A stretch of 64,000 nucleotides of DNA, taken from Candidatus Acidiferrales bacterium (GTDB taxonomy: Bacteria > Acidobacteriota > Terriglobia > Acidiferrales > UBA7541). The notes under the pieces are model-generated. The model had not been told where the DNA came from. It did no database searches and worked only from the letters and a program-made list of their open reading frames with translations. Position 1 is the first letter of the stretch, and every line of letters begins with the position of its first letter. The DNA is taken from contig CAWKHR010000009.1 in NCBI GenBank assembly GCA_963849395.1, positions 55,320 through 119,319 of the forward strand. Direction: 5' to 3'. The position numbers and the translations under genes are program-made. Shown here piece after piece: positions 1 to 64,000 of this stretch.

Positions 1-424
1 TTCGTCGTGCGTACGACGACGGCGTAACTCACGGAAGAGGCTTAGTCATGGGCACGGTCTGCAGAATGAATCAATCAACGTATTGCTATCTTTGGTTTCC
101 GAAGTCGGCGGAAGAAATACCACAAGGAATTTGGCCGACAAACGGAGATTTGAAAATGTCCGCGAGTGAAAAGTCTTCGGGTCGTGCAGGCCGACCAATA
201 AGCCACCGGCTCCTCTGGATCGTGCTGAAACTCTGGCATCACAGGAAGCAGTGTTTGAGGGACCTCGTACTTAGCGGCTGACGACAGAGATTTCGGCCGT
301 AGCATCTGTTCCGTTACTCCTGCAAGTCTGAAGTTTACCGGTTACGGCGTTAACCAGGGCTTGAGCGGAGCTTTTGACGAAACGCGCTTCGCCTTGATCG
401 TCAAGATCCGCTATACTCTCCGTC

Positions 425-721
425 ATGAATTCGTTCGAGGATCTCTTGACGCTCAAACTCTCCGTCCAGCGTGCACTGCTCGGAGAGGTGACGGACCGAC
501 TCGTTCGCGTCACCTGCGGACTGAAAGACCGACACATTCAAATTCGAGCCCACTTCTCCGGCAGGATTACGGAGGAAGACATCGAACGTATTCAGTGCGT
601 TGGTACGGAAGTCATTGCGGATTTTCCCGAAGGCTACACGATTGATGAGACCGCTGTGTCCGTAGATCACGAAGAACCTGAGATGCTCGACTTCTGGGCA
701 TTCATCAGAGCAAAACAGTGA
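425..721 (+). CDS. hypothetical small protein (98 aa)
   Basis: ATG ORF MNSFEDLLTLKLSVQRALLGEVTDRLVRV... with balanced protein-like composition; overlapping antisense ORF 401..727 looks like a shadow; no family recognised. Confidence 0.45.
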   Translation: MNSFEDLLTLKLSVQRALLGEVTDRLVRVTCGLKDRHIQIRAHFSGRITEEDIERIQCVGTEVIADFPEGYTIDETAVSVDHEEPEMLDFWAFIRAKQ

Positions 722-821
722 AGCCAAATTCCACTTCTCCGGTTAGTGCGTTTACCAGGAGCTTGCGGACTTCCGTATTCGTGAGAGCGCGGACATTGGT
801 ACGATTTCCCAAGGGGTTGCG

Positions 822-1334
822 ATGCCACAGTTAGTTTTTGAGTTCTGGTCTCCAGAGATTGAACCGGTCGCTGAAGCTATTGTGCGCGTTCTTGATGGGC
901 GTCCAACAGAGAATGCGGCTGCAACTAATTCTCTGCAATACGAACCTACACAGCAGGGCTTGGACTGGGCTGCGCAGCAGATTTCTAATGGTCAATTGAG
1001 TTCGTTCTCGCTTCATCCGCTAGATGGCTCCATCCGATACGCGCTTCTTAGCGGACCGGGAATTGGTGGTGACAAGCAGCGGCCGGGTTATATGGGCACG
1101 ATTGAATACACTCTGGCGGATTACACTCACATTTGGACCGAACTCTTGAAGGTGAATGGTCTTGGGATGGTCTGCCTAGGGAATGAAGAGGGAGTCGAGT
1201 TTACTGACGAGCAGTTCACCCCAGGAGATTTTCCTTGGCGAGACAACTTTTTGGTAATCGGTGCCGTGCGAAGCCCCGTGGGAGATTGGATTCAAAAAAC
1301 TGGGCCAAATTATTTCACTTCTGTCGATGCATAA
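822..1334 (+). CDS. hypothetical protein (170 aa)
   Basis: ATG ORF 100 nt downstream of previous ORF on same strand; globular-looking composition; no family recognised. Confidence 0.5.
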   Translation: MPQLVFEFWSPEIEPVAEAIVRVLDGRPTENAAATNSLQYEPTQQGLDWAAQQISNGQLSSFSLHPLDGSIRYALLSGPGIGGDKQRPGYMGTIEYTLADYTHIWTELLKVNGLGMVCLGNEEGVEFTDEQFTPGDFPWRDNFLVIGAVRSPVGDWIQKTGPNYFTSVDA

Positions 1335-1430
1335 TCGAGCATCCGAGTTCCATGACGTACTTTACCGGTTGCGCGTTTCCCAGGAGTTGAGAACTGGGAC
1401 TTCCGGGCAGCTCGCTTAGTCCGAGCGCTA

Positions 1431-1901
1431 ATGCTACCTTTTGAAGCGATGATTGTTGAATCACCGACTATAGAAACCCAGGAAAAAGACGTCCCTCGAT
1501 GGTTTCAAGTTCCTCTGGGACTGGTTCTTGGCGCGTTTACGCTGCTTTGCGGATTTGCCTCGGTGAACCAGTTGCTCGTTCCAAATAAGAAAAGTCCCAT
1601 GCTCGGGATTGTCATCGGGTTGTTACTATTGCTCGGATGTCTGTGGGTGCTCGAAAAATGCTTTCGTCTGCTAACGGGCCGCAAGAATCGGAAAGGCCTG
1701 ATGTCACCGAGCACACTTAGAGTAGTGTCGTTCCTCTTTCTCGTTCTCCCCGTCGTTGGCTTGTTCACTGGCTATTATCGGGAGATGGGTGCGGTAGCTA
1801 TATTCCAAGCGATGATGTATTTCTCGGCCTTTTTGGGGCTTCGTGCGCTGGCTCGGAACCGAGAGTCTTGTGCAGATTCAGATGAGCAAACCCAAAAGTG
1901 A
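1431..1901 (+). CDS. hypothetical integral membrane protein
   Basis: 156-aa ATG ORF with about four hydrophobic helices (LGLVLGAFTLLCGF, LGIVIGLLLLLGCLWVL, VVSFLFLVLPVVGLF, IFQAMMYFSAFLGL). Confidence 0.5.
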   Translation: MLPFEAMIVESPTIETQEKDVPRWFQVPLGLVLGAFTLLCGFASVNQLLVPNKKSPMLGIVIGLLLLLGCLWVLEKCFRLLTGRKNRKGLMSPSTLRVVSFLFLVLPVVGLFTGYYREMGAVAIFQAMMYFSAFLGLRALARNRESCADSDEQTQK

Positions 1902-2013
1902 TCCTTTCAGAATCACGTCAAGTCCCGATTTGATTGCATAACAATGTCGGCTCCTCGACCCGAGTAAACTTTGGTTGTTTAACGAGCACAGGCTCGGGAG
2001 AAAGGAGCCGAAC

Positions 2014-3065
2014 ATGTTACTGATAGGCGTAGATTACCACCCGAGCTATCAGACGATTGCATTTTTTGACGAAGAGACAGGTGAGGTGGCGAACAGAAAC
2101 TGAACCACAGTGATAGACAAGCGGAGAAATTTATCGAGGCGAAGCAGCGAGGAATCTGTGTGCGGATAGGAATGGAGGCTACCGGCTATGCACGCTGGTT
2201 CGAGCGGCTACTTGCTGAATTGGGTTTCGAGCTGTGGATCGGCCATCCCGCGGAGATCAAAGCCAAGCGAGTGAAGAAGCTTAAGTACTACCGTGAGGAC
2301 GCTCGACTCATGCTCAGACTGATGCGGGAGAACAACTTTCCTCGGATCTGGGTGCCAGATCCGGAGAATCGGGATCTGCGACAACTGCTGTGGCATCGTC
2401 ATCGATTGGTGCAGATGCGCACCCGGATCATGAATCAGTTGCAGGCATTGGCGATGAACGAGGGCTATCGCTGGAAGAAAAAACTATTCAGCGAACAAGG
2501 GCGGGCGCAGTTAGAAAAGCTCGCGTTAGCTCCTTGGGCCAGTCGACGCCGGCAAGAGTTGTTGGAGTTGTTCGACCGCATGAATCCAACGATTGAGGAG
2601 TTGACCGCAGCGGTCGAACGGGAAGCCAGGAAGCGACCCGAGGCGCTGCGACTAATGACCCATCCTGGCGTGGGTCCGATTACGGCACTCGCTTATGTGT
2701 TGATCATCGGAACTACGAATCGGTTTCAGCGTGGCAAGCAGGTCGGCACGTATGTGGGCATGATTCCGTGTGAGGACTCCAGTGCTGGCAAGCAGCGACT
2801 AGGGCACATCAGTAAGCAAGGTAGTTCGTTGTTGCGCTACTTATTGGTGGAAGCAGCCCAAGCAGCAGCGCGTGTTCATCCTGACTGGCGACGTCGATAC
2901 ATGCACCTGGCGATGCGTCGGCACAGAAGCATTGCTAAAGTAGCGATGGGACGTAGGCTGGCGATTCGGTTGTACTGGATGTGGCGGAATGGTTATGAGT
3001 ATTCACCATCGTTAGAGTTCGGTTCGTACGCGGGACAGCTCGGCACCCGACATGACGTGAAGTAG
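2014..3065 (+). pseudogene. IS110-family (DEDD) transposase, one frame break
   Basis: MLLIGVDYHPSYQTIAFFDEETGEV (ATG 2014, RBS aaaggag) stops at TGA 2101-2103. Sequence continues in the -1 frame open from 2085 (KLNHSD..GMEATGYARWFERLL..MTHPGVGPITALAYVLIIG..ISKQGSSLLRYLLVEAA). Break lies in gaacagaaac, so could be an assembly indel. Confidence 0.75.
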
Positions 3066-3334
3066 AACGTCGTCGATTTGATTGGGCATCCCGCTCCCTG
3101 CAAAGGGAGTCTGAAGAAGTAATCGTGGTCGAAGTTTTGATCGAAGAGATGTTTAGGTCGGACTGAAGCCGACCGAAAGATTACGAGCGAGCCGTGGTCG
3201 TCGAACCGAAGGTCAAAGAAGAACAAGGAAGACCACTCTTCAGAGTGAACGGAGAAGTACGCTCAAACGGTATTTGACAGGGCCGACATTGTTAGAGATG
3301 TCGGGTAACCGGAAAAGTTCGTACTGGAGCCTTG

Positions 3335-3535
3335 TTAATGGTGCCGTAGGTCCGAAAGACCCGAGAGTATGAAGACCACTCCCACAACAGCGCAAATCGT
3401 CCTGCCCAACCATTTGGGCATTGGCTTCTCGTCTGGGCGTGGGCGACGCATGAAGGCCGGATAGAATGCATCTGCAACGAACCCGAATACGATGGCCACG
3501 AGTCCCACGAAGATCTGAAAAATCCCTCCTGCCAA
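3335..3535 (-). CDS. small membrane protein (66 aa)
   Basis: TTG-start ORF with two hydrophobic helices (IFQIFVGLVAIVFGFV, ICAVVGVVFILSGL); start uncertain. Confidence 0.35.
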   Translation of the reverse strand: MAGGIFQIFVGLVAIVFGFVADAFYPAFMRRPRPDEKPMPKWLGRTICAVVGVVFILSGLSDLRHH

Positions 3536-3670
3536 GAGTTGCTTCCTCCTCGTCGCCTCTGGGCCTAGTTGCCAGCCGACCCGAATTTATCACGCTTTCT
3601 GGAAGTTCCTGATTTGTTGGATAACCGGAAACATAGGTACTAGCAGCCAACTGGGGCTGCAATCTCGGTT

Positions 3671-3988
3671 TCAGTGGACAATCGTCCACATTGCGACGGT
3701 CAAAGCAACAAAGAGCGCATAGGCTGCTACCACTCCTACCCGGTAAACGGCCCTGAGTTTCTCCTTTTTCCCGAAGAACAGTACAACGCAACCGATTGTG
3801 CCAAGAACTGGCCAGACTAATAGAGCGGCGGCTTTCCACCGAGGACGATTATGTTGCAGATAGAATCGAGTCCCCGATGGAAGCATGGAGAGCAGACTGA
3901 ACACAAACGCCCCGAACAGCAGAGCTAATGCATCGACAAAACCTCCACCGAAAACTTCGCTGGGAGTGAGCGGCGGCTGGTTGAACAT
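3671..3988 (-). CDS. membrane protein (105 aa)
   Basis: ATG ORF with three or four hydrophobic segments; same strand as 3335..3535. Confidence 0.45.
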   Translation of the reverse strand: MFNQPPLTPSEVFGGGFVDALALLFGAFVFSLLSMLPSGTRFYLQHNRPRWKAAALLVWPVLGTIGCVVLFFGKKEKLRAVYRVGVVAAYALFVALTVAMWTIVH

Positions 3989-4139
3989 TGCTTATGGGTC
4001 GAGTTTATCTCACTTACCTTGTCCCCGACTTGGGATGAGTCCTGATTTGTTTGAATGAATAGGTCAAGGGAGGAGCACTTGGTGTACAAAAGCTGAACTC
4101 AGCGAGCCCGCTGATTCAGAGACACCAAGGAGGCTCCCC

Positions 4140-5178
4140 ATGGGACCTATGTATTACATCGGACTGGATGTACACAAGCTAAAGATCAGTTACTGCGTGA
4201 AGGACGTCATCGGCAAAATTCATGCCGAAGGATGGATACCCGCTACGCGTTTTGATCTGGATCGGTGGGTGAAGACGCTCCCACAGCCGTGGAGCGCGGC
4301 GATGGAGGCCACTATGTTCACCGGCTGGATCTATGATCACCTGAAACCCCATGCCGCTGTGCTGAAAGTAGCGCATCCCCTGATGCTGCGAGCCATCGCT
4401 GCTGCGAAAAAGAAGAACGACCGTATTGATGCGAATAAAATCTGCGACTGTCTGCGCTGCGATTTTCTGCCCGAGTCTTACATGGCTCCGACAGCCATTC
4501 GCGAACGGCGTCGCACGCTGCGCTACCGTAACCTGCTCGTGCGTCAGATGGTGCAGATGAAGAACAAAGTTGGCATGCTGCTGATGGAAGCCGGTGTCAG
4601 CTACAACAAGCAGAAGCTCCACAAGGCCGGCTATTTCCGTGAACTACTCGCCAGCAACCCAGATATTAATCCGGGGCTGCGCTCGCTGCTGTGCCAGTGC
4701 CGCGAGATGGTGGTGCGGCTGGGGAAGATGGAAAGCTGCTCTGATCCGCTCTCTGCAGCAAGATCGCTTGCTGGCCGAACGCGTGGAGCGGTTGATGAGC
4801 ATCCCGGCGGTCGGGCCGATCACGGCACTGACCTGGGCGCTAGAAGTTGGTGAGGTACAGCGGCTTTCATCGATTAAGAAAGCCATCAGTTATTGCGGGC
4901 TGTGCGGCGCGGAGAAAAGTTCCGGCAACACGGTGCAACGCACGCCATTGTCGAAGCAGCGCAACAAGCATCTGCAGACCACGCTGATCGAAGCGGCTAA
5001 GATGGCCCCACGCTACAGCCCGACGCTGGCACTGCTGTACGACCGCGAGAAGCAGCGAGGGAACGCTAATCGCGCCACGCTGACGGTGGCCCGAAAACTG
5101 GTGGCGTATCTGATGGCCGTGGATCGCGGGCAGACCCATTTTCTGGTGCTGGACCGCGACAGCTGCGCCGCCGCGTAG
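4140..5178 (+). pseudogene. IS110-family (DEDD) transposase, one frame break
   Basis: MYYIGLDVHKLKISYCV.. N-terminus (ORF 4140..4853) switches near 4725-4745 (ggaaag) to the frame of ORF 4594..5178 (..RVERLMSIPAVGPITALTWALEVGE..SKQRNKHLQTTLIEAA). Its 5' leader from 4059 is repeated as a remnant at 17003. Confidence 0.8.
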
Positions 5179-5575
5179 GCTGGCCGGAGAGAGGACGAAA
5201 TTTTTCAGCGCGAGGCCTGCCAGGTCTTGCCGTTAACCCGACTGAGCACGAGAACGCAAGCTCTCGATGCTCCCGTTGATTTGTTTTGAGACTGGCAGGA
5301 ATACACAAACTCAATCTTGCTGGGCAGCCAGACGAGCTGCGCCTGCCAATGGATGTCTGGTTCTATTCACGAATAGAAGCCGCGGCCGAGAGGCCAACAC
5401 CACGCGCTGAGAAAGGCAGAGAAATTTACACCGGCGCTCCTCCCGAGCACATCAGGAGGATTTTGTGCCTCTTGACAAAGACCTATCATAGAAGTCGACG
5501 CAATATAAAAGGGCGCCCTTTATGGAGTAGGGTTTTGAGTGCTAGCTCAACCGCTCCAGAGGAGGAACGCCCTTT

Positions 5576-6643
5576 ATGATCAGTACCAAATATATCGGCA
5601 TGGACGTGCACAAGGAAAGTATTTCGATTGCGGTGATGAACTCGGCCGGCAAGGTGGTGATGGAATGCGTCATCGAGACAAAGGCCAGCGTGATTCTGCA
5701 GTTTTTGAACGGATTGAGCGGAGACTTGCACGTTACGTTTGAGGAAGGAACCGCCGCAGCTTGGCTGTATGATCTGCTGAAGCCGCACGTGGCGCGAGTG
5801 GTGGTATGCAATCCACGTCGCAACGCCTTGCTGAAGGTTGGCAACAAGAGTGACCGCATCGACGCCCGGAAATTAGCCGAACTGCTGCGTGGCAACCAAC
5901 TCCAGCCGGTCTATCACGGTGAGCACGGCCTACGTGCTCTGAAGGAGTTGGTGCGCAGTTATCTGACCATCAGCAAAGATCTCGCCCGGGTGATGACGCG
6001 CGTGAAAGCGTTGTACCGAAGTTGGGGCATTCCCTGCAGCGGCACACAAGTTTACTCGCGGTTGTACCGGGCAACTTGGCTCAGCAAGATCACCGAACCA
6101 GGAGTTCGGCTGCGGGCAGCGTTTTACTTCCAGCAACTTGATGCGTTGCGGACATTGCGCCAGGAAGTGCGGCAGGAATTGTTGGCGGAGAGCAAGAAGC
6201 ACAAGGTCTGGAAACGGCTCTGTGAGATTCCCTCGATTGGCCCGATCCGCGCGGCGGTGGCGCTTGGCATTTTGCAGACTCCGCACCGATTTCGCACCAA
6301 GCGGCAGTTGTGGAGCATCAGTGGTTTTGCGATCGAGACGCGCAGTAGCGCCGATCACCGCCAGGTCAACGGCCAACTGCAAAAAGTGAAGAAGAGAGTA
6401 TCGATTCGCGGCTTGAATCAAAATCACAATCACGATCTGAAGAACCTGTTCAAGGGTGCGGCGGTCAGCGCCTCAACGAAGCCTGGCCCGTTCCAAGAGT
6501 TTTACGAAGCATTGCTGGCCAAGGGCATGCGGCCGGAGATGGCCCGACTTACCTTGGCAAGAAAGATTGCCACCATCGTGTTGATCGTGTGGAAGAGAGG
6601 AGTAAACTTAGACGCTCAATATCTGAAACCACAAACAGTTTGA
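5576..6643 (+). CDS. IS110-family transposase (355 aa)
   Basis: MISTKYIGMDVHKESISIAV.. (DEDD N-terminal motif), ..IPSIGPIRAAVALGILQTP.. C-terminal domain; duplicate at 26187..27254 differs by one residue (L vs F). Confidence 0.9.
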   Translation: MISTKYIGMDVHKESISIAVMNSAGKVVMECVIETKASVILQFLNGLSGDLHVTFEEGTAAAWLYDLLKPHVARVVVCNPRRNALLKVGNKSDRIDARKLAELLRGNQLQPVYHGEHGLRALKELVRSYLTISKDLARVMTRVKALYRSWGIPCSGTQVYSRLYRATWLSKITEPGVRLRAAFYFQQLDALRTLRQEVRQELLAESKKHKVWKRLCEIPSIGPIRAAVALGILQTPHRFRTKRQLWSISGFAIETRSSADHRQVNGQLQKVKKRVSIRGLNQNHNHDLKNLFKGAAVSASTKPGPFQEFYEALLAKGMRPEMARLTLARKIATIVLIVWKRGVNLDAQYLKPQTV

Positions 6644-7080
6644 GTGTCTCTGATCGAGTCCGCTCCATAGCTGAATTTTCTCTGGCGGTGCCGTCGGTTC
6701 TCGAGACACTCGGGTTCTGGGAGCGAGTCGCACCGGTTAGCTAGGCGCAACTCCCGGTCGTGAAGTCTCCCAGTCGACCCTAGGCCCTCTCGGATAACCT
6801 GAAAAAGCGATGGGCCACGAGTCCCAAATAGAACCATGGTCGCCAACTTGACCACCGTTCTGCTTTGCTGGTTTCGGAACTGACAGGCTTCGTTGCCAAC
6901 GAGCATGAAAACCGCTTATAGAGAAAACCCAAACCGTCCGGCCACTGTGCTCTGCCACCGAGCAAATGGTGCGGCTGGTCAGAACAGATCCTGCTCAATA
7001 AGTTGGGCTGCGAAGCAAGAAAACGTCCAGCCGTTGGAGAAGTGTTTTTTCTTGACTTCGCCTTTTATAGAGCTTACCGG
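6644..7080 (+). ncRNA. long 3' non-coding arm of the IS; candidate bridge/seek RNA region
   Basis: 437 nt without credible ORF. 9-bp long-range stem gagtgtctc (6642-6650) / gagacactc (6703-6711). ccggttagct (6733-6742) is the reverse complement of the element terminus with one mismatch. Copy-specific differences are packed in 6669-6763. RNA itself is not demonstrated. Confidence 0.3.
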
Positions 7081-7136
7081 ACAAGTTCGTCCCAGTACCT
7101 CTATGGACGGCTTGCGCGTTTCCCACGATAAAGAGA

Positions 7137-7685
7137 CTAAAACTGCACCGCTGGCGCTAGGCGACATGCCTTGCCAGCGAAAGCAGATTGCGCGAGTTGC
7201 TGGAATTGGTGCTCAATCATTGCAAAGTAATCGGGGATCGCTTCTTGCCTGCCAGCATAGCTTCCAACGGCAAAAACACGCCCCGCCTTCTCAGTTCCGT
7301 TGCTGATCAAGATTTGGTGAACTTCCCACTCCTTGTGGCTTGGTTCACCACCGATGAATAGGAAGTTCTTTTCGGGCAGTTCCCAAAAATGCTTACTGGC
7401 TATCAAGCTGGCCAATTTTTCGACTTGGTCGTGGTCGATTTTTCCCTTACATGTCGGGAGGTCCGTTGTGGCCATCGGTCGTCCGGGATACCTTTGCAAA
7501 ATTAGCGAGCCGTTCCCACGGACGAACAACATTTCAAAACCCTGTTGCAATGGCCAGTCGTACATGATCGTCATCTTTTTCAGGGACTCGGAATCGCGCA
7601 GCATGGGTTCCAAATCCAGTTGATGTTTCCACGGTTCTGCGGACGGGGCCAGCAAGGATAGCAGCACAATGAGAAGGCCTGTCAT
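7137..7685 (-). CDS. secreted hypothetical protein (182 aa)
   Basis: ATG ORF with signal-like N-terminus MTGLLIVLLSLLAPSAEP; no family recognised. Confidence 0.5.
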   Translation of the reverse strand: MTGLLIVLLSLLAPSAEPWKHQLDLEPMLRDSESLKKMTIMYDWPLQQGFEMLFVRGNGSLILQRYPGRPMATTDLPTCKGKIDHDQVEKLASLIASKHFWELPEKNFLFIGGEPSHKEWEVHQILISNGTEKAGRVFAVGSYAGRQEAIPDYFAMIEHQFQQLAQSAFAGKACRLAPAVQF

Positions 7686-7790
7686 GGCAGTTGTTCGTTA
7701 CGATTCGACATTCAAGGGGCACGTTGTATGGTTTTGCGACGCCAAGAATCTCTTCCGACCCTTTCAGCCAGTCTGGAAAAGAAATTAGGC

Positions 7791-8180
7791 CTACCGATGG
7801 CCGTTAGGGAAGTACAAGCCGCCGGCCAGCAACGCATCTGCCGCGGGGCCCAGCGACTCGGCTAGGTGAAGCTTATTGACGAAGCCCTGCGCGCCGGACG
7901 AGCGCGAAAACTCAACGATGTCTGGATCAGGATTGGTGGTAATCATCAAAACCGGCAAGCGTGGCAGCTGCTCCCGGATCTGGCGCAGCGCCCCGAAGCC
8001 ATCCAGCAGCGGCATAGAAATATCCAGGATCACCAGATCGGGCCGCAGCTCCAGCGCCTTGCGCACCGCGTCTGCCCCGTCGCCCGCCTGGGCACACGTC
8101 CACAAGCCATTGTGGGCGCTTAAAATGCCGCAGGCCGCCTGACGAAGGTCGGCATTGTCGTCAACAATAAGAATTCGCAC
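7791..8180 (-). CDS. single-domain response regulator (REC only)
   Basis: MRILIVDDNADLR..PDLVILDISMPLLDG..VLMITT..; receiver motifs, no output domain; C-terminal tail similar to that of 11141..11584. Confidence 0.85.
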   Translation of the reverse strand: MRILIVDDNADLRQAACGILSAHNGLWTCAQAGDGADAVRKALELRPDLVILDISMPLLDGFGALRQIREQLPRLPVLMITTNPDPDIVEFSRSSGAQGFVNKLHLAESLGPAADALLAGGLYFPNGHR

Positions 8181-8491
8181 TCAGGTGAACTCCAAGAGCC
8201 ATCCTGCTACTACCCGATTTTGTCGAAGGCGCCAACCTTGGGGACGAAAGAACCGTCAGCAGCTTGAGCGTAGTATACGCTTGTTGCTGTAACAGTGGTC
8301 CACTAAAATACCAGCCCTCCGTAAAGCTACGTAGTGAGATTCCACTTTTTATAAATGCGTTGCAAGGCGCGCGTCCTCTAATCTCCGGTCCGATTTTGCA
8401 CCATTACGAATTCAGCTTTACGAATTCCCTACGGCATTCCGTGTAGGATGGAAGTGACTGAACGAGAGCATGGCGACGGAGGATTTGGGCT

Positions 8492-9460
8492 ATGGACATA
8501 TTCAGAGAAGGACGCGGGGGCAACACCGAGTTTATGCTGCGGCCATCGATACCCGGCGGAATTCGCAACATTATCATTGGCGCGGTCGCGCTGGCGTTTG
8601 TGCTGTTTCTGCTGTCGTTTGCGGTGCGGGTGACGCGCATCGAGGCCGGGCACGTGGGCGTGGAAATCAACCTGGCGGGACGGCAGCGCGGCGCCTCAGA
8701 AATTCCGGTGCGTACCGGTTGGGTGCTGTATTCGCCGCTGACTACGCAGATCATCGAATTTCCCACGTACGTGCAAACCGTGAAGTGGACTCGCGACACC
8801 AACGAGGGCCATCCGATTAATGAGGAGATGGGCTTCAACTCCAAAGAAGGCATGGAGATTTTCGTCGATGTGTCGCTGTCGTATGCGATTGATCCTTCGA
8901 AAGCGCCGGACTTTTACGTGAAGTATCGCGTGGACGATCTGGACCGCTTTACGCATGGGATTCTGCGAGACATTGTGCGCAATTCGCTGAACGAAGTGGC
9001 GTCGACGTATGTGGTCGAAGATATTTACGGCGAGGGCAAGGCGGAATTTCTGCATAAAGTGGAGGCGATGATTCAGTCCAAGGTCACGCCGGTGGGCGTG
9101 GGCGTGCAGCAATTTGGATTTATTGGGGCGCCGCGCGTGCCGCAAGTAATTGCCGCGGCGATTACCGCGAAAGCACAGGCCATTCAGCAGGCGGAACGGG
9201 CGCGCAACGAGTTGGCGACTACGCAAGCGGAAGCGGCCAAGAAAATTGCCGAGGCGGAAGGCGACGCGAAGTCCTTGGTGACACGAGCGCAGGGTGAGGC
9301 GGATGCGAATCGCATCCGGCAAAATTCGCTGACGCCCCAGCTGCTCGATCTGCGCCGCATCGAAAACTCCCGCGCGCTGATCGACAAGTGGAATGGCCAA
9401 CTGCCCACAGTAGAATCCGGCCAAGGCAGCGGCATGATGCTGCAACTCCCCAAGCCGTAG
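8492..9460 (+). CDS. SPFH/band-7 (prohibitin/HflC-like) domain protein
   Basis: N-terminal TM (IIIGAVALAFVLFLLSF), SPFH core (..VRTGWVLYSPLTTQIIEFPTYVQ..MEIFVDVSLSYAIDP..), Ala/Glu/Gln-rich coiled coil (AKAQAIQQAERARNELATTQAEAAKKIAEAEGDAK); RBS ggagga before ATG. Confidence 0.85.
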   Translation: MDIFREGRGGNTEFMLRPSIPGGIRNIIIGAVALAFVLFLLSFAVRVTRIEAGHVGVEINLAGRQRGASEIPVRTGWVLYSPLTTQIIEFPTYVQTVKWTRDTNEGHPINEEMGFNSKEGMEIFVDVSLSYAIDPSKAPDFYVKYRVDDLDRFTHGILRDIVRNSLNEVASTYVVEDIYGEGKAEFLHKVEAMIQSKVTPVGVGVQQFGFIGAPRVPQVIAAAITAKAQAIQQAERARNELATTQAEAAKKIAEAEGDAKSLVTRAQGEADANRIRQNSLTPQLLDLRRIENSRALIDKWNGQLPTVESGQGSGMMLQLPKP

Positions 9461-9493
9461 ACAAGCTTTCCGGTGCAAGGCGGTGCGGAGCCA

Positions 9494-9525
9494 CTGTAGC
9501 TCACCCCTTCAGGGGTGAGGCTTTC
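9494..9525 (+). repeat. REP-A: TGTAG + hairpin with TTCA loop
   Basis: ctgtagCTCACCCCttcaGGGGTGAGgctttcc, about 35 nt after the SPFH stop; same element at 39905. Confidence 0.8.
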
Positions 9526-9568
9526 CATGGCTACACCGATGTTCCCGGATGGAACAGCAACCCTCGCC

Positions 9569-9639
9569 TGTCATCCCGACCGGAGCACGCTGTTTACCCA
9601 GAGCGTCAGCGAAGGGCGTGCGTGCGGAGGGATCGCGGC
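9569..9639 (+). repeat. REP-B: GTCATCCCGACCGGAG..GCGGAGGGATCG element
   Basis: tgtcatcccgaccggagcacgc..gcgtgcgtgcggagggatcgcggc; conserved arms, long variable centre. Confidence 0.7.
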
Positions 9640-9697
9640 TTGGTCTGCTCGATCTCGCAACGTTCAACTGATTCCCCGCGCTGCCGATAGAAAAGGC

Positions 9698-11116
9698 ATG
9701 AGCGGAGCAGCCATGCCCGAGCCCCGGTCGGCGGTGATGATCCTGGTGCAAGCCACCTGGGAAGATCAACACGGCGCGTTGCAAACCGCGCGTGCCTGCA
9801 TGGAGAATCGTTCGCCGTCGGGCGCGTGCATCCGCGTTCCGGCGCGCATCGCGGCCGGCACAAAATTAAAAATCCAGTGGCGCTGGGAAGAGTTCAACGG
9901 CGTCGCGAAATACTGCCGCACCGATGGCCAGGAATATTTAGTCGGCGTTCAGCGGATTGCAGCAGTTGTTCCCCGCGGCGCTGCAGCTACAACGACAAAA
10001 ACCAAAGCTCCGCCATCGCCTAAGGGCAACCGCGCTGCGGCAAGTAAAATTTCACCAACCGCGCAGCCAACCTCGCTCGTGTCTGCGACACAAACTCAAA
10101 TCAAGACTCCTGCTATTGCCGCTGAACACGACAAACCGCAAACGCAGATAGCCGCAGAAATTCCCGCGGCACTGAAAAAATCAGAAAACGAAACGCACAC
10201 ACTCCGCACTACTGCGCCCGCAACGCTGGCTGCGACTCCCGCAATGTTGGCTGCTGGCAGCACACCGGACACAAGCAACTTCACCAGACAACACAGCACG
10301 CCTCACCACGATTTCGATGCCCTTCCACGAAGCAACGCCGACGCGACACCGCCTCTGACTGGCAAGGGCGCTGGGAAAGAAAGGACAACTATGCGACGCA
10401 AATGGCTGGAACTCACACAGTGGGGCAACAAGCAAGACAGTCCGAATGACGCCAACGGACACGCGCCCACGAACCTTACCGCACCGGGACCGAGCAACGG
10501 TGCCAACGAGAAAACGAAGCGCACTATGGAAGCGAGGCCAGCAATGGACAAGAGCGATGCAGCCGCCGACGACCGCGCAGCAAACTTCCAGGCCGAATTA
10601 ATGTGCATGGAAGATATTTATCGCGCCGCCGGCATCATGAGTCCGCGCCGCGGCTACAGCGTAACCAAAGTCGTCGAGATGCTGCACAGCGATCACATGC
10701 GCGGGCTCTCCAAAGAAATGAAGCGCGCCGCGGTGCTGATGGCGCTCGACGCAGCGGGCGTTAGCGCCGATGAAGTGTTGCGCGACGCCAAGATTCGCCA
10801 GGACGCCATCGACGCCTACGAAGCCGAACAGCGCAAACAGATGGAAGCAGAATGGGCGCGCAAGGCCGAAGAAAATATTCAGCTCCAGGCGGAACTGGAA
10901 AGCGTGCGTGCCCACTACATGGAGCGGCTGAAACGCAACCTGGATGGTGTGGCCCGCGAGAAAAGCACCTTTGGCAACTGGCTGACGCTGAAACAGCAGG
11001 AAGCGCAGAGCATGCTGGAAGCAGTGGATCTTTGCCTGAAGCCACTGCCAGCAGAGCCGGTTCGCGATTCGCTGGCGGAAGTCAGCCTGGTCGATGCCAG
11101 CGCCAAGCCGGTCTGA
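9698..11116 (+). CDS. PilZ-like N-terminal domain protein with disordered linker and conserved coiled-coil C-terminal domain
   Basis: From ATG 9698: ..EPRSAVMILVQATWEDQHG..MENRSPSGACIRVPARIAAGTKLKIQW..GVAKYC..YLVGVQ (NxSxxG motif and beta-barrel pattern of PilZ, RxxxR motif degenerate). Thr/Ala/Pro-rich middle. C-terminal ..EDIYRAAGIMSPRRGYSVTKVVEML.. plus heptad region. ORF-track start 9515 lies inside REP elements. Confidence 0.6.
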   Translation: MSGAAMPEPRSAVMILVQATWEDQHGALQTARACMENRSPSGACIRVPARIAAGTKLKIQWRWEEFNGVAKYCRTDGQEYLVGVQRIAAVVPRGAAATTTKTKAPPSPKGNRAAASKISPTAQPTSLVSATQTQIKTPAIAAEHDKPQTQIAAEIPAALKKSENETHTLRTTAPATLAATPAMLAAGSTPDTSNFTRQHSTPHHDFDALPRSNADATPPLTGKGAGKERTTMRRKWLELTQWGNKQDSPNDANGHAPTNLTAPGPSNGANEKTKRTMEARPAMDKSDAAADDRAANFQAELMCMEDIYRAAGIMSPRRGYSVTKVVEMLHSDHMRGLSKEMKRAAVLMALDAAGVSADEVLRDAKIRQDAIDAYEAEQRKQMEAEWARKAEENIQLQAELESVRAHYMERLKRNLDGVAREKSTFGNWLTLKQQEAQSMLEAVDLCLKPLPAEPVRDSLAEVSLVDASAKPV

Positions 11117-11140
11117 AGAGCGGGCGGCACATCGCGTCAA

Positions 11141-11584
11141 CTAGGTATAGTGATGGCCGTCAGTAAAGAACGTTTCTCCCTGCAGCACCACATCGACCGC
11201 TTTCAGCAGCGTGCCGGCAACATCCGTTTTCGTCACGAACCCTTGCGCCCCCGCCGCTTTGGCCGCGCGCACCATTTCCGGGCCAGCATGCATCGAGAGC
11301 ATAAGAATTGGAATCGCGGGCAACAACTGTTTGATTTTCCTGGCGGCGGAGAATCCGTCCATCACCGGCATGGTTACATCTAATACCACCAGATCCGGAT
11401 CAAGCTGTCTGGCAAGTTCGACAGCTTCTTGCCCGTTGGTGGCCTCGCCGCAGACTTTCAAGTCCGCTCGAGACTCCAGCAGGGAGCACACACCTTTTCG
11501 AACCACTTCGTGGTCGTCTGCAATTAGGATACGCAAGGGCCCGATTTCCTCTGAACGGGGGCAACCGTCCGCACCGTGGGACAA
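11141..11584 (-). CDS. single-domain response regulator (REC only, NarL-type receiver without HTH)
   Basis: LRILIADDHEVVRKGV..PDLVVLDVTMPVMDG..ILMLSMH..GAQGFVTK; start codon uncertain (TTG at 11584 or internal). Confidence 0.85.
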   Translation of the reverse strand: MSHGADGCPRSEEIGPLRILIADDHEVVRKGVCSLLESRADLKVCGEATNGQEAVELARQLDPDLVVLDVTMPVMDGFSAARKIKQLLPAIPILMLSMHAGPEMVRAAKAAGAQGFVTKTDVAGTLLKAVDVVLQGETFFTDGHHYT

Positions 11585-11918
11585 TCGGTGAAGAATGACC
11601 GAATTCTATCTTTGCGTTTCAGGGATGTCCACACGAGAGCGATAGTCCAAAAAAAGAATTCAACAAACATTACTTAAAACTTTTAGTGTTGGAAGCCCTG
11701 CGAGAAGGAGAACTAGTACGGAACACGGTCAAGGCATCTCCCGCCCAGAGTAGACGCCCTGACCGCATTCGCGCATATCGTTTGTACAGCCAACCCTAAT
11801 TTCGGTCCATCAGGACTTCGATGTAATTCGCGGTGCGGGAAAACATCAGAATTAACTGGGCGCGTTAACTAAATCTCGTCAGTTAGTCGGCTTCCCAAAA
11901 TGGGAATCCCAGAACGGT

Positions 11919-12000
11919 TCACGCCGCCTTCGCCGTGCGCACTGTCGAAGCCCGCATGGGGTCGATGCGCTCCGCACGAACCCGCACGCAATCGTCCAGC
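11919..12000 (-). other. degenerate duplicate of the rnr 3' end
   Basis: Translates LDDCVRVRAERIDPMRASTVRTAKAA*, versus rnr C-terminus LGDRVRVRAERIDPMRRRVEFSLVTSS*; separated from the rnr stop by a REP-B copy. Confidence 0.7.
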
Positions 12001-12007
12001 TTTCGCG

Positions 12008-12072
12008 CTGTCATCCCGACCGAAGGGCCGCGTCTTCTGCTGCCCGCAGCGGAGGGATCGTGGCACGATTCC
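12008..12072 (+). repeat. REP-B element
   Basis: ctgtcatcccgaccgaagggccgcgtcttctgctgcccgcagcggagggatcgtggcacgattcc, immediately 3' of the rnr stop codon. Confidence 0.75.
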
Positions 12073-12078
12073 ACGTCA

Positions 12079-14598
12079 TTAGGACGACGTGACCAAGGAG
12101 AACTCCACTCGCCGCCGCATCGGGTCGATACGTTCCGCACGCACGCGAACGCGATCGCCCAGTTTCCAAACCAACTCCTTGACGGGCTTCTTCGCGCCCC
12201 GTCGCCCGCGCCGCCCAGAATCTCCGCCCAGCACCGCCACCATGGCGTGATCGCTTTCGCGAAAGACGACTCGCGCATCCGCCGCCTCTTCCAGCGCGGT
12301 AATCGGCAGTAAGCCTTCCACAAACACTTCCAGCAATTCCACAAAGCAGCCAAATTTCTGGACCGAGATGATCAGCGCCTCGTACTCGTCGCCAAGATGG
12401 TGCTCCATGAATTGCGCGGTCTTCCAGTCGATCAATTCCCTTTCCGCAGACGTGGCGCGGCGCTCCGTCTCGGAAGTTTCCTGAGCAATTTCTTCCAGGT
12501 GATTCTGCGAATACAGCGCGGCTTCCACGCCGACGGTAGGTTTGATGTGCGTAGGCGCCGGCGCATCCGGATGAGCCAGAGCCCACTTCAGATTGCGATG
12601 AACAATCAGATCGGCATAGCGCCGAATCGGCGAAGTGAAGTGCGTATATTCATCGAAACCCAGCGCGAAGTGGCCCAGCGGCTCCGCGGCATAGCGCGCC
12701 TGCTTCAGCGAACGCAGCATCAAGTACGACACGATGCGCTCTTCCGTCTTGCCCGCTAGTTTCGCCAAAAGCCGCTGATAATGCTGCGGCGTGATTTTCA
12801 AATCCGTCGCGGGCAGCGTCACGCGCTGCTGCCGTTCGCGTCCGTGGCCGTAAGAATCGGGACGTCCAGCCTTGGCTGGTGCGGGCGTGCGTCCGTGGCG
12901 CACCGCGATTTCCCGTTGATGTAAATCTTCGACGCCCAGCGAATAACCAAAGGCACGCGCCAGCTCTTCAAACTCCAGAACTTTGCGGGCATCCGGCTTT
13001 TCGTGCACGCGATGCAGCGACTTCAACCCGCGACTGAACAGGTAATGATCCACGGCGCGATTCGCCGCCAGCATGAATTCTTCAATGATGCGATGAGCGA
13101 TGTTCCGTTCGCTGCGGGAAATATTGTTAATCTGTTGCTGCTCGTCGAATTCAATGACCGGAGCTGGCAGATCGAAATCAATCGAGCCATTTTCCCGGCG
13201 CCGCGCATTCAGCAGCAATGCCAATCCCTTCATAGCGCGGAAATGATGATTCAGATGACTGTACCGCGAGGTCATCTCCGGATCGCCTTCCAGCACCTTG
13301 TTCACGTTGGTGTACGTCATGCGCTCCGCAGAACGAATCACCCCCGGCGTCATCCACGCCGTCAACGGACGGCCCGCGGAATCAAACTGCATGATGGCGC
13401 TCATCACCAGCCGCTCTTCGCGCGGTTTCAGCGAACACATGCCATTCGAAAGCGATTCCGGCAGCATCGGCACCGCGCGATCGATGAAATACACGGAATT
13501 CCCGCGCAGCCGCGCTTCGCGATCCAGCGGCGCTTCGGGCAAAACGTAATGCGCCACGTCGGCGATGTGCACTTGCAGCAGCCAGCCACCATCATCGCGG
13601 CGCTCCACGTAAACCGCATCGTCGAAATCACGCGCCGTTTCGCCGTCGATCGTGACAATGGGCAGATCGCGGAAATCTTCTCGCCCCGCGAAATCGTTTG
13701 GCGTGACAGGAATCGCCAGCCGCTCCGCCTCTTGCACCACTTCGCGCGCAAACACGTGTGGAAGATGATGCTTGCGGATAATGATTTCCGTGTCGACGCC
13801 CAGATCACCTGGCCGGCCAAGAATTTCAATCACCTTTCCCGTAGGAGGCGCGCCACCGCGCGGATAGCGAATCAGTTCCACGTTGACCACCGCACCATCC
13901 AGCTTGGCAATATGCGGCAGCCGTTTGCTGCGTGAGCTCTCTTTGCCGCCGGGCAGCAGTTGCTCGCGCAGGCCCGGAGAAAGCTCCTCCCCTGGCAACA
14001 ATTCGATCTCGTGTTGCACGCGGTGATCGTAAGGGATAACCACCGGCCCGCGCGATGTGTAGCGAAACAGCCCGACGATTGCCGGATGCGCGCGCCCGAC
14101 GATGCGAACAATGCGTCCCTCCGCGCGCCGCGCTCCAGACATTCCGCTGAGCCGCGCAATCCGCACGATCACGTGGTCGCCGTGCATGGCGTCTTCCACG
14201 TAGTCGCGAGGAATGAAAATATCGCCGTCAATGTTGGGAATAGCCACGTCAGGAACCACGAAGCCGTAACCATCGTGATGCAGCACCAGTCGCCCGCGAA
14301 TCTCGTCGCGCGAAGCCGCTTTGTGCTGCGGAATCGCCTCGACAACCGCGGGCGACGCAGCCGCGGCGGACTTGGCACCTGCAGGGGCATTCTGCGAACG
14401 CCGCAGCAGGAAGCGCCCATGGGTCAGTTCTTCCACCAAGCCCTTTTTTTTCAGGCGCAGCAGCATCTGCAGCAGTGAGCGGCGGTGGTCCTTCTTGATG
14501 TGCAGCGAGCGCGAAAGGTCCTCAAGGGACACCGGGTCATTTCTAAGCTGTAGAAAACGCAATATGTTATCAGGACTGAGCGGCGACGGGCGAGGCAT
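12079..14598 (-). CDS. rnr: ribonuclease R (RNase II/VacB family 3'-5' exoribonuclease)
   Basis: 839 aa. N-terminal HTH-like region, cold-shock-like domains, RNB catalytic core (..VTIDGETARDFDDAVYVE..HIADVAHYV..YFIDRAVPMLPE..), C-terminal S1 domain (..GDEYEALIISVQKFGCFVEL..). Confidence 0.9.
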   Translation of the reverse strand: MPRPSPLSPDNILRFLQLRNDPVSLEDLSRSLHIKKDHRRSLLQMLLRLKKKGLVEELTHGRFLLRRSQNAPAGAKSAAAASPAVVEAIPQHKAASRDEIRGRLVLHHDGYGFVVPDVAIPNIDGDIFIPRDYVEDAMHGDHVIVRIARLSGMSGARRAEGRIVRIVGRAHPAIVGLFRYTSRGPVVIPYDHRVQHEIELLPGEELSPGLREQLLPGGKESSRSKRLPHIAKLDGAVVNVELIRYPRGGAPPTGKVIEILGRPGDLGVDTEIIIRKHHLPHVFAREVVQEAERLAIPVTPNDFAGREDFRDLPIVTIDGETARDFDDAVYVERRDDGGWLLQVHIADVAHYVLPEAPLDREARLRGNSVYFIDRAVPMLPESLSNGMCSLKPREERLVMSAIMQFDSAGRPLTAWMTPGVIRSAERMTYTNVNKVLEGDPEMTSRYSHLNHHFRAMKGLALLLNARRRENGSIDFDLPAPVIEFDEQQQINNISRSERNIAHRIIEEFMLAANRAVDHYLFSRGLKSLHRVHEKPDARKVLEFEELARAFGYSLGVEDLHQREIAVRHGRTPAPAKAGRPDSYGHGRERQQRVTLPATDLKITPQHYQRLLAKLAGKTEERIVSYLMLRSLKQARYAAEPLGHFALGFDEYTHFTSPIRRYADLIVHRNLKWALAHPDAPAPTHIKPTVGVEAALYSQNHLEEIAQETSETERRATSAERELIDWKTAQFMEHHLGDEYEALIISVQKFGCFVELLEVFVEGLLPITALEEAADARVVFRESDHAMVAVLGGDSGRRGRRGAKKPVKELVWKLGDRVRVRAERIDPMRRRVEFSLVTSS

Positions 14599-14752
14599 GT
14601 GCCATGGCCTTTCTAGGGAGCGCGAGTACTTCCGGTTTCATTCAGAAAGATTCTGTCACTTTTTTTAAGTTCGCTGTAACTTTTTTCGGCTTTCGACAGT
14701 TTCATAGGTAGGCCAACACACGACCGATTAGCCGCCCTCCGTCAGGCTAGTC

Positions 14753-14815
14753 GGAATTCCCCGAAAGGGGAATAAGGGGAGGCGGGAAGACCTGGCCCGC
14801 CTCCTTTCTCTTTTT
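14753..14815 (+). repeat. two-hairpin plus T-tract element, copy 1 (terminator-like on + strand)
   Basis: ggaattCCCCgaaaGGGGaataagg GGAGGCGGGaagacctgGCCCGCCTCC tttctcttttt; repeated at 15377. Confidence 0.7.
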
Positions 14816-15012
14816 AGCGAGTCCCTTCCAATCCCATGCAGCGGATATGAGCGCAGAGGCTTCCGCTCCACAAGCAGCGCGGGTTTCAGTGCGATAAGCT
14901 ACTCTAACTACGAATTCAGAACCCTCGAGACTGTTGGCGCCACAATGCGACGTTGGGGCCAAGGCACCAGATCACCAATCTTTCAGTTATTTACTGGTAT
15001 ACCGAAAATAAG

Positions 15013-15309
15013 CTAAGCGAACAGTATGCGTTGACGCGGTGATGGGGTTTGAACGGAGCGGCGATTGTTACGCCGGGTAGCTGGCGCGCGTCGCCGGGTC
15101 TTGCGGGGCGTAGATTGGTCGTTCAGCGCTTCGGCGGCATGAGCCGCTACATTGGTGAGAACCAGGTCGGCGGCGGCGTTAGCCATAAATACGCGAGCGG
15201 GAATTTTGTCGACGGGTGCCTCACTGACCTGATCGAGTGCTGCCATGAGTTCAGAAACACTACTGAAGTGGCGTGTTCGTAACTCAAGAATGTCTGCCGC
15301 GATGCCCAT
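15013..15309 (-). CDS. hypothetical protein with Arg-rich C-terminal tail (98 aa)
   Basis: ATG ORF MGIAADILELRTRHFSSVSELMAALDQV.. ending ..PRKTRRRAPATRRNNRRSVQTPSPRQR; flanked by the two copies of the hairpin element. Confidence 0.45.
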   Translation of the reverse strand: MGIAADILELRTRHFSSVSELMAALDQVSEAPVDKIPARVFMANAAADLVLTNVAAHAAEALNDQSTPRKTRRRAPATRRNNRRSVQTPSPRQRILFA

Positions 15310-15376
15310 TATATTTACCTCGAAGTGAACAGCATATCATCTCTATTATTCAACGCACCTGTACGAAGGGACAGTT

Positions 15377-15427
15377 GGATTCCCCGAAAGGAGAATAAGC
15401 GGAGGCTGCCCGCCTCCTTTCTCTTTT
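15377..15427 (+). repeat. two-hairpin plus T-tract element, copy 2
   Basis: ggattCCCCgaaaGGaGaataagc GGAGGCtgcccGCCTCC tttctctttt. Confidence 0.7.
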
Positions 15428-15885
15428 GCCTTATTTACTCCTAATTCCCATCTGTCTCTGTGCTTAGAATAGTTGGATCAACTTTGCCTGGGTGTGCCAG
15501 CAAATCCCATTTGGGTGCCAGAAACTGGATGCGCGCTCCACTTCCCATCGGCCGTTTGTCGGTCCTTCCGTTTGCACTTGGGCGGTCGTAATTCTTTACA
15601 CGGGTATTTTGCGAAAATTCCCGCGGAATCTTTGGGTCAGGAGTGTCTCGGCATTTCTCTCGGTTATCCTCTGTTTCGGTGTCGTCATAACCCAAATCTT
15701 GATTTTTGGCGCCATTACGGGTATTCGAGCCGCCACCAGCGACCATGTTGTTCTCTCGATGTTGGTCTTCGAAAATCTAACTTCGCTATATCTCTTGATT
15801 TATCGCCTCAAAAATCCGACAAATGTTTCCCCAGGCAGCTCAAAGGTGCCTGTGTCAGAGTGAACGAGGTTTTGAGACGCAAAAT

Positions 15886-16152
15886 ATGAAAATGGCAGAT
15901 TTTTACCGGAAGACTGCGAATTACTGGCAAGCTGTCTGGCGTGTGGGCTTGCCCACAATAGTCATCTACAGAGCCTGCCACTTCTTGTTCTTTTGGCTCG
16001 CGGGAGGCAAATCCGCAGGGTTTTCCTATCCTTGGCGCTTTGCGGCAATCCTCGACCCACTCGCAGTTTTCATTGTGGCGAGCGTTTGGTGGAGCGCCGT
16101 GCGTTCCGTGTTTGGGAAGGTCAATCCCACCAAAACGGAACCGCCTAACTAG
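15886..16152 (+). CDS. small membrane protein (88 aa)
   Basis: From ATG 15886 MKMADFYRKTANYWQAVWRVGLPTIVIYRACHFLFFWL..AAILDPLAVFIVASVWW; two hydrophobic helices; low-G+C islet. Confidence 0.4.
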   Translation: MKMADFYRKTANYWQAVWRVGLPTIVIYRACHFLFFWLAGGKSAGFSYPWRFAAILDPLAVFIVASVWWSAVRSVFGKVNPTKTEPPN

Positions 16153-16295
16153 CATCCCGTCCGAAGGCTAGCTGCTCGGTAGTTTGGAAACAGCATGCTC
16201 TTCCTGGCCAACTCTTTCCGGCAGTGCTTTGACTTTACCGGTTAATCAGGAACTTGCATTAAATTTGAAAAACCAAAAGTTCGCTGCGTGACGAT

Positions 16296-16921
16296 ATGCT
16301 GAGACTGGACGAAGCGGTCATCGGCATTGAAGGGATTTCGCAGATGGACGGCACTGAGTTTCAGCTATCTCTGGAGCGGTTGCGGGGATGCATCCATTCT
16401 CGTGACAACGACGAGATTGAGAATGTTGTAACGGACCTAGATTTGTTCACGATTGAAGTGGAACGTTGGCCAGACGGCTTCTTCGACGGCTTAGAGGGTC
16501 TTATGAGGGACCCGCGCTTTCTCGGCCTGGCGAACTCTTGGAGACTCTTTTACTTCATCGCGAACAACTGGGAGCAGATTTCCGAACGAGAGAAGGAACG
16601 GCTACGCGAGCTACTCGGGGAGGCGTTCGACAGCTGTGGAGACTGGATGGGAGCATTCGTTGTTGGCGAAATCCTCGGAGACCACTACGCGGATGAAACA
16701 ACACTGGCAATTCTGGAACGCCTAGCGAAAACTGCGAATCTCCTTGCCCGGCAACTTCTCTTCTCCCACACGCTCTTGAACACCTCGCGAAAGCAACTGA
16801 CCGCGAATCGCTTAGGAGCCAGGCCATTCAGCAGCTTCAAAAACTAGGGAAAAGCGACTTCGTAGAAGTCCGGGATGAGGCGTCTATATCGCTAGCGAAG
16901 CTTGGCATTAAGGCCGAATGA
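16296..16921 (+). pseudogene. helical-repeat (HEAT-like) hypothetical protein, apparent frameshift near 16750-16770
   Basis: ORF 16296..16847 ends in an implausible tail. The +2 frame from about 16742 reads ..LPHALEHLAKATDRESLRSQAIQQLQKLGKSDFVEVRDEASISLAKLGIKAE* (stop 16919-16921), a coherent helical-repeat ending. Confidence 0.5.
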
Positions 16922-17002
16922 AATCTGGAACTTTTCCGTATCTAGAACTCCTTGGTCAAAACTGCGCAAGAAAGATTCCCAGTGCCTGGTAAGTCTAAAT
17001 GT

Positions 17003-17153
17003 ATAGGTCGAGGGAGGCGCGCTTGGTGTAAAAAAGCTGAACTCAGCGGAGGCTGATTCAGAACACTAAAGAGGCTCCCCCATGCAACGTATGTATTAGA
17101 TTGGACTGGATGTTCACAAGCAGAAGATCAGTTATTGCGTGAAGGTCGTGGTC
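17003..17153 (+). mobile_element. 5' remnant of the IS110-family element type found at 4059-5178
   Basis: ataggtcgagggaggcgcgcttggtgtaaaaaagctgaactcagcg..atgtattagattggactggatgttcacaag.. aligns with 4059-4210; contains an in-frame tag and ends after about 20 codons. Confidence 0.7.
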
Positions 17154-17154
17154 T

Positions 17155-17355
17155 TCATGTGCTGGTCTGTGCCCTACTCGGCTCATTAACGGAAATTACA
17201 TGTCCAGTTAGAGAACTAAGGATAAGGTATCTACCCGGCTGAGATGCTCCTAGCTTTTGCACCTGTTTACGTGCCTCATCTAGGCTTCGCGCAAACGCTA
17301 TCTTTTGTGGCTTGGAATTCTCTTCAACTTGGAAAATATCAAAGTGGGTATCCAT
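17155..17355 (-). CDS. small hypothetical protein (66 aa)
   Basis: From internal ATG 17355: MDTHFDIFQVEENSKPQKIAFARSLDEARKQVQKLGASQPGRYLILSS..; pattern resembles 17796..18002; the 148-aa extension looks non-coding. Confidence 0.4.
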   Translation of the reverse strand: MDTHFDIFQVEENSKPQKIAFARSLDEARKQVQKLGASQPGRYLILSSLTGHVISVNEPSRAQTST

Positions 17356-17795
17356 CGGTTTCTCCAGTCGTGAAGTCTGGAATGAAACCGTTCCGACGTG
17401 GATCACACTACCGGGAACCAGACGGGGGTTTCTAATTCGATTAACAGATATACGTTGTGAACAGGATTGTCCAGTGAAACAGTGTAAAAAGCGCAGGTAT
17501 CTGGTAGGACCATATACCTGTGCGTCATCGTAGCCCTTGACTGCCGCTGCCAGTCTATTTCCTGGCAAGAAACGCCGGCTGGAAGCATTTACCGACGTCA
17601 AGATTCGTGACAGTGAGACCGTACATTTTGACAGTATCCAGATGAACCACGCTTCGTTATTTTATGCGAACAAAGCTGAAAACCACTCCGGGGACGTCCT
17701 TCACTCTGTCGGCGGGCGTCCCACCTATCATAGTTAGGAGGTGGCTTCCGTTCTCGGAGTAGCAAGGTTCGTCGCGGACCCAAGGTAAGGCTCTT

Positions 17796-18002
17796 ATGAC
17801 TAAAAAGATTGATGTGCTTGAATTAATGAAAAATGGGGACGTCCTGTCGCTTGGGAAGGCAGAAAGCTTTGAAGAAGCGAAACAAGCAGCAACGATTTAC
17901 ATGAACGCGCACGTTGATAGCGGGGTGAAACGGTTCCGAGTGATTCTCACGAGACACCAACTCGCCGCTTTCTTGGACGCTGAGAAGCACAAGCCGAATT
18001 AG
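17796..18002 (+). CDS. small hypothetical protein (68 aa)
   Basis: ATG ORF MTKKIDVLELMKNGDVLSLGKAESFEEAKQAATIYM..KRFRVILT..; 5-nt gap to the next ORF. Confidence 0.5.
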   Translation: MTKKIDVLELMKNGDVLSLGKAESFEEAKQAATIYMNAHVDSGVKRFRVILTRHQLAAFLDAEKHKPN

Positions 18003-18007
18003 TTGTT

Positions 18008-18358
18008 ATGAAGCTGCGTTACGAAAAAGGCCCGATGTCGGATTCCGGACCCAGTGCCGAAGAAAAGGGCGAGGATTGCCTCCTTCTTAGCGGGAGCGTC
18101 GAGCGCGAACCGCGACCTATAGTTGTCGTTCTGAGTTGGCACAGAGCCTATGGCGAGGCTTTGCTTTATGCCCACTCAGATAGAGCGGCAACACTCTTGT
18201 CAAAAGCTGAACATCGCATCTTCGAACGGTATCTGGAAGTGGCCGCTTCCTCATCCTCACTTTCGCCCGAAGAAGACCGAGACTTGTGGAACGCAGTCAC
18301 GGCACTATCTGAGTTGAAAAAGATGCTGGCTCTCGCGCCCCATCTCCCCATCCATTAG
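18008..18358 (+). CDS. hypothetical protein (116 aa)
   Basis: ATG ORF tightly following 17796..18002 (likely operon); no family recognised. Confidence 0.5.
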   Translation: MKLRYEKGPMSDSGPSAEEKGEDCLLLSGSVEREPRPIVVVLSWHRAYGEALLYAHSDRAATLLSKAEHRIFERYLEVAASSSSLSPEEDRDLWNAVTALSELKKMLALAPHLPIH

Positions 18359-18419
18359 CATCTAGTAGCGTGATCACGAGAGAAGGATTGGTTTCCCAAA
18401 CCGCAGGAAGGCCGTATTT

Positions 18420-18626
18420 ATGAGTCTCTTTCCAAGAAAAAATCAGCCCGCTGTTTGCCGAAGTTGTGGCAGTGCCATTTATAGGTCCAAAAGAAACGGC
18501 TTCGTCGAGTCCTTACTTCATCACATTCTGTTCATTAGTCCATATCGCTGCGTGGGGTGTAACGACCGGCAGCTTCGTTTCCGCCCCGCGAACCATTCGA
18601 TACCCGGCACTAAGCACGCCGTCTAG
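18420..18626 (+). CDS. zinc-ribbon small protein (68 aa)
   Basis: CRSCGS ..(30 aa).. CVGCND, two CxxC pairs; RBS aggaagg before ATG. Confidence 0.5.
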   Translation: MSLFPRKNQPAVCRSCGSAIYRSKRNGFVESLLHHILFISPYRCVGCNDRQLRFRPANHSIPGTKHAV

Positions 18627-18950
18627 CGTTAAAGACTGTCACTGCTGAATAATTTTAGACAGCACATCGTACGCCATATGCTCCATGAACTGCGGCATCG
18701 TGAAGATTTTCGTCTTGCACGCGACACAACCGGGACACACGATTCCGCGCCGACCTTGTGCGTACCGAAGATCCCGCCGCGCAAAGACTCACGCGTCCCC
18801 AAATCCAGCCAAATTCGCGTTCTTGACTTGAACCAATCGCTGTCGCAGAATCCCGGGCACAGGTTTCCAGGTTCCTCGTTCGCCATTTGTAGGCCCTTTT
18901 CGCAGTCGCCATATACGTCCAGCCCGCCCAAAAATTAAGGAGTGAAACTC

Positions 18951-20024
18951 ATGAGTACCGCACCTCGACCCGCACTCGACATGAACAAGCTCAATGCCTT
19001 CATCGGACAATTTGTTGGCGACCTCGGCGCCGCGGTCCACGCCGGGATGGTGGTCATCGGCGAAAAGCTGGGACTCTACAAGGCGCTGGCCGCCAGCCCG
19101 CAAACTCCCGCGGAGCTTGCCGCCAAAACCAATACCGACGAACGCTACGTCCGCGAATGGCTCTCTTCGCAAGCCGCCGGCGGCTACGTCACCTACGACG
19201 AAAAGTCCGGCAAGTTCAGTTTGACCGAAGAACAGTCCTTCGCGCTGGCTCAGGAAGACAGTCCCGCCTATCTTCCCGGCGCCTTCGAACTGGCTCTAGG
19301 CTCGCTGGCCGCCGTGCCGCGCATCGCCGAATCGTTTCGTACCGGCGCGGGCATGGGCTGGCACGAGCACGAAGACGGCGTATTTCACGGATGCGAGAAA
19401 TTCTTTCGTCCCGGTTACGCCGCGAACCTGGTCACTTCCTGGATCCCAGCGCTCGAGGAGGTGAACGAAAAATTGCAAAAAGGCGCGCGCATGGCCGACG
19501 TGGGCTGTGGCAAAGGCGCGTCGACCATCCTGATGGCCAAGGCCTATCCCAATAGCCATTTCTTTGGCTTCGATTATCACGACAAATCCATTGAAGGCGC
19601 GCGCGAAACGGCCAAGCGGGAAAACGTGGCCGATCGCGTGGAATTTGATGTCGCCAAAGCCAAGGAATTTCCCGGCAAAGATTATGATCTGGTGGCGGTG
19701 TTCGATTGCCTGCACGATATGGGCGACCCGGTCGGCGCTGCCAAGCACGTGCTTCAGTCGCTCAGCAAAGATGGCACCTGGATGATCGTGGAGCCCTTTG
19801 CCAATAATGAATTGAAAGACAATCTGAATCCGGTGGGCCGCGTTTACTATTCGTTTTCCACGCTGCTTTGCACGCCTTGCTCGCGCTCGCAAGAAGTGGG
19901 GCTGTGTCTGGGCGCGCAGGCGGGTGAGACGCGGATTCGCGACGTGGTGACCGCTGCCGGATTCACCCGTTTCCGGCGCGCCACAGAAACGCCGTTTAAC
20001 ATCGTCTACGAAGCACGCCCTTAG
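18951..20024 (+). CDS. class I SAM-dependent methyltransferase with N-terminal winged-helix-like domain
   Basis: ADVGCGKGASTILMAKAY (motif I GxGxG), DLVAVFDCLHDMGDP (motif II/III region); ATG 18951 sits 8 nt after aaggag (ORF track begins at GTG 18942). Confidence 0.85.
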   Translation: MSTAPRPALDMNKLNAFIGQFVGDLGAAVHAGMVVIGEKLGLYKALAASPQTPAELAAKTNTDERYVREWLSSQAAGGYVTYDEKSGKFSLTEEQSFALAQEDSPAYLPGAFELALGSLAAVPRIAESFRTGAGMGWHEHEDGVFHGCEKFFRPGYAANLVTSWIPALEEVNEKLQKGARMADVGCGKGASTILMAKAYPNSHFFGFDYHDKSIEGARETAKRENVADRVEFDVAKAKEFPGKDYDLVAVFDCLHDMGDPVGAAKHVLQSLSKDGTWMIVEPFANNELKDNLNPVGRVYYSFSTLLCTPCSRSQEVGLCLGAQAGETRIRDVVTAAGFTRFRRATETPFNIVYEARP

Positions 20025-20043
20025 AACGGCTTGCCGCTACTCT

Positions 20044-20247
20044 CTACCGCAGATACGCTTTAGCGAACGAAGCAATCTTGTTGCCCAAACCTTCCGCGTG
20101 TTTCCAGCAATAGGCGTAATCGCGTGGCGCGGTGCCATTACAAAATTGCCCCTTCTTTCCCTGATATTTGCATAGCACCTTCTGGGGGGCTGGCGGTGCG
20201 GTTTGTGTCACCGTTGCACGTTGTGGCGCGGTGGCCGTTGCTGCCAT
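20044..20247 (-). CDS. small Cys/His protein (67 aa), C-x9-C-x10-C-x2-H
   Basis: ATG with aggag RBS; ..VLCKYQGKKGQFCNGTAPRDYAYCWKHAEGL..; same Cys spacing as the N-terminus of 61275..62396. Confidence 0.55.
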   Translation of the reverse strand: MAATATAPQRATVTQTAPPAPQKVLCKYQGKKGQFCNGTAPRDYAYCWKHAEGLGNKIASFAKAYLR

Positions 20248-20424
20248 TCTGGCGTCTCCTGATTTAGATTCACCTCTACTTTACGGAAGAGTGTGAGCCT
20301 GCCACAACCTGTACAAAGGGATGAATCTTGTACAGGTCGACTTGTACACCGCGATTGTCAGTTGGGGAGGATTCGGATATCGTGCAGGTTCGGTTCGTGT
20401 CCGTCGAGTTCCGGAGGCGCCAGG

Positions 20425-21012
20425 GTGAGCAGGATTTTGCGGTATTTGAGTGTTTTAGCGATCGCACTGCTGGCAAGCGCCGCGGCCACGCGCGCCCAGA
20501 TGGGCCCGGAAGAGGCTGGCAGCGAATGGCAAGTTTGGACCGGCGGCGGCCACGGAATTAATGGCAGCACCTCGGGCACTGGAGTTTGGAATGTGGGGCT
20601 GCGCTACGGACTGATCTTGACCGCGCCGCATGGACCGGGCTTTTTGCAGGGTCAACTGGAATATGCGCTGGATGCGGTTCCGGTGTGGGTAATTACGCAG
20701 CGAACAAATACGGCGTACGGCGCCGGCGTAAATCCATTCGCGTTCAAGTGGATCCTGTCGAAGCCGCAAAAGGTGAAACCGTTCTTCGAAATTGAGGGTG
20801 GAACGCTGTTCACCAACACCAAAGTGCCGGAACTGACTTCGCAGGTGAATTTCACCACCAGCGCGGCGCTGGGTATGCATATCCTGGGCGAGAAGCACGA
20901 TTGGACCGCGGAAGTCCGCTTCATGCACATCTCCAACGCGGGCCTGGCCACGCCGAATCCCGGAATCAATACGATCCAAGTCCGATTAGGATGGGGCGCG
21001 TTTCGCAAGTAG
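20425..21012 (+). CDS. PagL-like lipid A deacylase / acyloxyacyl hydrolase family outer-membrane protein
   Basis: GTG 20425 after ggagg. Signal peptide VSRILRYLSVLAIALLASAAATRAQ, beta-barrel pattern, C-terminal ..RFMHISNAGLATPNPGINTIQVRLGW (HxSN catalytic-type motif). Confidence 0.7.
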   Translation: MSRILRYLSVLAIALLASAAATRAQMGPEEAGSEWQVWTGGGHGINGSTSGTGVWNVGLRYGLILTAPHGPGFLQGQLEYALDAVPVWVITQRTNTAYGAGVNPFAFKWILSKPQKVKPFFEIEGGTLFTNTKVPELTSQVNFTTSAALGMHILGEKHDWTAEVRFMHISNAGLATPNPGINTIQVRLGWGAFRK

Positions 21013-21033
21013 CGCTGGCGCAATCGCTGGTTC

Positions 21034-21866
21034 CTAGCTTTTTGTATTCGTCAGGTAGCGTTTCACTTCGGCGGAGGGTAGCGCGTCCGCCGCGAACGTG
21101 AACGTATGTTTGTCTTTTATTTCGCGGGCTGCCCGAACCAGGGCGCCAAGCGCGGCGCGTGCCATTGATCCGCCAACGCTGATGCGCTTCACCCCTGCTT
21201 CAGCTAATTCTTCGATCGAGAACCGAGTGCCTGCCAAGCCTGCGAGTACGTTCACCGGCTTGGAAACCGAAGCGCAGACCTTGCGGATGTCATCGAGGCT
21301 GCTCAGTCCGGGAGCATAAACAGCGTCGGCGCCAGCATCGGCAAATGCCCGCAGCCTGCGAATGGTGTCGTCCAAGATCGGGCCGGTCGTGCAGATAATT
21401 TTCTGCGCGCGCGGTCAGAAAGAAATTTGCCTCGTGCGCCGCTTTGGCCGCGGCGGAAACGCGCTCGACCGCAAGCTGAAATTCGTAGATAGGGTTTGTT
21501 GTCGTCCCCGCTGTAATCCTCGATGGAACCGCCCGCAAGCCCCGCGCTCGCGGCCAGGCGAATCGTTTCGGCGCACATTTCAGGAGCATTGCCAAAACCG
21601 TTCTGCAGATCGGCGGAGACCGGGATCGTTGTCGCATCGACGATCGATTTTGCGTTCGCCAGGATCAGCTCGCGTGTCATTTCTGGCGCCGAGTCCAGAT
21701 AGCCCAGCGAGAACGCGCAACCCGCACTGGTGGTAGCCAAGGCTTCGAAGCCCAGCGCCGCCAGAATTTTCGCCGACCCGGCGTCCCACGGATTGGGAAT
21801 CACAAACGCGCCAGCGCGTTCGTGCAGCGCCCGAAACGTTTTGTACTTTTCCTCGCGGGTTGCCAT
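21034..21866 (-). pseudogene. isocitrate lyase/PEP mutase family protein (methylisocitrate-lyase-like), two frame breaks
   Basis: Three frames join into one coherent protein: MATREEKYKTFRALHERAGAFVIPNPWDAGSAK..GGSIEDYSGDDNKP / IYEFQLAVERVSAAAKAAHEANFFLTARAENYLHDRPDL / DDTIRRLRAFADAGADAVYAPGL... Breaks are at gggttt 21492-21497 and cc 21372-21373. Confidence 0.8.
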
Positions 21867-21892
21867 AACGATCCCCTAAAGTTCGTGATCAG

Positions 21893-23032
21893 CTATGCGG
21901 ACGTCGTTAAGCGCGGCAAGAACAGTTTAAAGAATTTGTCCGAGTCGACTTCCACCGCGACCTTTGAATTTGGCTTCAGTTCCCGCGCTCCCTCGCCCTC
22001 GCCCGCGTCGGTGGCAGGCAGTCCAGTGTCCATCGGCGGCGAGCGACGCACCGGCGCGCGTTCGTAGCCCACCGATTCGCCGGCCGTGAGTTCGCCCGTA
22101 GTTTCGATCTGCACGTAGTAGTCCTTCAGCGTGAGAATCGTCGGATCGATAAGATGCGCGACCGTCAGCGGGTCATGCATCGCCACCACCGTGACGTCGT
22201 TTCCTTTGCGCATCCGATTAAACGTGGCGCGCATGATTTTTGCCGCGGCCTGGCTCACCGGATTCTGCGCCGCTTCCAGCGTTTTAATATGCTCTTCGCG
22301 CAGCAGAACTTTGTGCGTCACGTCGAGCCCCACCATCGTGACCGGCACGCCTGCATCGAAAACGATCCGCGCCGCCTCGGGATCGACGTAAAAATTAAAT
22401 TCGGCAGACGGCGTGATGTTGCCGCCGCTCAGCGAACCGCCCATCACCACAATTCCCTTGATCAGCGTGGCCAGCGACGGATCTTCCTTCAAAACCGTGG
22501 CGATGTTGGTCAGCGGCCCAACCGCCACGATGGTAATTTCGCCCGGATTCGCGCGCACAATCCGCCGAATCAGCTCCGCAGCACTCGCGGCCACCGGCTG
22601 CAGCTTGGGCTCAGGAAATTCCACGCCGCCCAAGCCGTTGTTTCCGTGGACATATTTCGCGGTGATCAGCCGCCGCACCAGCGGAGTCGCAGCGCCCGCC
22701 GCCACCGGCACGTCCGCGCGATTGGCAATCTCAATCAGCCGCAGCGCGTTGGGCAGCGTCATCGATAGCGGCACATTCCCCGAGACCGGCGTGATCGCTT
22801 CAACCTTCAGCTCCGGCGAACGGAGCGCCAGAAAAATCGCCATGGCGTCGTCCACGCCAGGATCGGTGTCCAAAATGATGCGTTGCGGCTTCGCGGCAGC
22901 AGGCGTGTTGAACGAAAGTCGAGACTCGCTGCTGGACGCCAACGAATATTTCGGCAGTGACGTGGCCAGCACCGCCCCCGCGGAATAACCAAGAAATTTA
23001 CGGCGACTACTGCGTGCAGAATCAGAGCGCAT
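21893..23032 (-). CDS. nucleoside hydrolase (inosine-uridine preferring family) with Tat-type signal
   Basis: MRSDSARSSRRKFLGYSAGAVL (twin-Arg), RIILDTDPGVDDAMAIFLAL (DxDxxxDD calcium/ribose motif). Confidence 0.85.
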   Translation of the reverse strand: MRSDSARSSRRKFLGYSAGAVLATSLPKYSLASSSESRLSFNTPAAAKPQRIILDTDPGVDDAMAIFLALRSPELKVEAITPVSGNVPLSMTLPNALRLIEIANRADVPVAAGAATPLVRRLITAKYVHGNNGLGGVEFPEPKLQPVAASAAELIRRIVRANPGEITIVAVGPLTNIATVLKEDPSLATLIKGIVVMGGSLSGGNITPSAEFNFYVDPEAARIVFDAGVPVTMVGLDVTHKVLLREEHIKTLEAAQNPVSQAAAKIMRATFNRMRKGNDVTVVAMHDPLTVAHLIDPTILTLKDYYVQIETTGELTAGESVGYERAPVRRSPPMDTGLPATDAGEGEGARELKPNSKVAVEVDSDKFFKLFLPRLTTSA

Positions 23033-23193
23033 GAAGTTCCTTTGCAAATCAGAATAAAAAATGAAATCAGGCTGCGATTCGCGATTCTACAGCATGCCAG
23101 CCCATCGCGAGGAAGTTTCGTAACACCCATTGCGGGGCCGATTTTTAACACATTGGGTTCAGTCCCGGGGGAGCTGGCAGGGTTTATTGGCAC

Positions 23194-24177
23194 TTGATGC
23201 GCATAGCCAGCATGGCTATCGCTTTATGTTGTGGCAAAGGCTATTCTTGGCGCGGCATGGTCCAGAAGAAACACTCACGAGTGGTCTTGAAGATTGTCGT
23301 TCTGGCCGCCTTGGGAATGACTTCAATCATTTCGCAGCCCATTACAGAAAATTTCCAAACGATAAAAATCGATCCTGCCACCCTTGAGATGAAACTCGAA
23401 GGGCCGTTGCCGCTCGTGCCAACGCCTGTCCATGATTTCTACCAGCGTTTTCGAGGCAATACGATCTCAGTGGTCCATTCGGGTCCTGATGGGAGCATGA
23501 TTGCCTATAACGCATTCGACGTTGATCGCGACGGGAAGTTGATAACTAGAGGTAAAACACAAGTTCTATCGCAAGGTCCCTACGGAACCGTTTTCGCACA
23601 ATCGACTTACTACTACGCCACGCAATACAATCACGCGCCAACCGATTTTCATGCCGAATTATATTTCAATGAGGGATCCCACGAGCCCGCACAGCAGGTT
23701 GAGACGATGAACGAAGTTGGCGCGCTAAGCGCAATCAGTGTTGTTCGCATTTTCAAAGCTGCTCCAGGGTATTTGATCGCGTGTGCCACGTACGACGCTT
23801 CCGGCAGACTGCTCGTGCTCAGCATAAACGGCTCCAAGGACGGTAACTGGGTTCACTCCAATAACGTCTTCGCCCTCTATCCGGGCCTCGATTTCGGCAC
23901 AATATATGAAGATCGACCGAAAACGCGGCAATACTTCGGACTGCCCGAAAGCTTCCCGCTATCCGACTATCTTAAGGCGCCTTACAACGTCGGCGAGAAA
24001 ACCGACCTAGTAAGCTTCTCTGATACAGTGAACTTCCACTATCAGAGAAATCGTCACGTGCGCCAAGACGTTTTCAGTCCCGACGGTTCACACCAGTCGC
24101 ACTTTTTGACATACACGATCACCGCCGAGGACCAACAACTCGAACCTATTGACGCTACGATGAAATTTGGTCGATAG
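23194..24177 (+). CDS. hypothetical membrane-anchored/secreted protein (327 aa)
   Basis: Long ORF in a lower-G+C stretch; hydrophobic segment VVLKIVVLAALGMTSIISQP; start uncertain (TTG 23194, ATG 23197 or ATG 23257); no family recognised. Confidence 0.5.
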   Translation: MMRIASMAIALCCGKGYSWRGMVQKKHSRVVLKIVVLAALGMTSIISQPITENFQTIKIDPATLEMKLEGPLPLVPTPVHDFYQRFRGNTISVVHSGPDGSMIAYNAFDVDRDGKLITRGKTQVLSQGPYGTVFAQSTYYYATQYNHAPTDFHAELYFNEGSHEPAQQVETMNEVGALSAISVVRIFKAAPGYLIACATYDASGRLLVLSINGSKDGNWVHSNNVFALYPGLDFGTIYEDRPKTRQYFGLPESFPLSDYLKAPYNVGEKTDLVSFSDTVNFHYQRNRHVRQDVFSPDGSHQSHFLTYTITAEDQQLEPIDATMKFGR

Positions 24178-24267
24178 CTGATTCGCGAGGCTCGAAAAAT
24201 ATTTCCCGCCCGACAAACTGTTTAGCGACGGGGCAGGCCGTCTGACCTTTGCGGGCTCTATGAGCAA

Positions 24268-24697
24268 TCAGGCATATGCCCGAATCAAACCGACTCCCAG
24301 CACGACCACGCTGATCGCCAGCAGCACGGCTCCCGCATACAACGACCAAATCCATTCATTCGGGCGATCCGGCGTGGTCGCCACCGATAGAAAGAACCCC
24401 AGCGGAATCAGAATGGCTGCCAGCAGAACACCAATTCGCACCAGCCACGCGATTCCGGGTCCCAGCGCCGCGTACTCCACAAATATTTGGCAGATCAGCG
24501 AGAGAATACAGACCAGTTTTTTTCGGGCGGGACATGCGCATGCGGGCGTGCTGGTGATGCGGCGAAGGTTTCATCCCTGGCATTTGCCCGCTAAATAGCC
24601 TCAGCAAAAAGTAGCCGCCGTATTGAATCGTCGGCACCGCAACCAAAAGGATCCCAGACATCAGCCTCGCGTCTCGGTTCACTTTTTCCTCCTGCAT
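24268..24697 (-). pseudogene. membrane protein, frame broken in a 7-nt homopolymer
   Basis: MQEEKVNRDARLMSGILLVAVPTIQYGGYFLL..MSRPKK joins in another frame to LVCILSLICQIFVEYAALGPGIAWLVRIGVLLAAILIPLGFFL..; the switch is at the T7 run 24517-24523. Confidence 0.5.
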
Positions 24698-24890
24698 ACT
24701 ATCAAGTGACGGCTTGCTACACCGGACGATTCGGTCAGAACCAGGAGTCGCCTGTCCGGCGAGAATAATGTGAACTCCATTCATGATAAGCAAATAAATT
24801 AAAAACCTTCCCTTTCCCGATCACCGCATTTACCAGGATGTGGCCCGAAACAATTGCTGTGCTGGCTGCCGACTGAAACGCCGCTTCGAT

Positions 24891-25112
24891 TCAGCGAGCC
24901 TTACGCCAAACCGGTTTCGCTCCCGAGTATATTAACCAGCAGCCAAGGACAATTATGGCGACCATGGCGACGTACATCCCTCCCTGTTCACCTTCATTCG
25001 AGGCTTTCAGCAGATTAGGTGGCGGAGCGATGTGGTTTTTGACCTCAATGATGACGAGCAATGACCCCACAACAATCCTCCACCAGATGGGTTTTTCAGC
25101 CTGGGGTTGCAT
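24891..25112 (-). CDS. small membrane protein (73 aa)
   Basis: ATG ORF with two hydrophobic helices (IWWRIVVGSLLVIIEV, MYVAMVAIIVLGCWLIY). Confidence 0.4.
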   Translation of the reverse strand: MQPQAEKPIWWRIVVGSLLVIIEVKNHIAPPPNLLKASNEGEQGGMYVAMVAIIVLGCWLIYSGAKPVWRKAR

Positions 25113-25221
25113 TCGCTTCTCCTTGCGCCAATCATAGCCTACGTCCTCGGTTTGCGTGTTAATCGAGGCTTAGGTCAAAGTTTAGAAATCATAAGATGGG
25201 TACTTGCCGAGGTAAACGACG

Positions 25222-25701
25222 ATGAGTTCAGAAGAGCGGGAACTTAATCCCGGTGAACAATATTGGAGCATGGTGGAACCGGTTTGGGATGACATAGAAA
25301 TTTATCAAGGCCCTGAAGAATTTGTCCGCACTTTTGCCAAAGTTCCCAGACCAGCCGGACTGCTATTCGCGGCACATTTTTGTGAATCAGAAGTGTGTAA
25401 CGGTGGATTTGATCAGTTCTTCTCAAACTCTACCGGCGTACTTGCGCCGGAGGCTATCGAAGGGTTCAAGGCTATCGGCCAGAATCTCGTCGCTGTGATA
25501 ATTCAGGAAGCGTGTTGTTTGTTTGGCGAGCCTTTTCCGCGGGAACGTTCGCTTCGGCAGAGCAAATTGAAGGCAATAGATTCGGAGCTCCTCGATTCCC
25601 TCGACCAAAAGTTCTATGGAATCGTCCACAGCGAGAATGGCGGATTTGAAGAGGCCGCCGATAATTATGCTGCAACAGTTGGCAAATCGACCCGGAGTTG
25701 A
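25222..25701 (+). CDS. DMP19/DUF4375-like protein
   Basis: ..AGLLFAAHFCESEVCNGGFDQFFSNSTGVLAPEAIEGFKAIG.. matches the hallmark xxEVxNGGFxQFFxNSxG core I recall for the DUF4375/DMP19 family. Confidence 0.6.
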   Translation: MSSEERELNPGEQYWSMVEPVWDDIEIYQGPEEFVRTFAKVPRPAGLLFAAHFCESEVCNGGFDQFFSNSTGVLAPEAIEGFKAIGQNLVAVIIQEACCLFGEPFPRERSLRQSKLKAIDSELLDSLDQKFYGIVHSENGGFEEAADNYAATVGKSTRS

Positions 25702-25745
25702 CTCAGTCTCCGGTCACCCACTGAAAGAAGCGCCTGATTTAGGGC

Positions 25746-26186
25746 CCGGTTAGTTCTATAAAAGGCGAAGTCAAGAAAAAACACTTCTCCAACGGCTGGA
25801 CGTTTTCTTGCTTCGCAGCCCAACTGATTGAGCAGGATCTGTTCTGACCAGCCGCACCATTTGCTCGGTGGCAGAGCACAGTGGCCGGACGGTTTGGGTT
25901 TTCTCTATAAGCGGTTTTCATGCTCGTTGGCAACGAAGCCTGTCAGTTCCGAAACCAGCAAAGCAGAACGGTGGTCAAGTTGGCGACCATGGTTCTATTT
26001 GGGACTCGTGGCCCATCGCTTTTTCAGGTTATCCGAGAGGGCCTAGGGTCGACTGGGAGACTGCACGACCGAGGTACGCTGCGCCTAGCTAACCGGTTGA
26101 GACTCGCTCTCGAACCCGAGTGTCTCGAGAACCGACGGCCACCGCCAGAGAAAATCCAGGGATGGAGCGGACTCGATCAGAGACAC
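25746..26186 (-). ncRNA. 3' non-coding arm of IS copy 2; candidate bridge/seek RNA region
   Basis: Counterpart of 6644-7080; differs from copy 1 by 7 changes (4 indels) within 26063-26161. Confidence 0.3.
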
Positions 26187-27254
26187 TCAAACTGTTTGTG
26201 GTTTCAGATATTGAGCGTCGAAGTTTACTCCTCTCTTCCACACGATCAACACGATGGTGGCAATCTTTCTTGCCAAGGTAAGTCGGGCCATCTCCGGCCG
26301 CATGCCCTTGGCCAGCAATGCTTCGTAAAACTCTTGGAACGGGCCAGGCTTCGTTGAGGCGCTGACCGCCGCACCCTTGAACAGGTTCTTCAGATCGTGA
26401 TTGTGATTTTGATTCAAGCCGCGAATCGATACTCTCTTCTTCACTTTTTGCAGTTGGCCGTTGACCTGGCGGTGATCGGCGCTACTGCGCGTCTCGATCG
26501 CAAAACCACTGATGCTCCACAACTGCCGCTTGGTGCGAAATCGGTGCGGAGTCTGCAAAATGCCAAGCGCCACCGCCGCGCGGATCGGGCCAATCGAGGG
26601 AATCTCACAGAGCCGTTTCCAGACCTTGTGCTTCTTGCTCTCCGCCAACAATTCCTGCCGCACTTCCTGGCGCAATGTCCGCAACGCATCAAGTTGCTGG
26701 AAGTAAAACGCTGCCCGCAGCCGAACTCCTGGTTCGGTGATCTTGCTGAGCCAAGTTGCCCGGTACAACCGCGAGTAAACTTGTGTGCCGCTGCAGGGAA
26801 TGCCCCAACTTCGGTACAACGCTTTCACGCGCGTCATCACCCGGGCGAGATCTTTGCTGATGGTCAGATAACTGCGCACCAACTCCTTCAGAGCACGTAG
26901 GCCGTGCTCACCGTGATAGACCGGCTGGAGTTGGTTGCCACGCAGCAGTTCGGCTAATTTCCGGGCGTCGATGCGGTCACTCTTGTTGCCAACCTTCAGC
27001 AAGGCGTTGCGACGTGGATTGCATACCACCACTCGCGCCACGTGCGGCTTCAGCAGATCATACAGCCAAGCTGCGGCGGTTCCTTCCTCAAACGTAACGT
27101 GCAAGTCTCCGCTCAATCCGTTCAAAAACTGCAGAATCACGCTGGCCTTTGTCTCGATGACGCATTCCATCACCACCTTGCCGGCCGAGTTCATCACCGC
27201 AATCGAAATACTTTCCTTGTGCACGTCCATGCCGATATATTTGGTACTGATCAT
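26187..27254 (-). CDS. IS110-family transposase (355 aa)
   Basis: Identical to 5576..6643 product except GVNFDAQ versus GVNLDAQ. Confidence 0.9.
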   Translation of the reverse strand: MISTKYIGMDVHKESISIAVMNSAGKVVMECVIETKASVILQFLNGLSGDLHVTFEEGTAAAWLYDLLKPHVARVVVCNPRRNALLKVGNKSDRIDARKLAELLRGNQLQPVYHGEHGLRALKELVRSYLTISKDLARVMTRVKALYRSWGIPCSGTQVYSRLYRATWLSKITEPGVRLRAAFYFQQLDALRTLRQEVRQELLAESKKHKVWKRLCEIPSIGPIRAAVALGILQTPHRFRTKRQLWSISGFAIETRSSADHRQVNGQLQKVKKRVSIRGLNQNHNHDLKNLFKGAAVSASTKPGPFQEFYEALLAKGMRPEMARLTLARKIATIVLIVWKRGVNFDAQYLKPQTV

Positions 27255-27439
27255 AAAGGGCGTTCCTCCTCTGGAGCGGTTGAGCTAGCACTCAAAACCC
27301 TACTCCATAAAGGGCGCCCTTTTATATTGCGTCGAGTAATCCGACAAGTGGATTCCAGTGCACAGTTGTCGGATAAGCGCATTACTTCGGACCCAGATGG
27401 CCAGTTGACCTGATTGTATAAAGGGTGAGAAGAGAAGAA

Positions 27440-27526
27440 TGGTGCCCGAAAGAGGACTCGAACCTCCACGACCTTGCGGCCACTAGCTCCTGAAGCTAGC
27501 GCGTCTGCCAATTCCGCCATTCGGGC
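27440..27526 (-). tRNA. tRNA-Leu (anticodon CAG)
   Basis: gcccgaa-tg-gcg gaattggcaga cgc-g-ctagc ttCAGga gctag-long variable arm tggccgcaaggtcgt-ggagg ttcgagt cctct-ttcgggc-a-cca; class II cloverleaf folded by hand, encoded CCA. Confidence 0.9.
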
Positions 27527-27772
27527 ACAACTACAGAAGCAAGCACAATTCTGAGGTTCGTACCGGGGTTTGTCAATTGAGCGCCGCTTAGTGAGCGCCG
27601 CTAGACCAGACAAGAACCTTAAAGACAAAAATTTGACGCAGAGATCCGAGCACACGGAAAGACCCGATGGACGAAGAGAAGCCACGATCCTTTGTGGCTT
27701 CTCTTCCTTCCAATAAGCAGAACGTACCTGAGCACAATTCATGCTCCCGCCGCCAACATAACCTCTCGCGAA

Positions 27773-28423
27773 CTATGCGAGTTGACGGCGCATCAGCAAT
27801 GCCAAACCAACTAACCCGCAGCCCATCAGCACAAAGGTTCCGGGCTCCGGAACCGCCGTAGTCGAAAACGCGCCGCTATAATCCAGTCCATACGAGCTGC
27901 CCGCTTCCTGATACACGGTAAACGAAATGGTGTTCGCGCCATTGCTGTTCAGATACGGCTGCAATTGCGACAACCCGAAAATGCCTTCGGTCGAACTCAG
28001 GCACCCTATCGGTTGTGACGAACACGTGGGGTAAGACCCGCCAAGATTGGCGTTGAAAATTGTCGTGCCGTTCACAGCTACCGACGTCGTGTCGTCCGCA
28101 AACACATCCAGCGTCGCGCCGGTAAGCGCTCCACTCAAATTGAATGTGTCGGTGAACGTGACGCCGGTGCCATTTGGCACTGTGTAAAAACCTGGATTCG
28201 ACGTGCTGCCGGTGTTCGCAAACGAAATCCAATTGCTGCCCGCGAGCGGCGAGGACCAGGCGGAATTCGGCGCGATGACTTGTGTAGCACCAGCGTTGGG
28301 AATTCCTAAGGTGGAGGAGTTATTGGTGGTGGCAGCAGAGCTGCCAATTGTTGTGAGCGTGTCTGCTTTCGCGATCAGAAAACAACCACTGATCGCTAAA
28401 ATGCATGCCAATTTTTTGAACAT
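27773..28423 (-). CDS. PEP-CTERM sorting-domain secreted protein
   Basis: Signal peptide MFKKLACILAISGCFLIAKA; C-terminus ..VPEPGTFVLMGCGLVGLALLMRRQLA (PEP motif + TM + basic tail). Confidence 0.85.
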   Translation of the reverse strand: MFKKLACILAISGCFLIAKADTLTTIGSSAATTNNSSTLGIPNAGATQVIAPNSAWSSPLAGSNWISFANTGSTSNPGFYTVPNGTGVTFTDTFNLSGALTGATLDVFADDTTSVAVNGTTIFNANLGGSYPTCSSQPIGCLSSTEGIFGLSQLQPYLNSNGANTISFTVYQEAGSSYGLDYSGAFSTTAVPEPGTFVLMGCGLVGLALLMRRQLA

Positions 28424-28741
28424 TTACACTCTTTCCATGAAGTAGATGCATTCGGCCACAAGAGGAGCGGATGCGACCCTGCGGGGGATCGTAAATAGAA
28501 CTGCAGCTACAGTACCAAAGCGAAACTCAATTACTGCCTTGCAATGCGCTGATAATACCCGACTTATCTAACCACACGCCGCGCTCTTCGATATCGTCGT
28601 CAAAGCACGGGAAAAGTTTTTCAGATTCGCGGAAAACCGCCATATGATAGCCGTCACGTACCCGTGTGATTATCACTCACGTAACTTCATTTTTTACCAG
28701 CACTCCGCGCAGACTCTACGCCAACTTTTCGACCTGTCGCG

Positions 28742-29524
28742 TTACCGATGCTGCAGCCGCAAACTTTTCCAACTCGCGTCCGTGGTCCAGCCTCCATCCA
28801 CCGTAAGCGCGTGTCCATTCACGAACGCCGACTGCTGCTCATCCGCCAGAAACGCAATCGCATTGGCAACATCTTCCGGACGCGCAAACCGTGCCATCGG
28901 CACTCGCTCGATAATGTCCTGATCGGTGTAATTGCCGCCGGCCTGATCGGCGATATCCATTTCCGTTTTCACCCAGCCGGGGCATACCGCATTCACGCGA
29001 ATACCGTGCCCGCCCCATTCTGCAGCAAGCGTGCGCGTCAACCCGATCAATCCATGTTTCGAAGCGTTATACGCCGAGCGATCCGCCACCGCCGCAAGCC
29101 CGGCAATCGAGGCCACATTCACAATGCTTCCCCGCCGCTGCTGCAACATTATTTTCCCAAACGCCTTGCACAACAGAAACGGTGCCACCAGATTCACTTC
29201 CAGCACCCGCCGAAAATCCGCCGCCGACACAGATTCTGCGGGAGCAATAAAACTTATCCCCGCATTATTCACTAGCACATCGACCCGAGCATGCTCCGCC
29301 ACCACTTCCCCCGCAAAACGCGCCACAAACGCCTCATCCGAAATGTCGCCGCGATGCTCCGACGCCGCAACCCCCAGCGACACCGCCTTGCGGCACACAT
29401 CCACGCACGAACCCAGATCGTTCAGCGCCAGCGAGTAGCCAAGCTTGGCCAAAGTCAACGCGGTTTGCCGCCCAATTCCCTGCGCGGCCCCGGTGATAAT
29501 CGCAACGCGGCGTTCCTCAATCAT
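28742..29524 (-). CDS. SDR family oxidoreductase (3-oxoacyl-ACP reductase-like)
   Basis: VAIITGAAQGIG (TGxxxGIG), NNAGI, YNASKHGLIGLTR (YxxxK). Confidence 0.9.
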   Translation of the reverse strand: MIEERRVAIITGAAQGIGRQTALTLAKLGYSLALNDLGSCVDVCRKAVSLGVAASEHRGDISDEAFVARFAGEVVAEHARVDVLVNNAGISFIAPAESVSAADFRRVLEVNLVAPFLLCKAFGKIMLQQRRGSIVNVASIAGLAAVADRSAYNASKHGLIGLTRTLAAEWGGHGIRVNAVCPGWVKTEMDIADQAGGNYTDQDIIERVPMARFARPEDVANAIAFLADEQQSAFVNGHALTVDGGWTTDASWKSLRLQHR

Positions 29525-29671
29525 AGTTAGTCCTTTATCCTGCCTACCAACAAGTACTAGGGTCCGGGTAGCGTACCACTGGATTTTACTTTACGGAGTG
29601 CTATACTCCGCCCGAAACGCTGCAATTCGCCTTAGGGGGGTGGGTTGTGGTCTTCGGTTCCGGAGGGTCCT

Positions 29672-29965
29672 ATGGAAAATTTGGAATCTCTGCTAACGGG
29701 GCCAACGATGTGGCTACTGATTACCTGGGGAGCGGTAACCGCCATCTTTCTGGTCCTGGTAGCATGGCGCAGTCTGCTTTCCAGTCACGAAGACGATCAA
29801 ATATTTCTGGATGCGGCAGGGGAGCACATGGCCCGGGAGCAAAGAGAATTGGTCGCCAAGATCAATAAACTTTCGCGCCCGATCCTCACCAGTGGCATTA
29901 CATCTGGTGTGCTATTGCTCTTGATTGCCGGCATCTTTGTCTATCAAGGCCTGAAGAACTTCTAG
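29672..29965 (+). CDS. small membrane protein (97 aa)
   Basis: ATG 29672 after ggaggg; two TM helices flanking a charged helix (MWLLITWGAVTAIFLVLVAW .. SGVLLLLIAGIFVY). Confidence 0.5.
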   Translation: MENLESLLTGPTMWLLITWGAVTAIFLVLVAWRSLLSSHEDDQIFLDAAGEHMAREQRELVAKINKLSRPILTSGITSGVLLLLIAGIFVYQGLKNF

Positions 29966-30000
29966 TCAGGCGCAGTTGACCGCGAAGCTTCCCCAGCTCT

Positions 30001-30630
30001 TCACGGCTTCGCTGCAGGTGCAGGTGTAGACGGTGCAATAGCGCCGGGAGCCCCCGGCTGCGAGGCCTGTACGAGAGACGTGTGGTTATGGACGATGACC
30101 CAGTTGTTGTCCGAACGTTTCTCCAGCACCAACGTCGTTTGCCCCTGCGCCGAGTTTGGATTTCCATCTACAATTGCCGCGAAGTCCCACTGATAACAGG
30201 CCCACGCCACATTTCCCGAAGGCGCCACGCGGATCAGTGTGTTCAAGCGATCCAGGCGCACCTGCTGTGCGCGCGCTCGTTGCTGCTGGTAGCCGAGCAG
30301 ATAATTTGACCAGCCAATTACTGGCGGAGCCCACAACCCGTTCACCACGCTCACGTCGTCGGAATAAGCCTTGTGAAGTTTTTCGACGTCGCCGACCTGC
30401 CACGCTCCCAGCATTTCGCTAATCATGTAGTCGATTTTCTGCTCGTCGGGAATGTTTGCCGTCGGCGACGGCTGAGGCGGGGTGTCATCCTTTTTCTTTT
30501 TCTTCTGCGCCGAGGCGGTGCTCGCCAGTGCCAGCGCGAAAAGCACGGCCAGGAAAATGGCCAAGCTGCGATGCGCCGTCAGGCGAAGTGAACTATGAGT
30601 GGCTCGGACTGCGTGGGTCTTACAGTTCAT
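30001..30630 (-). CDS. secreted SnoaL-like/NTF2-fold (DUF4440-like) protein
   Basis: Signal peptide, KKKKK linker, then ..MLGAWQVGDVEKLHKAYSDDVSVV..GNVAWACYQWDF..LVLEKRSDNNWVIVHNH pattern typical of the NTF2-like fold. Confidence 0.6.
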   Translation of the reverse strand: MNCKTHAVRATHSSLRLTAHRSLAIFLAVLFALALASTASAQKKKKKDDTPPQPSPTANIPDEQKIDYMISEMLGAWQVGDVEKLHKAYSDDVSVVNGLWAPPVIGWSNYLLGYQQQRARAQQVRLDRLNTLIRVAPSGNVAWACYQWDFAAIVDGNPNSAQGQTTLVLEKRSDNNWVIVHNHTSLVQASQPGAPGAIAPSTPAPAAKP

Positions 30631-30821
30631 GCTCGAATAACTCCTGCGGATTTGTGGCGCCCATAAAATTACATAGCTGAGTTGAGGCGCGACCTGCTGA
30701 TTTCAAAGACCTGATGAGCATAACGCAATGCAGCGCAGCACGCGGCCAAGTGTGCCTAGTTGTTTAGTGTCCCGCGACTCTCCAAGATGCTTGCGCACCG
30801 TGGACGCCACCTTCGCCCGAG

Positions 30822-30883
30822 CTGTCATCTCGACCGGAGAGCCAGCGCAGTATGCTGGCTCGTAGCGGAGAGATCGTGGCAAC
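30822..30883 (+). repeat. REP-B element (variant with compensatory arm change)
   Basis: ctgtcatcTcgaccggaga GCCAGCgcagtatGCTGGC tcgtagcggagAgatcgtggcaac. Confidence 0.75.
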
Positions 30884-30920
30884 TACTAATCTCCCAGCAC
30901 CCAACCCAGGAACAACCCCA

Positions 30921-33431
30921 CTACTTCACTTTCGACGCACTAATCAAATTCACGAACAACCGGTACGCCCCCGGCACTCCCTCCGGCAACTCCCGGAAAA
31001 ACGCCAGCCCCGTATAAATATAAGTTCCTTTCCCGTACTGCGCATACACCAGCCCGCCATTCAAATCCTTTTCACCCGGATCATGCATCGCCAGCAGCGG
31101 CGTGTACTTCGAATCGAACTCGCTCCAGAAATACAGCCCGCGCTCCTGAATCCAATTTTGGAAATCCGCCGCCGTGACTTTGTTGGGCTTGTTCAGCAGC
31201 GGATCATCCGGCTTGAGAAATGTTACCGCGGCGTTTTCGTCGGTGATGCGCGGCGTGGGCGTGCCGATCTTCGCCGCATACGGCGCAGGCTGCAGCTTGT
31301 CCCACACGTTATCGCGATTGTATTGCACCACCAGTGTGCCGCCATTCTGAACGTAATCGAGCAGCCGTCTGTTGGCGCCGGGCAGCTCCGGGCGAAGTTC
31401 ATAAGCACGCACGCCCACCACGATCGCGTCGTATTTGGAAAAATTGCCAAACGCCAGTTCCTTGGCGTCGATCAGTTCCACATCAACGCCCAGTCGCCGC
31501 AGCGCGTCCGGAATGGGCTCGCCCTCGGCAGAGATGTACCCGACCTGAAGATTCGCAGGCACATTGATGTCGAATGCGTGCACCACGGTTTGCGCCGGCT
31601 CCGACCACAACAGCGTCGGCATGGACGGAAGCGGCTCCAGCGAAGTCGCGAATCTCTCGTTGCCGCGCTTGGCATAAGCGCTAACGGTGAAATTTCCTGC
31701 CTCGAGCTTGGTCGGCGGAGTCACCGTGAATTTGGCATATTGATCGCCGATTCCCTCGAAGCTCAGCTCCACCGGCGCAGTGGCTGTCAGCCCATCCGGA
31801 ACGTCGAGACCCACCGAAATTTTCGCGGGCTTCGCCGAATAGGAATGAACCCGCAGATACACGTCGAACGGCTTGTGCGCCGCGTTGAGCACCTCAATAA
31901 ATTGCACCGGATCGGTAGAAAGCGAATAGGCCGGAACGATGCGCACCGGAACTCGCGTGACCGTAGTCGACGTCGAAGCCGTGTTGGTCACCGGCACAAC
32001 GCGATACAGCGTGTAGTCCCCAAGCGCGATTTCCTGATTGATCGAGAGCACCGGCGGCGGTTCCGCGCGAAGCTGATCGATCACCGACAAGCTCCGCTGC
32101 TCTTTACCGAGCGCCACGGTCCATTTCACATCGCCCGATTTCTCAGCACTCTTTTTCGCGGTATCAATGGCGTAAAAACTGTTGAGATCAGACTTTTCGA
32201 ACTGACAATGAATCTGTTGACGGCAACGGCTGTGCAGCGCCACCGAGAATTCATCAGCCACCGGGAAATCGGCGCGGTCGGCGTCGGCAATCAATTCGAT
32301 ACCCGCAGCCAACGTGAGCGCGCGATCCACTTTTTGTTTTTCGCGATGTAGCAAATCGAGCTGCGCCGCAAGCGCGGCTGGAATCGGCGAAGGGATCGAA
32401 AGCAACAGAGCTTTGTCCACGCCTTTGTCCGCCGAGATCAGTGACGCAACCGCTGCGGGCCAATCGAGATTCAGTGCCGCCCGGCTTGCCCCTTCCAGAT
32501 CCTTGTCAACCGCCTTCAATTGCTCGTCGCACCCGCAGGGCCCCTTCTTCGCCGCCACACTGGCCAGGCTCTCCGCCAGAGAAGCGGGGTTCAGCTCTTT
32601 GCCATCTTCGCGAAACAGCCCGACAGAACGCCGCAGAAACGCGGAATTCAGAAATCCCAAGATGCCTTGCGTGCGGTGATTGCTGAACGCGTCGATGCCA
32701 ATTTCCCGCCACGTTTTACCCCACAGTGGCGACACTTCGTCCAGCGGCAGCACGTAGCCTTTCGGCGCATCGGAACGATCCAGGTCGAGAACTGGGATGC
32801 CCTCGTCTCCCCCATTCCACGGGCGCAAATTTTCCTGCAACAATTCCGGATAAGCCTTTTCATCGCCGGCCAGCTGCACGGCCTTCGGAGTCCACAGTCC
32901 TTCGGTCTGATGATGCCCGTGGCCGGTGTGCACACCACCAAAATGGTTGATAACAATGTTCGGGCGGAAATCGCGGATCACCCGGACCATATCTTCGAGC
33001 ACCTGATCGCCCCAGATTTTTTGCGTTTCTTCGGGAGTTTTCGAGAAGCCAAAATCCCGCGCGCGCGTGAAGTACAGTTTCACCCCATAGCCCCGCGTCG
33101 CAGCCAGCAATTCCTGCGTGCGAATCAGGCCGAGCTGCGGCGCTTGTTCCGGGCCCAGGGCGTTTTGCCCACCTTCCCCGCGCGTCAACGAGAGCAGCGC
33201 AACTTCGGCGTGCAGTCCGCGGGCCAGATATGTAAGCACGGCGGCGGATTCGTCGTCCGGATGCGCGGTGATGTACAGGATGCGCGTGGTGACGCGGGCG
33301 CTGTCGATCGCCTCGATCGTTTCCGGCAGGCCGGGGCCAGTGCCAGGCGCAGGCGGAAATTGCGCGCGTGTGAACGGCGCAAGCGACAGGATCAAAAATA
33401 GGAACAGCCAAATGGCAGAAAGACGATGCAT
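30921..33431 (-). CDS. PIG-L/LmbE family deacetylase domain protein, large secreted (836 aa)
   Basis: Signal peptide MHRLSAIWLFLFLILSLAPFTRAQ; ILYITAHPDDESAAVLTYL (PIG-L AHPDDE motif); long C-terminal extension. Confidence 0.8.
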   Translation of the reverse strand: MHRLSAIWLFLFLILSLAPFTRAQFPPAPGTGPGLPETIEAIDSARVTTRILYITAHPDDESAAVLTYLARGLHAEVALLSLTRGEGGQNALGPEQAPQLGLIRTQELLAATRGYGVKLYFTRARDFGFSKTPEETQKIWGDQVLEDMVRVIRDFRPNIVINHFGGVHTGHGHHQTEGLWTPKAVQLAGDEKAYPELLQENLRPWNGGDEGIPVLDLDRSDAPKGYVLPLDEVSPLWGKTWREIGIDAFSNHRTQGILGFLNSAFLRRSVGLFREDGKELNPASLAESLASVAAKKGPCGCDEQLKAVDKDLEGASRAALNLDWPAAVASLISADKGVDKALLLSIPSPIPAALAAQLDLLHREKQKVDRALTLAAGIELIADADRADFPVADEFSVALHSRCRQQIHCQFEKSDLNSFYAIDTAKKSAEKSGDVKWTVALGKEQRSLSVIDQLRAEPPPVLSINQEIALGDYTLYRVVPVTNTASTSTTVTRVPVRIVPAYSLSTDPVQFIEVLNAAHKPFDVYLRVHSYSAKPAKISVGLDVPDGLTATAPVELSFEGIGDQYAKFTVTPPTKLEAGNFTVSAYAKRGNERFATSLEPLPSMPTLLWSEPAQTVVHAFDINVPANLQVGYISAEGEPIPDALRRLGVDVELIDAKELAFGNFSKYDAIVVGVRAYELRPELPGANRRLLDYVQNGGTLVVQYNRDNVWDKLQPAPYAAKIGTPTPRITDENAAVTFLKPDDPLLNKPNKVTAADFQNWIQERGLYFWSEFDSKYTPLLAMHDPGEKDLNGGLVYAQYGKGTYIYTGLAFFRELPEGVPGAYRLFVNLISASKVK

Positions 33432-33564
33432 CGATTCTCCGGGCGACCTCGTTGAACCACGTCCCGAGGCGGAGTTGACAGTATGCCGGAGGTCGGCAAA
33501 ATTTGCAGAAAATCGGAAAGAAAAAGATTTAACGCAGAGGACACGGAGGTAAGAGAAGAGAAGG

Positions 33565-34986
33565 TCACGGAGCCGTGTTGCTAGCCACCGCCGATTCGGG
33601 CTCCGCCGGCCCGAACGGCCAATGGTGCATTACTGCCGACCAGATCAGAAACGCCGTCACGCCCAGCGCGATTTCCAGCAATCCCCACTTCCGCGCCGCG
33701 CCCGTCTGCCAGAAAAGCCACGCCCATCCAGCGATGGTCAGCACCGCGGGGATAGGATAGAACCACATGCGAAACGGAAATTTGTCTGCTGTCCACCGCC
33801 GGTGCAGCAGCAGCAACCCAAAAGTCTGCCCAATGAATTGCACCAGCAGCCGCATCGCCAGAATCCCAGCAATCGCCGTCTCCAGTTTCAATACAATGCT
33901 GAACAGAAACGCCAGCGACCCCAGAATCAGCAGCGAGACATACGGAAAATGTTTTGTGGGATGCACCTTGGCAAAAATCGGAAAGAAGTTGCCATCCAGC
34001 GCCGCGGAATACGGTACCCGCGAGTAGCCCAGCAGCAAGGAAAATACCGATGCCAGCGCGATCCACAAAACCATCCAGGTAACAAAATGCGCCGCTCCCG
34101 TGCCGTACAGCTTCTCCACAAACAGGCTGGCGATAAACGGCGAATTCTGCGCTTCCCGCCACGGCACCACCCCCAGCAAACTGGTCTGCATCGCTAGATA
34201 TAAAACGGTGATGCCCAGGATCGAAAGAAAAATCCCCCGCGGAATGTTTTTCTGTGGCTCGCGAATTTCGCCGCCCAGATGACAGATGTTGTAGTACCCC
34301 CAATAGCTGTAAACCGTATTAACCATCGCCGCGCCCAGCCCCGCAAACCACAGCGACGAAAAATGAAACGCGTTAGGAGGAAAATCGAACGCCAGCTTGG
34401 CATCGAAGTGGCGAATCCCGCCCCAAATCAGCCACAGCATCGTGCCCACCACGCCCACCCACAGCAGCACAGAAATTTTCCCGATGGTCTGGATGCGGCG
34501 ATACAAAAGGACGACCAGCAGCACCACCAGTCCGCCGGAAATCGCTTTGGCTTCAATCGTCGACAACGGCCGCAAATATCCCGCGTAGCGCGCAAATCCA
34601 ATCGACGCCGACGCCACAGAAAGCGGCGCCTGCACAAATGTCTGCCACACGAACAGGAACGACATCAGCCGTCCCCAGCGCCCCGGCCCATACGCCTCGC
34701 GCAGAAAAACGTAGGTGCCACCCGCCTTCGGCATCGCCGCGCCCAACTCCGACCACACAAATCCGTCCAACGTGGCCAGCAGCGCGCCAGCCAGCCAGGC
34801 AATCAGCGCCTGCGGTCCGCCCATGGCCTTGATCACCAGCGAACTGACCACGAACGGCCCGATCCCCACGATCTCAATCATGTTCAGCGCGACCGCTTCT
34901 TTCAGCCCAAGCCCCCGTTCCAGTTGCGGCTCGGCTGTGGCGTGAGAAAGTTCGGTGCTCGTGAGATGGACCGGCGGCGTTGGCAT
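33565..34986 (-). CDS. APC-superfamily amino acid permease
   Basis: About 12 TM helices; ..LKEAVALNMIEIVGIGPFV..GALLATLDGFVWSELGAAMPKAGG..; start taken at ATG 34986 (ORF track extends to 35094). Confidence 0.8.
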   Translation of the reverse strand: MPTPPVHLTSTELSHATAEPQLERGLGLKEAVALNMIEIVGIGPFVVSSLVIKAMGGPQALIAWLAGALLATLDGFVWSELGAAMPKAGGTYVFLREAYGPGRWGRLMSFLFVWQTFVQAPLSVASASIGFARYAGYLRPLSTIEAKAISGGLVVLLVVLLYRRIQTIGKISVLLWVGVVGTMLWLIWGGIRHFDAKLAFDFPPNAFHFSSLWFAGLGAAMVNTVYSYWGYYNICHLGGEIREPQKNIPRGIFLSILGITVLYLAMQTSLLGVVPWREAQNSPFIASLFVEKLYGTGAAHFVTWMVLWIALASVFSLLLGYSRVPYSAALDGNFFPIFAKVHPTKHFPYVSLLILGSLAFLFSIVLKLETAIAGILAMRLLVQFIGQTFGLLLLHRRWTADKFPFRMWFYPIPAVLTIAGWAWLFWQTGAARKWGLLEIALGVTAFLIWSAVMHHWPFGPAEPESAVASNTAP

Positions 34987-35301
34987 GCGCAGCGAGGATA
35001 GCAAATGCAGATTGCTCTGCCCAATGATGCTCGCCGCGGCGGTTACAAGACCGAAGCTACTGAAGTTGCTTAGCGCACGTGCGACTTGAGGCACAGCCGC
35101 GGCCGGCCCTACCCCGAGGGCGGCCTAAGGCATATAATCAAGCCAGGCCCGCGGAACATCCTCTCTAACGCAGGCGTGGCGGCAACCCTCTTGAGACGCG
35201 CAAGCAAACGTCTCGCCGCTAGAGTTTCCCTTTTCCAGAAAGAAGTCGCCGAGACACGCGCGTTCGCACCTACGCGCCGCGCCGCATCGCGACCTAACCA
35301 T

Positions 35302-36867
35302 ATGGCAACTCAAAATCGAGCCACGGATTTTCCTGGCGACTCCAACTTCACCAGTGCCTTACCGCCGACGTCGACGCCAGCAACGACGCCAACGCCAGCC
35401 GCGCTTCAGGAAAAAATTGCCACGCTGGAAATGGTCACCAGGACCCTCAACACATTTCTCGAGAGCGGCAACTGTATCGAGGCCAGCAAACATCTGCTCT
35501 CGTTTGCCCTTCGTCAGACGCAAAGCACCGCCGGCTTTTTGGGCGTAGTCCTCGAAGGCCCAGTGCTGCGCGTGCTGGTGCACGAGGGCGCGCTGCTATT
35601 TAGCCATCGCGACGAATCCGACGACTCCAACAACCACGCACCGGTGCAGCAGCTAGCCCGGCAACCATTTTTTGAAGTTCCACTCGGCTCTAATCTACTG
35701 GGTGAAGTGATTGCCCAGCGCAGGGCCCTGATCACCAACGATATCCAAATCCACCGGCTCCCCTCCGGCCATCCGCAGGTCCTGCACCTGCTCGGCGTAC
35801 CGATTTGTAAAGGATCAGAAACCGTGGCGGTCTTAGCGGTAGCAAATCGCCAAGGCGGCTACACCGCAGCGCAATTGCGCTCCCTCGAAACCGCCTGCCA
35901 AGCCACCGGCCTGCTTTACGACAATTACCGGCAAAGCGTGCAGCGCGCCCAACTCGAAGAACAACAAGCCCGCCTCGAAACCGAATTTCGCCAATCGCAA
36001 AAAATGGAAATGCTCGGCCAACTCGCCGGCGGCATCGCTCACGATTTCAACAACAGCTTGATGGTCCTTTCCGGCTCAGCCGATCTGCTCGAACGCACTT
36101 TACCCGCGAACTCTTCCGCCGGCCCATATCTCGACCAAATCCGCCGCACCACGGAAAAAGCCGCCATGGTCACTAAGCAATTGCTGGCCTTCAGTCGCAA
36201 GCAAGTGCTCGACGTCAAGCCCATCGATGTCCACGAAGTGCTCAGCGATTGCGAGTTCATGTTGCCACGCTTGCTGGGCTCCGATGTTGAGCTGGCCTTC
36301 CAACCCGAAGCACGCAGTTCCTGGATTTGCGCCGACGCGGCGCAGTTCGAACAAGTTGTCGTGAACCTCGCCGTCAATGCGCGCGATGCTATGCCCATGG
36401 GCGGACCACTCAGCATTCGTACCTGGAACGAAGAACGCTTGCCCGGCCCCGTCGAGTGGTCCTTCGGCGCTTCTGAAAGCGCCACCTGGATTGTCCTGGA
36501 AGTGAAAGACGCGGGCACTGGCATGGACGAACAGACCCGCGCGCACATCTTCGAACCCTTCTTCACCACCAAGCCCGTCGGCAAAGGCACCGGCCTGGGC
36601 CTCTCCACCGTCTACGGCATCGTCACCCAATTTGGCGGGAAAATTGAAGTCCACTCCGAACTGAATGTTGGCACCCGTTTCCTGATCAGTTTTCCCGCAG
36701 CAAATTCCCTGATGAACAAAAGGTTTGCCGCGCCACGCACCCCGGAATCGGCATTTACTGCCGTGCCTAGCGAACGACTCACCATCCTGCTGGTCGACGA
36801 CGAGCCGGCACTCTGCCAAGCCATCGCAGAATGTTTACGCGAAGCCGGTCATTGCGTCTTGGATTAG
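35302..36867 (+). CDS. GAF-domain sensor histidine kinase, ends at an in-frame TAG inside its own receiver domain
   Basis: GAF-like region, HisKA ([17 protein letters not shown]), HATPase ([31 protein letters not shown]), then REC start [29 protein letters not shown] followed by TAG 36865-36867. Confidence 0.85.
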
Positions 36868-37146
36868 CAAAATCCCTACGATGCCCTGGAACTCGCCCGC
36901 TATCCAGGACGGACCATCGACCTGCTTCTCACCGACATCGTCATGCCCGGCCTACGCGGCACGGAACTGGCCCAACAGGTACGCGCCTTACAGCCTGGCA
37001 TTCAGTTGATTTATATGTCAGGCTATGCCGAAGGCCTGGCCGACCTGGCGATTCCCGCAGGCGCCGTTTTCCTGCAAAAACCATTCCGATTTGCATCTCT
37101 TCTGGAACAGATTACACTCGTCAAACGCAGCGGCACGAAGACTTAA
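36868..37146 (+). other. remainder of the receiver domain, in frame after the TAG
   Basis: QNPYDALELARYPGRTIDLLLTDIVMPGLRGTELAQQVRALQPGIQLIYMSGYAEG..VFLQKPF; same frame as the kinase (36943-36865 = 78). Confidence 0.8.
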
Positions 37147-37162
37147 TATTATTGTTGGTGAC

Positions 37163-38125
37163 ATGCGACGTATTTTTTTGACGATGCTGGCCTTGGCGAT
37201 TCTTGTCTCGGCCGCACATTCCGCTCCAGCCGCTGCTGCCAGCAAACTCACTCTGCCCGCCAATACGTCCACAATTCTCAATCACATTTATTCCGGCCGC
37301 ACCGACCTGGCCATCCCGGAAGCGCGTCTTCTTCAGCAGCAAAATCCCAATGATCCACTTGGCTACATTCTCGAAGCGGAAGCCCGCTGGTGGAAAATCT
37401 GGTGGGGCAGCGCCGAATTTAAATATGGAATGAGCATGGCGCGCCATCGCGAAAAAATGGCCGCGGATCAGCCCTACCTGGAACTAGCGTCAAAAGCCTA
37501 CGTCGTGGCCACCACCAACCTCGCTCAGCAGGAAAGCGCCGAAATGCGCTTGTACGCCGGAATGGCCGATGCCCTGGCAGCTCGCCTCTACGGCCTGCGC
37601 GGTGAAGGTCGCAACACCGCGAAGGTTGGCGTGCGCGCCCGCGAAAATCTGCAACGCGTCATCGCGCTCGACCCGCAGCTAGCCGACGCCGACTTCGGCC
37701 TGGGCCTCTACAACTATTATGTCGACACCCTCTCGGCCATGGCTCGCATGCTGCGCTTCATGATGGGCATTCCCGGCGGCTCGAAAGAACAAGGCATCCG
37801 CCAGCTCCACGTCGCCATCGCCGATGGCCAACTTACGCCCGCAGTAGCGCGCTATTACCTGGCCATCAATCTGCACAATTTTGATCAACGCTACGAAGAT
37901 GCCCTGCTCCTCATTACTCCCCTCGTCGAACAGTATCCCGACAATCCAATCTTCCGCCTGGCGCAAGGTGACCTCTACGCAAAGCTGGGCCGCAAACAAT
38001 TGGCCTTGGCCGCTTACCATGCCGCCGCCGACTCGAAAATGAACGACGACGAGTCCCGCAACAAACTAGCCAAACTGGTGCAATCCTCCATGGCTGCCAT
38101 CGGCGGTCCAGAAGCCTCCAAGTGA
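37163..38125 (+). CDS. secreted TPR-like helical-repeat protein
   Basis: ATG 37163, signal MRRIFLTMLALAILVSAAHSAPA; helical repeats (..ARYYLAINLHNFDQRYEDALLLITPLVEQYPDNPIFRLAQGDLYAKLGRKQLALAAY..). Confidence 0.6.
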   Translation: MRRIFLTMLALAILVSAAHSAPAAAASKLTLPANTSTILNHIYSGRTDLAIPEARLLQQQNPNDPLGYILEAEARWWKIWWGSAEFKYGMSMARHREKMAADQPYLELASKAYVVATTNLAQQESAEMRLYAGMADALAARLYGLRGEGRNTAKVGVRARENLQRVIALDPQLADADFGLGLYNYYVDTLSAMARMLRFMMGIPGGSKEQGIRQLHVAIADGQLTPAVARYYLAINLHNFDQRYEDALLLITPLVEQYPDNPIFRLAQGDLYAKLGRKQLALAAYHAAADSKMNDDESRNKLAKLVQSSMAAIGGPEASK

Positions 38126-38338
38126 CGCTTGGCCTTTCGCGCACAGCTAAGGGATAATAGGGCAGGCTGGGTTCGTGAGCGTGCAGTTGAGGGGACTTGC
38201 GCCAGGCGCGGGTCAACGCGTGAAGCGGTTCTTGCATCTCAACCCAATCAGATGCGCCACTAGGTTCATTTCTGCTTCTGTTTCCATCCTGGATCCAGAG
38301 CGGCGCGGCGTGCTTTGTTCACTCTTGAAGGAGAACTA

Positions 38339-39895
38339 ATGAAGCGGTCTTGGACAGCGATGGCCGTCGCCCTATTTGCGCTCGGCACGATTGCCGGATG
38401 CGGCGGCACCAACAATTCGATTCAGTACAACACCGGCTCGAGCATTACCAACATCGCGCCCTCTGGCACTGTTTTTGGTTCGGCTAGTTTCACGCTGACG
38501 GTCATCGCTAGCCCCGCGAACGGTTTTCAAGCCAACTCGGTCGCCGAATGGAATGGCCAGAAGTTGGCCACCATCGTCGTCGATACCACTACGCTGACCG
38601 CCACTGTGCCCGCCGCTTTGGTCGCTAAGCCCGGCACTGCCTACGTCAATACCTTCGCGCCACAATCCGGAACCGGCAACAACGGCTTGTCGAACGCTCT
38701 CACCTTTTTAATCTACGGCAATCCCAATCCGGTTCCCGTTCTCTCCTCGATCTCGCCCAACACCGCCAACACCTGCACTTCGAATTGTTCCAACGTGACC
38801 ATCACTCTCACCGGCTCCAGTTTCCTGCCAACTTCCACCAACGGTGGATCGAAGGTCACCTACACCGGCGCGGCCACCGGCCAGGTCGAAACCGCGATTA
38901 ACGTAACCAGCGTCAGCGGCACGCAAATTAAAGCGGTGATTCCCGGCACTTACTTGGCCGCAGCCGATACTGCCAAAATTAACGTCATCAATCCTCCCAG
39001 CGGCGTATGTGTTGTGAATTGCCCCAATCTGGGCGGTGGCGACACCAACGCGACTGCTCCCATCACCACGCAGACCTTTACCATTGGCGGTGGTGCGGCC
39101 CCGGCCAGCACAACCGCAACGGCAGCGACCGCCGAAGAAACTCCCGCCGTCAGCCAGGATGGACGCTACGTCGCATTCACCTCCGCGCAAAATGAGTTGA
39201 CGCAGATTTTTGTGCGCGACACCTGCGTCGGCGCGCCAAACGGCTGCACGCCAAAGACCCAACTTGTTTCCGCAGCCGCGGATGGGACCGACGGCAACGC
39301 CGAGAGCCACACGCCCTCGATGAGCGCGGATGGAAGATACGTCGCGTTCAGTTCAGCAGCGACAAATTTGGTGGAAGGCACGCTGACCAGTAGTGGCAAG
39401 CAAATTTATGTGCGTGATACGTGTGAAGGCGCATCGGGCTCCTGCACGCCTACAACGTCGTTGATTTCCACCGATCCCGGCGGCGCGTTAACTGGCACCG
39501 AAGCTATTCTGCCGTCGATTAGCGCCAGCGGAAGATTCGTCGCGTTCGTCGCGGTGACAAACAGTCTCGCCGCAAAGAGTGCCGCGACGGCGAGCGCCTC
39601 GGGCACGCCTGCCGCAACTCCAAATGCCGTCACCGCCGCAACACCCAACAGCGGCCTGCGCCAAGTCTTCATCCGAGACACCTGCCTAGGCGCAACCAGT
39701 TGCACTCCCAAAACCACGCGAATCTCGCTTCAACCCGGAGACGGCGCCAGCACCACGCCAAATCCCGCCGGCCCCGCCCTAAGCGGCTTAGCAAAACAAA
39801 TCGCCCTGCCAGACGCCAAAACCTCCACCGTCTTCACCACCTCAGTCCCAGTAGACGATCGCGTCTTCCTGGCAATCACCACCAACCCCAAATAA
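38339..39895 (+). CDS. lipoprotein with IPT/TIG-like Ig domains and TolB-like repeats
   Basis: aaggag RBS; lipobox ALFALGTIAGCGG; two Ig-like segments; three repeats of the type DGRYVAFTS / DGRYVAFSS / SGRFVAFVA. Confidence 0.7.
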   Translation: MKRSWTAMAVALFALGTIAGCGGTNNSIQYNTGSSITNIAPSGTVFGSASFTLTVIASPANGFQANSVAEWNGQKLATIVVDTTTLTATVPAALVAKPGTAYVNTFAPQSGTGNNGLSNALTFLIYGNPNPVPVLSSISPNTANTCTSNCSNVTITLTGSSFLPTSTNGGSKVTYTGAATGQVETAINVTSVSGTQIKAVIPGTYLAAADTAKINVINPPSGVCVVNCPNLGGGDTNATAPITTQTFTIGGGAAPASTTATAATAEETPAVSQDGRYVAFTSAQNELTQIFVRDTCVGAPNGCTPKTQLVSAAADGTDGNAESHTPSMSADGRYVAFSSAATNLVEGTLTSSGKQIYVRDTCEGASGSCTPTTSLISTDPGGALTGTEAILPSISASGRFVAFVAVTNSLAAKSAATASASGTPAATPNAVTAATPNSGLRQVFIRDTCLGATSCTPKTTRISLQPGDGASTTPNPAGPALSGLAKQIALPDAKTSTVFTTSVPVDDRVFLAITTNPK

Positions 39896-39904
39896 TCCAC
39901 CACC

Positions 39905-39937
39905 CTGTAGCTCACCCCTTCAGGGGTGAGGCCTTCC
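39905..39937 (+). repeat. REP-A element
   Basis: ctgtagCTCACCCCttcaGGGGTGAGgccttcc, 10 nt after the stop at 39895. Confidence 0.8.
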
Positions 39938-39986
39938 CCAACGCCCACCTCAATTTCTGCCCGTGCGCCGAAATCGCCGCCGCCCC

Positions 39987-40093
39987 GTCATTCCACTTGC
40001 CCAGAGCCTCGAAGGGAACGCAGTGAGGACTCTTCTCCATCGCGCGTACTAAGCGCGATGAATCCCTCTTCGATCGTTGAATCTTGCGTTGCC
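39987..40093 (+). repeat. REP-C element (long form)
   Basis: gtcattcc..gaagggaacgcagtgagga..gcgcgatgaatccctcttcgatcgttgaatcttgcgttgcc. Confidence 0.7.
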
Positions 40094-40152
40094 CGCCGCT
40101 CAATGCGGCTTTCCAAAAAAATCTCCACCCACTCAAACACACAGCAACCCCC

Positions 40153-40206
40153 GTCATTCCGAACGAAGTGAGGAATCCCTCTTCGATCGTCGAATCTTGC
40201 GTTGCC
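40153..40206 (+). repeat. REP-C element (compact form)
   Basis: gtcATTCCgaacgaagtgagGAATccctcttcgatcgtcgaatcttgcgttgcc; direct repeat of the right part of 39987-40093. Confidence 0.75.
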
Positions 40207-40245
40207 CTGTTATATCCCCACAGGAGCCTTACTGAATCCCTTCTC

Positions 40246-40285
40246 CAAACAAAAAACAAAAGGCGCGCCAATTTCAGCGCGCCCC
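40246..40285 (-). terminator. Rho-independent terminator of the DUF1501/DUF1800 operon
   Basis: On the minus strand GGCGCGC tgaaattg GCGCGCC followed by ttttgttttttgttt, about 50 nt after the stop at 40334. Confidence 0.7.
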
Positions 40286-40333
40286 TCGTTGTGTCTGTGC
40301 TCTCTCTCTGGTCAACAAATCCAACAAAAATTC

Positions 40334-41689
40334 CTATCCCAAAAATCCCAAATTCGTCGTCGGAAAATTCTTCAAATTCGGGAATATCGTCGGCAAATCC
40401 GCCGCCCCCACCCCGAACCATGATGCCAACGTCGCCCCATATTGATCCAGCGCCGTCGTCGGAATCCATCGCCCATTCTTGTCGGCGTCGTCTGGCCCGC
40501 CCAACGCCACCGTCGGGAACGTCCCGTACACCGAGTTTCCTTTCACCGCGCCGCCCAGAATCACTTGATGCGATCCCCAGGCATGGTCCGTGCCGCCATT
40601 CGATCCCGGCTCCAGCGTGCGGCTGAATTCCGACAGCGTAAACGTCGTGACCGAATTCGATACGCCCAATTCCAGCGTGGCGTCGTAGAAGGAAGACATT
40701 GCCTGGCTCAACTGCGTCATCAATTGCGTTTGCTGCGCCAGTTGATCGCTGTGCGTATCGAATCCTCCATACGCACAGAAGAAAATCTGCCGGCCCATCC
40801 CCAGCGCACTTTTCACCGCAATGACTTGCGCCACCTGTTGCAACTGCTGCGCGATGTACGTATCCGGAAACTTGGTCTGCAACGTCGGCGCCGATTTCAG
40901 CGCATCCGACAGCACCACGGAATATTGCACCGCTTGTCCCGTCACTTTATTCGCGGCCTGCACCATCGAGAGTCCGCTATCAAACGTTAGCAACTGTTGC
41001 GTCGCCAAAAACCGCGCCTGCGAAGCCGCCGAAGTATCGAAGCCCTGCAAGCCGGGAGTCTGCCCGGGATTCATGGTGAACGGGTTGGTCGTATCGCCAG
41101 TGCAGAAAATCGCGTTGCCCGAGATCGACAATACCGGCGGAAGGAGTGCGCCAGAATTCAGCGAAGCTTGCACGCTGTCCGCAACCTTACCAGCCCACCC
41201 GGCATTCGGTGTGCCCATCAACTGCGCGCTCTGCCACTGGTCCTGTTGATCGGAGTGCGAAAAAAGGTTCTCCGGCAGATTTTGATATTTCTGATACGCC
41301 GCCTGTGTCGTTGGCTGCACCAGCGTGCCGACGTTGGCCAGCACCGCAAGATTTTTCTGATTGTTAAAGAAGCCTTGCAGCTCCGGCAAATTCGGATGAA
41401 ATCCATAAGGAGCTTGATTGCCCATTTGCATCGGCAGCAGCGCGCCCTGCGGAATAGCCAGCGTGGGGCGTGCTTGCTGATATCCCGTATAGCGCGAATC
41501 GATCGGCACCACCATGTTGTTTGAATCGTTTCCGCCAAACATGAAAATGCACACCAGCGCCTTGTAGCCCGGCGTTCCTTGCGCCAGCGCGCTTACTAAT
41601 CCGAATTTGCTTAGCCCGCTGACCATCGATGCGCCCGCCGCCGAGCAGCAGGTCAGCCGCATGAAATCTCTTCGCGTGTGTCGTGACAT
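40334..41689 (-). CDS. DUF1501 domain protein (sulfatase-like fold) with Tat signal
   Basis: MSRHTRRDFMRLTCCSAAGA (twin-Arg); ..LVCIFMFGGNDSNNMVVP..GGFDTHSDQ..GTDHAWGS.. hallmark motifs. Confidence 0.8.
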   Translation of the reverse strand: MSRHTRRDFMRLTCCSAAGASMVSGLSKFGLVSALAQGTPGYKALVCIFMFGGNDSNNMVVPIDSRYTGYQQARPTLAIPQGALLPMQMGNQAPYGFHPNLPELQGFFNNQKNLAVLANVGTLVQPTTQAAYQKYQNLPENLFSHSDQQDQWQSAQLMGTPNAGWAGKVADSVQASLNSGALLPPVLSISGNAIFCTGDTTNPFTMNPGQTPGLQGFDTSAASQARFLATQQLLTFDSGLSMVQAANKVTGQAVQYSVVLSDALKSAPTLQTKFPDTYIAQQLQQVAQVIAVKSALGMGRQIFFCAYGGFDTHSDQLAQQTQLMTQLSQAMSSFYDATLELGVSNSVTTFTLSEFSRTLEPGSNGGTDHAWGSHQVILGGAVKGNSVYGTFPTVALGGPDDADKNGRWIPTTALDQYGATLASWFGVGAADLPTIFPNLKNFPTTNLGFLG

Positions 41690-41703
41690 CTTCCGTCTCT
41701 CCC

Positions 41704-44433
41704 TTAGTGCTGAACCTGGTACATCGAAGACGACGTGACCAGATATATCCCCGCTTTGGCTTGGCCCTTCGTATCGCTGGGGTCTACGGCACTGATCGCG
41801 GTGCTGATGGTCTGCGCCATCGAATCTGGCACCGGTCCGTGCAGGAAAAGTGTGCCCAGCCAGGCCAGCATCTGTGTTGGCGTTCCCGCATTCACCACTG
41901 GACTGAAATCAAGTTGCGTATTAGAGCCAATCGCGCCGTACACCGTATCGCTGATGAAATTGGCGCGCGCCAAGCTGGTATTGGTATTAAAGATGGCGAA
42001 TTCCGGACCGTTCAGCGTCGTTCCTGAAATTGGGTTCACCGGCGGAAAGAAATTGAATACCGTCGGCGGAAAGAAAACGTCTTGCGACATCTGGTCGCTC
42101 TCGTAAGGCAGACCGGCGCCGTCCGTGCGCGCATGAAACGCCCGCGCGATGCCAATTTCCATCACCAGCGGTTCGCGCAACTTGCCATCCGTCGCCACCA
42201 CCGTGGCCGCCACGTCGCCGCGCCGCGCTTCCGGATCCAGCAGAATTGCCGCCACCGTGGCCTGCATGTCGCCACGATTCCCGGATCCATACGTATTAAA
42301 TTTTCCGGTATTAAACGCTGCCGCCACACGTTGCACGTATCCCGGACTCGGATTACTGGTCACCAACTTTTCAATCAGCTGTTGGCTAACGAACGGCCCG
42401 ACGTTTGGATGATTGAAAATAATTGTCAGCACTGACGTGAGATCCGCTTCCGCCGTCTGGCCTCCAGGAATGGATTGGCCCAGGAAAGTTTTGGCGCCCA
42501 TGTCGTGGTTCGATTCCACCGCCACCATCGGCCCGCCGTAGTACGAAGGATTGTGATTCTGCGCGGATTTTCCCGGCTCAACCGGATACGTCCAGCCCGT
42601 AAACGCCCGGCCCAGCGCCATCACGTCATCCTGCGTGTACGTAGGAATCGGATTGCCCGTACCGTCGAGTGCTGAAGTGCCATCTGGATTCAGTTGATTG
42701 AGCCCCAGGCAGAATAGCTGCATGACTTCGCGCGCGTAATTTTCGTTGGCGTGCTGCCCGGCTGGCGGCGCATCGTTATCCACCATGTCCAGGTAGTGCC
42801 CCATCGCCGGAGTCAGCGTAACGTCATTCATCAAGTTGAAATAGTTGCCGAGCGCATCCTTGCTCAACGTATTCAAATAATTGGTGTAGCCCACCGGATC
42901 GCTTACCTTGTCGGCGCCCACCACCCACATTTCATTCAGCGCAAACGCCACTCGCTCGCGCAATTGATCGCCGCCCGCAATGTTGTTCAGGAAGAACCGA
43001 TTCTGCAGATCGTACACCGTGGATTTCTGCAACGGTGGCGTGTACGGCGTGACCGTCGACGCAAACTGGTTCTGCAGATAAAGATCAAAGCCCAGTTGCT
43101 GCAATTGATTCAGTGATTCCGGATCAGGTCCAAACGAAGACTGCTCCAAGAAACGCGCAGCCGCTTCTGCTGGAGTCGCCGCACTGCTGCTCAGCACTTG
43201 CTCGGAAAGGGAGCCCGATGTTCCGCCCCCGGGCGTCGGGTTGGTGACCACCACCGGAACGTTGGTGCCCGCCTGCGCCGCCGTCACCGTGCCAATCGCC
43301 GTAATCATATTCGAAGTTACATATGTAACGCTGAGCGGCTGGCCGCCAAACGTCGCCGTCGACGTGCTCACAAATCCAGTTCCGTACAGTGTCAACTGAA
43401 ATGGTCCGGCGCCCAGCTGTACCGGCGTGATCGAAGTAAGCACCGGAACAGGATTCTGCAGCGTCACCGCGGCGCTCCCGCTCTTCGCCGGATTCGCCAG
43501 GCTGGTCGCCGTAATTGTCACGCTGTTCGGCGTTGGCGTGGCGTACGGCGCGGTGTAAATTCCATTCGAATTGATGTAGCCCAAAGTTTTATTTCCGCCG
43601 ATCACGCCATTCACTGACCATGTGACATCCAGATCCGTGGTGTTGGTCACCGTGGCAATAAATTGCGCCAGGTTGCCGGCGCCAACCGACGCCGTCGCAG
43701 GGGTTACCGTCACCGTCACGTTGGGATTCGGCGTGGAGACTTGCACTGTGAATGGCGCCGACAAAACCGAGCCCGGCGCTGGATTCTGCACCGTAATCGC
43801 AATCGGCCCAGCCTGCGCAGGCGTAGCCGTGCCCATAGCCGTAAGCTGCGTCGGCGAAAGCCACGTAGTCGGCAGCGCCGTGTTGCCAAAATTCACCACC
43901 GCGCCTTGCGCGAATTGCGTGCCGCTCACCGTCAACGTGAACGTGCCGATATCGATGGGCGCTGGTGTTACCGCGGTGATTTGTGGAACCGGATTTTGCA
44001 GCGTCAGGCTGGCCGTCGCCGATTTTGTCGCGTCCGCAACTTCGGCAACCGCAACCGTCACCGGTCCCGTGGCCGGCGGAAATAGTGGAGCAGTATAAAG
44101 TCCAGCGGCGCTGATCGTTCCGGTATCTGGATCGCCACCAACAACGCCGTTCACCGCCCAGGTAAACGCAGGCGTGCTGCCATCACTTGTTTTGGCCGCA
44201 TATTGTTGCGACGAGCCGCCGCGCAGCGTGGACGTCCCGGGCGTAAGTGTCAGCGTAAAAGGTTGCGGCGTGGGAGTGGGAGTCGGCGTGGGCGTCGGCG
44301 TTGGTGTAGGAGACTTCAGCGAACTGATATTCGCTTGTGCGCAGCCGCCAAGGACCAGCGCGAACAGGATGAGCAGAGCGAGACTCTGGCGCTTCACAGA
44401 ATTCCCCCGTAAGGTTCGCCGCGCTCCTGCCAT
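41704..44433 (-). CDS. DUF1800 domain protein with N-terminal Ig-like repeats (lipoprotein)
   Basis: Lipobox LILFALVLGGCAQ, (TP)n linker, BIG2/IPT-like repeats (WAVNGVVGGD.., WSVNGVIGGN..), C-terminal DUF1800-like region. 14-nt gap to the DUF1501 gene, the usual pairing. Start ATG 44433 or GTG 44397. Confidence 0.75.
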   Translation of the reverse strand: MAGARRTLRGNSVKRQSLALLILFALVLGGCAQANISSLKSPTPTPTPTPTPTPTPQPFTLTLTPGTSTLRGGSSQQYAAKTSDGSTPAFTWAVNGVVGGDPDTGTISAAGLYTAPLFPPATGPVTVAVAEVADATKSATASLTLQNPVPQITAVTPAPIDIGTFTLTVSGTQFAQGAVVNFGNTALPTTWLSPTQLTAMGTATPAQAGPIAITVQNPAPGSVLSAPFTVQVSTPNPNVTVTVTPATASVGAGNLAQFIATVTNTTDLDVTWSVNGVIGGNKTLGYINSNGIYTAPYATPTPNSVTITATSLANPAKSGSAAVTLQNPVPVLTSITPVQLGAGPFQLTLYGTGFVSTSTATFGGQPLSVTYVTSNMITAIGTVTAAQAGTNVPVVVTNPTPGGGTSGSLSEQVLSSSAATPAEAAARFLEQSSFGPDPESLNQLQQLGFDLYLQNQFASTVTPYTPPLQKSTVYDLQNRFFLNNIAGGDQLRERVAFALNEMWVVGADKVSDPVGYTNYLNTLSKDALGNYFNLMNDVTLTPAMGHYLDMVDNDAPPAGQHANENYAREVMQLFCLGLNQLNPDGTSALDGTGNPIPTYTQDDVMALGRAFTGWTYPVEPGKSAQNHNPSYYGGPMVAVESNHDMGAKTFLGQSIPGGQTAEADLTSVLTIIFNHPNVGPFVSQQLIEKLVTSNPSPGYVQRVAAAFNTGKFNTYGSGNRGDMQATVAAILLDPEARRGDVAATVVATDGKLREPLVMEIGIARAFHARTDGAGLPYESDQMSQDVFFPPTVFNFFPPVNPISGTTLNGPEFAIFNTNTSLARANFISDTVYGAIGSNTQLDFSPVVNAGTPTQMLAWLGTLFLHGPVPDSMAQTISTAISAVDPSDTKGQAKAGIYLVTSSSMYQVQH

Positions 44434-44601
44434 GCCAGCACATACCAATGCAGGCGGGTCAGAAGCCTGGAAAGTGATGCAAAATCTACGGCGGGACTGG
44501 TTCAGGAAGGGTATGTGTTACGCCCATGACTAACTACTGTTCAACCGGCCAGAACAAGGCCAACTGTCCCCGCGATGCCTCCTCCTCTTCTTCTCCGCCT
44601 A

Positions 44602-44629
44602 TGTAGGGGCCGGGCTTCAGCCCGGCACC
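44602..44629 (+). repeat. REP-A element (different stem)
   Basis: tgtagg GCCGGGCttcaGCCCGGC acc. Confidence 0.7.
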
Positions 44630-44786
44630 ACCCCATCTCGTCCCGCTTTAGCCGCTGAACTCGACCCACCCGCGCCTGGTAGCGCCGGCTGCCAGCCGGC
44701 CCAAGGTAACTTCCAGCCCTCCTCCGCCGGGTGCCCGCACACGCCGCCTTCACGTGTGGGGCTTTTCTCCCAATCTCAACTCCCCT

Positions 44787-44900
44787 CACTGTCTTCCACC
44801 GCCAACGACACCCGTCATCCCGAGCGCAGTGACCCGGCCTTTTCTTCGCGCCGTCTTTCGGCGCGCCGGGTCACGAAGCCGAGGGATCCCTCTTCGATTT
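44787..44900 (+). repeat. REP-C element with leader (long hairpin form)
   Basis: cactgtcttccaccgccaacgacacc-cgtcATCCCgagcgcaGTGACCCGGCc..gGCCGGGTCACgaagccgagGGATccctcttcgat. Confidence 0.75.
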
Positions 44901-44989
44901 CCCCATGGACTCAGAACGTCACGTACGTCCACACTCCGCTCTTACTTCCACAAATTGACTCTTCTTTTCTCCCCGGAGTATTTTCAACC

Positions 44990-45888
44990 ATGCCCGAACT
45001 CCCCGACATCGCCGCCTACCTCACCGCCCTCGAACCACGCATCCTCAACCAGCCTCTCCACCGCGTCCGCGTCGCCGGCCTGCTCCTTCTCCGCACCGCG
45101 CAACCGCCCATCACCACCGTCGACGGCCTCACCGTCCGCAAACTCCGCCGCATCGGCAAACGCATCGCCTTCGGCTTCGACCGCGATCTCTGGCTCGTTC
45201 TTCATCTGATGATTGCCGGCCGCCTGCACTGGCGCCCGCAAAACGCAAAACTCGCAGGTCGCAACAATCTCGCCGCCTTCGATTTTCCCAACGGCTCGCT
45301 GCTCCTCACCGAAGCCGGCACAAAACATCGCGCCTCGCTGCATCTTCTCGTCGGTGAAACGGTCTTCACTCCATCGATCCCGATGGCCTGGAAATTTTCT
45401 CCGCCGATCTCGATTCCTTCCACGCCGCACTCACTGCCGAAAATCGCACGCTCAAACGCGCGCTCACCGACCCGCGCATCCTCAGCGGCATCGGCAACGC
45501 CTACTCCGACGAAATCCTCCACGCCGCCAAACTTTCTCCCATCGCGCTCACCCACAAATTGCAACCCGCCGAATGGCAAACACTCTTCAATGCCACCCGC
45601 GACACCCTCACTCTCTGGATCAACAAACTTCGCGCCGAAGCCGCCACAAATTTCCCGGAAAAGGTTACTGCCTTCCGCCCAGACATGGCCGTTCACGGAC
45701 GCTATCGCCAGCCCTGCCCCCGTTGCGGCAACGAAATTCAACGCATCCGCTACGCCGACAACGAGACCAACTACTGCCCGCACTGCCAAACCAACGGCAA
45801 ACTCCTCGCCGACCGCAGCCTCTCCCGTCTTCTCCGCGACGACTGGCCCCGCACCCTGGCCGAACTGGAATCTCTAAAGCGCCGCTAA
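44990..45888 (+). pseudogene. Fpg/Nei family DNA glycosylase, one frame break
   Basis: [44 protein letters not shown] then a 1-nt frame slip at gaaac (45356-45360) into [71 protein letters not shown] (H2TH and zinc finger). Confidence 0.85.
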
Positions 45889-45911
45889 CTCCCGGCGCGT
45901 GGCGCCAAAAC

Positions 45912-45938
45912 CGTAGGGGCACGATACATCGTGCCCCC
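45912..45938 (+). repeat. REP-A-like hairpin
   Basis: cgtagGGGCACGatacatCGTGCCCc, 24 nt after the Fpg stop. Confidence 0.65.
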
Positions 45939-45984
45939 GGTCCGCAAGATCAACCGCAACCGCCGTCCTCTACTTGATATTCGA

Positions 45985-46539
45985 CTACTTGATATTCGCC
46001 GGGCAGTTCGGCGGCGCTGTGAGCGCGTCAATCCGCCGCGCCGCACCCGCTGGTATAAGTTGAACCGCGATGTTCGTCGCCGTGACTGTGCCTTCATTCC
46101 GAATGATGTGCGTGTGGCTACCGCCGGCATCCACGAACGACATTCCTTGTGTGTATACGTGCGGCTTGCAGTCCGGATCGTCACTCTCGTAGTCCGTAAG
46201 CGTTCCCGCCGTCACGATAATCAGGCTGTGTCCAGGATGCGAATGCCACCCGGTACTCCCTCCCGCTGCCCATGTATTGCTCTGCACGTAAAGGTCGGAT
46301 GATCCCTTCGTCTTTTGCATCGATATCCATACATTCTTGTCCTTGTCCTCGTCCTCATCGGTGGTGGTCGGCGCCAGTATGGCGTGATTAAAAACGTCGA
46401 ATGAACCCAGTGTGCCCTTGGCCAGCGTTATCGCTGTGAATCCATTCGCCCCTGTCGCCCCGACACTTCTTGCGTAGTGATGCGCCACGACCAACAGCGC
46501 TGCTGTGAATATTACGAATAGCGTCAATTTTTTCTTCAT
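45985..46539 (-). CDS. secreted cupin-domain protein
   Basis: ATG 46539 after aaggag; signal MKKKLTLFVIFTAALLVVA; ..GGSTGWHSHPGHSLIIVTAGTL..GGSHTHIIRNEG (cupin His motifs). Confidence 0.75.
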   Translation of the reverse strand: MKKKLTLFVIFTAALLVVAHHYARSVGATGANGFTAITLAKGTLGSFDVFNHAILAPTTTDEDEDKDKNVWISMQKTKGSSDLYVQSNTWAAGGSTGWHSHPGHSLIIVTAGTLTDYESDDPDCKPHVYTQGMSFVDAGGSHTHIIRNEGTVTATNIAVQLIPAGAARRIDALTAPPNCPANIK

Positions 46540-46752
46540 GACTGTCTCCTTTTTCGTTTTCGGCGTCGCCGGTTGGAGACGCCCGGTCACCTTCCGCCAC
46601 CTTGCTACCGGTGGTCAAACTGGAAGGTGCGGTGTCCAGCCTGTTTGCCCTTCGTGCCGTCGAATACCGCCTTTTGCCGTCCCTCAATTGTGGAGTTACA
46701 ATCGGGCGCCCGGTCGACCGCACCACACCCCGGGCACCTTCAGGAGACCGCG

Positions 46753-48843
46753 ATGGGCGAACCCCCAGCGAGCACACCGCCATCCGTAACACCGCCCGAA
46801 GACCGCCTCGACTCCTGGAAGGAAATTGCCACCTACCTCAACCGCGATGTCACCACCGTACAACGGTGGGAAAAGCGCGAGGGAATGCCGGTTCACCGCC
46901 ACCTTCACGATCGCATGGGCTCCGTCCACGCCTCTCGCACCGAGCTAGATGCCTGGACCCGCAGCCGCAATCTCCCTCCTGCACAAGAAATCGCCAACAA
47001 TACTCCCGCGTCATTTCCGTCCGCACTTCCGGGCGCAAGTTCTTCCGCTACGCCACAGCCCTCGGCGTCGCCAGCGCTATCGGAATCTCGCACCAACACT
47101 AAATGGAAGTGGCTCATGCCGCTGACCGCCGTAGTAGCCGCACTGGCGATTGGCACAATTCTTTGGTTACAGAAGAAGGAATACTTCTGGCGAAACCCAA
47201 TCGCCGACGCACGCTTCCAACCGGTCACGGATTTCGATGGCACCGCACAAGCCGCGGCCGTCTCTCGCGACGGACATTTCGTTGCGTTTCTCTCGGACCG
47301 CGACGGACAAATGGACGTTTGGGTTACTCAGGTCGGTTCCGGACAGTTTCACAATCTCACCCGCGGCAGTGCACCGGAACTCGTCAATCCATCCGTCCGC
47401 ACTCTGGGCTTCTCGCCCGACGGCTCTCTCGTCACTTTTTGGATTCGCAAGCAAAATGGCTCGAGTGGCAACGGCGGCGACATCAGCATCTGGGCGGTGC
47501 CCACGCTTGGCGGCCAGCCAACTCCCTATCTCGAAGGTGTGGCCGAGTTCGATTGGTCGCACGACGGCTCCCGCCTGACGTATCACACTCCCGGACCAGG
47601 AGATCCGCTGTTCGTGTCCGATGGCGGCAAGCGCTCGGACGCTCAACCTATCTTCACTGCGCCCGCCGGATTGCACAGTCACTTTCCATCGTGGGCGCCC
47701 GACGCAGCATTCATCTACTTCGTTCTGGGTACTCTCCCAGACAAATTGGACATCTGGCGCATCGCGCCAACGGGCGGCACTCCGGAACGGATTACATCCC
47801 ATTTCGGCCGCGTCACTCATCCTGTGTTTTTGGATCGACGCACCCTGGTGTACCTCGCTAGCGATCCCGACGGTTCCGGACCGTGGCTTTATAGTGAGGA
47901 CGTCGAGCGCCGCATTCCCCACAAGTTGAGCGCCGGCCCGGGACGGTACACATCGTTAGCTGCAAGTGCCGACGGCCGTCGATTGGTCGCCACCCTCGCG
48001 AGTCCGAAAAGAACACTCTGGCGCCTCCAGATCGCAAATTCACCTGTCGAGGCCTCAGCGGTCAATCAAATCTCCCTAACTTCCACGACGGGGTTTTCGC
48101 CGCGACTCGGCCCCGACTATCTTCTATATATCTCAGCGACCGGCACCAGCGAGAGCATCTGGAAACTCGTCAACCGAACGGGAACGCAATTGTGGAGCGC
48201 TCAAGGAGCGCGTATCTTTGGCGGCCCGGCTATTTCACCCGACGGGCAACGTATCGCGTTCTCGGTTCGACAAAACGGGCAAGCTTTGTTGTACGTCATG
48301 CAAGCCGACGGCTCTAAGGCTCGCATTGTTGCCGATTCGCTCGACCTGCAGGGCGGCCCCGCATGGACTTCGGACGGTCTATCGATCACCTCCGCAGCAT
48401 TGGATCACGGAGTCCCGCATCTTTACCGCGTGCCGCTTGACGGTCGCTCTCCTGCCACTCTTGTCCAGGAATACTCGGTCGATCCCGTTTGGGCCCCCGA
48501 CGGCCAGTTCGTGGTGTACTCAGGCCCCGACATCGGCACAACATTTCCATTGAAGTCCGTCACCGCCAGCGGCGCTGTGCGTCCCTTGCCAACTCTTACC
48601 CTGACTCGGGGCGCTCGCCATCTAGCCATTCTCCCCGGAGGACGCTCCCTCGTGCTCCTGCGCGGCGAGATTCAACACAAAAATCTATGGCGCATCGACC
48701 TCGATACCGGTGCCGAAACCCAGTTGACCAATCTTCCCGCCGACTTCGACATTCGCGACTTCGACATTTCCCCAGACGGCCGCGACGTCGTCCTGGAACG
48801 CACCCAAGAACATTCCGACATAGTTCAACTCGATCTTCCCTGA
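46753..48843 (+). CDS. membrane-anchored TolB-like beta-propeller protein with N-terminal HTH-like motif
   Basis: ATG 46753 after aggag; DSWKEIATYLNRDVTTVQRWEKREGMPVHR, one TM (WLMPLTAVVAALAIGTILWL), repeated DG..VAF/..SPDG..I.F propeller blades. Confidence 0.75.
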   Translation: MGEPPASTPPSVTPPEDRLDSWKEIATYLNRDVTTVQRWEKREGMPVHRHLHDRMGSVHASRTELDAWTRSRNLPPAQEIANNTPASFPSALPGASSSATPQPSASPALSESRTNTKWKWLMPLTAVVAALAIGTILWLQKKEYFWRNPIADARFQPVTDFDGTAQAAAVSRDGHFVAFLSDRDGQMDVWVTQVGSGQFHNLTRGSAPELVNPSVRTLGFSPDGSLVTFWIRKQNGSSGNGGDISIWAVPTLGGQPTPYLEGVAEFDWSHDGSRLTYHTPGPGDPLFVSDGGKRSDAQPIFTAPAGLHSHFPSWAPDAAFIYFVLGTLPDKLDIWRIAPTGGTPERITSHFGRVTHPVFLDRRTLVYLASDPDGSGPWLYSEDVERRIPHKLSAGPGRYTSLAASADGRRLVATLASPKRTLWRLQIANSPVEASAVNQISLTSTTGFSPRLGPDYLLYISATGTSESIWKLVNRTGTQLWSAQGARIFGGPAISPDGQRIAFSVRQNGQALLYVMQADGSKARIVADSLDLQGGPAWTSDGLSITSAALDHGVPHLYRVPLDGRSPATLVQEYSVDPVWAPDGQFVVYSGPDIGTTFPLKSVTASGAVRPLPTLTLTRGARHLAILPGGRSLVLLRGEIQHKNLWRIDLDTGAETQLTNLPADFDIRDFDISPDGRDVVLERTQEHSDIVQLDLP

Positions 48844-48848
48844 CCGTT

Positions 48849-48945
48849 CACCGTCTTCCACCACCAACGCATCCCATTCACCCGCAAAGCAGTGACCCGG
48901 CCTTTTCTTCACGACGCAAAGGAAAGGGCGGGAGAGCGCTTCCCC
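48849..48945 (+). repeat. REP-C element, degenerate copy
   Basis: caccgtcttccaccaccaacgcatcccattcacccgcaaagcagtgacccggccttttcttc.. matches the left half of 44787-44900; right half diverged. Confidence 0.6.
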
Positions 48946-48969
48946 CGCGCGAATCGGATGGATTAGGTT

Positions 48970-49191
48970 TCACCAAATGGATTGACCGCGAACAGCGGCT
49001 CTGATTGTCAGAACCAAGCCCGTCACGATTCCGGCGCTTAGGAAGAACCAGAATGCCACCCAACTTGCCCGATACCAGTGGCTTCCCAAAGGCCAGCCCC
49101 CTGGTACAAAGCGGGTAGGAGGTATGATCGCCCTGAGAACGAACGCCAGTACGATGAGAATTGCGGTCACGATGGACAACGCTCTGGCCAT
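48970..49191 (-). CDS. small membrane protein (73 aa)
   Basis: ATG 49191 after ggag; MARALSIVTAILIVLAFVL.. and ..WVAFWFFLSAGIVTGLVLTI. Confidence 0.45.
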   Translation of the reverse strand: MARALSIVTAILIVLAFVLRAIIPPTRFVPGGWPLGSHWYRASWVAFWFFLSAGIVTGLVLTIRAAVRGQSIW

Positions 49192-49317
49192 AACTTTCCG
49201 CTCCTTCGCCTGCTGGGTTAATTGCAAGCAAGCGTTGTCCCCGGATTCCTATGAGGTTCTCTCGGGCAGCATGTCTGGGGACTGGTTAATGCCCAAACTC
49301 GGACGTATCATATCCAC

Positions 49318-49581
49318 ATGTTGAAGAGAGATCTCCCCGTTACGCATTGCACCCAATGCGGGGGCGCAGGTTACAACAGTAAAGTGACCGACCGTCGTTG
49401 TTGTAAAAGCAACGCCGGAGAACGCTGCATCGGCACTAACGCAAGTGCCTCCAACCGTGCCGATTGGGAAGATTGTTCCCATTGTGAAGCGACCGGATAT
49501 TACCGCAATAAAGACTGCCCGCAATGCCAAGGTGTCGGCTATCTTTTCGTGCGCCCGACAGAAAAACAATCTGTCGCTTAG
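49318..49581 (+). CDS. Cys-rich mini-protein with DnaJ-type CxxCxGxG zinc-finger motifs
   Basis: CTQCGGAG, CSHCEATG, CPQCQGVG plus extra Cys (RRCCKSNAGERC). Confidence 0.55.
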   Translation: MLKRDLPVTHCTQCGGAGYNSKVTDRRCCKSNAGERCIGTNASASNRADWEDCSHCEATGYYRNKDCPQCQGVGYLFVRPTEKQSVA

Positions 49582-49639
49582 GCGAAATTCCTCCTGCCAG
49601 TACCAAAGTTACCGGTTACCGCTGGAGTTGAGATTCTTT

Positions 49640-50398
49640 TTAATATTTCGACAGTGTTAGCACCCAACCTGCGAATGCGTGCCACGCGTCAGTCTTGCCG
49701 ATTGGTATCCGTATCTGTTGGACGAAGATGAGGAACGCCCCTGCGCAGATCGTAGCGCGATGGACTTTGCGGATGGACCAAAGATCGTAGGCAACAAGGA
49801 TTATCAGGAAAATATAAGACGCTAGCGCTGCCATCATCGGCTTTCTATGAACGATGGTGTACGGCCAGCGCGCGAGTGCCGCAATCAATAGCGCTGTGGT
49901 GGCAACAAGGATTAGACGCTTGTGCGCTGCGGGATTTGAGCGGGCACGGAACGCGAAGAAAACGAGCGTCGCAAAAATAAGCATGTCCGTCATGGGAATC
50001 ACGTAGAAGAATTTTGCGTCAAGCCCCGAAGGACCGGTTCCGCGACCAAGCGAATCCGTTGCTGCCAAAACGCCGAGCATCACCATGAAACACGCCAGAA
50101 TGAAGCCAGCAATTCCGAGGCGACGATGGATGTTCACGCGGCCAGCGGCGACGAGGGAAGTCTGTGTGACGAGCAAAAGAATCCAGCACGAAAATGCAGC
50201 CCCATGCAGGTGAATGATCAGGCTCGGCAACGGCGCACCGAAGATTCCAGCGAGATAATAACTGTGCGCAAAGCCGACGAACACGGTACAAAGCATCAGC
50301 AGCGCCACCGACGAAAAGAAAAGATGATCGTAACGACATCTGGGCACGGCGCTCAAAAGCCTCGGCGGAGTGCTTGGACGGGCTACGACTGTGGCCAT
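49640..50398 (-). CDS. polytopic membrane protein (252 aa)
   Basis: Six or seven hydrophobic helices; no family recognised. Confidence 0.6.
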   Translation of the reverse strand: MATVVARPSTPPRLLSAVPRCRYDHLFFSSVALLMLCTVFVGFAHSYYLAGIFGAPLPSLIIHLHGAAFSCWILLLVTQTSLVAAGRVNIHRRLGIAGFILACFMVMLGVLAATDSLGRGTGPSGLDAKFFYVIPMTDMLIFATLVFFAFRARSNPAAHKRLILVATTALLIAALARWPYTIVHRKPMMAALASYIFLIILVAYDLWSIRKVHRATICAGAFLIFVQQIRIPIGKTDAWHAFAGWVLTLSKY

Positions 50399-50689
50399 GG
50401 AACCTCGTTGACCGCCCAGTGTTTTGTTCGAGTTTTCTTGCGACTCTCTGGGGAATGGCGCCAGTGTAGGCTAAGTTCATTGCGGATAGCTACCAAATAA
50501 GGATTGGCGCTGAACCAATTCATTGTCGCGTAGATACTCATATGGGCGGAAAAGTAGTGAATTCCTAACACGTCTGGTTAGCGGAGATGTGGCTACTATG
50601 AGCCATTCTTCCGATTTTCGAAATGCTTCCTAAGGGCGCGGGTAGCCGAACGCTCATACTTAGAGTTAGCGAAGCCTTTGAATCCAGAC

Positions 50690-51997
50690 CTACTGATCGT
50701 TTTGATCGTCACCTACCGCGTGCATGGCGTGCCTCGCGACGAAATTCGCCACGTTCCTGCCCAGCGTGTTGCCAAGGTTGCATGAAGTTCGGAAATGAAT
50801 GCCACCGAAGACGCGGGCGTCGGCAATTTCCGAAACGGCGCTGGGGAAACTGGAGAACGAACGAGTACCCGGACGCGATTCGGATGTAACGGTGAAGGAG
50901 GTGTTGTCCCCGAAAATGGAGCCGAGGATGAACGCCGCCGAGCCGCTGATCGAGGCGTGGGCTGAGGGATATTCCGGAAATGCAGGAGTGCCGGGTTTGA
51001 AGAAGTCCAGCCAAGGCTCCCATGTGGGGTCGGCGTCGGTCGGAGTAAGGCCTTGCCGGATCGCTGTAATCGGCCGCCAGAAGCTGTACCGGTATTTGGA
51101 ATCCCAGCAGGCGATCACGGCGTCTGCCATGGTGACATTCAACAAAGCAAACAGGTGGACATTCTCGTGGAATGACAGGCCGCGCTCGATAGAAATCTGA
51201 GCGGCGACTCGGTTCCAGGTCAGCGGTGTATTGCTTTGCCAAAAAAGCGCGAGTTCGGACTGATCGGCCGTCCGCGGAGAGTCGGAGAATGCGCCCATAG
51301 TTTTCGTTTCGTTCAGGTCCGCCGCGTACTGCGCGCTGTTCAGGAGGTAAGGGGGTGGCAGACGGAACTGCGACGCTCGCAGGAGCACCCAGGGAGTCAT
51401 TGTTGCGAGCTGAGTCCCGGCTCCCGGTGCATTGAGCGGAGGGGTGGGAAGCCAGTAACCGATGGCGGCGGGAGTTCCGGCGATGGCGAGGACACCTTCA
51501 AAGGGCGCAGGAGGCGGCGCGAAACCGTCCGTTTGTCTCCAGACCCAGATGGCATTGGCGACGGTTTGCCCCCAAGCGACGCCGTCTGATATCGATTGCG
51601 CGCTTTCGGTTAGAGCAAGCGACGCCAGCGAAGCCTTCACCTGCGTGGCGAGCGCCGAGGCCTGCATCGGGTTCGGGTATGCGTCCGCCAGGATCACATA
51701 CGCGGCTTCAATGGCTGCCGCCCGTGACGATGCGCCGTCGGGCGCGTTCGGTGGCACATGGATTGGCCGGTAGCGCGGATCAATACCGTTGACGGCATCG
51801 AAAACCGAGGCCGATACCATTGCGGCTGTGCGAGAGGTAAAAAACGGGGGAGTACCGGCCGCAAGTGCCGTGTCGTTCATGATCTTGATCCACTCCAACA
51901 CTGGATCGGGCGAGGCTGCGGCAGATGGGCTAGGCGTCGCCGAAATGCCGGTGAGCAGTAGAGCGCAAACTGAGATAATTCGAGAGAGCTTTTTCAT
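50690..51997 (-). CDS. PAP2-superfamily protein, vanadium-dependent haloperoxidase-like
   Basis: Signal peptide MKKLSRIISVCALLLTGISA; ..YRYSFWRPITAIR..PEYPSAHASISGSAA..ARVFGGIHFRTS (KxxxxxxRP / PSGH / SRxxxxxHxxxD-type motifs). Confidence 0.8.
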   Translation of the reverse strand: MKKLSRIISVCALLLTGISATPSPSAAASPDPVLEWIKIMNDTALAAGTPPFFTSRTAAMVSASVFDAVNGIDPRYRPIHVPPNAPDGASSRAAAIEAAYVILADAYPNPMQASALATQVKASLASLALTESAQSISDGVAWGQTVANAIWVWRQTDGFAPPPAPFEGVLAIAGTPAAIGYWLPTPPLNAPGAGTQLATMTPWVLLRASQFRLPPPYLLNSAQYAADLNETKTMGAFSDSPRTADQSELALFWQSNTPLTWNRVAAQISIERGLSFHENVHLFALLNVTMADAVIACWDSKYRYSFWRPITAIRQGLTPTDADPTWEPWLDFFKPGTPAFPEYPSAHASISGSAAFILGSIFGDNTSFTVTSESRPGTRSFSSFPSAVSEIADARVFGGIHFRTSCNLGNTLGRNVANFVARHAMHAVGDDQNDQ

Positions 51998-52206
51998 GGG
52001 ATCCCTCCTTTGGGAGTAGCGCGACTTTTGAGCGGGCGGGCCGAAGAGTCAATGGACTGCGGCTGGACTGTTGCCGGATTTTTGCTGGACAGATAAGCCG
52101 TCTCGAGAGAAGAACTTAGAGGAACAATTCACGCTTGGGAGCCGCGAAACGGAATTGCGATGGTTGGGACTAAGCCTTATAGTGCTGCCTACCAACGGAG
52201 GCGCAT

Positions 52207-54225
52207 TTGGCAGCGAATGCTCAACCTTCCCACCGCTTGCGTTTCGATGAATTCGAGATCGACTTGCAATCCGCCGAGCTATGGGTGCACGGCAACCGGA
52301 CTAGGCTCCAGGACCAGCCGTTCCAGGTACTTCGAGTCCTGCTGGAACGGCGCGGCGAAATTGTTACTCGGGAACAACTCAAGCGGAAGCTGTGGCCGGC
52401 AGATACGTTCGTGGATTTTGACGACGGGCTGAACACGGCTGTCAGAAAGATCCGCGACGCGCTGGGAGATTCGGCGGAGAAACCTCGCTATATCGAGACC
52501 ATTCCCAGGCGCGGCTACCGCTTCGTAGGGCGGCTGGCCGATGTTGCGCCCGCGATTCTTCCTTCGCCGGTGGAAGGGTCGAAAGGAAGCGTCGAGCCGG
52601 AGAAAACGAATGTAGCTGCTTCTAGCTATGCCGCCGCGGCAAACCAAAAGACTTTCTTTTCAAGGTACCGCAGGGTTTTGCTCGCGGCAGTAGTCGCGTT
52701 GGCAGCGATCTCTGTCGCTTTGGCGCTCTACCGCGGCAGTGCCAAGGGCGCAAAGCAACCGCCTATCCGGTCGCTAGCAGTGCTGCCTTTGAAGAACCTC
52801 TCTGGCGATCCAACGCAGGAATACCTCGCAGACGGACTGACCGAAGGCCTCATCGGACGTCTCTCTGGAATCCATAACCTGCGCGTCATCTCTCGCACTT
52901 CCGTGATGCGCTTAAAGGACACACACTTATCGGTACCGGAGATCGGCAAAACCCTTCAGGTTGACGCCATCGTCGAAGGCTCCGTAATCCGTGACGGCAG
53001 CCGCATCCGCGTTCACGCTCAGTTGATTCGCGCCGCAACCGACGAGCACTTCTGGTCGGAGGCTTACGATCGCGAACTGCGCGACGTGCTCAGCCTACAG
53101 AGCGATGTTGCGCAATCCATCGCGCGAAAAGTAGAGGTCACGATCACCGGAGAGGAACACGCGAGTCTTAGCTCCGCGCGTACAGTAGACCCGGAAGCGT
53201 ACGAAGCCTACTTGAAAGGCCGCTATTACTGGAACAAGCGGACCGCCGAGAGTATGCCCAAAGCGGCGCTTTATTTCGAACAAGCAATAAGCAAAGACCC
53301 GGGCTACGGCGCCGCTTACTCGGGATTAGCCGATTGCAACAGTGGACTGGCCTGGCATGGGTTTATGTCCCCGGCGGAGGTGCTTCCGGAGGCATACGCA
53401 GCAGCTCAAAAGGCGGTTGAAATCGATCCGCAATCTGCTGAGGCTCACGCCTCACTAGCTCTGGTTCTTGATCACAAATGGGATTGGCCTGCAGCGGAGG
53501 TTGAGTTCAAGCGCGCATTGGAGTTGAACCCTCAATACGCCAACGCGCACCACTGGTACGGCGATTATCTGTCGATCCAGGGTCGGCATGACGAAGCTCT
53601 GGTTGAGGCCAAACGCGCACTCGAACTCGATTCGCTAAATCTCATGATCGGGACTTGGGTCGGTTTGCGCTACTACCTCGCGCGCAAATATGACGGCGCA
53701 ATCGAGCAAAGCCGGAACACGGTCGACTTAGATCCGAACTTTGCAGCCGCCCACCTCATCCTCGGCGAAAGCTACGTACAGCAGGGGAAGCACAAGGAAG
53801 GTCTCGATGAGCTGCAGAAAGCCGCCGATCTGTCCGGAGATAGCCCACTTTACATGGCCCAAGTCGGAGTGAGCCTAGGTCTGGCCGGAGAAAAAAAGGA
53901 AGCTCTTCGCGTCATTCGTGAGCTGCAAGTCATTTCTGGCAAACGTTATGTTTCACCTTACGGTGTGGCGCAGATCTACTCCACTCTGAATGATAAAGAG
54001 CAGACCTACAAATGGCTTGAGGTTGCCTTTCGTGATCGTGATGTCTGGATGTCGTATCTCGCCGTGGATCCGGTGTTTGATTCGATACGCTCGGAAACCC
54101 GCTTCCGGGATTTGCTTCGCCGCGTCGGTTTGCCAAAAGCTGGGAACATCATGGGAACAGTAGCTGCTCCAGCTTTGCAAGCGTCCCCGGTTTCCCCGGG
54201 CGCTACAAAGTCGGATAACCGGTAA
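52207..54225 (+). CDS. CadC/OmpR-type winged-helix regulator with TM, TolB-like linker and TPR domain
   Basis: RFDEFEIDLQSAELWVHGNRTRLQDQPFQVLRVLLERRGEIVTREQL..IETIPRRGYRFVG; TM LLAAVVALAAISVALALY; multiple TPR-like repeats; TTG start. Confidence 0.8.
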   Translation: MAANAQPSHRLRFDEFEIDLQSAELWVHGNRTRLQDQPFQVLRVLLERRGEIVTREQLKRKLWPADTFVDFDDGLNTAVRKIRDALGDSAEKPRYIETIPRRGYRFVGRLADVAPAILPSPVEGSKGSVEPEKTNVAASSYAAAANQKTFFSRYRRVLLAAVVALAAISVALALYRGSAKGAKQPPIRSLAVLPLKNLSGDPTQEYLADGLTEGLIGRLSGIHNLRVISRTSVMRLKDTHLSVPEIGKTLQVDAIVEGSVIRDGSRIRVHAQLIRAATDEHFWSEAYDRELRDVLSLQSDVAQSIARKVEVTITGEEHASLSSARTVDPEAYEAYLKGRYYWNKRTAESMPKAALYFEQAISKDPGYGAAYSGLADCNSGLAWHGFMSPAEVLPEAYAAAQKAVEIDPQSAEAHASLALVLDHKWDWPAAEVEFKRALELNPQYANAHHWYGDYLSIQGRHDEALVEAKRALELDSLNLMIGTWVGLRYYLARKYDGAIEQSRNTVDLDPNFAAAHLILGESYVQQGKHKEGLDELQKAADLSGDSPLYMAQVGVSLGLAGEKKEALRVIRELQVISGKRYVSPYGVAQIYSTLNDKEQTYKWLEVAFRDRDVWMSYLAVDPVFDSIRSETRFRDLLRRVGLPKAGNIMGTVAAPALQASPVSPGATKSDNR

Positions 54226-54326
54226 CTTAGCTTGACTTTACCCGTTGCTGCGTTTACTAGGACTTTGTGTCGCAGGAAACTCGGGCGGAAACTCGAGGAC
54301 ACGGGCGTTTTCAATTCTCGAATCTT

Positions 54327-54354
54327 TATTTTCTATTTTCTATTTTCCATCTTC
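54327..54354 (+). repeat. A/T-rich heptamer run (TATTTTC x3) ending in TTTTCCATCTTC
   Basis: tattttc tattttc tattttc catcttc; related to the TTTTCCATTTTC 12-mers at 61201-61254. Confidence 0.7.
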
Positions 54355-55583
54355 ACTGCCTCACTCAGCGCGCCAACGTCCCAACCCAAACTCATCTGCG
54401 CTTGTCGCGCTTTCGGTCTCATCCCTTCCCACGGGCGCGAGCCGAATCCGAATTTCTGCCTGATGCGCAGCACCCGCTCTGACGCCTTCTTCCGATACTC
54501 CTCCGGCGGGTAGGCATTCCTCCCGTACCACTCCTCATACTGCTTCGCCAGCTTGGGAAATTTCTCGCGCACAAATGGCAGAAACTGTTTCGCCGACGCC
54601 GGCATCAAGAACAACACGCCCGAAAAGAACCACTGCGCCCCAGCTTCCTTCGCCGCAGCAGCCACCGCTTCCAATTCCCCTTCGCCATCCGTAATTCCCG
54701 GCACCAGCGGCGACGCCGATACGCCTACATTCAATCCCGCCTCGCGCAATTCCCGCACCGCCTTCAATCGCAAATCCGGACGCGGCGCACGAGGCTCCAG
54801 CAATCGCGCCAGTCGCGGCTTCAAAGTAGTAATCGTAATGTTCAGAGACAGCGCCGACTTCCCCGCAATCACCTTTAAAATATCAATGTCGCGCACAATC
54901 TGATTCGACTTGGTAATCACCGACACGCTCAGCCCTTCGCGTTTCGCCAGCTCCTCCAAACACGCCCGCGTCACGCCATATTCCTTCTCCGCAGGCTGAT
55001 ACGGATCCGTCGCCGTCCCAATCGCAATATGCTCCGCCTCCTTGTATCCCGACGCCTTCGACTCATACGAATATTTCGCCGACACATCGCGCTGCAGCAG
55101 CGCCGCCGCATCCTGCTTCACGAAAATCTTCTTCTCGAATTCTCCGCCGTCAATTTCCATGTACTCGTGGGTGTACCGCGCGTAGCAATATTTGCAGGCG
55201 AATTCGCAGCCGCGATACGGATTAACCGTCCACTCAAACGGCACGCGCGCCGAATCGCAGCGGTTCAAGATCGATTTCACCGGCAACAAAAAATACTCTG
55301 GCTTTTCTTCCGACTTGCGCTTCGTTTCCGCCGCAGGCGATTTCGCGGCGAGGCGAGCTATGCCCACCAGTGGCGCATGAGGAGTCTGGATCGTGGGCGG
55401 GGGGCAATCCGCCGTGGGACTTTCCAGACTTCCCTTGCACCAGCCGGCTTCGCTCTGGGCAAGAGCACCGGCCTCTGGTTTTGGCTCATCAGGGCTAAAA
55501 GGTAGGAAAGAAACAGCGGGGCGTCGAACGGGGCGACGGCGCACGGTGAAACGCGACGTCGTAAGGGGTAGAACTGGGGACAT
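54333..55583 (-). CDS. radical SAM protein (PA0069/SplB-like)
   Basis: NPYRGCEFACKYCYARYTHEYM (CxxxCxxC); TIM-barrel-like remainder; N-terminal start uncertain. Confidence 0.8.
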   Translation of the reverse strand: MSPVLPLTTSRFTVRRRPVRRPAVSFLPFSPDEPKPEAGALAQSEAGWCKGSLESPTADCPPPTIQTPHAPLVGIARLAAKSPAAETKRKSEEKPEYFLLPVKSILNRCDSARVPFEWTVNPYRGCEFACKYCYARYTHEYMEIDGGEFEKKIFVKQDAAALLQRDVSAKYSYESKASGYKEAEHIAIGTATDPYQPAEKEYGVTRACLEELAKREGLSVSVITKSNQIVRDIDILKVIAGKSALSLNITITTLKPRLARLLEPRAPRPDLRLKAVRELREAGLNVGVSASPLVPGITDGEGELEAVAAAAKEAGAQWFFSGVLFLMPASAKQFLPFVREKFPKLAKQYEEWYGRNAYPPEEYRKKASERVLRIRQKFGFGSRPWEGMRPKARQAQMSLGWDVGALSEAVKMENRK

Positions 55584-55764
55584 AGGTCACCTCGAAGCGT
55601 TCTCAGTATTTCGCTTTTTGTTCGCCATGTCAACTATTTTCTCGCGCCCACCTCTTTCTTTTCGCGCCCCTGTCTATCCGTCACATTTAGCGACGCTTCC
55701 CCGCATCGCCCCGTCCGCACTTGCGTCCACCGCTTCCCCTCTGTTCTAATTTCGTGCGCACCGC

Positions 55765-57390
55765 GTGGCTGCTTCTTACCGCAACGCTGCCCAGATCAGC
55801 CCGCGCGCATCTCACCTGCTGGAGAAGTCGAAAGTCGTAATCATTCTGAGGACACTCTTCGTGCGCGCTGCTCTTTCAACAATTTTCATCAACTCTCGTA
55901 AGCTTCCCCGCCTCAGCAAAATTGCAGCAACCGCAGCCGCATTCGCCTTAGCACTCTCCACCGCAGCCGTAACGACCAGCGTCCTCTTCGCGCAAACGCC
56001 GACTCCCGCTCCCGCGCAATCTCCCACGCAAACACAAAAGCCGGCTCCCAAACCCGCCGCGCCCGGGGCCGCCACCACGCCCCAAATCGCCACATCTCCC
56101 GAAGTGCAAGCGCCCGCCTCGAAGCATTACCCCATCCTGGTCATCGCCCATGGCACCGAGCCATTCTGGAGTCTGCGCCTCGGCATGAAGGGTCCCGAGC
56201 GCCTCGATCGCGTCGGCTATCCGGAAATGGCGCTCGATCCCGCAGACATTATCCCCGACGATTCCGGCGGCGCCTGGACTTACCACGCCAAAGATTCCGC
56301 GGCCAACGCCGACGTCACCGTCAAACTCGCGCGCGATCCTTGCTCCGACAACATGTCCGACACCAAGTACACCTTCACCGTAGTTATCGAACATTCTGAG
56401 CTCGGCATCCTGAAAGGATGCGGCCAGAGCGAGCCCGACAAGTTCCCCGAATTCCGCAAAAAGAATCGCCTCGACGACACTGAGCCGCTGGACACCACGC
56501 CCGCCGGCAAAGACAAAGATAAGGACAAGGACAAAAAGTCCGTCCTCGATCCCATCACCAAATTTTCGCCGCCCGTCGCGGTGGCGTACATTGACGCCAC
56601 CGGCAAAATCATCGTCAGCCACGGCCAGCTCAAAAAAGTTGCTGCGCCTTCCGGCCAGGAGCCCGCGCTCTCGCACGACGGCAAAAAGCTGCTGTACACC
56701 CGCTCTGATTCCAAGACCGGCCCGGAGCGCAGCATCGTCCTCTACGATTTCGATTCCGGCCACTCCCGCGATCTGGTTACCGGCAACGCGCGCCAGGCTT
56801 TCTGGTCGCCCGACGATTCCCGCGTCGCCTTCCTGAAATTCGATACCGCCAGCAATCAATGGCAACTCTGGACGCTTCCGCTCAACGCCCCGGAAAAAGC
56901 TGCCGCGGTCGCGCCGCAAAATTTCGATGCGCTGCATGGCTGGGTTTCGCCCACCACGTTGCTGGTCACCGACAAGCAAAACGCCTACTGGCTGGGCGAC
57001 GATGGCAAGCCGCAACAAACCGTGCCGCTCAAAGATATTTACGGCTCCACGTTCGACATCATGAGCAGCGACACGATTCGCAGCCATCCGCTGAATCCCG
57101 ATTTGCTGCTGGTCTCCGCGTATTACCTCAACACGCCACCCGGCGCGCCCACCGATTCCGTCAGCCTCAACAGCACATTTTTTCTGTACGAAGTGCGTGG
57201 CAAGCGCCGCGTCATTCTCGGCCCCACCGACAGCTTCTCGCGCGATGCCGAATGGTCGCGCGACGGCTTGCAGATTTATTTCACGCGCGGCGTCCCCGGC
57301 AAAATCCCCCTGGCCATCAATCGCATCTTCTGGGACGGCTCCGTCCTCCGCCGCTACCTCCCCGGCTCCGACCTAGTCGTCGGCAAGTAA
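55765..57390 (+). CDS. secreted protein: GxEPFW-type (COG3650-like) N-terminal domain plus TolB-like propeller
   Basis: Signal-like IAATAAAFALALSTAAVTTSVLFAQ; ..VIAHGTEPFWSLRLG..; repeats ALSHDGKKLLYTR, FWSPDDSRVAFLKF, AEWSRDGLQIYFTR; start codon uncertain. Confidence 0.65.
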   Translation: MAASYRNAAQISPRASHLLEKSKVVIILRTLFVRAALSTIFINSRKLPRLSKIAATAAAFALALSTAAVTTSVLFAQTPTPAPAQSPTQTQKPAPKPAAPGAATTPQIATSPEVQAPASKHYPILVIAHGTEPFWSLRLGMKGPERLDRVGYPEMALDPADIIPDDSGGAWTYHAKDSAANADVTVKLARDPCSDNMSDTKYTFTVVIEHSELGILKGCGQSEPDKFPEFRKKNRLDDTEPLDTTPAGKDKDKDKDKKSVLDPITKFSPPVAVAYIDATGKIIVSHGQLKKVAAPSGQEPALSHDGKKLLYTRSDSKTGPERSIVLYDFDSGHSRDLVTGNARQAFWSPDDSRVAFLKFDTASNQWQLWTLPLNAPEKAAAVAPQNFDALHGWVSPTTLLVTDKQNAYWLGDDGKPQQTVPLKDIYGSTFDIMSSDTIRSHPLNPDLLLVSAYYLNTPPGAPTDSVSLNSTFFLYEVRGKRRVILGPTDSFSRDAEWSRDGLQIYFTRGVPGKIPLAINRIFWDGSVLRRYLPGSDLVVGK

Positions 57391-57419
57391 GTCCGCACCC
57401 GGTACGACTCACAATTCCT

Positions 57420-57450
57420 CTGTAGCGGCTACCTTCAGGTAGCCACCTCC
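57420..57450 (+). repeat. REP-A element (third stem variant)
   Basis: ctgtagc GGCTACCttcaGGTAGCC acctcc, 30 nt after the stop at 57390. Confidence 0.75.
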
Positions 57451-57490
57451 GGCGCAGAGCCACATTTGCGCCAGCATTCTCCTTCCCTGT

Positions 57491-57549
57491 CTCTAGCACC
57501 GGTGATTTCAACCGGTGCATGCGGGCGCTTTTTGTCCGCATGATAAACG
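57491..57549 (+). repeat. REP-D: 59-nt double-hairpin repeat, left copy
   Basis: ctctagCACCGGTgatttcaACCGGTGcaTGCGGGCgctttttGTCCGCAtgataaacg; 52/59 identical (ungapped, my count) to the reverse complement of 62463-62521. Confidence 0.85.
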
Positions 57550-57714
57550 GTTGCCGCGTCTGAAGACTAAGCGTCTCGAAAGAAATAAGGCACGGTCGAG
57601 CAGTTCGGAAGCAATTCTCGAAGTTTCGTTCATACGAAGTGGAGGAGATAACGTTATAATGCTATAAATTAACTGTTGCTGAACCACTGCTCCAGGAAAT
57701 CGGTAAATCTAGCC

Positions 57715-60700
57715 ATGAATGATGCGTTCGGATCGCAATGGAGGAAGTGGGACTTACATGTCCACACGCCAGCCTCTATGTTTCACAACTATCCCGGAGT
57801 CGATGATGATGCGAAATGGGAATCGTTCCTAGTCGACCTTGAGTCTCTCCCATCTGAGTTCAAAGTAATCGGCGTGAACGACTATATTTTTATTGAAGGA
57901 TATAAGCGACTTAAAGAAGAAAAAAGCCGAGGAAGAATACCAAATATTGAGCTGCTCCTGCCAGTGATTGAATTGAGGCTGGACAAATTTGGGGGAACTG
58001 CTTCGCACTTTAGCAAAGTAAACTTTCATGTGATCTTTTCCGAAGAAGTCGATGCGGATTTAATCAAAGACCAATTTCTCGCGGGGCTCTGGACTGAATA
58101 TATCCTAGCGCCGCACTACTTGGAGCTAAAGAAGAGGTGGAAAGCCCATCCGACAAGGGACAGTATTGCTGACCTTGGTAAGCTCATCATTGAGAGCGCT
58201 CCAGAGGCTGAGCGCGCAAAATTCAGCTCTGATCTCGAAGAAGGATTTAATAGCCTCACCTTTGCTCAAGACCGAATTGTCGCAGCCTTAGACAAGCCAT
58301 ATTTTGAAGATAAGTATTTATTCGCAGTTGGCAAGACAGAGTGGGCCAATATTAAGTGGAATGACAACTCGATTGCTGACAAGAAGAACGTCATCAACAG
58401 CGTTGATATGGTTTTCACTGCGGCAGCGACCCCTGACGGCTGTCAGAGAAGTACCGCCAGCTTGAAGCAGCAAGCGGTCAATTATCGATTGTTTGACTGC
58501 AGTGATGCTCATTGGCCCTCGAGCTCGACTGACAAGGACAGAGTGGGGAATTGCTTCACTTGGATCAAAGCTGATCCTACTTTCGCAGGCTTGAAGCACT
58601 CGCTCCTCGAGTTTGATGACCGGGTCTTTCTGGGAGAATTGCCTCCCAAACTCAAGGAAGTTCACCAAAACCAAACACACTACATAAAGTCGATTACCTT
58701 TAGGAAGCTTGCAGGGTCGCCGCTTGATGAAGCTTGGTTTGAGGGAGAAATACCCATCAACCAAGGCCTAGTAGCAATTATTGGGAACAAGGGTAGTGGC
58801 AAAAGCGCTCTTGCCGATACGATTGGGCTTCTTGGGAACTCGCACCAGGACAAGTCTTTTTCATTCCTCAGTGAGGCCCGATTCCGTGACCCCAAGGACA
58901 ACAAAGCAAGGCAATTCGAAGCATTTCTAACGTGGGAGAGCGGCCCTGGCAAAACAAAGAGCCTAGATGCCCGAGTCGGACAGCAGGAAGTCGAGCTAGT
59001 GAAATATATTCCACAAAACTTCCTTGAGCTGATTTGCAATGAGACCGAAACAAAGCGCGAGACCGATTTTGATAAAGAACTTAAGAAAGTGATTTTTTCC
59101 CATGTTCCCGAGGAAGAGCGCCTCAGCCAAGACTCCTTAGATTCACTTCTTACTTTCAAGACCGGTGAGACTTACCAATTCATCGAGGCGCTCAGAGACG
59201 ATCTCCAAAAAATCAACCTGGGAATTGTGCGCCTTGAAGAAACGCAAACGCCTGAGTACCGCCAGCAGATTCAAAACAACCTTGAAACCAAACTAGAGCA
59301 ACTGAGAGCAAACGAGAGCATAAAACCTGTCCCGGTACCACCTCCTTCCGTCGATGCGAGCGAACAGGCGACCGCTTCGCTTCTAGCAACGATCGATGGC
59401 CACAAGAAGACTTTGTCTGAATTGGCGCGCGAACTTCAAAAGGCGAGCACTGAACGCTCTGAGGTTAATAGACTCATTGGTACGGCGAACAGAGTCATCG
59501 ACCGGATAGAAAACATCCGTAAGGCGATTGAGACTTTTAGGAAAGATTCCGCTGCGGACCTTAATGCGCTCGGGTTTGTGCTTGAGGATGTAGTGCAGGT
59601 GCGGGTAGACCCTGCACCTGTAATCGAAAAACGCACCACTCTCCTTGCGGCGAAGACTTCGCTAGATGATCTGCTCAGTCCTTCTAATACGGATGGCCTG
59701 CCTACTCTCATGGTCGGACTCGATTCCGCGATTACTTCGCTGCAGTCAAAGCTCGACGAGCCGAGCCAAAGGCATCAAGCTTACCTTAAGCAACTTGAAG
59801 AATGGACTTCAAAGCAAGCGGCAATAAGCGGGGATGAGTCTACTCCTGACACTCTCATTTATTTCAGAAATTTACTTGATCAAATTGATGAAATACCACC
59901 CAAACTCACAGAGTTAAAATCTGAGAGATTGGCAAAGTCTCGCGAAATATTTCAACGGATTTCTGGCCTCGCTAATACTTACCGAGAGCTATATCGAGCA
60001 GTTAAGGAATTCATCCAAAGACATCCCATCGCGAAGGATGAATTGCAGTTAAACTTTGACGTCTCCATTATAGACACTGGTTTCGAAAATAGATTCTTCG
60101 ATCAAGTGAGTCGCGGCGTTACTGGTTCCTTCTGTGGACTTGATGAGGGCCAAAAAATGCTTCGCGATCTTCTTAAAAAGGTCGATTTTAATAAATGGGA
60201 AAACGTAAAGGGTTTCATTGAAGAAATTCTGGATTACCTAGAGTATGACCGGCGGTCCGCCGAAAATGTTCGCGTCAGAATTGAGACACTGCTGCGCAAA
60301 GGCTACGGAGTGGCCCAACTCTACGACTACATTTTTTCGTTGGACTACCTTCAACCTAAATACACCCTAAAATTGGGTGATAAAGAGCTCTCTCAACTCT
60401 CGCCCGGAGAAAAGGGTGCCCTGCTTCTCATTTTTTATTTCTTGGTAGATCGAGGCCAAATTCCTCTAGTAGTTGACCAGCCAGAAGAAAACTTAGACAA
60501 CGAAACAATGTTCAAGCTCCTAGTACCCTGCCTGAAAGAAGCCAAGAATAAGCGTCAGGTCATAATCGTGACGCACAATCCAAACCTGGCGGTCGTCTCC
60601 GACGCTGAACAAATCATCCACTCCACTTTAGACAAGTCGAATAAGAATCGATTGACGTACACACCAGGGGCGCTTGAAAATCCTGTAATCAATCGGAAGG

Positions 60701-60774
60701 TGTTGGATGTACTCGAAGGCACAAGGCCGGCCTTTGACAACAGAGCTGGAAAATATTTGGAAGAGTCCGCCTGA
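57715..60774 (+). CDS. PHP-family phosphoesterase fused to Rad50/SbcC-like coiled-coil ABC-type ATPase (1019 aa)
   Basis: ATG 57715. WRKWDLHVHTPAS, GVNDYIF, VIELRLD, VNFHVIF (PHP metal-ligand pattern). Walker A GNKGSGKS 58783-58806, about 400 aa of heptad-rich sequence, LSPGEKG 60397-60417, Walker B LVVDQPEENLD 60466-60498, VTHNP. Markedly low G+C. Confidence 0.8.
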   Translation: MNDAFGSQWRKWDLHVHTPASMFHNYPGVDDDAKWESFLVDLESLPSEFKVIGVNDYIFIEGYKRLKEEKSRGRIPNIELLLPVIELRLDKFGGTASHFSKVNFHVIFSEEVDADLIKDQFLAGLWTEYILAPHYLELKKRWKAHPTRDSIADLGKLIIESAPEAERAKFSSDLEEGFNSLTFAQDRIVAALDKPYFEDKYLFAVGKTEWANIKWNDNSIADKKNVINSVDMVFTAAATPDGCQRSTASLKQQAVNYRLFDCSDAHWPSSSTDKDRVGNCFTWIKADPTFAGLKHSLLEFDDRVFLGELPPKLKEVHQNQTHYIKSITFRKLAGSPLDEAWFEGEIPINQGLVAIIGNKGSGKSALADTIGLLGNSHQDKSFSFLSEARFRDPKDNKARQFEAFLTWESGPGKTKSLDARVGQQEVELVKYIPQNFLELICNETETKRETDFDKELKKVIFSHVPEEERLSQDSLDSLLTFKTGETYQFIEALRDDLQKINLGIVRLEETQTPEYRQQIQNNLETKLEQLRANESIKPVPVPPPSVDASEQATASLLATIDGHKKTLSELARELQKASTERSEVNRLIGTANRVIDRIENIRKAIETFRKDSAADLNALGFVLEDVVQVRVDPAPVIEKRTTLLAAKTSLDDLLSPSNTDGLPTLMVGLDSAITSLQSKLDEPSQRHQAYLKQLEEWTSKQAAISGDESTPDTLIYFRNLLDQIDEIPPKLTELKSERLAKSREIFQRISGLANTYRELYRAVKEFIQRHPIAKDELQLNFDVSIIDTGFENRFFDQVSRGVTGSFCGLDEGQKMLRDLLKKVDFNKWENVKGFIEEILDYLEYDRRSAENVRVRIETLLRKGYGVAQLYDYIFSLDYLQPKYTLKLGDKELSQLSPGEKGALLLIFYFLVDRGQIPLVVDQPEENLDNETMFKLLVPCLKEAKNKRQVIIVTHNPNLAVVSDAEQIIHSTLDKSNKNRLTYTPGALENPVINRKVLDVLEGTRPAFDNRAGKYLEESA

Positions 60775-60975
60775 CTGCACTGTTTACAGAAATCCAGGTT
60801 TCGCTCGAAGGTGCCTATAATCGGCCAGCGTCAACTTTCTGCCCTCTAGTCCAGTATTAATACTATTCCTACTCAGTTAATCTGACATCGACCCGTACAG
60901 AGAACGCCACCTTCGCTCTTCCCTTCTCGGGCCACTAAACACGTGTCTCCATTTCCGCCCTCGCTTCTCCTTCAT

Positions 60976-61009
60976 TCTCTAGCCGGTGCTTGCAACCGGC
61001 AAGACGAGC
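60976..61009 (+). repeat. REP-D, truncated third copy (same orientation as left copy)
   Basis: tctctagc-CCGGTgcttgcaACCGGcaagacgagc; shares tctctagc, ccggtg, aaccgg blocks with 57490-57520. Confidence 0.6.
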
Positions 61010-61117
61010 TTGTCTCCAATTCTTGAACCTTGAAGTCTCAACTTCCGACCAACGCTAAACCTAGCCCCTGCTTCTCTCTTGCCCCGAGCGCTTTTCGCGA
61101 GGGATACATCCACTCCG

Positions 61118-61183
61118 CTAATTCCTTTCGTTGCCACTCTTACGCCGACCGCTCCCCTAACTCCTTTCCCTGCCACTCTTACG
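61118..61183 (+). repeat. 27-nt direct repeat pair (24/27 identical), 39-nt period
   Basis: ctaattcctttcgttgccactcttacg (61118-61144) and ctaactcctttccctgccactcttacg (61157-61183). Confidence 0.8.
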
Positions 61184-61200
61184 AAAAACCATCGTCGCAC

Positions 61201-61254
61201 TTTTCCATTTTCAATTTTCCATTTTCGACTTTCCCAACTCGCTTTTCCATTTTC
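61201..61254 (+). repeat. three perfect TTTTCCATTTTC 12-mers
   Basis: 61201-61212, 61215-61226, 61243-61254; ends 21 nt before ATG 61275. Confidence 0.85.
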
Positions 61255-61274
61255 GCTTTTCAAAAAGGACTGCA

Positions 61275-62396
61275 ATGAAATTCCTCGACTCCGTTCGTAA
61301 CTTCGCTTTCCCCCGCTGCGCCCATCTCTCCCCCTCCGGACGCCGCTGCTCCCAACCCGTCTGCTCCTCCAATCCCACTTTCTGTTTCATCCACTCCCCC
61401 AAGCCCGACGACGACCCCGCTCCCGACCAAGCCTTCCAGGCAGAACTCGCCCAATCCGCCGCCACTCTCGATTCTCCCGCCGACGTCCGCCGCATCCTCT
61501 CCAAACTTTTCGTCGCCGTCCTCGAAGATCGCATCCCCCTCCGCAAAGCCCGTCTCCTCAACGCCATGAGTCACACCCTCCTCCGCGCCCATCGCGAAAT
61601 CGCCTACCACCAGAAACTCAAGGACCAAAATCCCTACGAAGAACAAGACATCTTCGACGTCCCCCGCCCCATCCGCGACGACCCCGACCCCGTCCCCCCA
61701 CCGCAACTCCCCGCCACCCAAAGCCACAACTCCACCTCCTCTTACGCCGCCGCCCACAACTCCGCCTCTTCTTCTTCGTTGTCATCCCGACCGGAGCACG
61801 CTTCGTGCGCAGCGGAGGGATCGTGGCAAGTTCAATGCCCCACCACGAACCCAAAGAACCAAGCAACGCCTCAATCGTCCTCCACAAAAAAGGACGCTGC
61901 CGCATACGCGGCATCCTCAGTCGAGGTTCTTCCGTCCGAACAAGCTCTCAACTCCGGCACCACTGCTGCCAACAACGCGCTCTCTCGCCCCCAAAATCCT
62001 TCTTCCACAAAAATTTGCGTCGCCGGAACGGCGGTCTCCTCAGTTGAGCCTTTTCCGTCCGAACCAGCCTGCAGCCCCACCCTCGCCGATCCCTACAAAA
62101 TTGTTGGCACCCTGCGCATGCCCAATTCTTTTTCCGCCACTCCAATTGCCGTCTCCGAAACCGGCACGTTCAGCGACCCGTCACTTGAGCCATACTCGCC
62201 AGCCTCCGCAAAAAGCGAAGCGCCCCAATCCGCTACACGTCGCGAGCCTCCACCAAATCTCTCCCACCTTCGCCACTTTTATCCCTGGGATCCCACTCTT
62301 CCTCCAGGCACGCAAGATCCCTGGTCCAACATTCCGCCCGAATACCGCCCCGACAGCCCCCGCAGCCGCCGCAGATTTCGAGGCTCCAACCGATGA
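61275..62396 (+). CDS. Cys-rich N-terminal (C-x9-C-x11-C-x2-H) protein with long Pro/Ser/Ala-rich tail
   Basis: MKFLDSVRNFAFPRCAHLSPSGRRCSQPVCSSNPTFCFIHSP.., helical segment ..VRRILSKLFVAVLEDRIPLRKARLLNAMSHTLLRAHREIAYHQKL.., then about 240 aa of low complexity that reads through a REP-B copy. True C-terminus uncertain. Confidence 0.5.
   Translation: MKFLDSVRNFAFPRCAHLSPSGRRCSQPVCSSNPTFCFIHSPKPDDDPAPDQAFQAELAQSAATLDSPADVRRILSKLFVAVLEDRIPLRKARLLNAMSHTLLRAHREIAYHQKLKDQNPYEEQDIFDVPRPIRDDPDPVPPPQLPATQSHNSTSSYAAAHNSASSSSLSSRPEHASCAAEGSWQVQCPTTNPKNQATPQSSSTKKDAAAYAASSVEVLPSEQALNSGTTAANNALSRPQNPSSTKICVAGTAVSSVEPFPSEPACSPTLADPYKIVGTLRMPNSFSATPIAVSETGTFSDPSLEPYSPASAKSEAPQSATRREPPPNLSHLRHFYPWDPTLPPGTQDPWSNIPPEYRPDSPRSRRRFRGSNR
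61779..61830 (+). repeat. REP-B element (compact form) inside ORF 61275..62396
   Basis: ttgtcatcccgaccggaGCACGcttCGTGCgcagcggagggatcgtggcaag. Confidence 0.8.
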
Positions 62397-62462
62397 TCAC
62401 GGACTCAATTTCGATTATGAATTTCTGCACCACGTTGACACTTGCAGACAAACGTAGAAGCT

Positions 62463-62521
62463 CGTTTATTGTGCGGACACAAAACGTCCGCACGCACCGG
62501 TTGAAATCACCGGTGCTTGAG
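62463..62521 (-). repeat. REP-D: 59-nt double-hairpin repeat, right (inverted) copy
   Basis: cgtttattgTGCGGACacaaaacGTCCGCAcgCACCGGTtgaaatcACCGGTGcttgag. Confidence 0.85.
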
Positions 62522-62579
62522 AAATGTTCTTGGAGATGCGCGGAGGCGAAGATTCTAGGAAAGGAAGATAAGGGGAAAT

Positions 62580-62640
62580 CTTCCTCTGCGCTTCCTCTGC
62601 GCTTCCTCTGCGCTTCCTCTGCGTACTCTGCGCCTCTGCG
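62580..62640 (+). repeat. tandem 11-mer CTTCCTCTGCG x4 plus two degenerate units
   Basis: Perfect units at 62580, 62591, 62602, 62613; then tactctgcg, cctctgcg; a related CCTCTGCGTTA motif occurs inverted near 33525-33545. Confidence 0.85.
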
Positions 62641-62651
62641 TTATCTTTATT

Positions 62652-62691
62652 CTCAAAGAGAAGAGGGATCTCTCGCTCCGCTCGGGATGAC
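62652..62691 (-). repeat. REP-B/C-like element, inverted
   Basis: Minus strand reads gtcatcccgagcggagcgagagatccctcttctctttgag. Confidence 0.6.
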
Positions 62692-62816
62692 GGCGTAAAG
62701 CGTTAGACCCAAGACCCACACGCAATTACGGCGTGCGGGGCACCCGGCGGAATATTGGTGGGAAATGGCGGTACACTGAAGGCCCCCAGAGAAGTGTTGA
62801 GGCGAGGAAAGCTCCC

Positions 62817-63683
62817 ATGGAAAAGCGGAATGTGCGGAATTGGATTTATGACGTGGCGTTGGTTGGTCGGGCGGCGATTCGTAGTGTAACGATTTGTAGT
62901 TCGCTGATTTGTGTTGGAGTGATTTTCTTGGCGGGCGCGGGTGGAGTGGTTCGCGCGCAAGAGGCGCCACAGCCGCCGGTGCCTTCGACTCCACCGGTCA
63001 CGCCGAATCCTGGGCAGACGGCGCCGGAACCTGTGCCGCACCGGGCTGCGCCTTCACCTTCGATTCGGCCGGCTATGGAGTGGAAGCGGTTCGACTACAC
63101 CTGCGAGGGAGGCACGCCGCTGGCGGTGTATCTGCACAACCAGACGGTGAAGGTGAGCTACAAGGAGAAGCTGTACTTGATGCGCCAGGTGCCTTCGGCG
63201 GATGGCGGGCGTTATTCGGACGGGAAAGTGGTGTGGTGGAGCAAAGGCAACGGCGGATTTCTGCAGGCGGATTCGGCGGATGGCGACGGTGCGATGATGG
63301 CGAAAGATTGCAAGCTGGACAAGCCGATGAACGCCAGCGAGACACCGGGAACCGTGACTGGCACGGTAACGTACATGGTGCGCATGGCGCTGCCGTCAGA
63401 AGCGGCGGTGGATGTGCAACTGCAGGATGTGTCGCGGGCGGATGCCAAGGCGGCGGTGATTGCGGAACAGAAGATTACCGTGGGCGACCGGCAAGTGCCG
63501 ATTCCGTTTGAGTTGAAGGTCGATCCTGGGAAGATTGAGCCGAGTCATACGTACGCGGTGCGGGCGCAGATTCTGGTGGATGGGCAGATGCGATTTACGA
63601 GTCAGCAGGCGTATAACGTGTTGACCAAGGGGAATCCGGCGAAGGTGGAGATTGTGGTGAAGCCGGTGGGCGGGGAGAAGTAA
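62817..63683 (+). CDS. MliC-like (C-type lysozyme inhibitor) domain fused to YbaY-like lipoprotein domain
   Basis: FDYTCEGGTPLAVYLHNQTVKVSYKEKLYLMRQVPSADGGRYSDGKVVWWSKGNGGFLQ (MliC pattern), then GTVTGTVTYMVRMALPSEAAVDVQLQDVSRADA..IPFELKVDPGKIEPSHTYAVRAQILVDGQ (YbaY pattern). Confidence 0.7.
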   Translation: MEKRNVRNWIYDVALVGRAAIRSVTICSSLICVGVIFLAGAGGVVRAQEAPQPPVPSTPPVTPNPGQTAPEPVPHRAAPSPSIRPAMEWKRFDYTCEGGTPLAVYLHNQTVKVSYKEKLYLMRQVPSADGGRYSDGKVVWWSKGNGGFLQADSADGDGAMMAKDCKLDKPMNASETPGTVTGTVTYMVRMALPSEAAVDVQLQDVSRADAKAAVIAEQKITVGDRQVPIPFELKVDPGKIEPSHTYAVRAQILVDGQMRFTSQQAYNVLTKGNPAKVEIVVKPVGGEK

Positions 63684-63771
63684 GGAGACCCGGTCGTTGG
63701 GTCAGGTGGCGTTTACGTGGCTGTACTTCGCTGTGGTCGTCACTGACATTGCGGGGTTCTATACTTCACCA

Positions 63772-64000
63772 ATGGCGACCCCTTCCAGCCCGGCTCCGCG
63801 ACAGGTAGGTTTGTTGGTGCTCGAGGACGACCCGCGAAACGCCACAGCGCTGCGGCAGATTCTGGATTCGGAAGGCTGGCGGGTGCGCATCGTGCCCGAC
63901 CTGCAAATGCTGCATGCGGAATTGAAGACCGCGGAATATTCCCTGCTGATTGCGAATGTCGGATTGATTGGCCTGGATTCGCCGACGTTTCAGGTGATGC
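63772..64000 (+). CDS. receiver-like domain protein, 5' partial (runs off window)
   Basis: ATG 63772, MATPSSPAPRQVGLLVLEDDPRNATALRQILDSEGWRVRIV..EYSLLIANVGLIGLD; Asn where the phospho-acceptor Asp is expected, so possibly a pseudo-receiver. Confidence 0.5.
   Translation, partial: MATPSSPAPRQVGLLVLEDDPRNATALRQILDSEGWRVRIVPDLQMLHAELKTAEYSLLIANVGLIGLDSPTFQVM

What the first reader, a model, noticed from the sequence alone, without database searches (positions are those of the whole stretch)
6644..7080. Hypervariable 95-nt patch in the long 3' non-coding arm of two otherwise near-identical IS110-family copies: candidate reprogrammed bridge/seek RNA
Copies 5495-7080 and 25746-27335 give identical translations in several reading frames across the transposase region. 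The only coding change I see is at 6610 (tta vs ttc, L/F). In contrast, seven differences, four of them indels, are packed into 6669-6763 (copy 2: 26063-26161): ag/cc, a/g, +g, tgg/ga, gc/tca, actcc/gcgtacct and a/c. The net +4 nt matches the arm lengths of 437 vs 441. Outside the patch the remaining ~300 nt of the arm differ by only three substitutions that I saw (around 7001, 7072, 7075). The arm has a 9-bp long-range stem (6642-6650 / 6703-6711). It also contains ccggttagct (6733-6742), the reverse complement of the element's last 10 nt with one mismatch in each copy (agcttaccgg / aactaaccgg). The two insertion sites share no obvious similarity. Established knowledge: 2024 work on IS110-family elements showed that a structured non-coding RNA (bridge RNA, or seekRNA in IS1111-type elements where it lies 3' of the transposase) carries separate loops pairing with donor ends and with target DNA. 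A long 3' arm, a donor-end-complementary segment and copy-specific changes clustered beside it fit that model. I could not find convincing patch-to-flank complementarity by eye.
Basis: partly seen in the sequence, partly recalled or inferred. Interest (0 to 1): 0.75.

Follow-up and report, generated by a model that had tools for sequence, protein, structure and literature searches.

The report
Variant guide-RNA scaffold in one IS copy
Two copies of an RNA-guided jumping gene (IS1111 type, from an acidobacterium) carry the same target- and donor-reading RNA segments, and the cluster of differences in one copy lies in the RNA scaffold, so it is probably a damaged or remodelled one-off, not a retargeted guide.

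Summary
Copy 1 (5495-7080, +) and copy 2 (25746-27335, -) differ at 19 aligned columns, 15 of them in 6669-6763.

The 3' arm does encode a bridge/seek-type RNA. A covariance model built only from 59 relatives (71-80% transposase identity) hits both arms, at 151 bits (copy 2) and 105 bits (copy 1).

Comparison with 80 acidobacterial relatives locates three guide segments by covariation:
- 6733-6742 pairs with the 10 nt to the right of the insertion point. These 10 nt are target DNA, not the element's end.
- 6770-6778 equals the left junction.
- 6828-6834 equals the element's right terminus.

All three guides are identical in both copies. Both copies sit in the same REP-like palindromic target.

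The copy-2 version of the patch is unchanged in 10 metagenomic copies at six or more further junctions. It is also kept in relatives about 10% diverged. The copy-1 version was found nowhere else.

Its changes hit family-invariant scaffold positions: they weaken P2/P3 and delete half of P5. Yet they make domain 2 more stable than 99% of random mutants.

Retargeting is therefore not supported. The most likely reading is a singleton copy hit by complex local mutation. The element is a new member of a known kind.

The parts
5497..7073 (+). Copy 1 of the IS1111-type element proper. The boundaries are uncertain by 1-3 nt because GAC on the left and A(G/A)C on the right overlap the exchanged core.
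   Evidence: Alignment of 62 family members and their flanks. Empty target sites read ...GC GAC TAATCAGG.... A head-to-tail junction TATAGAACGCGATATAAAAGG occurs in L035.
5576..6643 (+). Transposase gene, 355 aa. Leu at codon 6608-6610, where 61 of 62 family members have Phe.
   Evidence: PF01548 plus PF02371. NF033542 at 130 bits, below its 140-bit cut-off. IS621 8wt6 at E=2e-6. Codon count.
5504..5515 (+). Left subterminal inverted repeat TATAAAAGGGCG, preceded by the 7-nt extension GACGCAA (5497-5503).
7059..7069 (+). Right subterminal inverted repeat CGCCTTTTATA.
6641..6787 (+). Match of copy 1 to the family RNA model R1 (105.3 bits). Domain 1 is 6642-6711 (P1 6642-6650/6703-6711, P2/P3 hairpin about 6665-6693). 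Domain 2 runs from 6712.
6669..6763 (+). The variable patch. Copy-1-specific changes break pairs in P2 and P3, alter the invariant TTCGAGAG and GTCTCA, and delete the 5' strand of hairpin P5. They also create CTGGGAG (6716-6722), the exact reverse complement of CTCCCAG (6766-6772).
6733..6742 (+). T guide CCGGTTAGCT. It is complementary to the top strand of the target's right flank plus core (7080..7071) and identical in both copies.
   Evidence: Mutual information 6736/R6, 6737/R5, 6734/R8. Mean match 8.88/10 against 7.25 +/- 0.13 in 2000 permutations.
6770..6778 (+). B guide CCAGTCGAC. It is identical to the top strand of the left junction (5491-5499), so it would pair with the bottom strand. 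Identical in both copies.
   Evidence: Mutual information 6774/L-2 = 1.01 bit and 6773/L-3. Flank match 3.39/6 against 2.40 +/- 0.11.
6828..6834 (+). Donor (right-end) guide ATAGAAC. It is identical to the element's right terminus plus core (7067-7073). Identical in both copies and outside the patch.
   Evidence: Three independent concordant variants in relatives: G/G at 6829/7068, 6830/7069 and 6832/7071.
7071..7080 (+). Core plus target right arm (AGCTTACCGG). This is not element sequence. It is the site of the differences at 7072 and 7075.
   Evidence: It varies among otherwise identical copies and matches empty-site right arms.
5495..5496 (+). TC, the last two bases of the target's left side. 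They are read by the B guide.
25746..27335 (-). Copy 2, with the family-consensus RNA. Transposase 26187-27254, RNA model match 26039-26189 (151.3 bits), T guide 26087-26096, B guide 26048-26056, donor guide 25992-25998.
4041..5492 (+). A second, unrelated IS110-family element (IS-X) with a frameshifted transposase (4140-4853 and 4594-5178). Its right end, CTTGACAAAGACCTATCATAGA, abuts copy 1. The two elements sit in tandem inside one REP-like target.

Best explanation
**The element (shown).** The 3' arm of this IS1111-type element encodes a structured bridge/seek RNA. It starts at the transposase stop codon and runs for at least about 195 nt (6642 to about 6840).

**Guides (shown by comparison).**
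- Segment 6733-6742 is complementary to the 10 nt immediately right of the insertion point.
- Segment 6770-6778 is identical to the left junction.
- Segment 6828-6834 is identical to the element's right terminus plus core.

**Mechanism (inferred from IS621 and ISEc11).** The transposase, loaded with this RNA, would pair these segments with opposite strands of a REP-like palindromic target (...TCCGGTAAC-GC-GAC-TAAYCRGG...) and with the joined ends of the excised circle. Strands would be exchanged at the (A)C core.

**The two copies (shown).** Both carry identical guides and sit in this same target type. Copy 1 lies in tandem behind another insertion sequence.

**The patch (shown).** The 95-nt patch is a copy-1-specific departure from the family scaffold, not a change of address. 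Copy 2 has the consensus.

**Origin of the patch (inferred).** Most likely a few complex local mutations hit the hairpin-rich DNA of copy 1. At least one looks like quasi-palindrome template switching. The resulting RNA is probably impaired. Copy 1 could still be mobilised in trans by the intact RNA of copy 2.
For: **RNA identity**
- Model R1 was built from relatives only. It scores copy 2 at 151.3 bits and copy 1 at 105.3 bits.
- In the proposed structure 92.7% of cells are paired, against 38-56% when partners are slid. Both-side changes occur in P1, P3 and P5.
- The whole arm is as conserved as the coding region.

**Guides**
- Mutual information peaks lie exactly at 6773-6774/L-3,L-2 and at 6734, 6736, 6737/R8, R6, R5.
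- Permutation tests: 8.88 against 7.25 +/- 0.13, and 3.39 against 2.40 +/- 0.11.
- The donor guide shows three concordant rare variants.
- Empty target sites were found, and a head-to-tail junction in L035.

**The patch is not an address**
- Ten copies with the copy-2 transposase carry the copy-2 patch unchanged at six or more other junction contexts.
- Fifteen relatives about 10% diverged keep the same scaffold.

**Copy 1 is the derived singleton**
- Its patch changes hit invariant columns.
- Its model score equals that of relatives with only 71% transposase identity.
- The copy-1 20-mer has 0 metagenome hits.
- No copy-1-type translation exists among 84 protein hits.
- Phe to Leu falls at a residue invariant in 61 of 62 members.

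**Non-random mutation**
- CTGGGAG is the exact reverse complement of CTCCCAG 44 nt downstream.
- Only 1.1% of random domain-2 mutants are as stable.
- A second near-identical pair, L087/L089, has 5 of 8 differences in the P3 hairpin.
Against: - No transcript or protein-binding data exist. Expression of the RNA is inferred by analogy.
- The fourth guide expected from IS621 (for the element's left end) was not found.
- Template switching cleanly explains only one of the five change clusters.
- The whole-RNA stability test is only marginal (5.8%).
- The gain in domain-2 stability could also mean selection for a new fold, not damage.
- An unsampled divergent donor for gene conversion cannot be excluded, because the rest of this genome is not available.
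Confidence: 0.6

Rival explanations
1. Reprogrammed guide. The patch changes the target- or donor-reading loops, so copy 1 is addressed to a different site from copy 2.
For: The patch lies within the functional RNA and surrounds the T guide. Natural redirection by replacing the target-matching bases is documented for ISEc11/ISXne4 (PMC11187229).
Against: All three covariation-defined guides are identical in both copies.

Both copies match their right flank at 9/10. Their left-flank matches are 4/6 and 3/6. Both are in the same REP-like target.

No patch column outside the T guide shows covariation with flank positions above the clade background.

The changed positions are invariant in 59 relatives that use many different target variants.
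Confidence: 0.03
2. Mosaic element. The patch was copied into copy 1 by recombination or gene conversion from a divergent, unsampled relative's RNA gene.
For: About 16% divergence is confined to 95 nt, with identical runs of 28 and 17 nt in between. That is the usual signature of a conversion tract. Several related and unrelated IS110-family elements coexist in these genomes.
Against: No donor was found in the window, in 80 genome loci, in 15 metagenome loci, by an exact 20-mer scan or in protein space.

The copy-1 states are absent from every relative and fall on family-invariant positions. A functional donor would be expected to keep those positions.
Confidence: 0.2
3. Adaptive remodelling. 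The changes are co-selected and give a working RNA with an altered domain 2. In it the T guide sits inside a new helix (6728-6736/6754-6763) closed by CUGGGAG/CUCCCAG. This could act, for example, as a self-inhibited or regulatory variant.
For: Domain 2 of copy 1 folds at -32.1 kcal/mol against -25.2 for copy 2. It is more stable than 98.9% of random mutants carrying the same mutational load.

The A-to-G change at 6720 turns an A.C mismatch of the conserved helix into a G-C pair.
Against: It is a singleton, with no sign of spread.

Domain 1 pairs are broken without compensation and P5 is lost.

The same copy also carries a substitution at an invariant transposase residue.

The model score drops by 46 bits.
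Confidence: 0.12
4. Assembly or consensus artefact. The patch is a mis-called consensus, or reads from another strain's variant were folded into one repeat copy.
For: Related genomes in the collections are metagenome-assembled, many from long reads. One of the changes is a single-G loss in a G run.
Against: The other 1.5 kb of copy 1 are essentially identical to copy 2, so the local error rate is low.

The changes include a 4-nt deletion and multi-base replacements that build an exact 7-nt inverted repeat. That is not a typical base-calling error.

A strain-mixture origin would still need a real variant to exist somewhere.
Confidence: 0.05

Closest known systems
IS1111-group seekRNA elements (ISEc11, ISPa11, ISKpn4; Siddiquee et al. 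2024, PMC11187229)
   Same: - DEDD transposase and subterminal inverted repeats with a 7-nt left extension.
- Short left end and long 3' non-coding region.
- The RNA begins just after the stop codon.
- A segment complementary to the top strand of the target lies 5' of a segment complementary to the bottom strand, and the two overlap at the insertion point.
- Target bases flank the donor.
- The target is a palindromic repeat, as for ISPa11 (searches compared).
   Different: - The transposase is under 30% identical to any named IS on plasmids and falls below the NCBIfam cut-off.
- Only the SG of the C-terminal GL-P----S(t)G motif is present (read by eye).
- The conserved RNA is longer than the 82-96-nt peak seekRNAs.
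- It carries a donor-end guide about 185 nt after the stop. The seekRNA paper passages read here do not mention such a guide.
IS110-group bridge RNA of IS621 (Durrant et al. 2024, PMC11208160; structures 8wt6-8wt9)
   Same: - One RNA reads both target and donor by short base-pairing on opposite strands around a shared core.
- Guides sit beside conserved stems.
- Durrant et al. predicted bridge RNAs in the right end of 93% of IS1111 elements.
   Different: - Here the RNA is 3' of the gene, not 5'.
- The subterminal repeats are long.
- Only three of the four expected guides could be located.
- The core appears to be (A)C, not CT.
- No Rfam family matches.
REP-targeting IS110/IS1111 elements (ISPa11, ISPpu9, ISPpu10)
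   Same: Insertion occurs at a fixed position and orientation in a repeated extragenic palindrome. Several elements accumulate in or next to the same repeats.
   Different: The host phylum is different (Acidobacteriota, Terriglobia) and so is the repeat family. The repeat unit extends about 48 nt to the right of the insertion point.

Membership tests
IS110 family (DEDD RNA-guided transposases) | Transposase with an N-terminal DEDD/RuvC-like domain and a C-terminal Transposase_20 domain | tested here: met
   PF01548 at E=1.5e-18 and PF02371 at E=4.2e-9. NF033542 at 130.4 bits, just under its 140-bit cut-off. IS621 chain 8wt6_A at E=1.9e-6.
IS1111 group | Subterminal inverted repeats of 7-17 bp with short terminal extensions (7 nt on the left) | tested here: met
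   TATAAAAGGGCG at 5504-5515 and CGCCTTTTATA at 7059-7069. The left extension GACGCAA is conserved in nearly all 62 members.
IS1111 group | Short left end and long non-coding region downstream of the transposase gene | tested here: met
   79 nt lie upstream of the ATG and about 430 nt downstream of the stop.
IS1111 group | Transposase belongs to the IS1111 clade, with the C-terminal GL-P----S(t)G motif | tested here: inconclusive
   SG is present (..LWSISGFAIE..), but no G/P lies at the motif spacing (my reading of the translation). The best named relatives are ISAtu7, ISEc45, ISSso6 and ISMno22 at under 30% identity. No ISfinder phylogeny was available.
seekRNA / bridge RNA | Conserved structured RNA encoded in the non-coding arm | tested here: met
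   The covariance model from relatives hits both copies at 151 and 105 bits. 92.7% of cells are paired against 38-56% when slid, with compensatory changes in P1, P3 and P5.
seekRNA / bridge RNA | [quoted passage not shown] | tested here: met
   T guide at 6733-6742 and B guide at 6770-6778. Supported by mutual information and permutation tests and by empty sites.
seekRNA / bridge RNA | Segments that pair with both donor ends (left and right donor guides) | tested here: inconclusive
   The right-end guide at 6828-6834 is supported by three concordant variants. No guide for the left end was found.
seekRNA / bridge RNA | The RNA is transcribed, binds the transposase and is required for circle formation and insertion | not testable with these tools
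   There are no expression or biochemical data. No sigma-70-like promoter lies inside the element, as reported for ISEc11.
Naturally reprogrammed seekRNA (ISEc11 versus ISXne4 type) | Differences between related elements fall on the target-matching bases and match a different target | tested here: not met
   The guides are identical in copy 1 and copy 2, the differences are in the scaffold, and both targets belong to the same repeat family.

The most novel reading that the evidence does not exclude
The copy-1 patch is not damage but a selected, rapid remodelling of a bridge/seek RNA scaffold. Domain 2 would be rebuilt so that the target guide is enclosed in a new helix, giving a self-inhibited or regulatory RNA variant.

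More generally, the hairpin-rich DNA of these RNA genes may be a mutational hot spot where template switching generates scaffold variants in bursts.
Probability: 0.12. Interest if true: 0.6.

Novelty: new member of a known kind. Interest (0 to 1): 0.3.

Why it matters
The element adds a well-resolved acidobacterial clade to the RNA-guided IS1111-type recombinases. Its target guides, one donor guide, its core and its natural REP-like target are all defined from sequence alone. That makes it a ready candidate for testing how IS1111-type RNAs read donor ends.

For the finding itself the result is mainly corrective. Clustered differences in a guide-RNA gene are not in themselves evidence of retargeting. 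Here the address segments are untouched.

The one unusual residue is the burst of structured changes in a single copy. It would matter only if the copy proved functional, or if the pattern proved recurrent.

Tried and rejected
- **Rfam.** Scans at gathering and at E<=10 found only a tRNA and noise. There is no curated family for this RNA.
- **Exact look-up of the copy-1 transposase.** It is not on record.
- **Exact 20-mer of the copy-1 patch in metagenome contigs.** 0 hits.
- **Search for a donor of the patch inside the window.** Only chance-level 9-12-mers were found.
- **Guide for the element's left end.** 6891-6896 CGT(T/C)GC is complementary to GCGACG at the left junction. It does not follow the left-end variants of L019 and L090, so I rejected it.
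- **CCG(C/T)TCCAT in domain 1 as a right-end guide.** It is complementary to the right end only with a conserved mismatch and shows no covariation, so I did not adopt it.
- **TTATAGAG at 6916-6923** (identical to the right end). It is not conserved in relatives and is within chance expectation.
- **Orthology of the copy-1 locus with L097/L102.** Rejected, because the similarity stops after about 48 nt.
- **Homology of the copy-1 and L001 left flanks.** It is limited to 25 nt resembling another element's right end.
- **Junction promoter.** Only a weak TTGACT-17-CAATAT is seen by eye, and the scan finds nothing in the linear element.
- **Failed runs.** The first simulation timed out and was repeated. 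One fold call failed on a length limit.

Full report
**Observation**

The two copies align from 5495-7080 (+) to 27335-25746 (-) with 19 differing columns.
- One is in the transposase (6610, Leu in copy 1, Phe in copy 2).
- Fifteen lie between 6669 and 6763.
- The rest are 7000, 7072 and 7075.

At least seven of about nine mutational events inside the element fall in 95 of about 1577 columns. By my own binomial estimate the chance of that is about 1e-7.

**What the element is**

The 355-aa protein has the DEDD_Tnp_IS110 and Transposase_20 domains. It scores just under the NCBIfam cut-off for IS110-family RNA-guided transposases. It is distantly related to IS621 and under 30% identical to any named IS on plasmids.

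The element has subterminal inverted repeats (5504-5515 and 7059-7069), a 7-nt left extension GACGCAA, a short left end and a long right end. This is the IS1111-group layout described in PMC11187229 and PMC11208160. Rfam has no matching family.

**More copies**

The copy-2 protein is on record in public assemblies. Ten places were fetched (L001-L010). All ten carry the copy-2 version of the patch without a single change, although they represent at least six further junction contexts.

Among these otherwise invariant copies, the only variable stretch is the last 9 nt of the aligned block (GCTTACCGG, ACTAACCGG, GCTAACCGG, GCTAACTGG). That was the first sign that these bases are target, not element.

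A scan of species-representative genomes gave 80 loci from Acidobacteriota/Terriglobia with 71-80% identical transposases. The region after the stop codon is conserved in all of them. The whole arm is as conserved as the coding sequence.

**Guides**

I aligned junctions on the subterminal repeats and scanned all RNA columns against all junction positions.
- *B guide.* The strongest signals are 6774 with the base two positions left of GACGCAA (1.01 bit) and 6773 with the next base.
- *T guide.* The next are 6736, 6737 and 6734 with positions 6, 5 and 8 right of TATAG.
- *Register.* 6733-6742 is the reverse complement of 7080-7071. 6770-6778 is identical to 5491-5499.
- *Permutation tests.* These give 8.88/10 against 7.25 +/- 0.13, and 3.39/6 against 2.40 +/- 0.11. 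No permutation of 2000 reached the observed values.
- *Donor guide.* A third segment, 6828-6834 ATAGAAC, equals the right terminus plus core (7067-7073). It follows three independent rare variants of that terminus: TAGAGAAC, TATGGAAC and TATAGGAC.
- *Left-end guide.* None could be found.

The order, with the top-strand match 5' of the bottom-strand match and an overlap at the insertion point, is the one reported for IS1111-type seekRNAs.

**Target**

Flanks across the family form an imperfect palindrome. Uninterrupted copies occur in the flanking DNA of related loci, for example TCCGGTAACGC-GAC-TAATCAGGAGTT. One similar site lies in the window at about 3609-3631 on the minus strand.

Insertion gives ...GC-GAC-GCAA... 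on the left and ...TATAG-AAC-TAAT... on the right. Exchange is therefore at or next to the AC of GAC. L035 shows the predicted head-to-tail junction TATAGAACGCGATATAAAAGG.

- Copy 2 has both arms of such a repeat (cacttgtcggattacTC | AACTAACCGGg).
- Copy 1 has the right arm (AGCTTACCGGACAAGT), but on its left it abuts the right end of another IS110-family element with a frameshifted transposase (4041-5492). The left arm of the repeat lies beyond that element.

So the two sites are of the same kind. The differences at 7072 and 7075 are core/target bases.

**Structure**

RNAalifold and a hand-refined structure (P1, P2, P3, a GAGAG/CUCNC helix, TAGG/CCUA and hairpin P5) give 92.7% paired cells against 38-56% when partners are slid. 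Compensatory changes occur in P1, P3 and P5.

A covariance model built from the 59 distinct relatives, without the window copies, scores copy 2 at 151.3 bits and copy 1 at 105.3 bits. Family members score 132-182. Only the most distant ones (71-72% transposase identity) are as low as copy 1.

**What the patch is**

Copy 2 agrees with the family at every patch position that is conserved. Copy 1 departs in five places:
- CCATC to CCATA and loss of a G from GGTGG, which costs two or three P2 pairs;
- G to A in P3;
- TTCGAGAG to TTCTGGGAG;
- GTCTCAA to GTCGCA;
- loss of the 5' strand of P5.

None of the three guides is touched.

The copy-1 states were found nowhere else:
- not in 80 genome loci;
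- not in 15 metagenome loci of about 90% identical relatives that share the same T guide;
- not by an exact 20-mer scan;
- not among proteins predicted from the spurious ORF that crosses the patch.

Outside the patch, copy 1 also has the derived state at 6610 and an uncommon base at 7000. Phe at 6610 is kept in 61 of 62 members. At 7000 the relatives mostly have C, G or T. Copy 1 is thus a derived singleton.

**Not plain decay**

The changes are not structurally random. The T insertion and the A-to-G change create CTGGGAG (6716-6722). This is the exact reverse complement of CTCCCAG (6766-6772), turns an A.C mismatch of the conserved helix into G-C, and extends the helix. T to G at 6730 and C to A at 6763 extend a second helix (6728-6736/6754-6763).

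Domain 2 of copy 1 folds at -32.1 kcal/mol against -25.2 for copy 2. It is more stable than 98.9% of random mutants with the same load. For the whole RNA the figure is 94%.

One other near-identical pair in the family, L087/L089, has five of eight differences in the P3 hairpin.

I read this as hairpin-associated complex mutation (template switching within quasi-palindromes). Gene conversion from an unsampled donor and adaptive remodelling are the live alternatives. An artefact is unlikely but should be checked.

**Verdict**

The proposed meaning, retargeting, is not supported:
- the address segments are the same in both copies;
- the supposed donor-end match is a target match;
- the patch does not vary with the site in any other copy.

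The element is a new, cleanly resolvable member of the IS1111-type RNA-guided recombinases. The copy-1 patch is most probably an impaired scaffold.

Noticed in passing
window 4041-5492 (+): This is a second IS110-family element with its own subterminal repeats (GAATGAATAGGTC / GACCTATCATAG). Its transposase is split by a frameshift (4140-4853 and 4594-5178). Copy 1 is inserted directly behind its right end, so two elements share one REP-like target.
   Followed up: partly
window 16985-17150 (+): This 64-nt stretch is 84% identical to the left end of that second element (4041-4104). A start-of-transposase-like sequence follows it, but no intact gene. It looks like a remnant of another copy.
   Followed up: no
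window about 3609-3631 (-): TCCGGTTATCCAACAAATCAGG resembles an uninterrupted copy of the family's palindromic target.
   Followed up: partly
window 27443-27526 (-): A tRNA gene (54 bits) lies about 110 nt from the left end of copy 2. A PEP-CTERM-type secreted protein ORF follows at 27773-28423.
   Followed up: no
window 57490-57549 and 62463-62522: A 60-nt inverted repeat pair (88% complementary) lies 4.9 kb apart. Each arm contains its own small palindrome (CACCGGTGATTTCAACCGGTG). Unexplained.
   Followed up: no
L035 about 4000-5302: Two family elements lie head to tail, with the junction TATAGAACGCGATATAAAAGGGCG and a second full RNA match at 5149-5302. This is either a tandem dimer or an insertion into the circle-junction-like site.
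   Followed up: partly
L048 1563-1710: A weaker match to the RNA model (62.7 bits) lies upstream of the intact element. It is possibly a solo or decayed RNA gene.
   Followed up: no
L087 versus L089 (same metagenome-assembled genome), window-equivalent 6670-6684: These near-identical copies differ at 8 positions, 5 of them in the P3 hairpin of the RNA. This is a second instance of differences clustering in an RNA hairpin.
   Followed up: partly
L001/L002 versus L007/L009: Two direct copies lie 6.3 kb apart on one contig. Other samples carry the left flank of one joined to the right flank of the other. This is consistent with deletion between copies or with assembly across the repeat.
   Followed up: no
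window 7016-7024 and 7043-7054: The inverted repeat CAAGAAAAC / GTTTTTTCTTG lies just inside the right end and overlaps the TTGAC hexamer. It could be a stem or part of a junction promoter region.
   Followed up: no

What the first reader, a model, noticed from the sequence alone, without database searches (positions are those of the whole stretch)
57715..60774. Stand-alone PHP-phosphoesterase / Rad50-SbcC-like ATPase fusion on a compositionally foreign insert (candidate single-gene defence, Ppl-like or new variant)
Seen directly in the 1019-aa ORF: the N-terminus carries WRKWDLHVHTPAS (DLHVHT = 57751-57768), GVNDYIF, VIELRLD and VNFHVIF. This is the His/Asp metal-ligand pattern of PHP (polymerase and histidinol phosphatase) phosphoesterases. 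Next come Walker A GNKGSGKS (58783-58806) and about 400 residues of E/K/L/Q heptad-like sequence (roughly 59.0-60.1 kb). These are followed by an ABC/SMC signature-like LSPGEKG (60397-60417), Walker B LVVDQPEENLD (60466-60498) and VTHNP. Together this is an ATPase head split by a coiled coil, as in Rad50/SbcC/RecN, with a PHP nuclease-type domain fused where SbcC would recruit SbcD. Composition is foreign: two 60-nt lines I counted inside the gene (57901-57960, 59881-59940) contain 23 and 22 G+C, against 46 in a line of the upstream gene (56041-56100). No second ORF lies in the low-G+C block, and a TATAAT hexamer sits at 57655-57660. From memory, a single-gene anti-phage system with a PHP + ATPase protein (Ppl, PplA) came out of the 2020 Gao et al. 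screen. I cannot tell without a search whether this protein belongs to it or is a distinct long-coiled-coil architecture.
Basis: partly seen in the sequence, partly recalled or inferred. Interest (0 to 1): 0.8.

Follow-up and report, generated by a model that had tools for sequence, protein, structure and literature searches.

The report
Solo Ppl-like TrlF nuclease-ATPase gene
This is an intact, horizontally acquired single gene of the widespread, already named TrlF family, which fuses a PHP-type nuclease to a Rad50/SMC-like ATPase and includes the known anti-phage protein Ppl; it is a new member of a known kind, not a new system.

Summary
A 1019-aa ORF (57715-60774, +) carries the stated motifs at the stated coordinates. 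It lies in the most GC-poor 3 kb of the window (47% against about 57%).

The protein is a full-length member of NCBIfam NF045780, "TrlF family AAA-like ATPase" (651 bits, cutoff 350). It is not Ppl in the strict sense. It scores 109 bits against a cutoff of 1000 on the NCBIfam Ppl model, and 96 bits on the PADLOC Ppl model where a real Ppl scores 1826. However, a real Ppl also passes the TrlF model (477 bits), and it shares three colinear catalytic blocks with the window protein. TrlF is therefore the umbrella family and Ppl is one clade within it.

Sequence models (Pfam, PDB profile search) miss the N-terminal domain. Its confident AlphaFold model matches only PHP enzymes: RNase AM and Pol III alpha. 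The remainder matches Rad50, MukB, SMC, JetC and LmuB heads with a coiled coil.

The gene is absent from the syntenic locus in all 14 related metagenome loci. Across 28 TrlF loci it has no conserved partner gene. Relatives sit beside integrases, restriction-modification, CBASS and GmrSD genes, on conjugative plasmids and on (pro)viral contigs.

The most likely function is a Ppl-like, nucleotide-gated DNA exonuclease acting in defence. Nobody has tested this clade experimentally.

The parts
57715..60774 (+). Complete trlF-family gene, 1019 aa plus stop. An alternative TTG start at 57676 is unlikely.
   Evidence: ORF. NCBIfam NF045780 scores 651 bits, covering residues 6-1014 against model positions 2-943 of 944. 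More than 6,300 homologs, mostly about 1017 aa. The homolog consensus starts at the ATG.
57715..58719 (+). N-terminal divergent PHP-fold phosphoesterase domain (residues 1-335). Candidate metal ligands: H15, H17, D56, E86, H105, D264, H266. Carries a helical insert of about 90 aa (roughly residues 125-215) that Ppl lacks.
   Evidence: AF2 model has pLDDT 89 and pTM 0.88. The only significant Foldseek matches are PHP enzymes: RNase AM 9etk (E 2e-5) and Pol III alpha 4iqj, plus phage Pol III alpha. Residue invariance. No Pfam or PDB sequence hit.
58738..59037 (+). ATPase head, N-lobe (roughly residues 342-441). Walker A is GNKGSGKS at 58783-58806 (K363). The Q-loop Q434 lies in the motif YIPQNF.
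   Evidence: Pfam SMC_N, AAA_15 and AAA_29. Alignments to Rad50 and ABC P-loops. Invariance.
59137..60042 (+). Helical insert (residues 475-776). Long helices 475-535 and 548-619 flank the proline-rich apex loop SIKPVPVPPPSVDAS, which has no CxxC hook. Shorter helices follow at 623-776.
   Evidence: Secondary structure and pLDDT of the full-length AF2 model. The full-length model matches Rad50, MukB, Smc, JetC and LmuB heads with coiled coil at E 5e-10 to 1e-5. The tertiary arrangement was not inspected.
60049..60771 (+). ATPase head, C-lobe (residues 779-1019). Signature LSPGEKG at 60397-60417. Walker B LVVDQPEENLD at 60466-60498, where Q922 occupies the position of the catalytic Glu. H-loop VTHNP (H954). 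Conserved C-terminal motif EGTxPAFxNR.
   Evidence: Pfam AAA_21 and SMC_N. Alignments to Rad50 and ABC transporters show 'vvdqpe' against 'lDEPt'. Invariance. 32% identity to the Ppl C-terminus, E 1e-15.
57463..57549 (+). Left border element: a REP- or terminator-like tandem double hairpin, 100 nt after the stop codon of the upstream gene.
   Evidence: Fold energy -28.4 kcal/mol, z -4.5.
60950..60999 (+). Right border element: a partial direct copy (5' part plus first hairpin) of the left element, located where GC returns to the host level.
   Evidence: Local alignment score 42 against 19 +/- 2.3 for shuffles, maximum 31. Sequence.
62463..62522 (-). Third, inverted copy of the double-hairpin element (88% identical to the left copy), located after the stop codon of ORF 61275-62396. 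Probably a host repeat rather than part of the gene cassette.
   Evidence: Fold energy -30.2 kcal/mol, z -5.0.

Best explanation
The gene encodes a stand-alone TrlF-family protein. An N-terminal, divergent PHP-fold metal-dependent phosphoesterase is fused to an SMC/Rad50-like ABC nucleotide-binding head, and that head is split by a short coiled coil plus a helical domain.

The gene was acquired horizontally as a single-gene cassette. It inserted into the intergenic region downstream of a conserved radical-SAM / beta-propeller gene pair.

By homology with its characterised relative Ppl, the most likely mechanism runs as follows:
1. The ABC head, and possibly the PHP site, binds NTPs and keeps the enzyme off in a healthy cell.
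2. When an invading phage or other mobile DNA depletes nucleotides and exposes DNA ends, the PHP domain acts as an exonuclease on that DNA and halts the infection.

**Shown here:** family membership, domain folds, conserved catalytic residues, solo organisation, foreign origin, and the association of relatives with defence islands and mobile elements.

**Inferred:** nuclease activity, the substrate, NTP gating, and the defence phenotype.
For: **Family**
- NF045780 TrlF scores 651 bits (cutoff 350) over the full length.
- Real Ppl also passes this model at 477 bits.
- Real Ppl shares three colinear blocks with the window protein: the HxH motif, SDAH through Walker A (32% identity, E 2e-11), and the signature / Walker B / H-loop / C-terminus region (32% identity, E 1e-15).

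**Folds**
- The N-domain model (pLDDT 89) matches only PHP enzymes in PDB and BFVD.
- The full-length model (pLDDT 84) matches Rad50, MukB, Smc, JetC and LmuB.

**Catalytic residues**
- Invariant in 45 homologs: D13, H17, D56, E86, H105, D264, H266, K363, Q434, S896, D921, H954.
- Q922 replaces the Walker B catalytic Glu in all 45 homologs and in Ppl. This fits nucleotide sensing rather than motor activity.

**Foreign origin**
- Lowest GC in the window.
- TrlF is absent downstream of the orthologous flanking gene in all 14 related loci, although radical-SAM synteny is conserved.
- Nucleotide similarity to homolog loci stops at the ORF ends.
- Homologs are also GC-poor relative to their own flanks.

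**Context of relatives**
- Integrase, GmrSD and PycTM.
- Type I R-M, TIR, CD-NTase and Cap15.
- Integrases or a serine recombinase.
- 1148 plasmid records carry a hit, 825 of them conjugative.
- An Abi-family neighbour.
- 12 (pro)viral contigs.
- No conserved partner in 28 loci.

**Ppl mechanism from the literature**
- PMC12904381.
- The citation of Xu et al., Mol Cell 2026, in PMC13434339.
Against: - No member of the window's clade has been tested for defence. No held paper contains both 'TrlF' and 'phage'.
- The only experimental context for the TrlF name is the Photorhabdus temperature-restriction operon. There, mutations mapped to trlG and not to trlF.
- Similarity to Ppl is limited to the catalytic cores, and hhalign aligned only the C-terminal block.
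- PHP motif II reads D-Y in this clade but D-H in Ppl, and this clade's barrel carries an extra helical insert of about 90 aa. Substrate or polarity could therefore differ.
- The best structural match, RNase AM, is an RNA exonuclease, and the TM-scores are modest at 0.40-0.46.
- Two of the closest relatives sit among housekeeping genes with no defence neighbours.
- No convincing promoter was found.
Confidence: 0.62

Rival explanations
1. It is Ppl itself: an ortholog of the E. coli anti-phage protein from the Gao et al. 2020 screen, with the same trigger and substrate.
For: Same domain order and homologous catalytic cores. The best PADLOC hit is Ppl at E 4e-28.
Against: - NCBIfam Ppl model: 109 bits against a cutoff of 1000.
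- PADLOC Ppl model: 96 bits in fragments, against 1826 bits full length for a real Ppl.
- Identity is about 32% and only within conserved blocks.
- Motif II and the PHP insert differ.
Confidence: 0.03
2. It is a mobile-element competition or maintenance factor rather than a host anti-phage gene. It would be carried by plasmids, prophages and integrative elements to exclude or degrade rival plasmids and elements, or to stabilise the carrier.
For: - TrlF-family genes are common on plasmids: 1148 records, 825 of them conjugative.
- They often sit in the maintenance region beside parM, ccdAB or vapB.
- They occur on (pro)viral contigs and next to integrases or recombinases.
- SMC-like relatives such as Wadjet and Lamassu target plasmids; JetC and LmuB were among the fold hits.
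Against: In the window the gene is a solo chromosomal insert with no integrase, replication or transfer genes nearby. Ppl protects against phages (PMC11482910). The two roles are not mutually exclusive.
Confidence: 0.2
3. It is one component of a multi-gene TRL-type system (TrlR-TrlF-TrlG, as in Photorhabdus). On its own here it would be inactive, or a remnant.
For: The family name comes from the trlR-trlF-trlG operon, which causes temperature-dependent growth arrest. One close homolog has a small upstream ORF with a weak RHH/CopG-like signal.
Against: - No TrlG-like (AlbA_2 + HATPase_c_4) or TrlR-like ORF lies next to the window gene.
- No neighbour family recurs in more than 2 of 28 TrlF loci.
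- The gene is full length with every catalytic motif intact.
- Ppl works as a single gene.
Confidence: 0.07
4. It is a housekeeping DNA-repair protein: a fused analogue of SbcCD or Mre11-Rad50 in which PHP replaces the Mre11/SbcD nuclease.
For: The top fold matches are Rad50, MukB and SMC. Some databases label homologs 'DNA repair protein' or 'DNA repair ATPase'.
Against: - Absent from the syntenic locus in relatives, and of foreign composition.
- Patchy distribution linked to mobile elements and defence islands.
- Short coiled coil without a zinc hook.
- Gln at the catalytic Glu position of Walker B.
Confidence: 0.05

Closest known systems
TrlF family AAA-like ATPase (NCBIfam NF045780), named after TrlF of the Photorhabdus laumondii temperature restriction locus (Hapeshi et al., bioRxiv 10.1101/2020.06.02.129163 / PMC7554251)
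   Same: Full-length match well above the curated cutoff (651 against 350 bits). Same length class of about 1017 aa as thousands of homologs. NCBI's pipeline annotates the same protein type on many plasmids.
   Different: The Photorhabdus gene sits in a trlR-trlF-trlG operon. The window gene is solo, as in all 28 loci examined. No biochemical function has been shown for any protein called TrlF.
Ppl, the single-gene anti-phage system (Gao et al. 2020 screen; mechanism in Xu et al., Mol Cell 2026, doi 10.1016/j.molcel.2025.11.011, known here only through citing papers PMC12904381 and PMC13434339)
   Same: - Single gene with PHP domain, then Walker A, then a long helical insert, then signature / Walker B / H-loop.
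- Shared motifs: GSxWxKxDxHxHTPAS, SDAH, SPGxKG, DQPExxLD, and a conserved C-terminal tail.
- Ppl also passes the TrlF model.
- Both carry Gln at the Walker B catalytic position.
   Different: - Fails both Ppl models by a wide margin.
- 1019 aa against 891 aa.
- A helical insert of about 90 aa in the PHP barrel, and a head insert about 55 aa longer.
- PHP motif II is D-Y instead of D-H.
- Ppl is mainly on enterobacterial plasmids, whereas the window clade spans many phyla in soil metagenomes.
Rad50/SbcC and SMC-like defence ATPases (JetC of Wadjet, LmuB of Lamassu)
   Same: ABC head split by an antiparallel helical insert. These are the best fold matches for the ATPase part. Walker A, Q-loop, signature, Walker B, D-loop and H-loop are all recognisable.
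   Different: - The nuclease is fused in cis and is of the PHP type, not Mre11/SbcD, Toprim JetD or LmuA.
- There are no kleisin or accessory partner genes.
- The coiled coil is short, about 60-70 residues per arm, with no CxxC hook.
- The catalytic Glu is replaced by Gln.
PHP-family exonucleases (RNase AM/YciV, the Pol III alpha PHP domain, the PolX PHP domain)
   Same: The only significant fold matches for residues 1-335. The HxH, E, H and DxH ligand pattern is conserved.
   Different: Too divergent for Pfam or PDB sequence profiles to detect. TM-score is only 0.40-0.46. Motif II His is replaced by Tyr. There is a large helical insert, and the domain is fused to an ABC ATPase.

Membership tests
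TrlF family AAA-like ATPase (NCBIfam NF045780) | Whole-protein score above the curated cutoff of 350 bits, with end-to-end coverage of the model | tested here: met
   651.2 bits, E 4e-195, residues 6-1014 against model positions 2-943 of 944.
TrlF family AAA-like ATPase (NCBIfam NF045780) | Operon with trlR and trlG, as in the name-giving Photorhabdus locus | tested here: not met
   No such neighbours in the window or in 28 loci. This feature belongs to the Photorhabdus locus. It is not part of the protein-family model, so it does not block family membership.
Ppl anti-phage protein (NCBIfam NF042955 / PADLOC PDLC02208) | Score above the curated cutoff of 1000 bits, with a full-length match to the Ppl model | tested here: not met
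   NCBIfam: 109 bits in 2 stretches. PADLOC: 95.9 bits in 3 stretches. A real Ppl scores 1330 and 1826 bits, full length.
Ppl anti-phage protein (NCBIfam NF042955 / PADLOC PDLC02208) | Single-gene architecture: an N-terminal PHP nuclease fused to a C-terminal NTPase | tested here: met
   Colinear homologous blocks, the fold results and the solo gene organisation.
Ppl anti-phage protein (NCBIfam NF042955 / PADLOC PDLC02208) | ssDNA 3'-5' exonuclease activity inhibited by NTPs and triggered by 3'-OH overhangs, with phage protection | not testable with these tools
   This is a biochemical and phenotypic property, known for E. coli Ppl only from the literature.
PHP (polymerase and histidinol phosphatase) superfamily | Match to the Pfam PHP sequence models | tested here: not met
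   No Pfam family hit residues 1-335 even at E <= 10. The family profile found no PHP chain in PDB.
PHP (polymerase and histidinol phosphatase) superfamily | Distorted (beta-alpha)7 barrel fold similar to known PHP domains | tested here: met
   The model has pLDDT 89 and pTM 0.88. The only significant matches are RNase AM (E 2e-5, prob 1.0) and Pol III alpha (prob 0.96) in PDB, and five phage Pol III alpha proteins in BFVD. TM-scores are modest at 0.35-0.46.
PHP (polymerase and histidinol phosphatase) superfamily | Conserved metal-ligand motifs: HxH, motif II His, Glu, His, His and DxH | tested here: inconclusive
   H15 (His in 40 of 45, Gln in 5), H17, E86, H105, D264 and H266 are conserved. 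The motif II His is replaced by an invariant Tyr57 next to the invariant D56. No beta5 His could be assigned without coordinates.
Rad50/SbcC | ABC head split by a long antiparallel coiled coil with a CxxC zinc hook at the apex | tested here: not met
   The head and helical insert are present. However, each arm is only about 60-70 residues, and the apex loop SIKPVPVPPPSVDAS has no Cys.
Rad50/SbcC | Adjacent Mre11/SbcD phosphoesterase partner gene | tested here: not met
   The neighbours are a PD40 beta-propeller protein, a radical-SAM enzyme, a P/S-rich ORF and a MliC/YscW lipoprotein.
Rad50/SbcC | Catalytic Glu immediately after the Walker B Asp | tested here: not met
   The sequence is D921-Q922-P-E. 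Q922 aligns with the Rad50 and ABC catalytic Glu and is invariant in 45 of 45 homologs.

The most novel reading that the evidence does not exclude
The long-form TrlF clade to which this gene belongs may be functionally distinct from Ppl, not merely a divergent copy of it.

- The clade has about 1017-aa proteins, a D-Y motif II, and a helical insert of about 90 aa in the PHP barrel.
- It is far more widespread than Ppl.
- It could have a different substrate or polarity. RNA is one possibility, as in RNase AM, its best structural match.
- It could also respond to a different trigger.
- In addition, it may spread as a naked single-gene cassette by recombination at REP-like hairpin repeats rather than on a recognisable mobile element.
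Probability: 0.2. Interest if true: 0.55.

Novelty: new member of a known kind. Interest (0 to 1): 0.3.

Why it matters
**Limited significance for this locus.** The gene adds one more member to a family that NCBI already names and annotates. The family's Ppl clade is a validated, mechanistically studied single-gene anti-phage system.

**What is useful more generally**
1. "TrlF family" and "Ppl" are one superfamily. Ppl passes the TrlF model. Current defence-system detectors, whose Ppl models are narrow, therefore miss the much larger TrlF radiation. That radiation has more than 6,000 homologs at E <= 1e-10 (clusters at 90% identity). About 2,500 representative clusters (at 50% identity) carry the N-domain, across many phyla, plasmids and prophages.
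2. The whole superfamily carries a natural Glu-to-Gln change at the Walker B catalytic position. This fits the reported role of the ATPase head as a nucleotide sensor.
3. The long-form clade differs from Ppl in the PHP active-site region, so it is worth testing experimentally.

Tried and rejected
**Searches that gave little or nothing**
- Pfam on the full protein and on residues 1-335 alone found no PHP hit.
- Searching PDB by sequence and by family profile found only ABC, Rad50 and AriA P-loop and signature regions, no PHP domain and no Ppl structure.
- Foldseek with the full-length model was dominated by SMC and Rad50 and masked the N-domain. I solved this by modelling residues 1-335 separately.
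- The search for related loci on reference genomes with the single protein returned only 2 loci, and the window's own genome was not found. I used exact-protein look-ups, plasmid records and IMG/VR instead.
- The Ppl primary paper (Mol Cell 2026) is not held. The mechanism is taken from citing papers only.
- Literature searches for TrlF combined with ATPase or phage found nothing relevant. The name was traced through 'trlG'.
- PHROGs gave no family.
- Rfam and tRNA scans found nothing near the locus.

**Ideas rejected**
- A TrlR-like small ORF upstream. ORF 57515-57667 has no family hit, overlaps the hairpin repeat, and resembles none of the homologs' upstream ORFs.
- An integrase- or tRNA-associated island. 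There is no integrase and no tRNA nearby.
- rRNA as the explanation for the second low-GC stretch at 14.6-18.9 kb. There is no Rfam hit.
- The hairpin border repeat as a genome-wide REP family. The window holds only three copies, and none was found at the empty sites of relatives, so its role stays open.


Full report
**1. The observation**

The ORF is real. It runs from 57715 (ATG; an upstream TTG lies at 57676) to 60774 on the + strand and encodes 1019 aa. Homologs begin MNDPRGSxWRKWDLHVHTP, which supports the ATG start.

- DLHVHT at 57751-57768
- Walker A GNKGSGKS at 58783-58806
- LSPGEKG at 60397-60417
- LVVDQPEENLD at 60466-60498
- TATAAT at 57655-57660
- G+C counts of 23, 22 and 46 in the three 60-nt lines

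On composition, the ORF is 47.0% GC with GC3 of 50%. The five surrounding genes are 57-61% GC with GC3 of 62-75%. This is the lowest 3-kb stretch of the 64-kb window; the rest averages 56.7 +/- 2.4% with a minimum of 50.2%.

No credible second gene lies in the block. The TATAAT has no usable -35 element, and promoter-like sites are no more frequent than in shuffles.

**2. What the protein is**

NCBIfam gives an end-to-end match to NF045780, "TrlF family AAA-like ATPase": 651 bits against a cutoff of 350, E 4e-195.

Pfam sees only the ATPase: SMC_N just above threshold, AAA_21, and AAA_15 below threshold. PADLOC's best hit is Ppl, at only 96 bits in three fragments.

The name TrlF comes from the temperature restriction locus of Photorhabdus laumondii. 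That locus is a trlR-trlF-trlG operon whose deletion, or trlG point mutations, allow growth at 36 C. No mutation mapped to trlF, and its function was left open (bioRxiv 10.1101/2020.06.02.129163, also PMC7554251).

**3. Relationship to Ppl**

I retrieved a bona fide Ppl (WP_015059139.1, 891 aa, on an E. coli IncF plasmid). BLASTP against the window protein gives three colinear significant blocks:
- residues 6-29, the GSxWxKxDxHxHTPAS motif
- residues 263-372, from SDAH through Walker A (32% identity, E 2e-11)
- residues 877-1015, covering the signature, Walker B, H-loop and C-terminal tail (32% identity, E 1e-15)

Scores on the curated models separate the two proteins clearly:

| Model | Real Ppl | Window protein | Curated cutoff |
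|---|---|---|---|
| NCBIfam Ppl (NF042955) | 1330 bits | 109 bits | 1000 |
| NCBIfam TrlF (NF045780) | 477 bits, full length | 651 bits, full length | 350 |
| PADLOC Ppl (PDLC02208) | 1826 bits, full length | 96 bits, fragments | not given |

Other TrlF-annotated proteins score 85-123 bits on the PADLOC Ppl model.

The TrlF model is therefore an umbrella that contains Ppl as a narrow clade. The window protein lies inside the umbrella and outside the Ppl clade.

The two proteins differ in size by modest amounts:
- The PHP part is about 54 aa longer in the window protein. A helical insert of about 90 aa at roughly residues 125-215 is missing from Ppl.
- The Walker A-to-signature insert is about 55 aa longer in the window protein.

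The "long coiled coil" is therefore not a distinguishing architecture.

**4. Domain folds**

- **Full-length model.** pLDDT 84, pTM 0.68. It matches Rad50, MukB, the Smc head with coiled coil, JetC and LmuB at E 5e-10 to 1e-5.
- **N-terminal 335 residues by sequence.** Pfam finds nothing even at E <= 10. A 45-sequence family profile finds no PHP chain in PDB.
- **N-terminal 335 residues by fold.** Modelled alone, pLDDT is 89 and pTM 0.88. The only significant PDB matches are V. cholerae RNase AM, a PHP-family exonuclease (E 2e-5, prob 1.0, TM 0.40-0.46), and the PHP domain of Pol III alpha (prob 0.96). In the viral library the top five hits are all phage Pol III alpha subunits.

The domain is strongly divergent.

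Residues conserved across 45 homologs, and largely across the umbrella family including Ppl, are D13, H15 (His in 40, Gln in 5), H17, D56, E86, H105 and S263-D264-x-H266.

Two details stand out:
- The canonical motif II "DH" is an invariant "DY" in the window's clade. Ppl and the Staphylococcus protein keep "DH", and the pMAR2 protein has "NH".
- In Walker B (VVDQPEENLD), Q922 occupies the position of the catalytic Glu of Rad50 and ABC transporters (alignments). It is invariant in 45 of 45 homologs and is also present in Ppl as LLLDQPEDDLD. In ABC ATPases an engineered E-to-Q change at this position is known to trap the nucleotide-bound state (established knowledge). A natural Gln fits the reported role of Ppl's NTPase domain as an inhibitory NTP sensor. 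This last step is an inference.

The helical insert has two long helices, 475-535 and 548-619, around a low-confidence proline-rich loop with no cysteines. Shorter helices follow to residue 776. The coiled coil is therefore short and has no Rad50 zinc hook.

**5. Family size and spread**

- More than 6,300 proteins match at E <= 1e-10 in the word-indexed search, which is capped. Most are about 1017 aa and about 50% identical across phyla. The closest is 68% identical.
- An exhaustive HMMER search with the N-domain alone, against 1.84 billion representatives, finds 2,493 clusters at E <= 1e-3 and 422 at E <= 1e-30. Most of the listed hits are roughly 900-1,030 aa long.
- 1,148 plasmid records have a hit, 825 of them conjugative. 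Many are annotated TrlF, including pMAR2 of E. coli E2348/69 and Klebsiella IncF plasmids.
- Twelve IMG/VR (pro)viral contigs carry full-length relatives.

**6. Stand-alone and foreign**

Nucleotide similarity to the nearest homolog loci stops at the ORF ends, 57730-60755.

No TrlR- or TrlG-like ORF flanks the gene. The neighbours are a radical-SAM enzyme, a PD40 beta-propeller protein, a P/S-rich ORF and a MliC/YscW lipoprotein.

I clustered all ORFs lying within 3 kb of the TrlF gene in 28 loci. No neighbour family occurs in more than two loci, and those that do are a serine recombinase and IS66 genes.

Fourteen metagenome loci carry an ortholog of the upstream gene at 48-66% identity. Synteny with the radical-SAM gene is conserved, and none has TrlF downstream. 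In L024 the homolog of the 62.7-kb gene follows directly, and in L015 it follows after 2.6 kb.

Homologs in other genomes are likewise poorer in GC than their flanks, by 3-14 points in the window's clade.

Contexts of clade members:

| Locus | Neighbours |
|---|---|
| L008 | integrase, GmrSD, PycTM, deaminase, Lit-like peptidase |
| L030 | Type I R-M, TIR, CD-NTase, Cap15, NucS |
| L032/L033 | integrases on both sides |
| L034 | serine recombinase |
| L003, L006, L031 | housekeeping surroundings |

**7. Borders**

A tandem double-hairpin element lies 100 nt after the upstream gene's stop codon, at 57490-57549 (folding energy -28 kcal/mol, z -4.5). It recurs inverted at 62463-62522 at 88% identity.

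Its 5' part plus first hairpin recurs in direct orientation at 60950-60999, exactly where GC returns to the host level. The local alignment of 57463-57515 against 60950-60999 scores 42, against 19 +/- 2.3 for shuffles with a maximum of 31.

The low-GC block is therefore bracketed by imperfect direct repeats of about 50 nt. Whether these mark the recombination site or are simply host terminator- or REP-like repeats is unresolved. There are no other copies in the window and none at the empty sites of relatives.

**8. Mechanism**

The best-supported reading is a Ppl-like, single-protein defence enzyme. Citing literature describes E. coli Ppl as an ssDNA 3'-5' exonuclease that NTPs inhibit by binding both the PHP and NTPase domains. 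Nucleotide depletion together with 3'-OH ends made by phage homing endonucleases activates it (PMC12904381; Xu et al., Mol Cell 2026, cited in PMC13434339).

| Status | Items |
|---|---|
| Shown here | homology, fold, conserved active-site and nucleotide-binding residues, solo organisation, horizontal origin, defence and mobile-element context |
| Inferred | nuclease activity, substrate, NTP gating, phenotype |

My confidence differs by claim:
- About 0.97 for family assignment.
- About 0.65 for a defence or mobile-element-conflict role.
- About 0.45 for the specific Ppl-type mechanism.

The rivals I considered are strict Ppl orthology, a mobile-element competition factor, a component of a TRL-type operon, and a housekeeping repair protein. 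They are weighed in the rival explanations section of this report.

**9. Verdict**

This is a correct and careful observation of an ordinary but experimentally untested member of a known, named superfamily. It is a new member of a known kind, of modest interest.

Noticed in passing
window 14600-18900: A second lower-GC stretch (47-53% against about 57-62% in its flanks) that is gene-poor. It has no ORF of 200 aa or more, only small ORFs of up to 183 aa (for example 16296-16847 +, 17155-17601 -, 18008-18358 +), and no Rfam hit. It may be another horizontally acquired or non-coding block.
   Followed up: partly
window 57490-57549 and 62463-62522 (inverted), with a partial direct copy at 60950-60999: A REP- or terminator-like tandem double-hairpin element of 60 nt at 88% identity (fold z -4.5 and -5.0), placed just after stop codons. 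The window holds only three copies, all around the trlF insert. The left and right copies bracket the low-GC block as imperfect direct repeats of about 50 nt.
   Followed up: partly
window 61202-61257 and 54309-54357: Short T-rich direct repeats (TTTCCATTTTC-like units at 14-nt or 21-nt spacing) lie in intergenic DNA at two sites: just upstream of ORF 61275-62396, and beside the 3' end of the radical-SAM gene (54333-55583, minus strand). They could be a shared regulatory or repeat motif.
   Followed up: no
window 62580-62623: Perfect tandem repeat of the 11-nt unit CTTCCTCTGCG, four units in all, in the intergenic region downstream of ORF 61275-62396.
   Followed up: no
window 61275-62396 (+): A 373-aa Pro/Ser-rich, low-complexity ORF of host-like GC (61%) with no Pfam hit. 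tblastn found no match in the related loci, so it may be a lineage-specific gene or not a real gene. It lies between the trlF insert and the inverted copy of the hairpin element.
   Followed up: partly
window 60466-60498 (Walker B); Ppl at L027:2739-5414: The whole TrlF/Ppl superfamily has Gln (D-Q-P-E) where Rad50 and ABC ATPases have the catalytic Glu. It is invariant in 45 of 45 homologs and present in Ppl. This natural 'EQ' state suggests nucleotide sensing rather than turnover.
   Followed up: partly
L006:7676-7891 (locus of the 64%-identical homolog P0010): A 71-aa ORF directly upstream of the homolog has a weak CopG/ribbon-helix-helix signal (E 5e-5, below the Pfam cutoff). It may be a TrlR-like regulator. 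Nothing comparable is present in the window.
   Followed up: partly
L029:3787-6408 (E. coli E2348/69 plasmid pMAR2) and L028:4983-7787 (K. pneumoniae IncFII plasmid): Divergent TrlF-family genes of 873-934 aa are common in the maintenance regions of enterobacterial conjugative plasmids: between ccdAB and vapB in pMAR2, and beside an Abi-family gene in the Klebsiella plasmid. The pMAR2 protein's N-terminus also hits the PADLOC candidate PDC-M49A (E 9e-18).
   Followed up: partly
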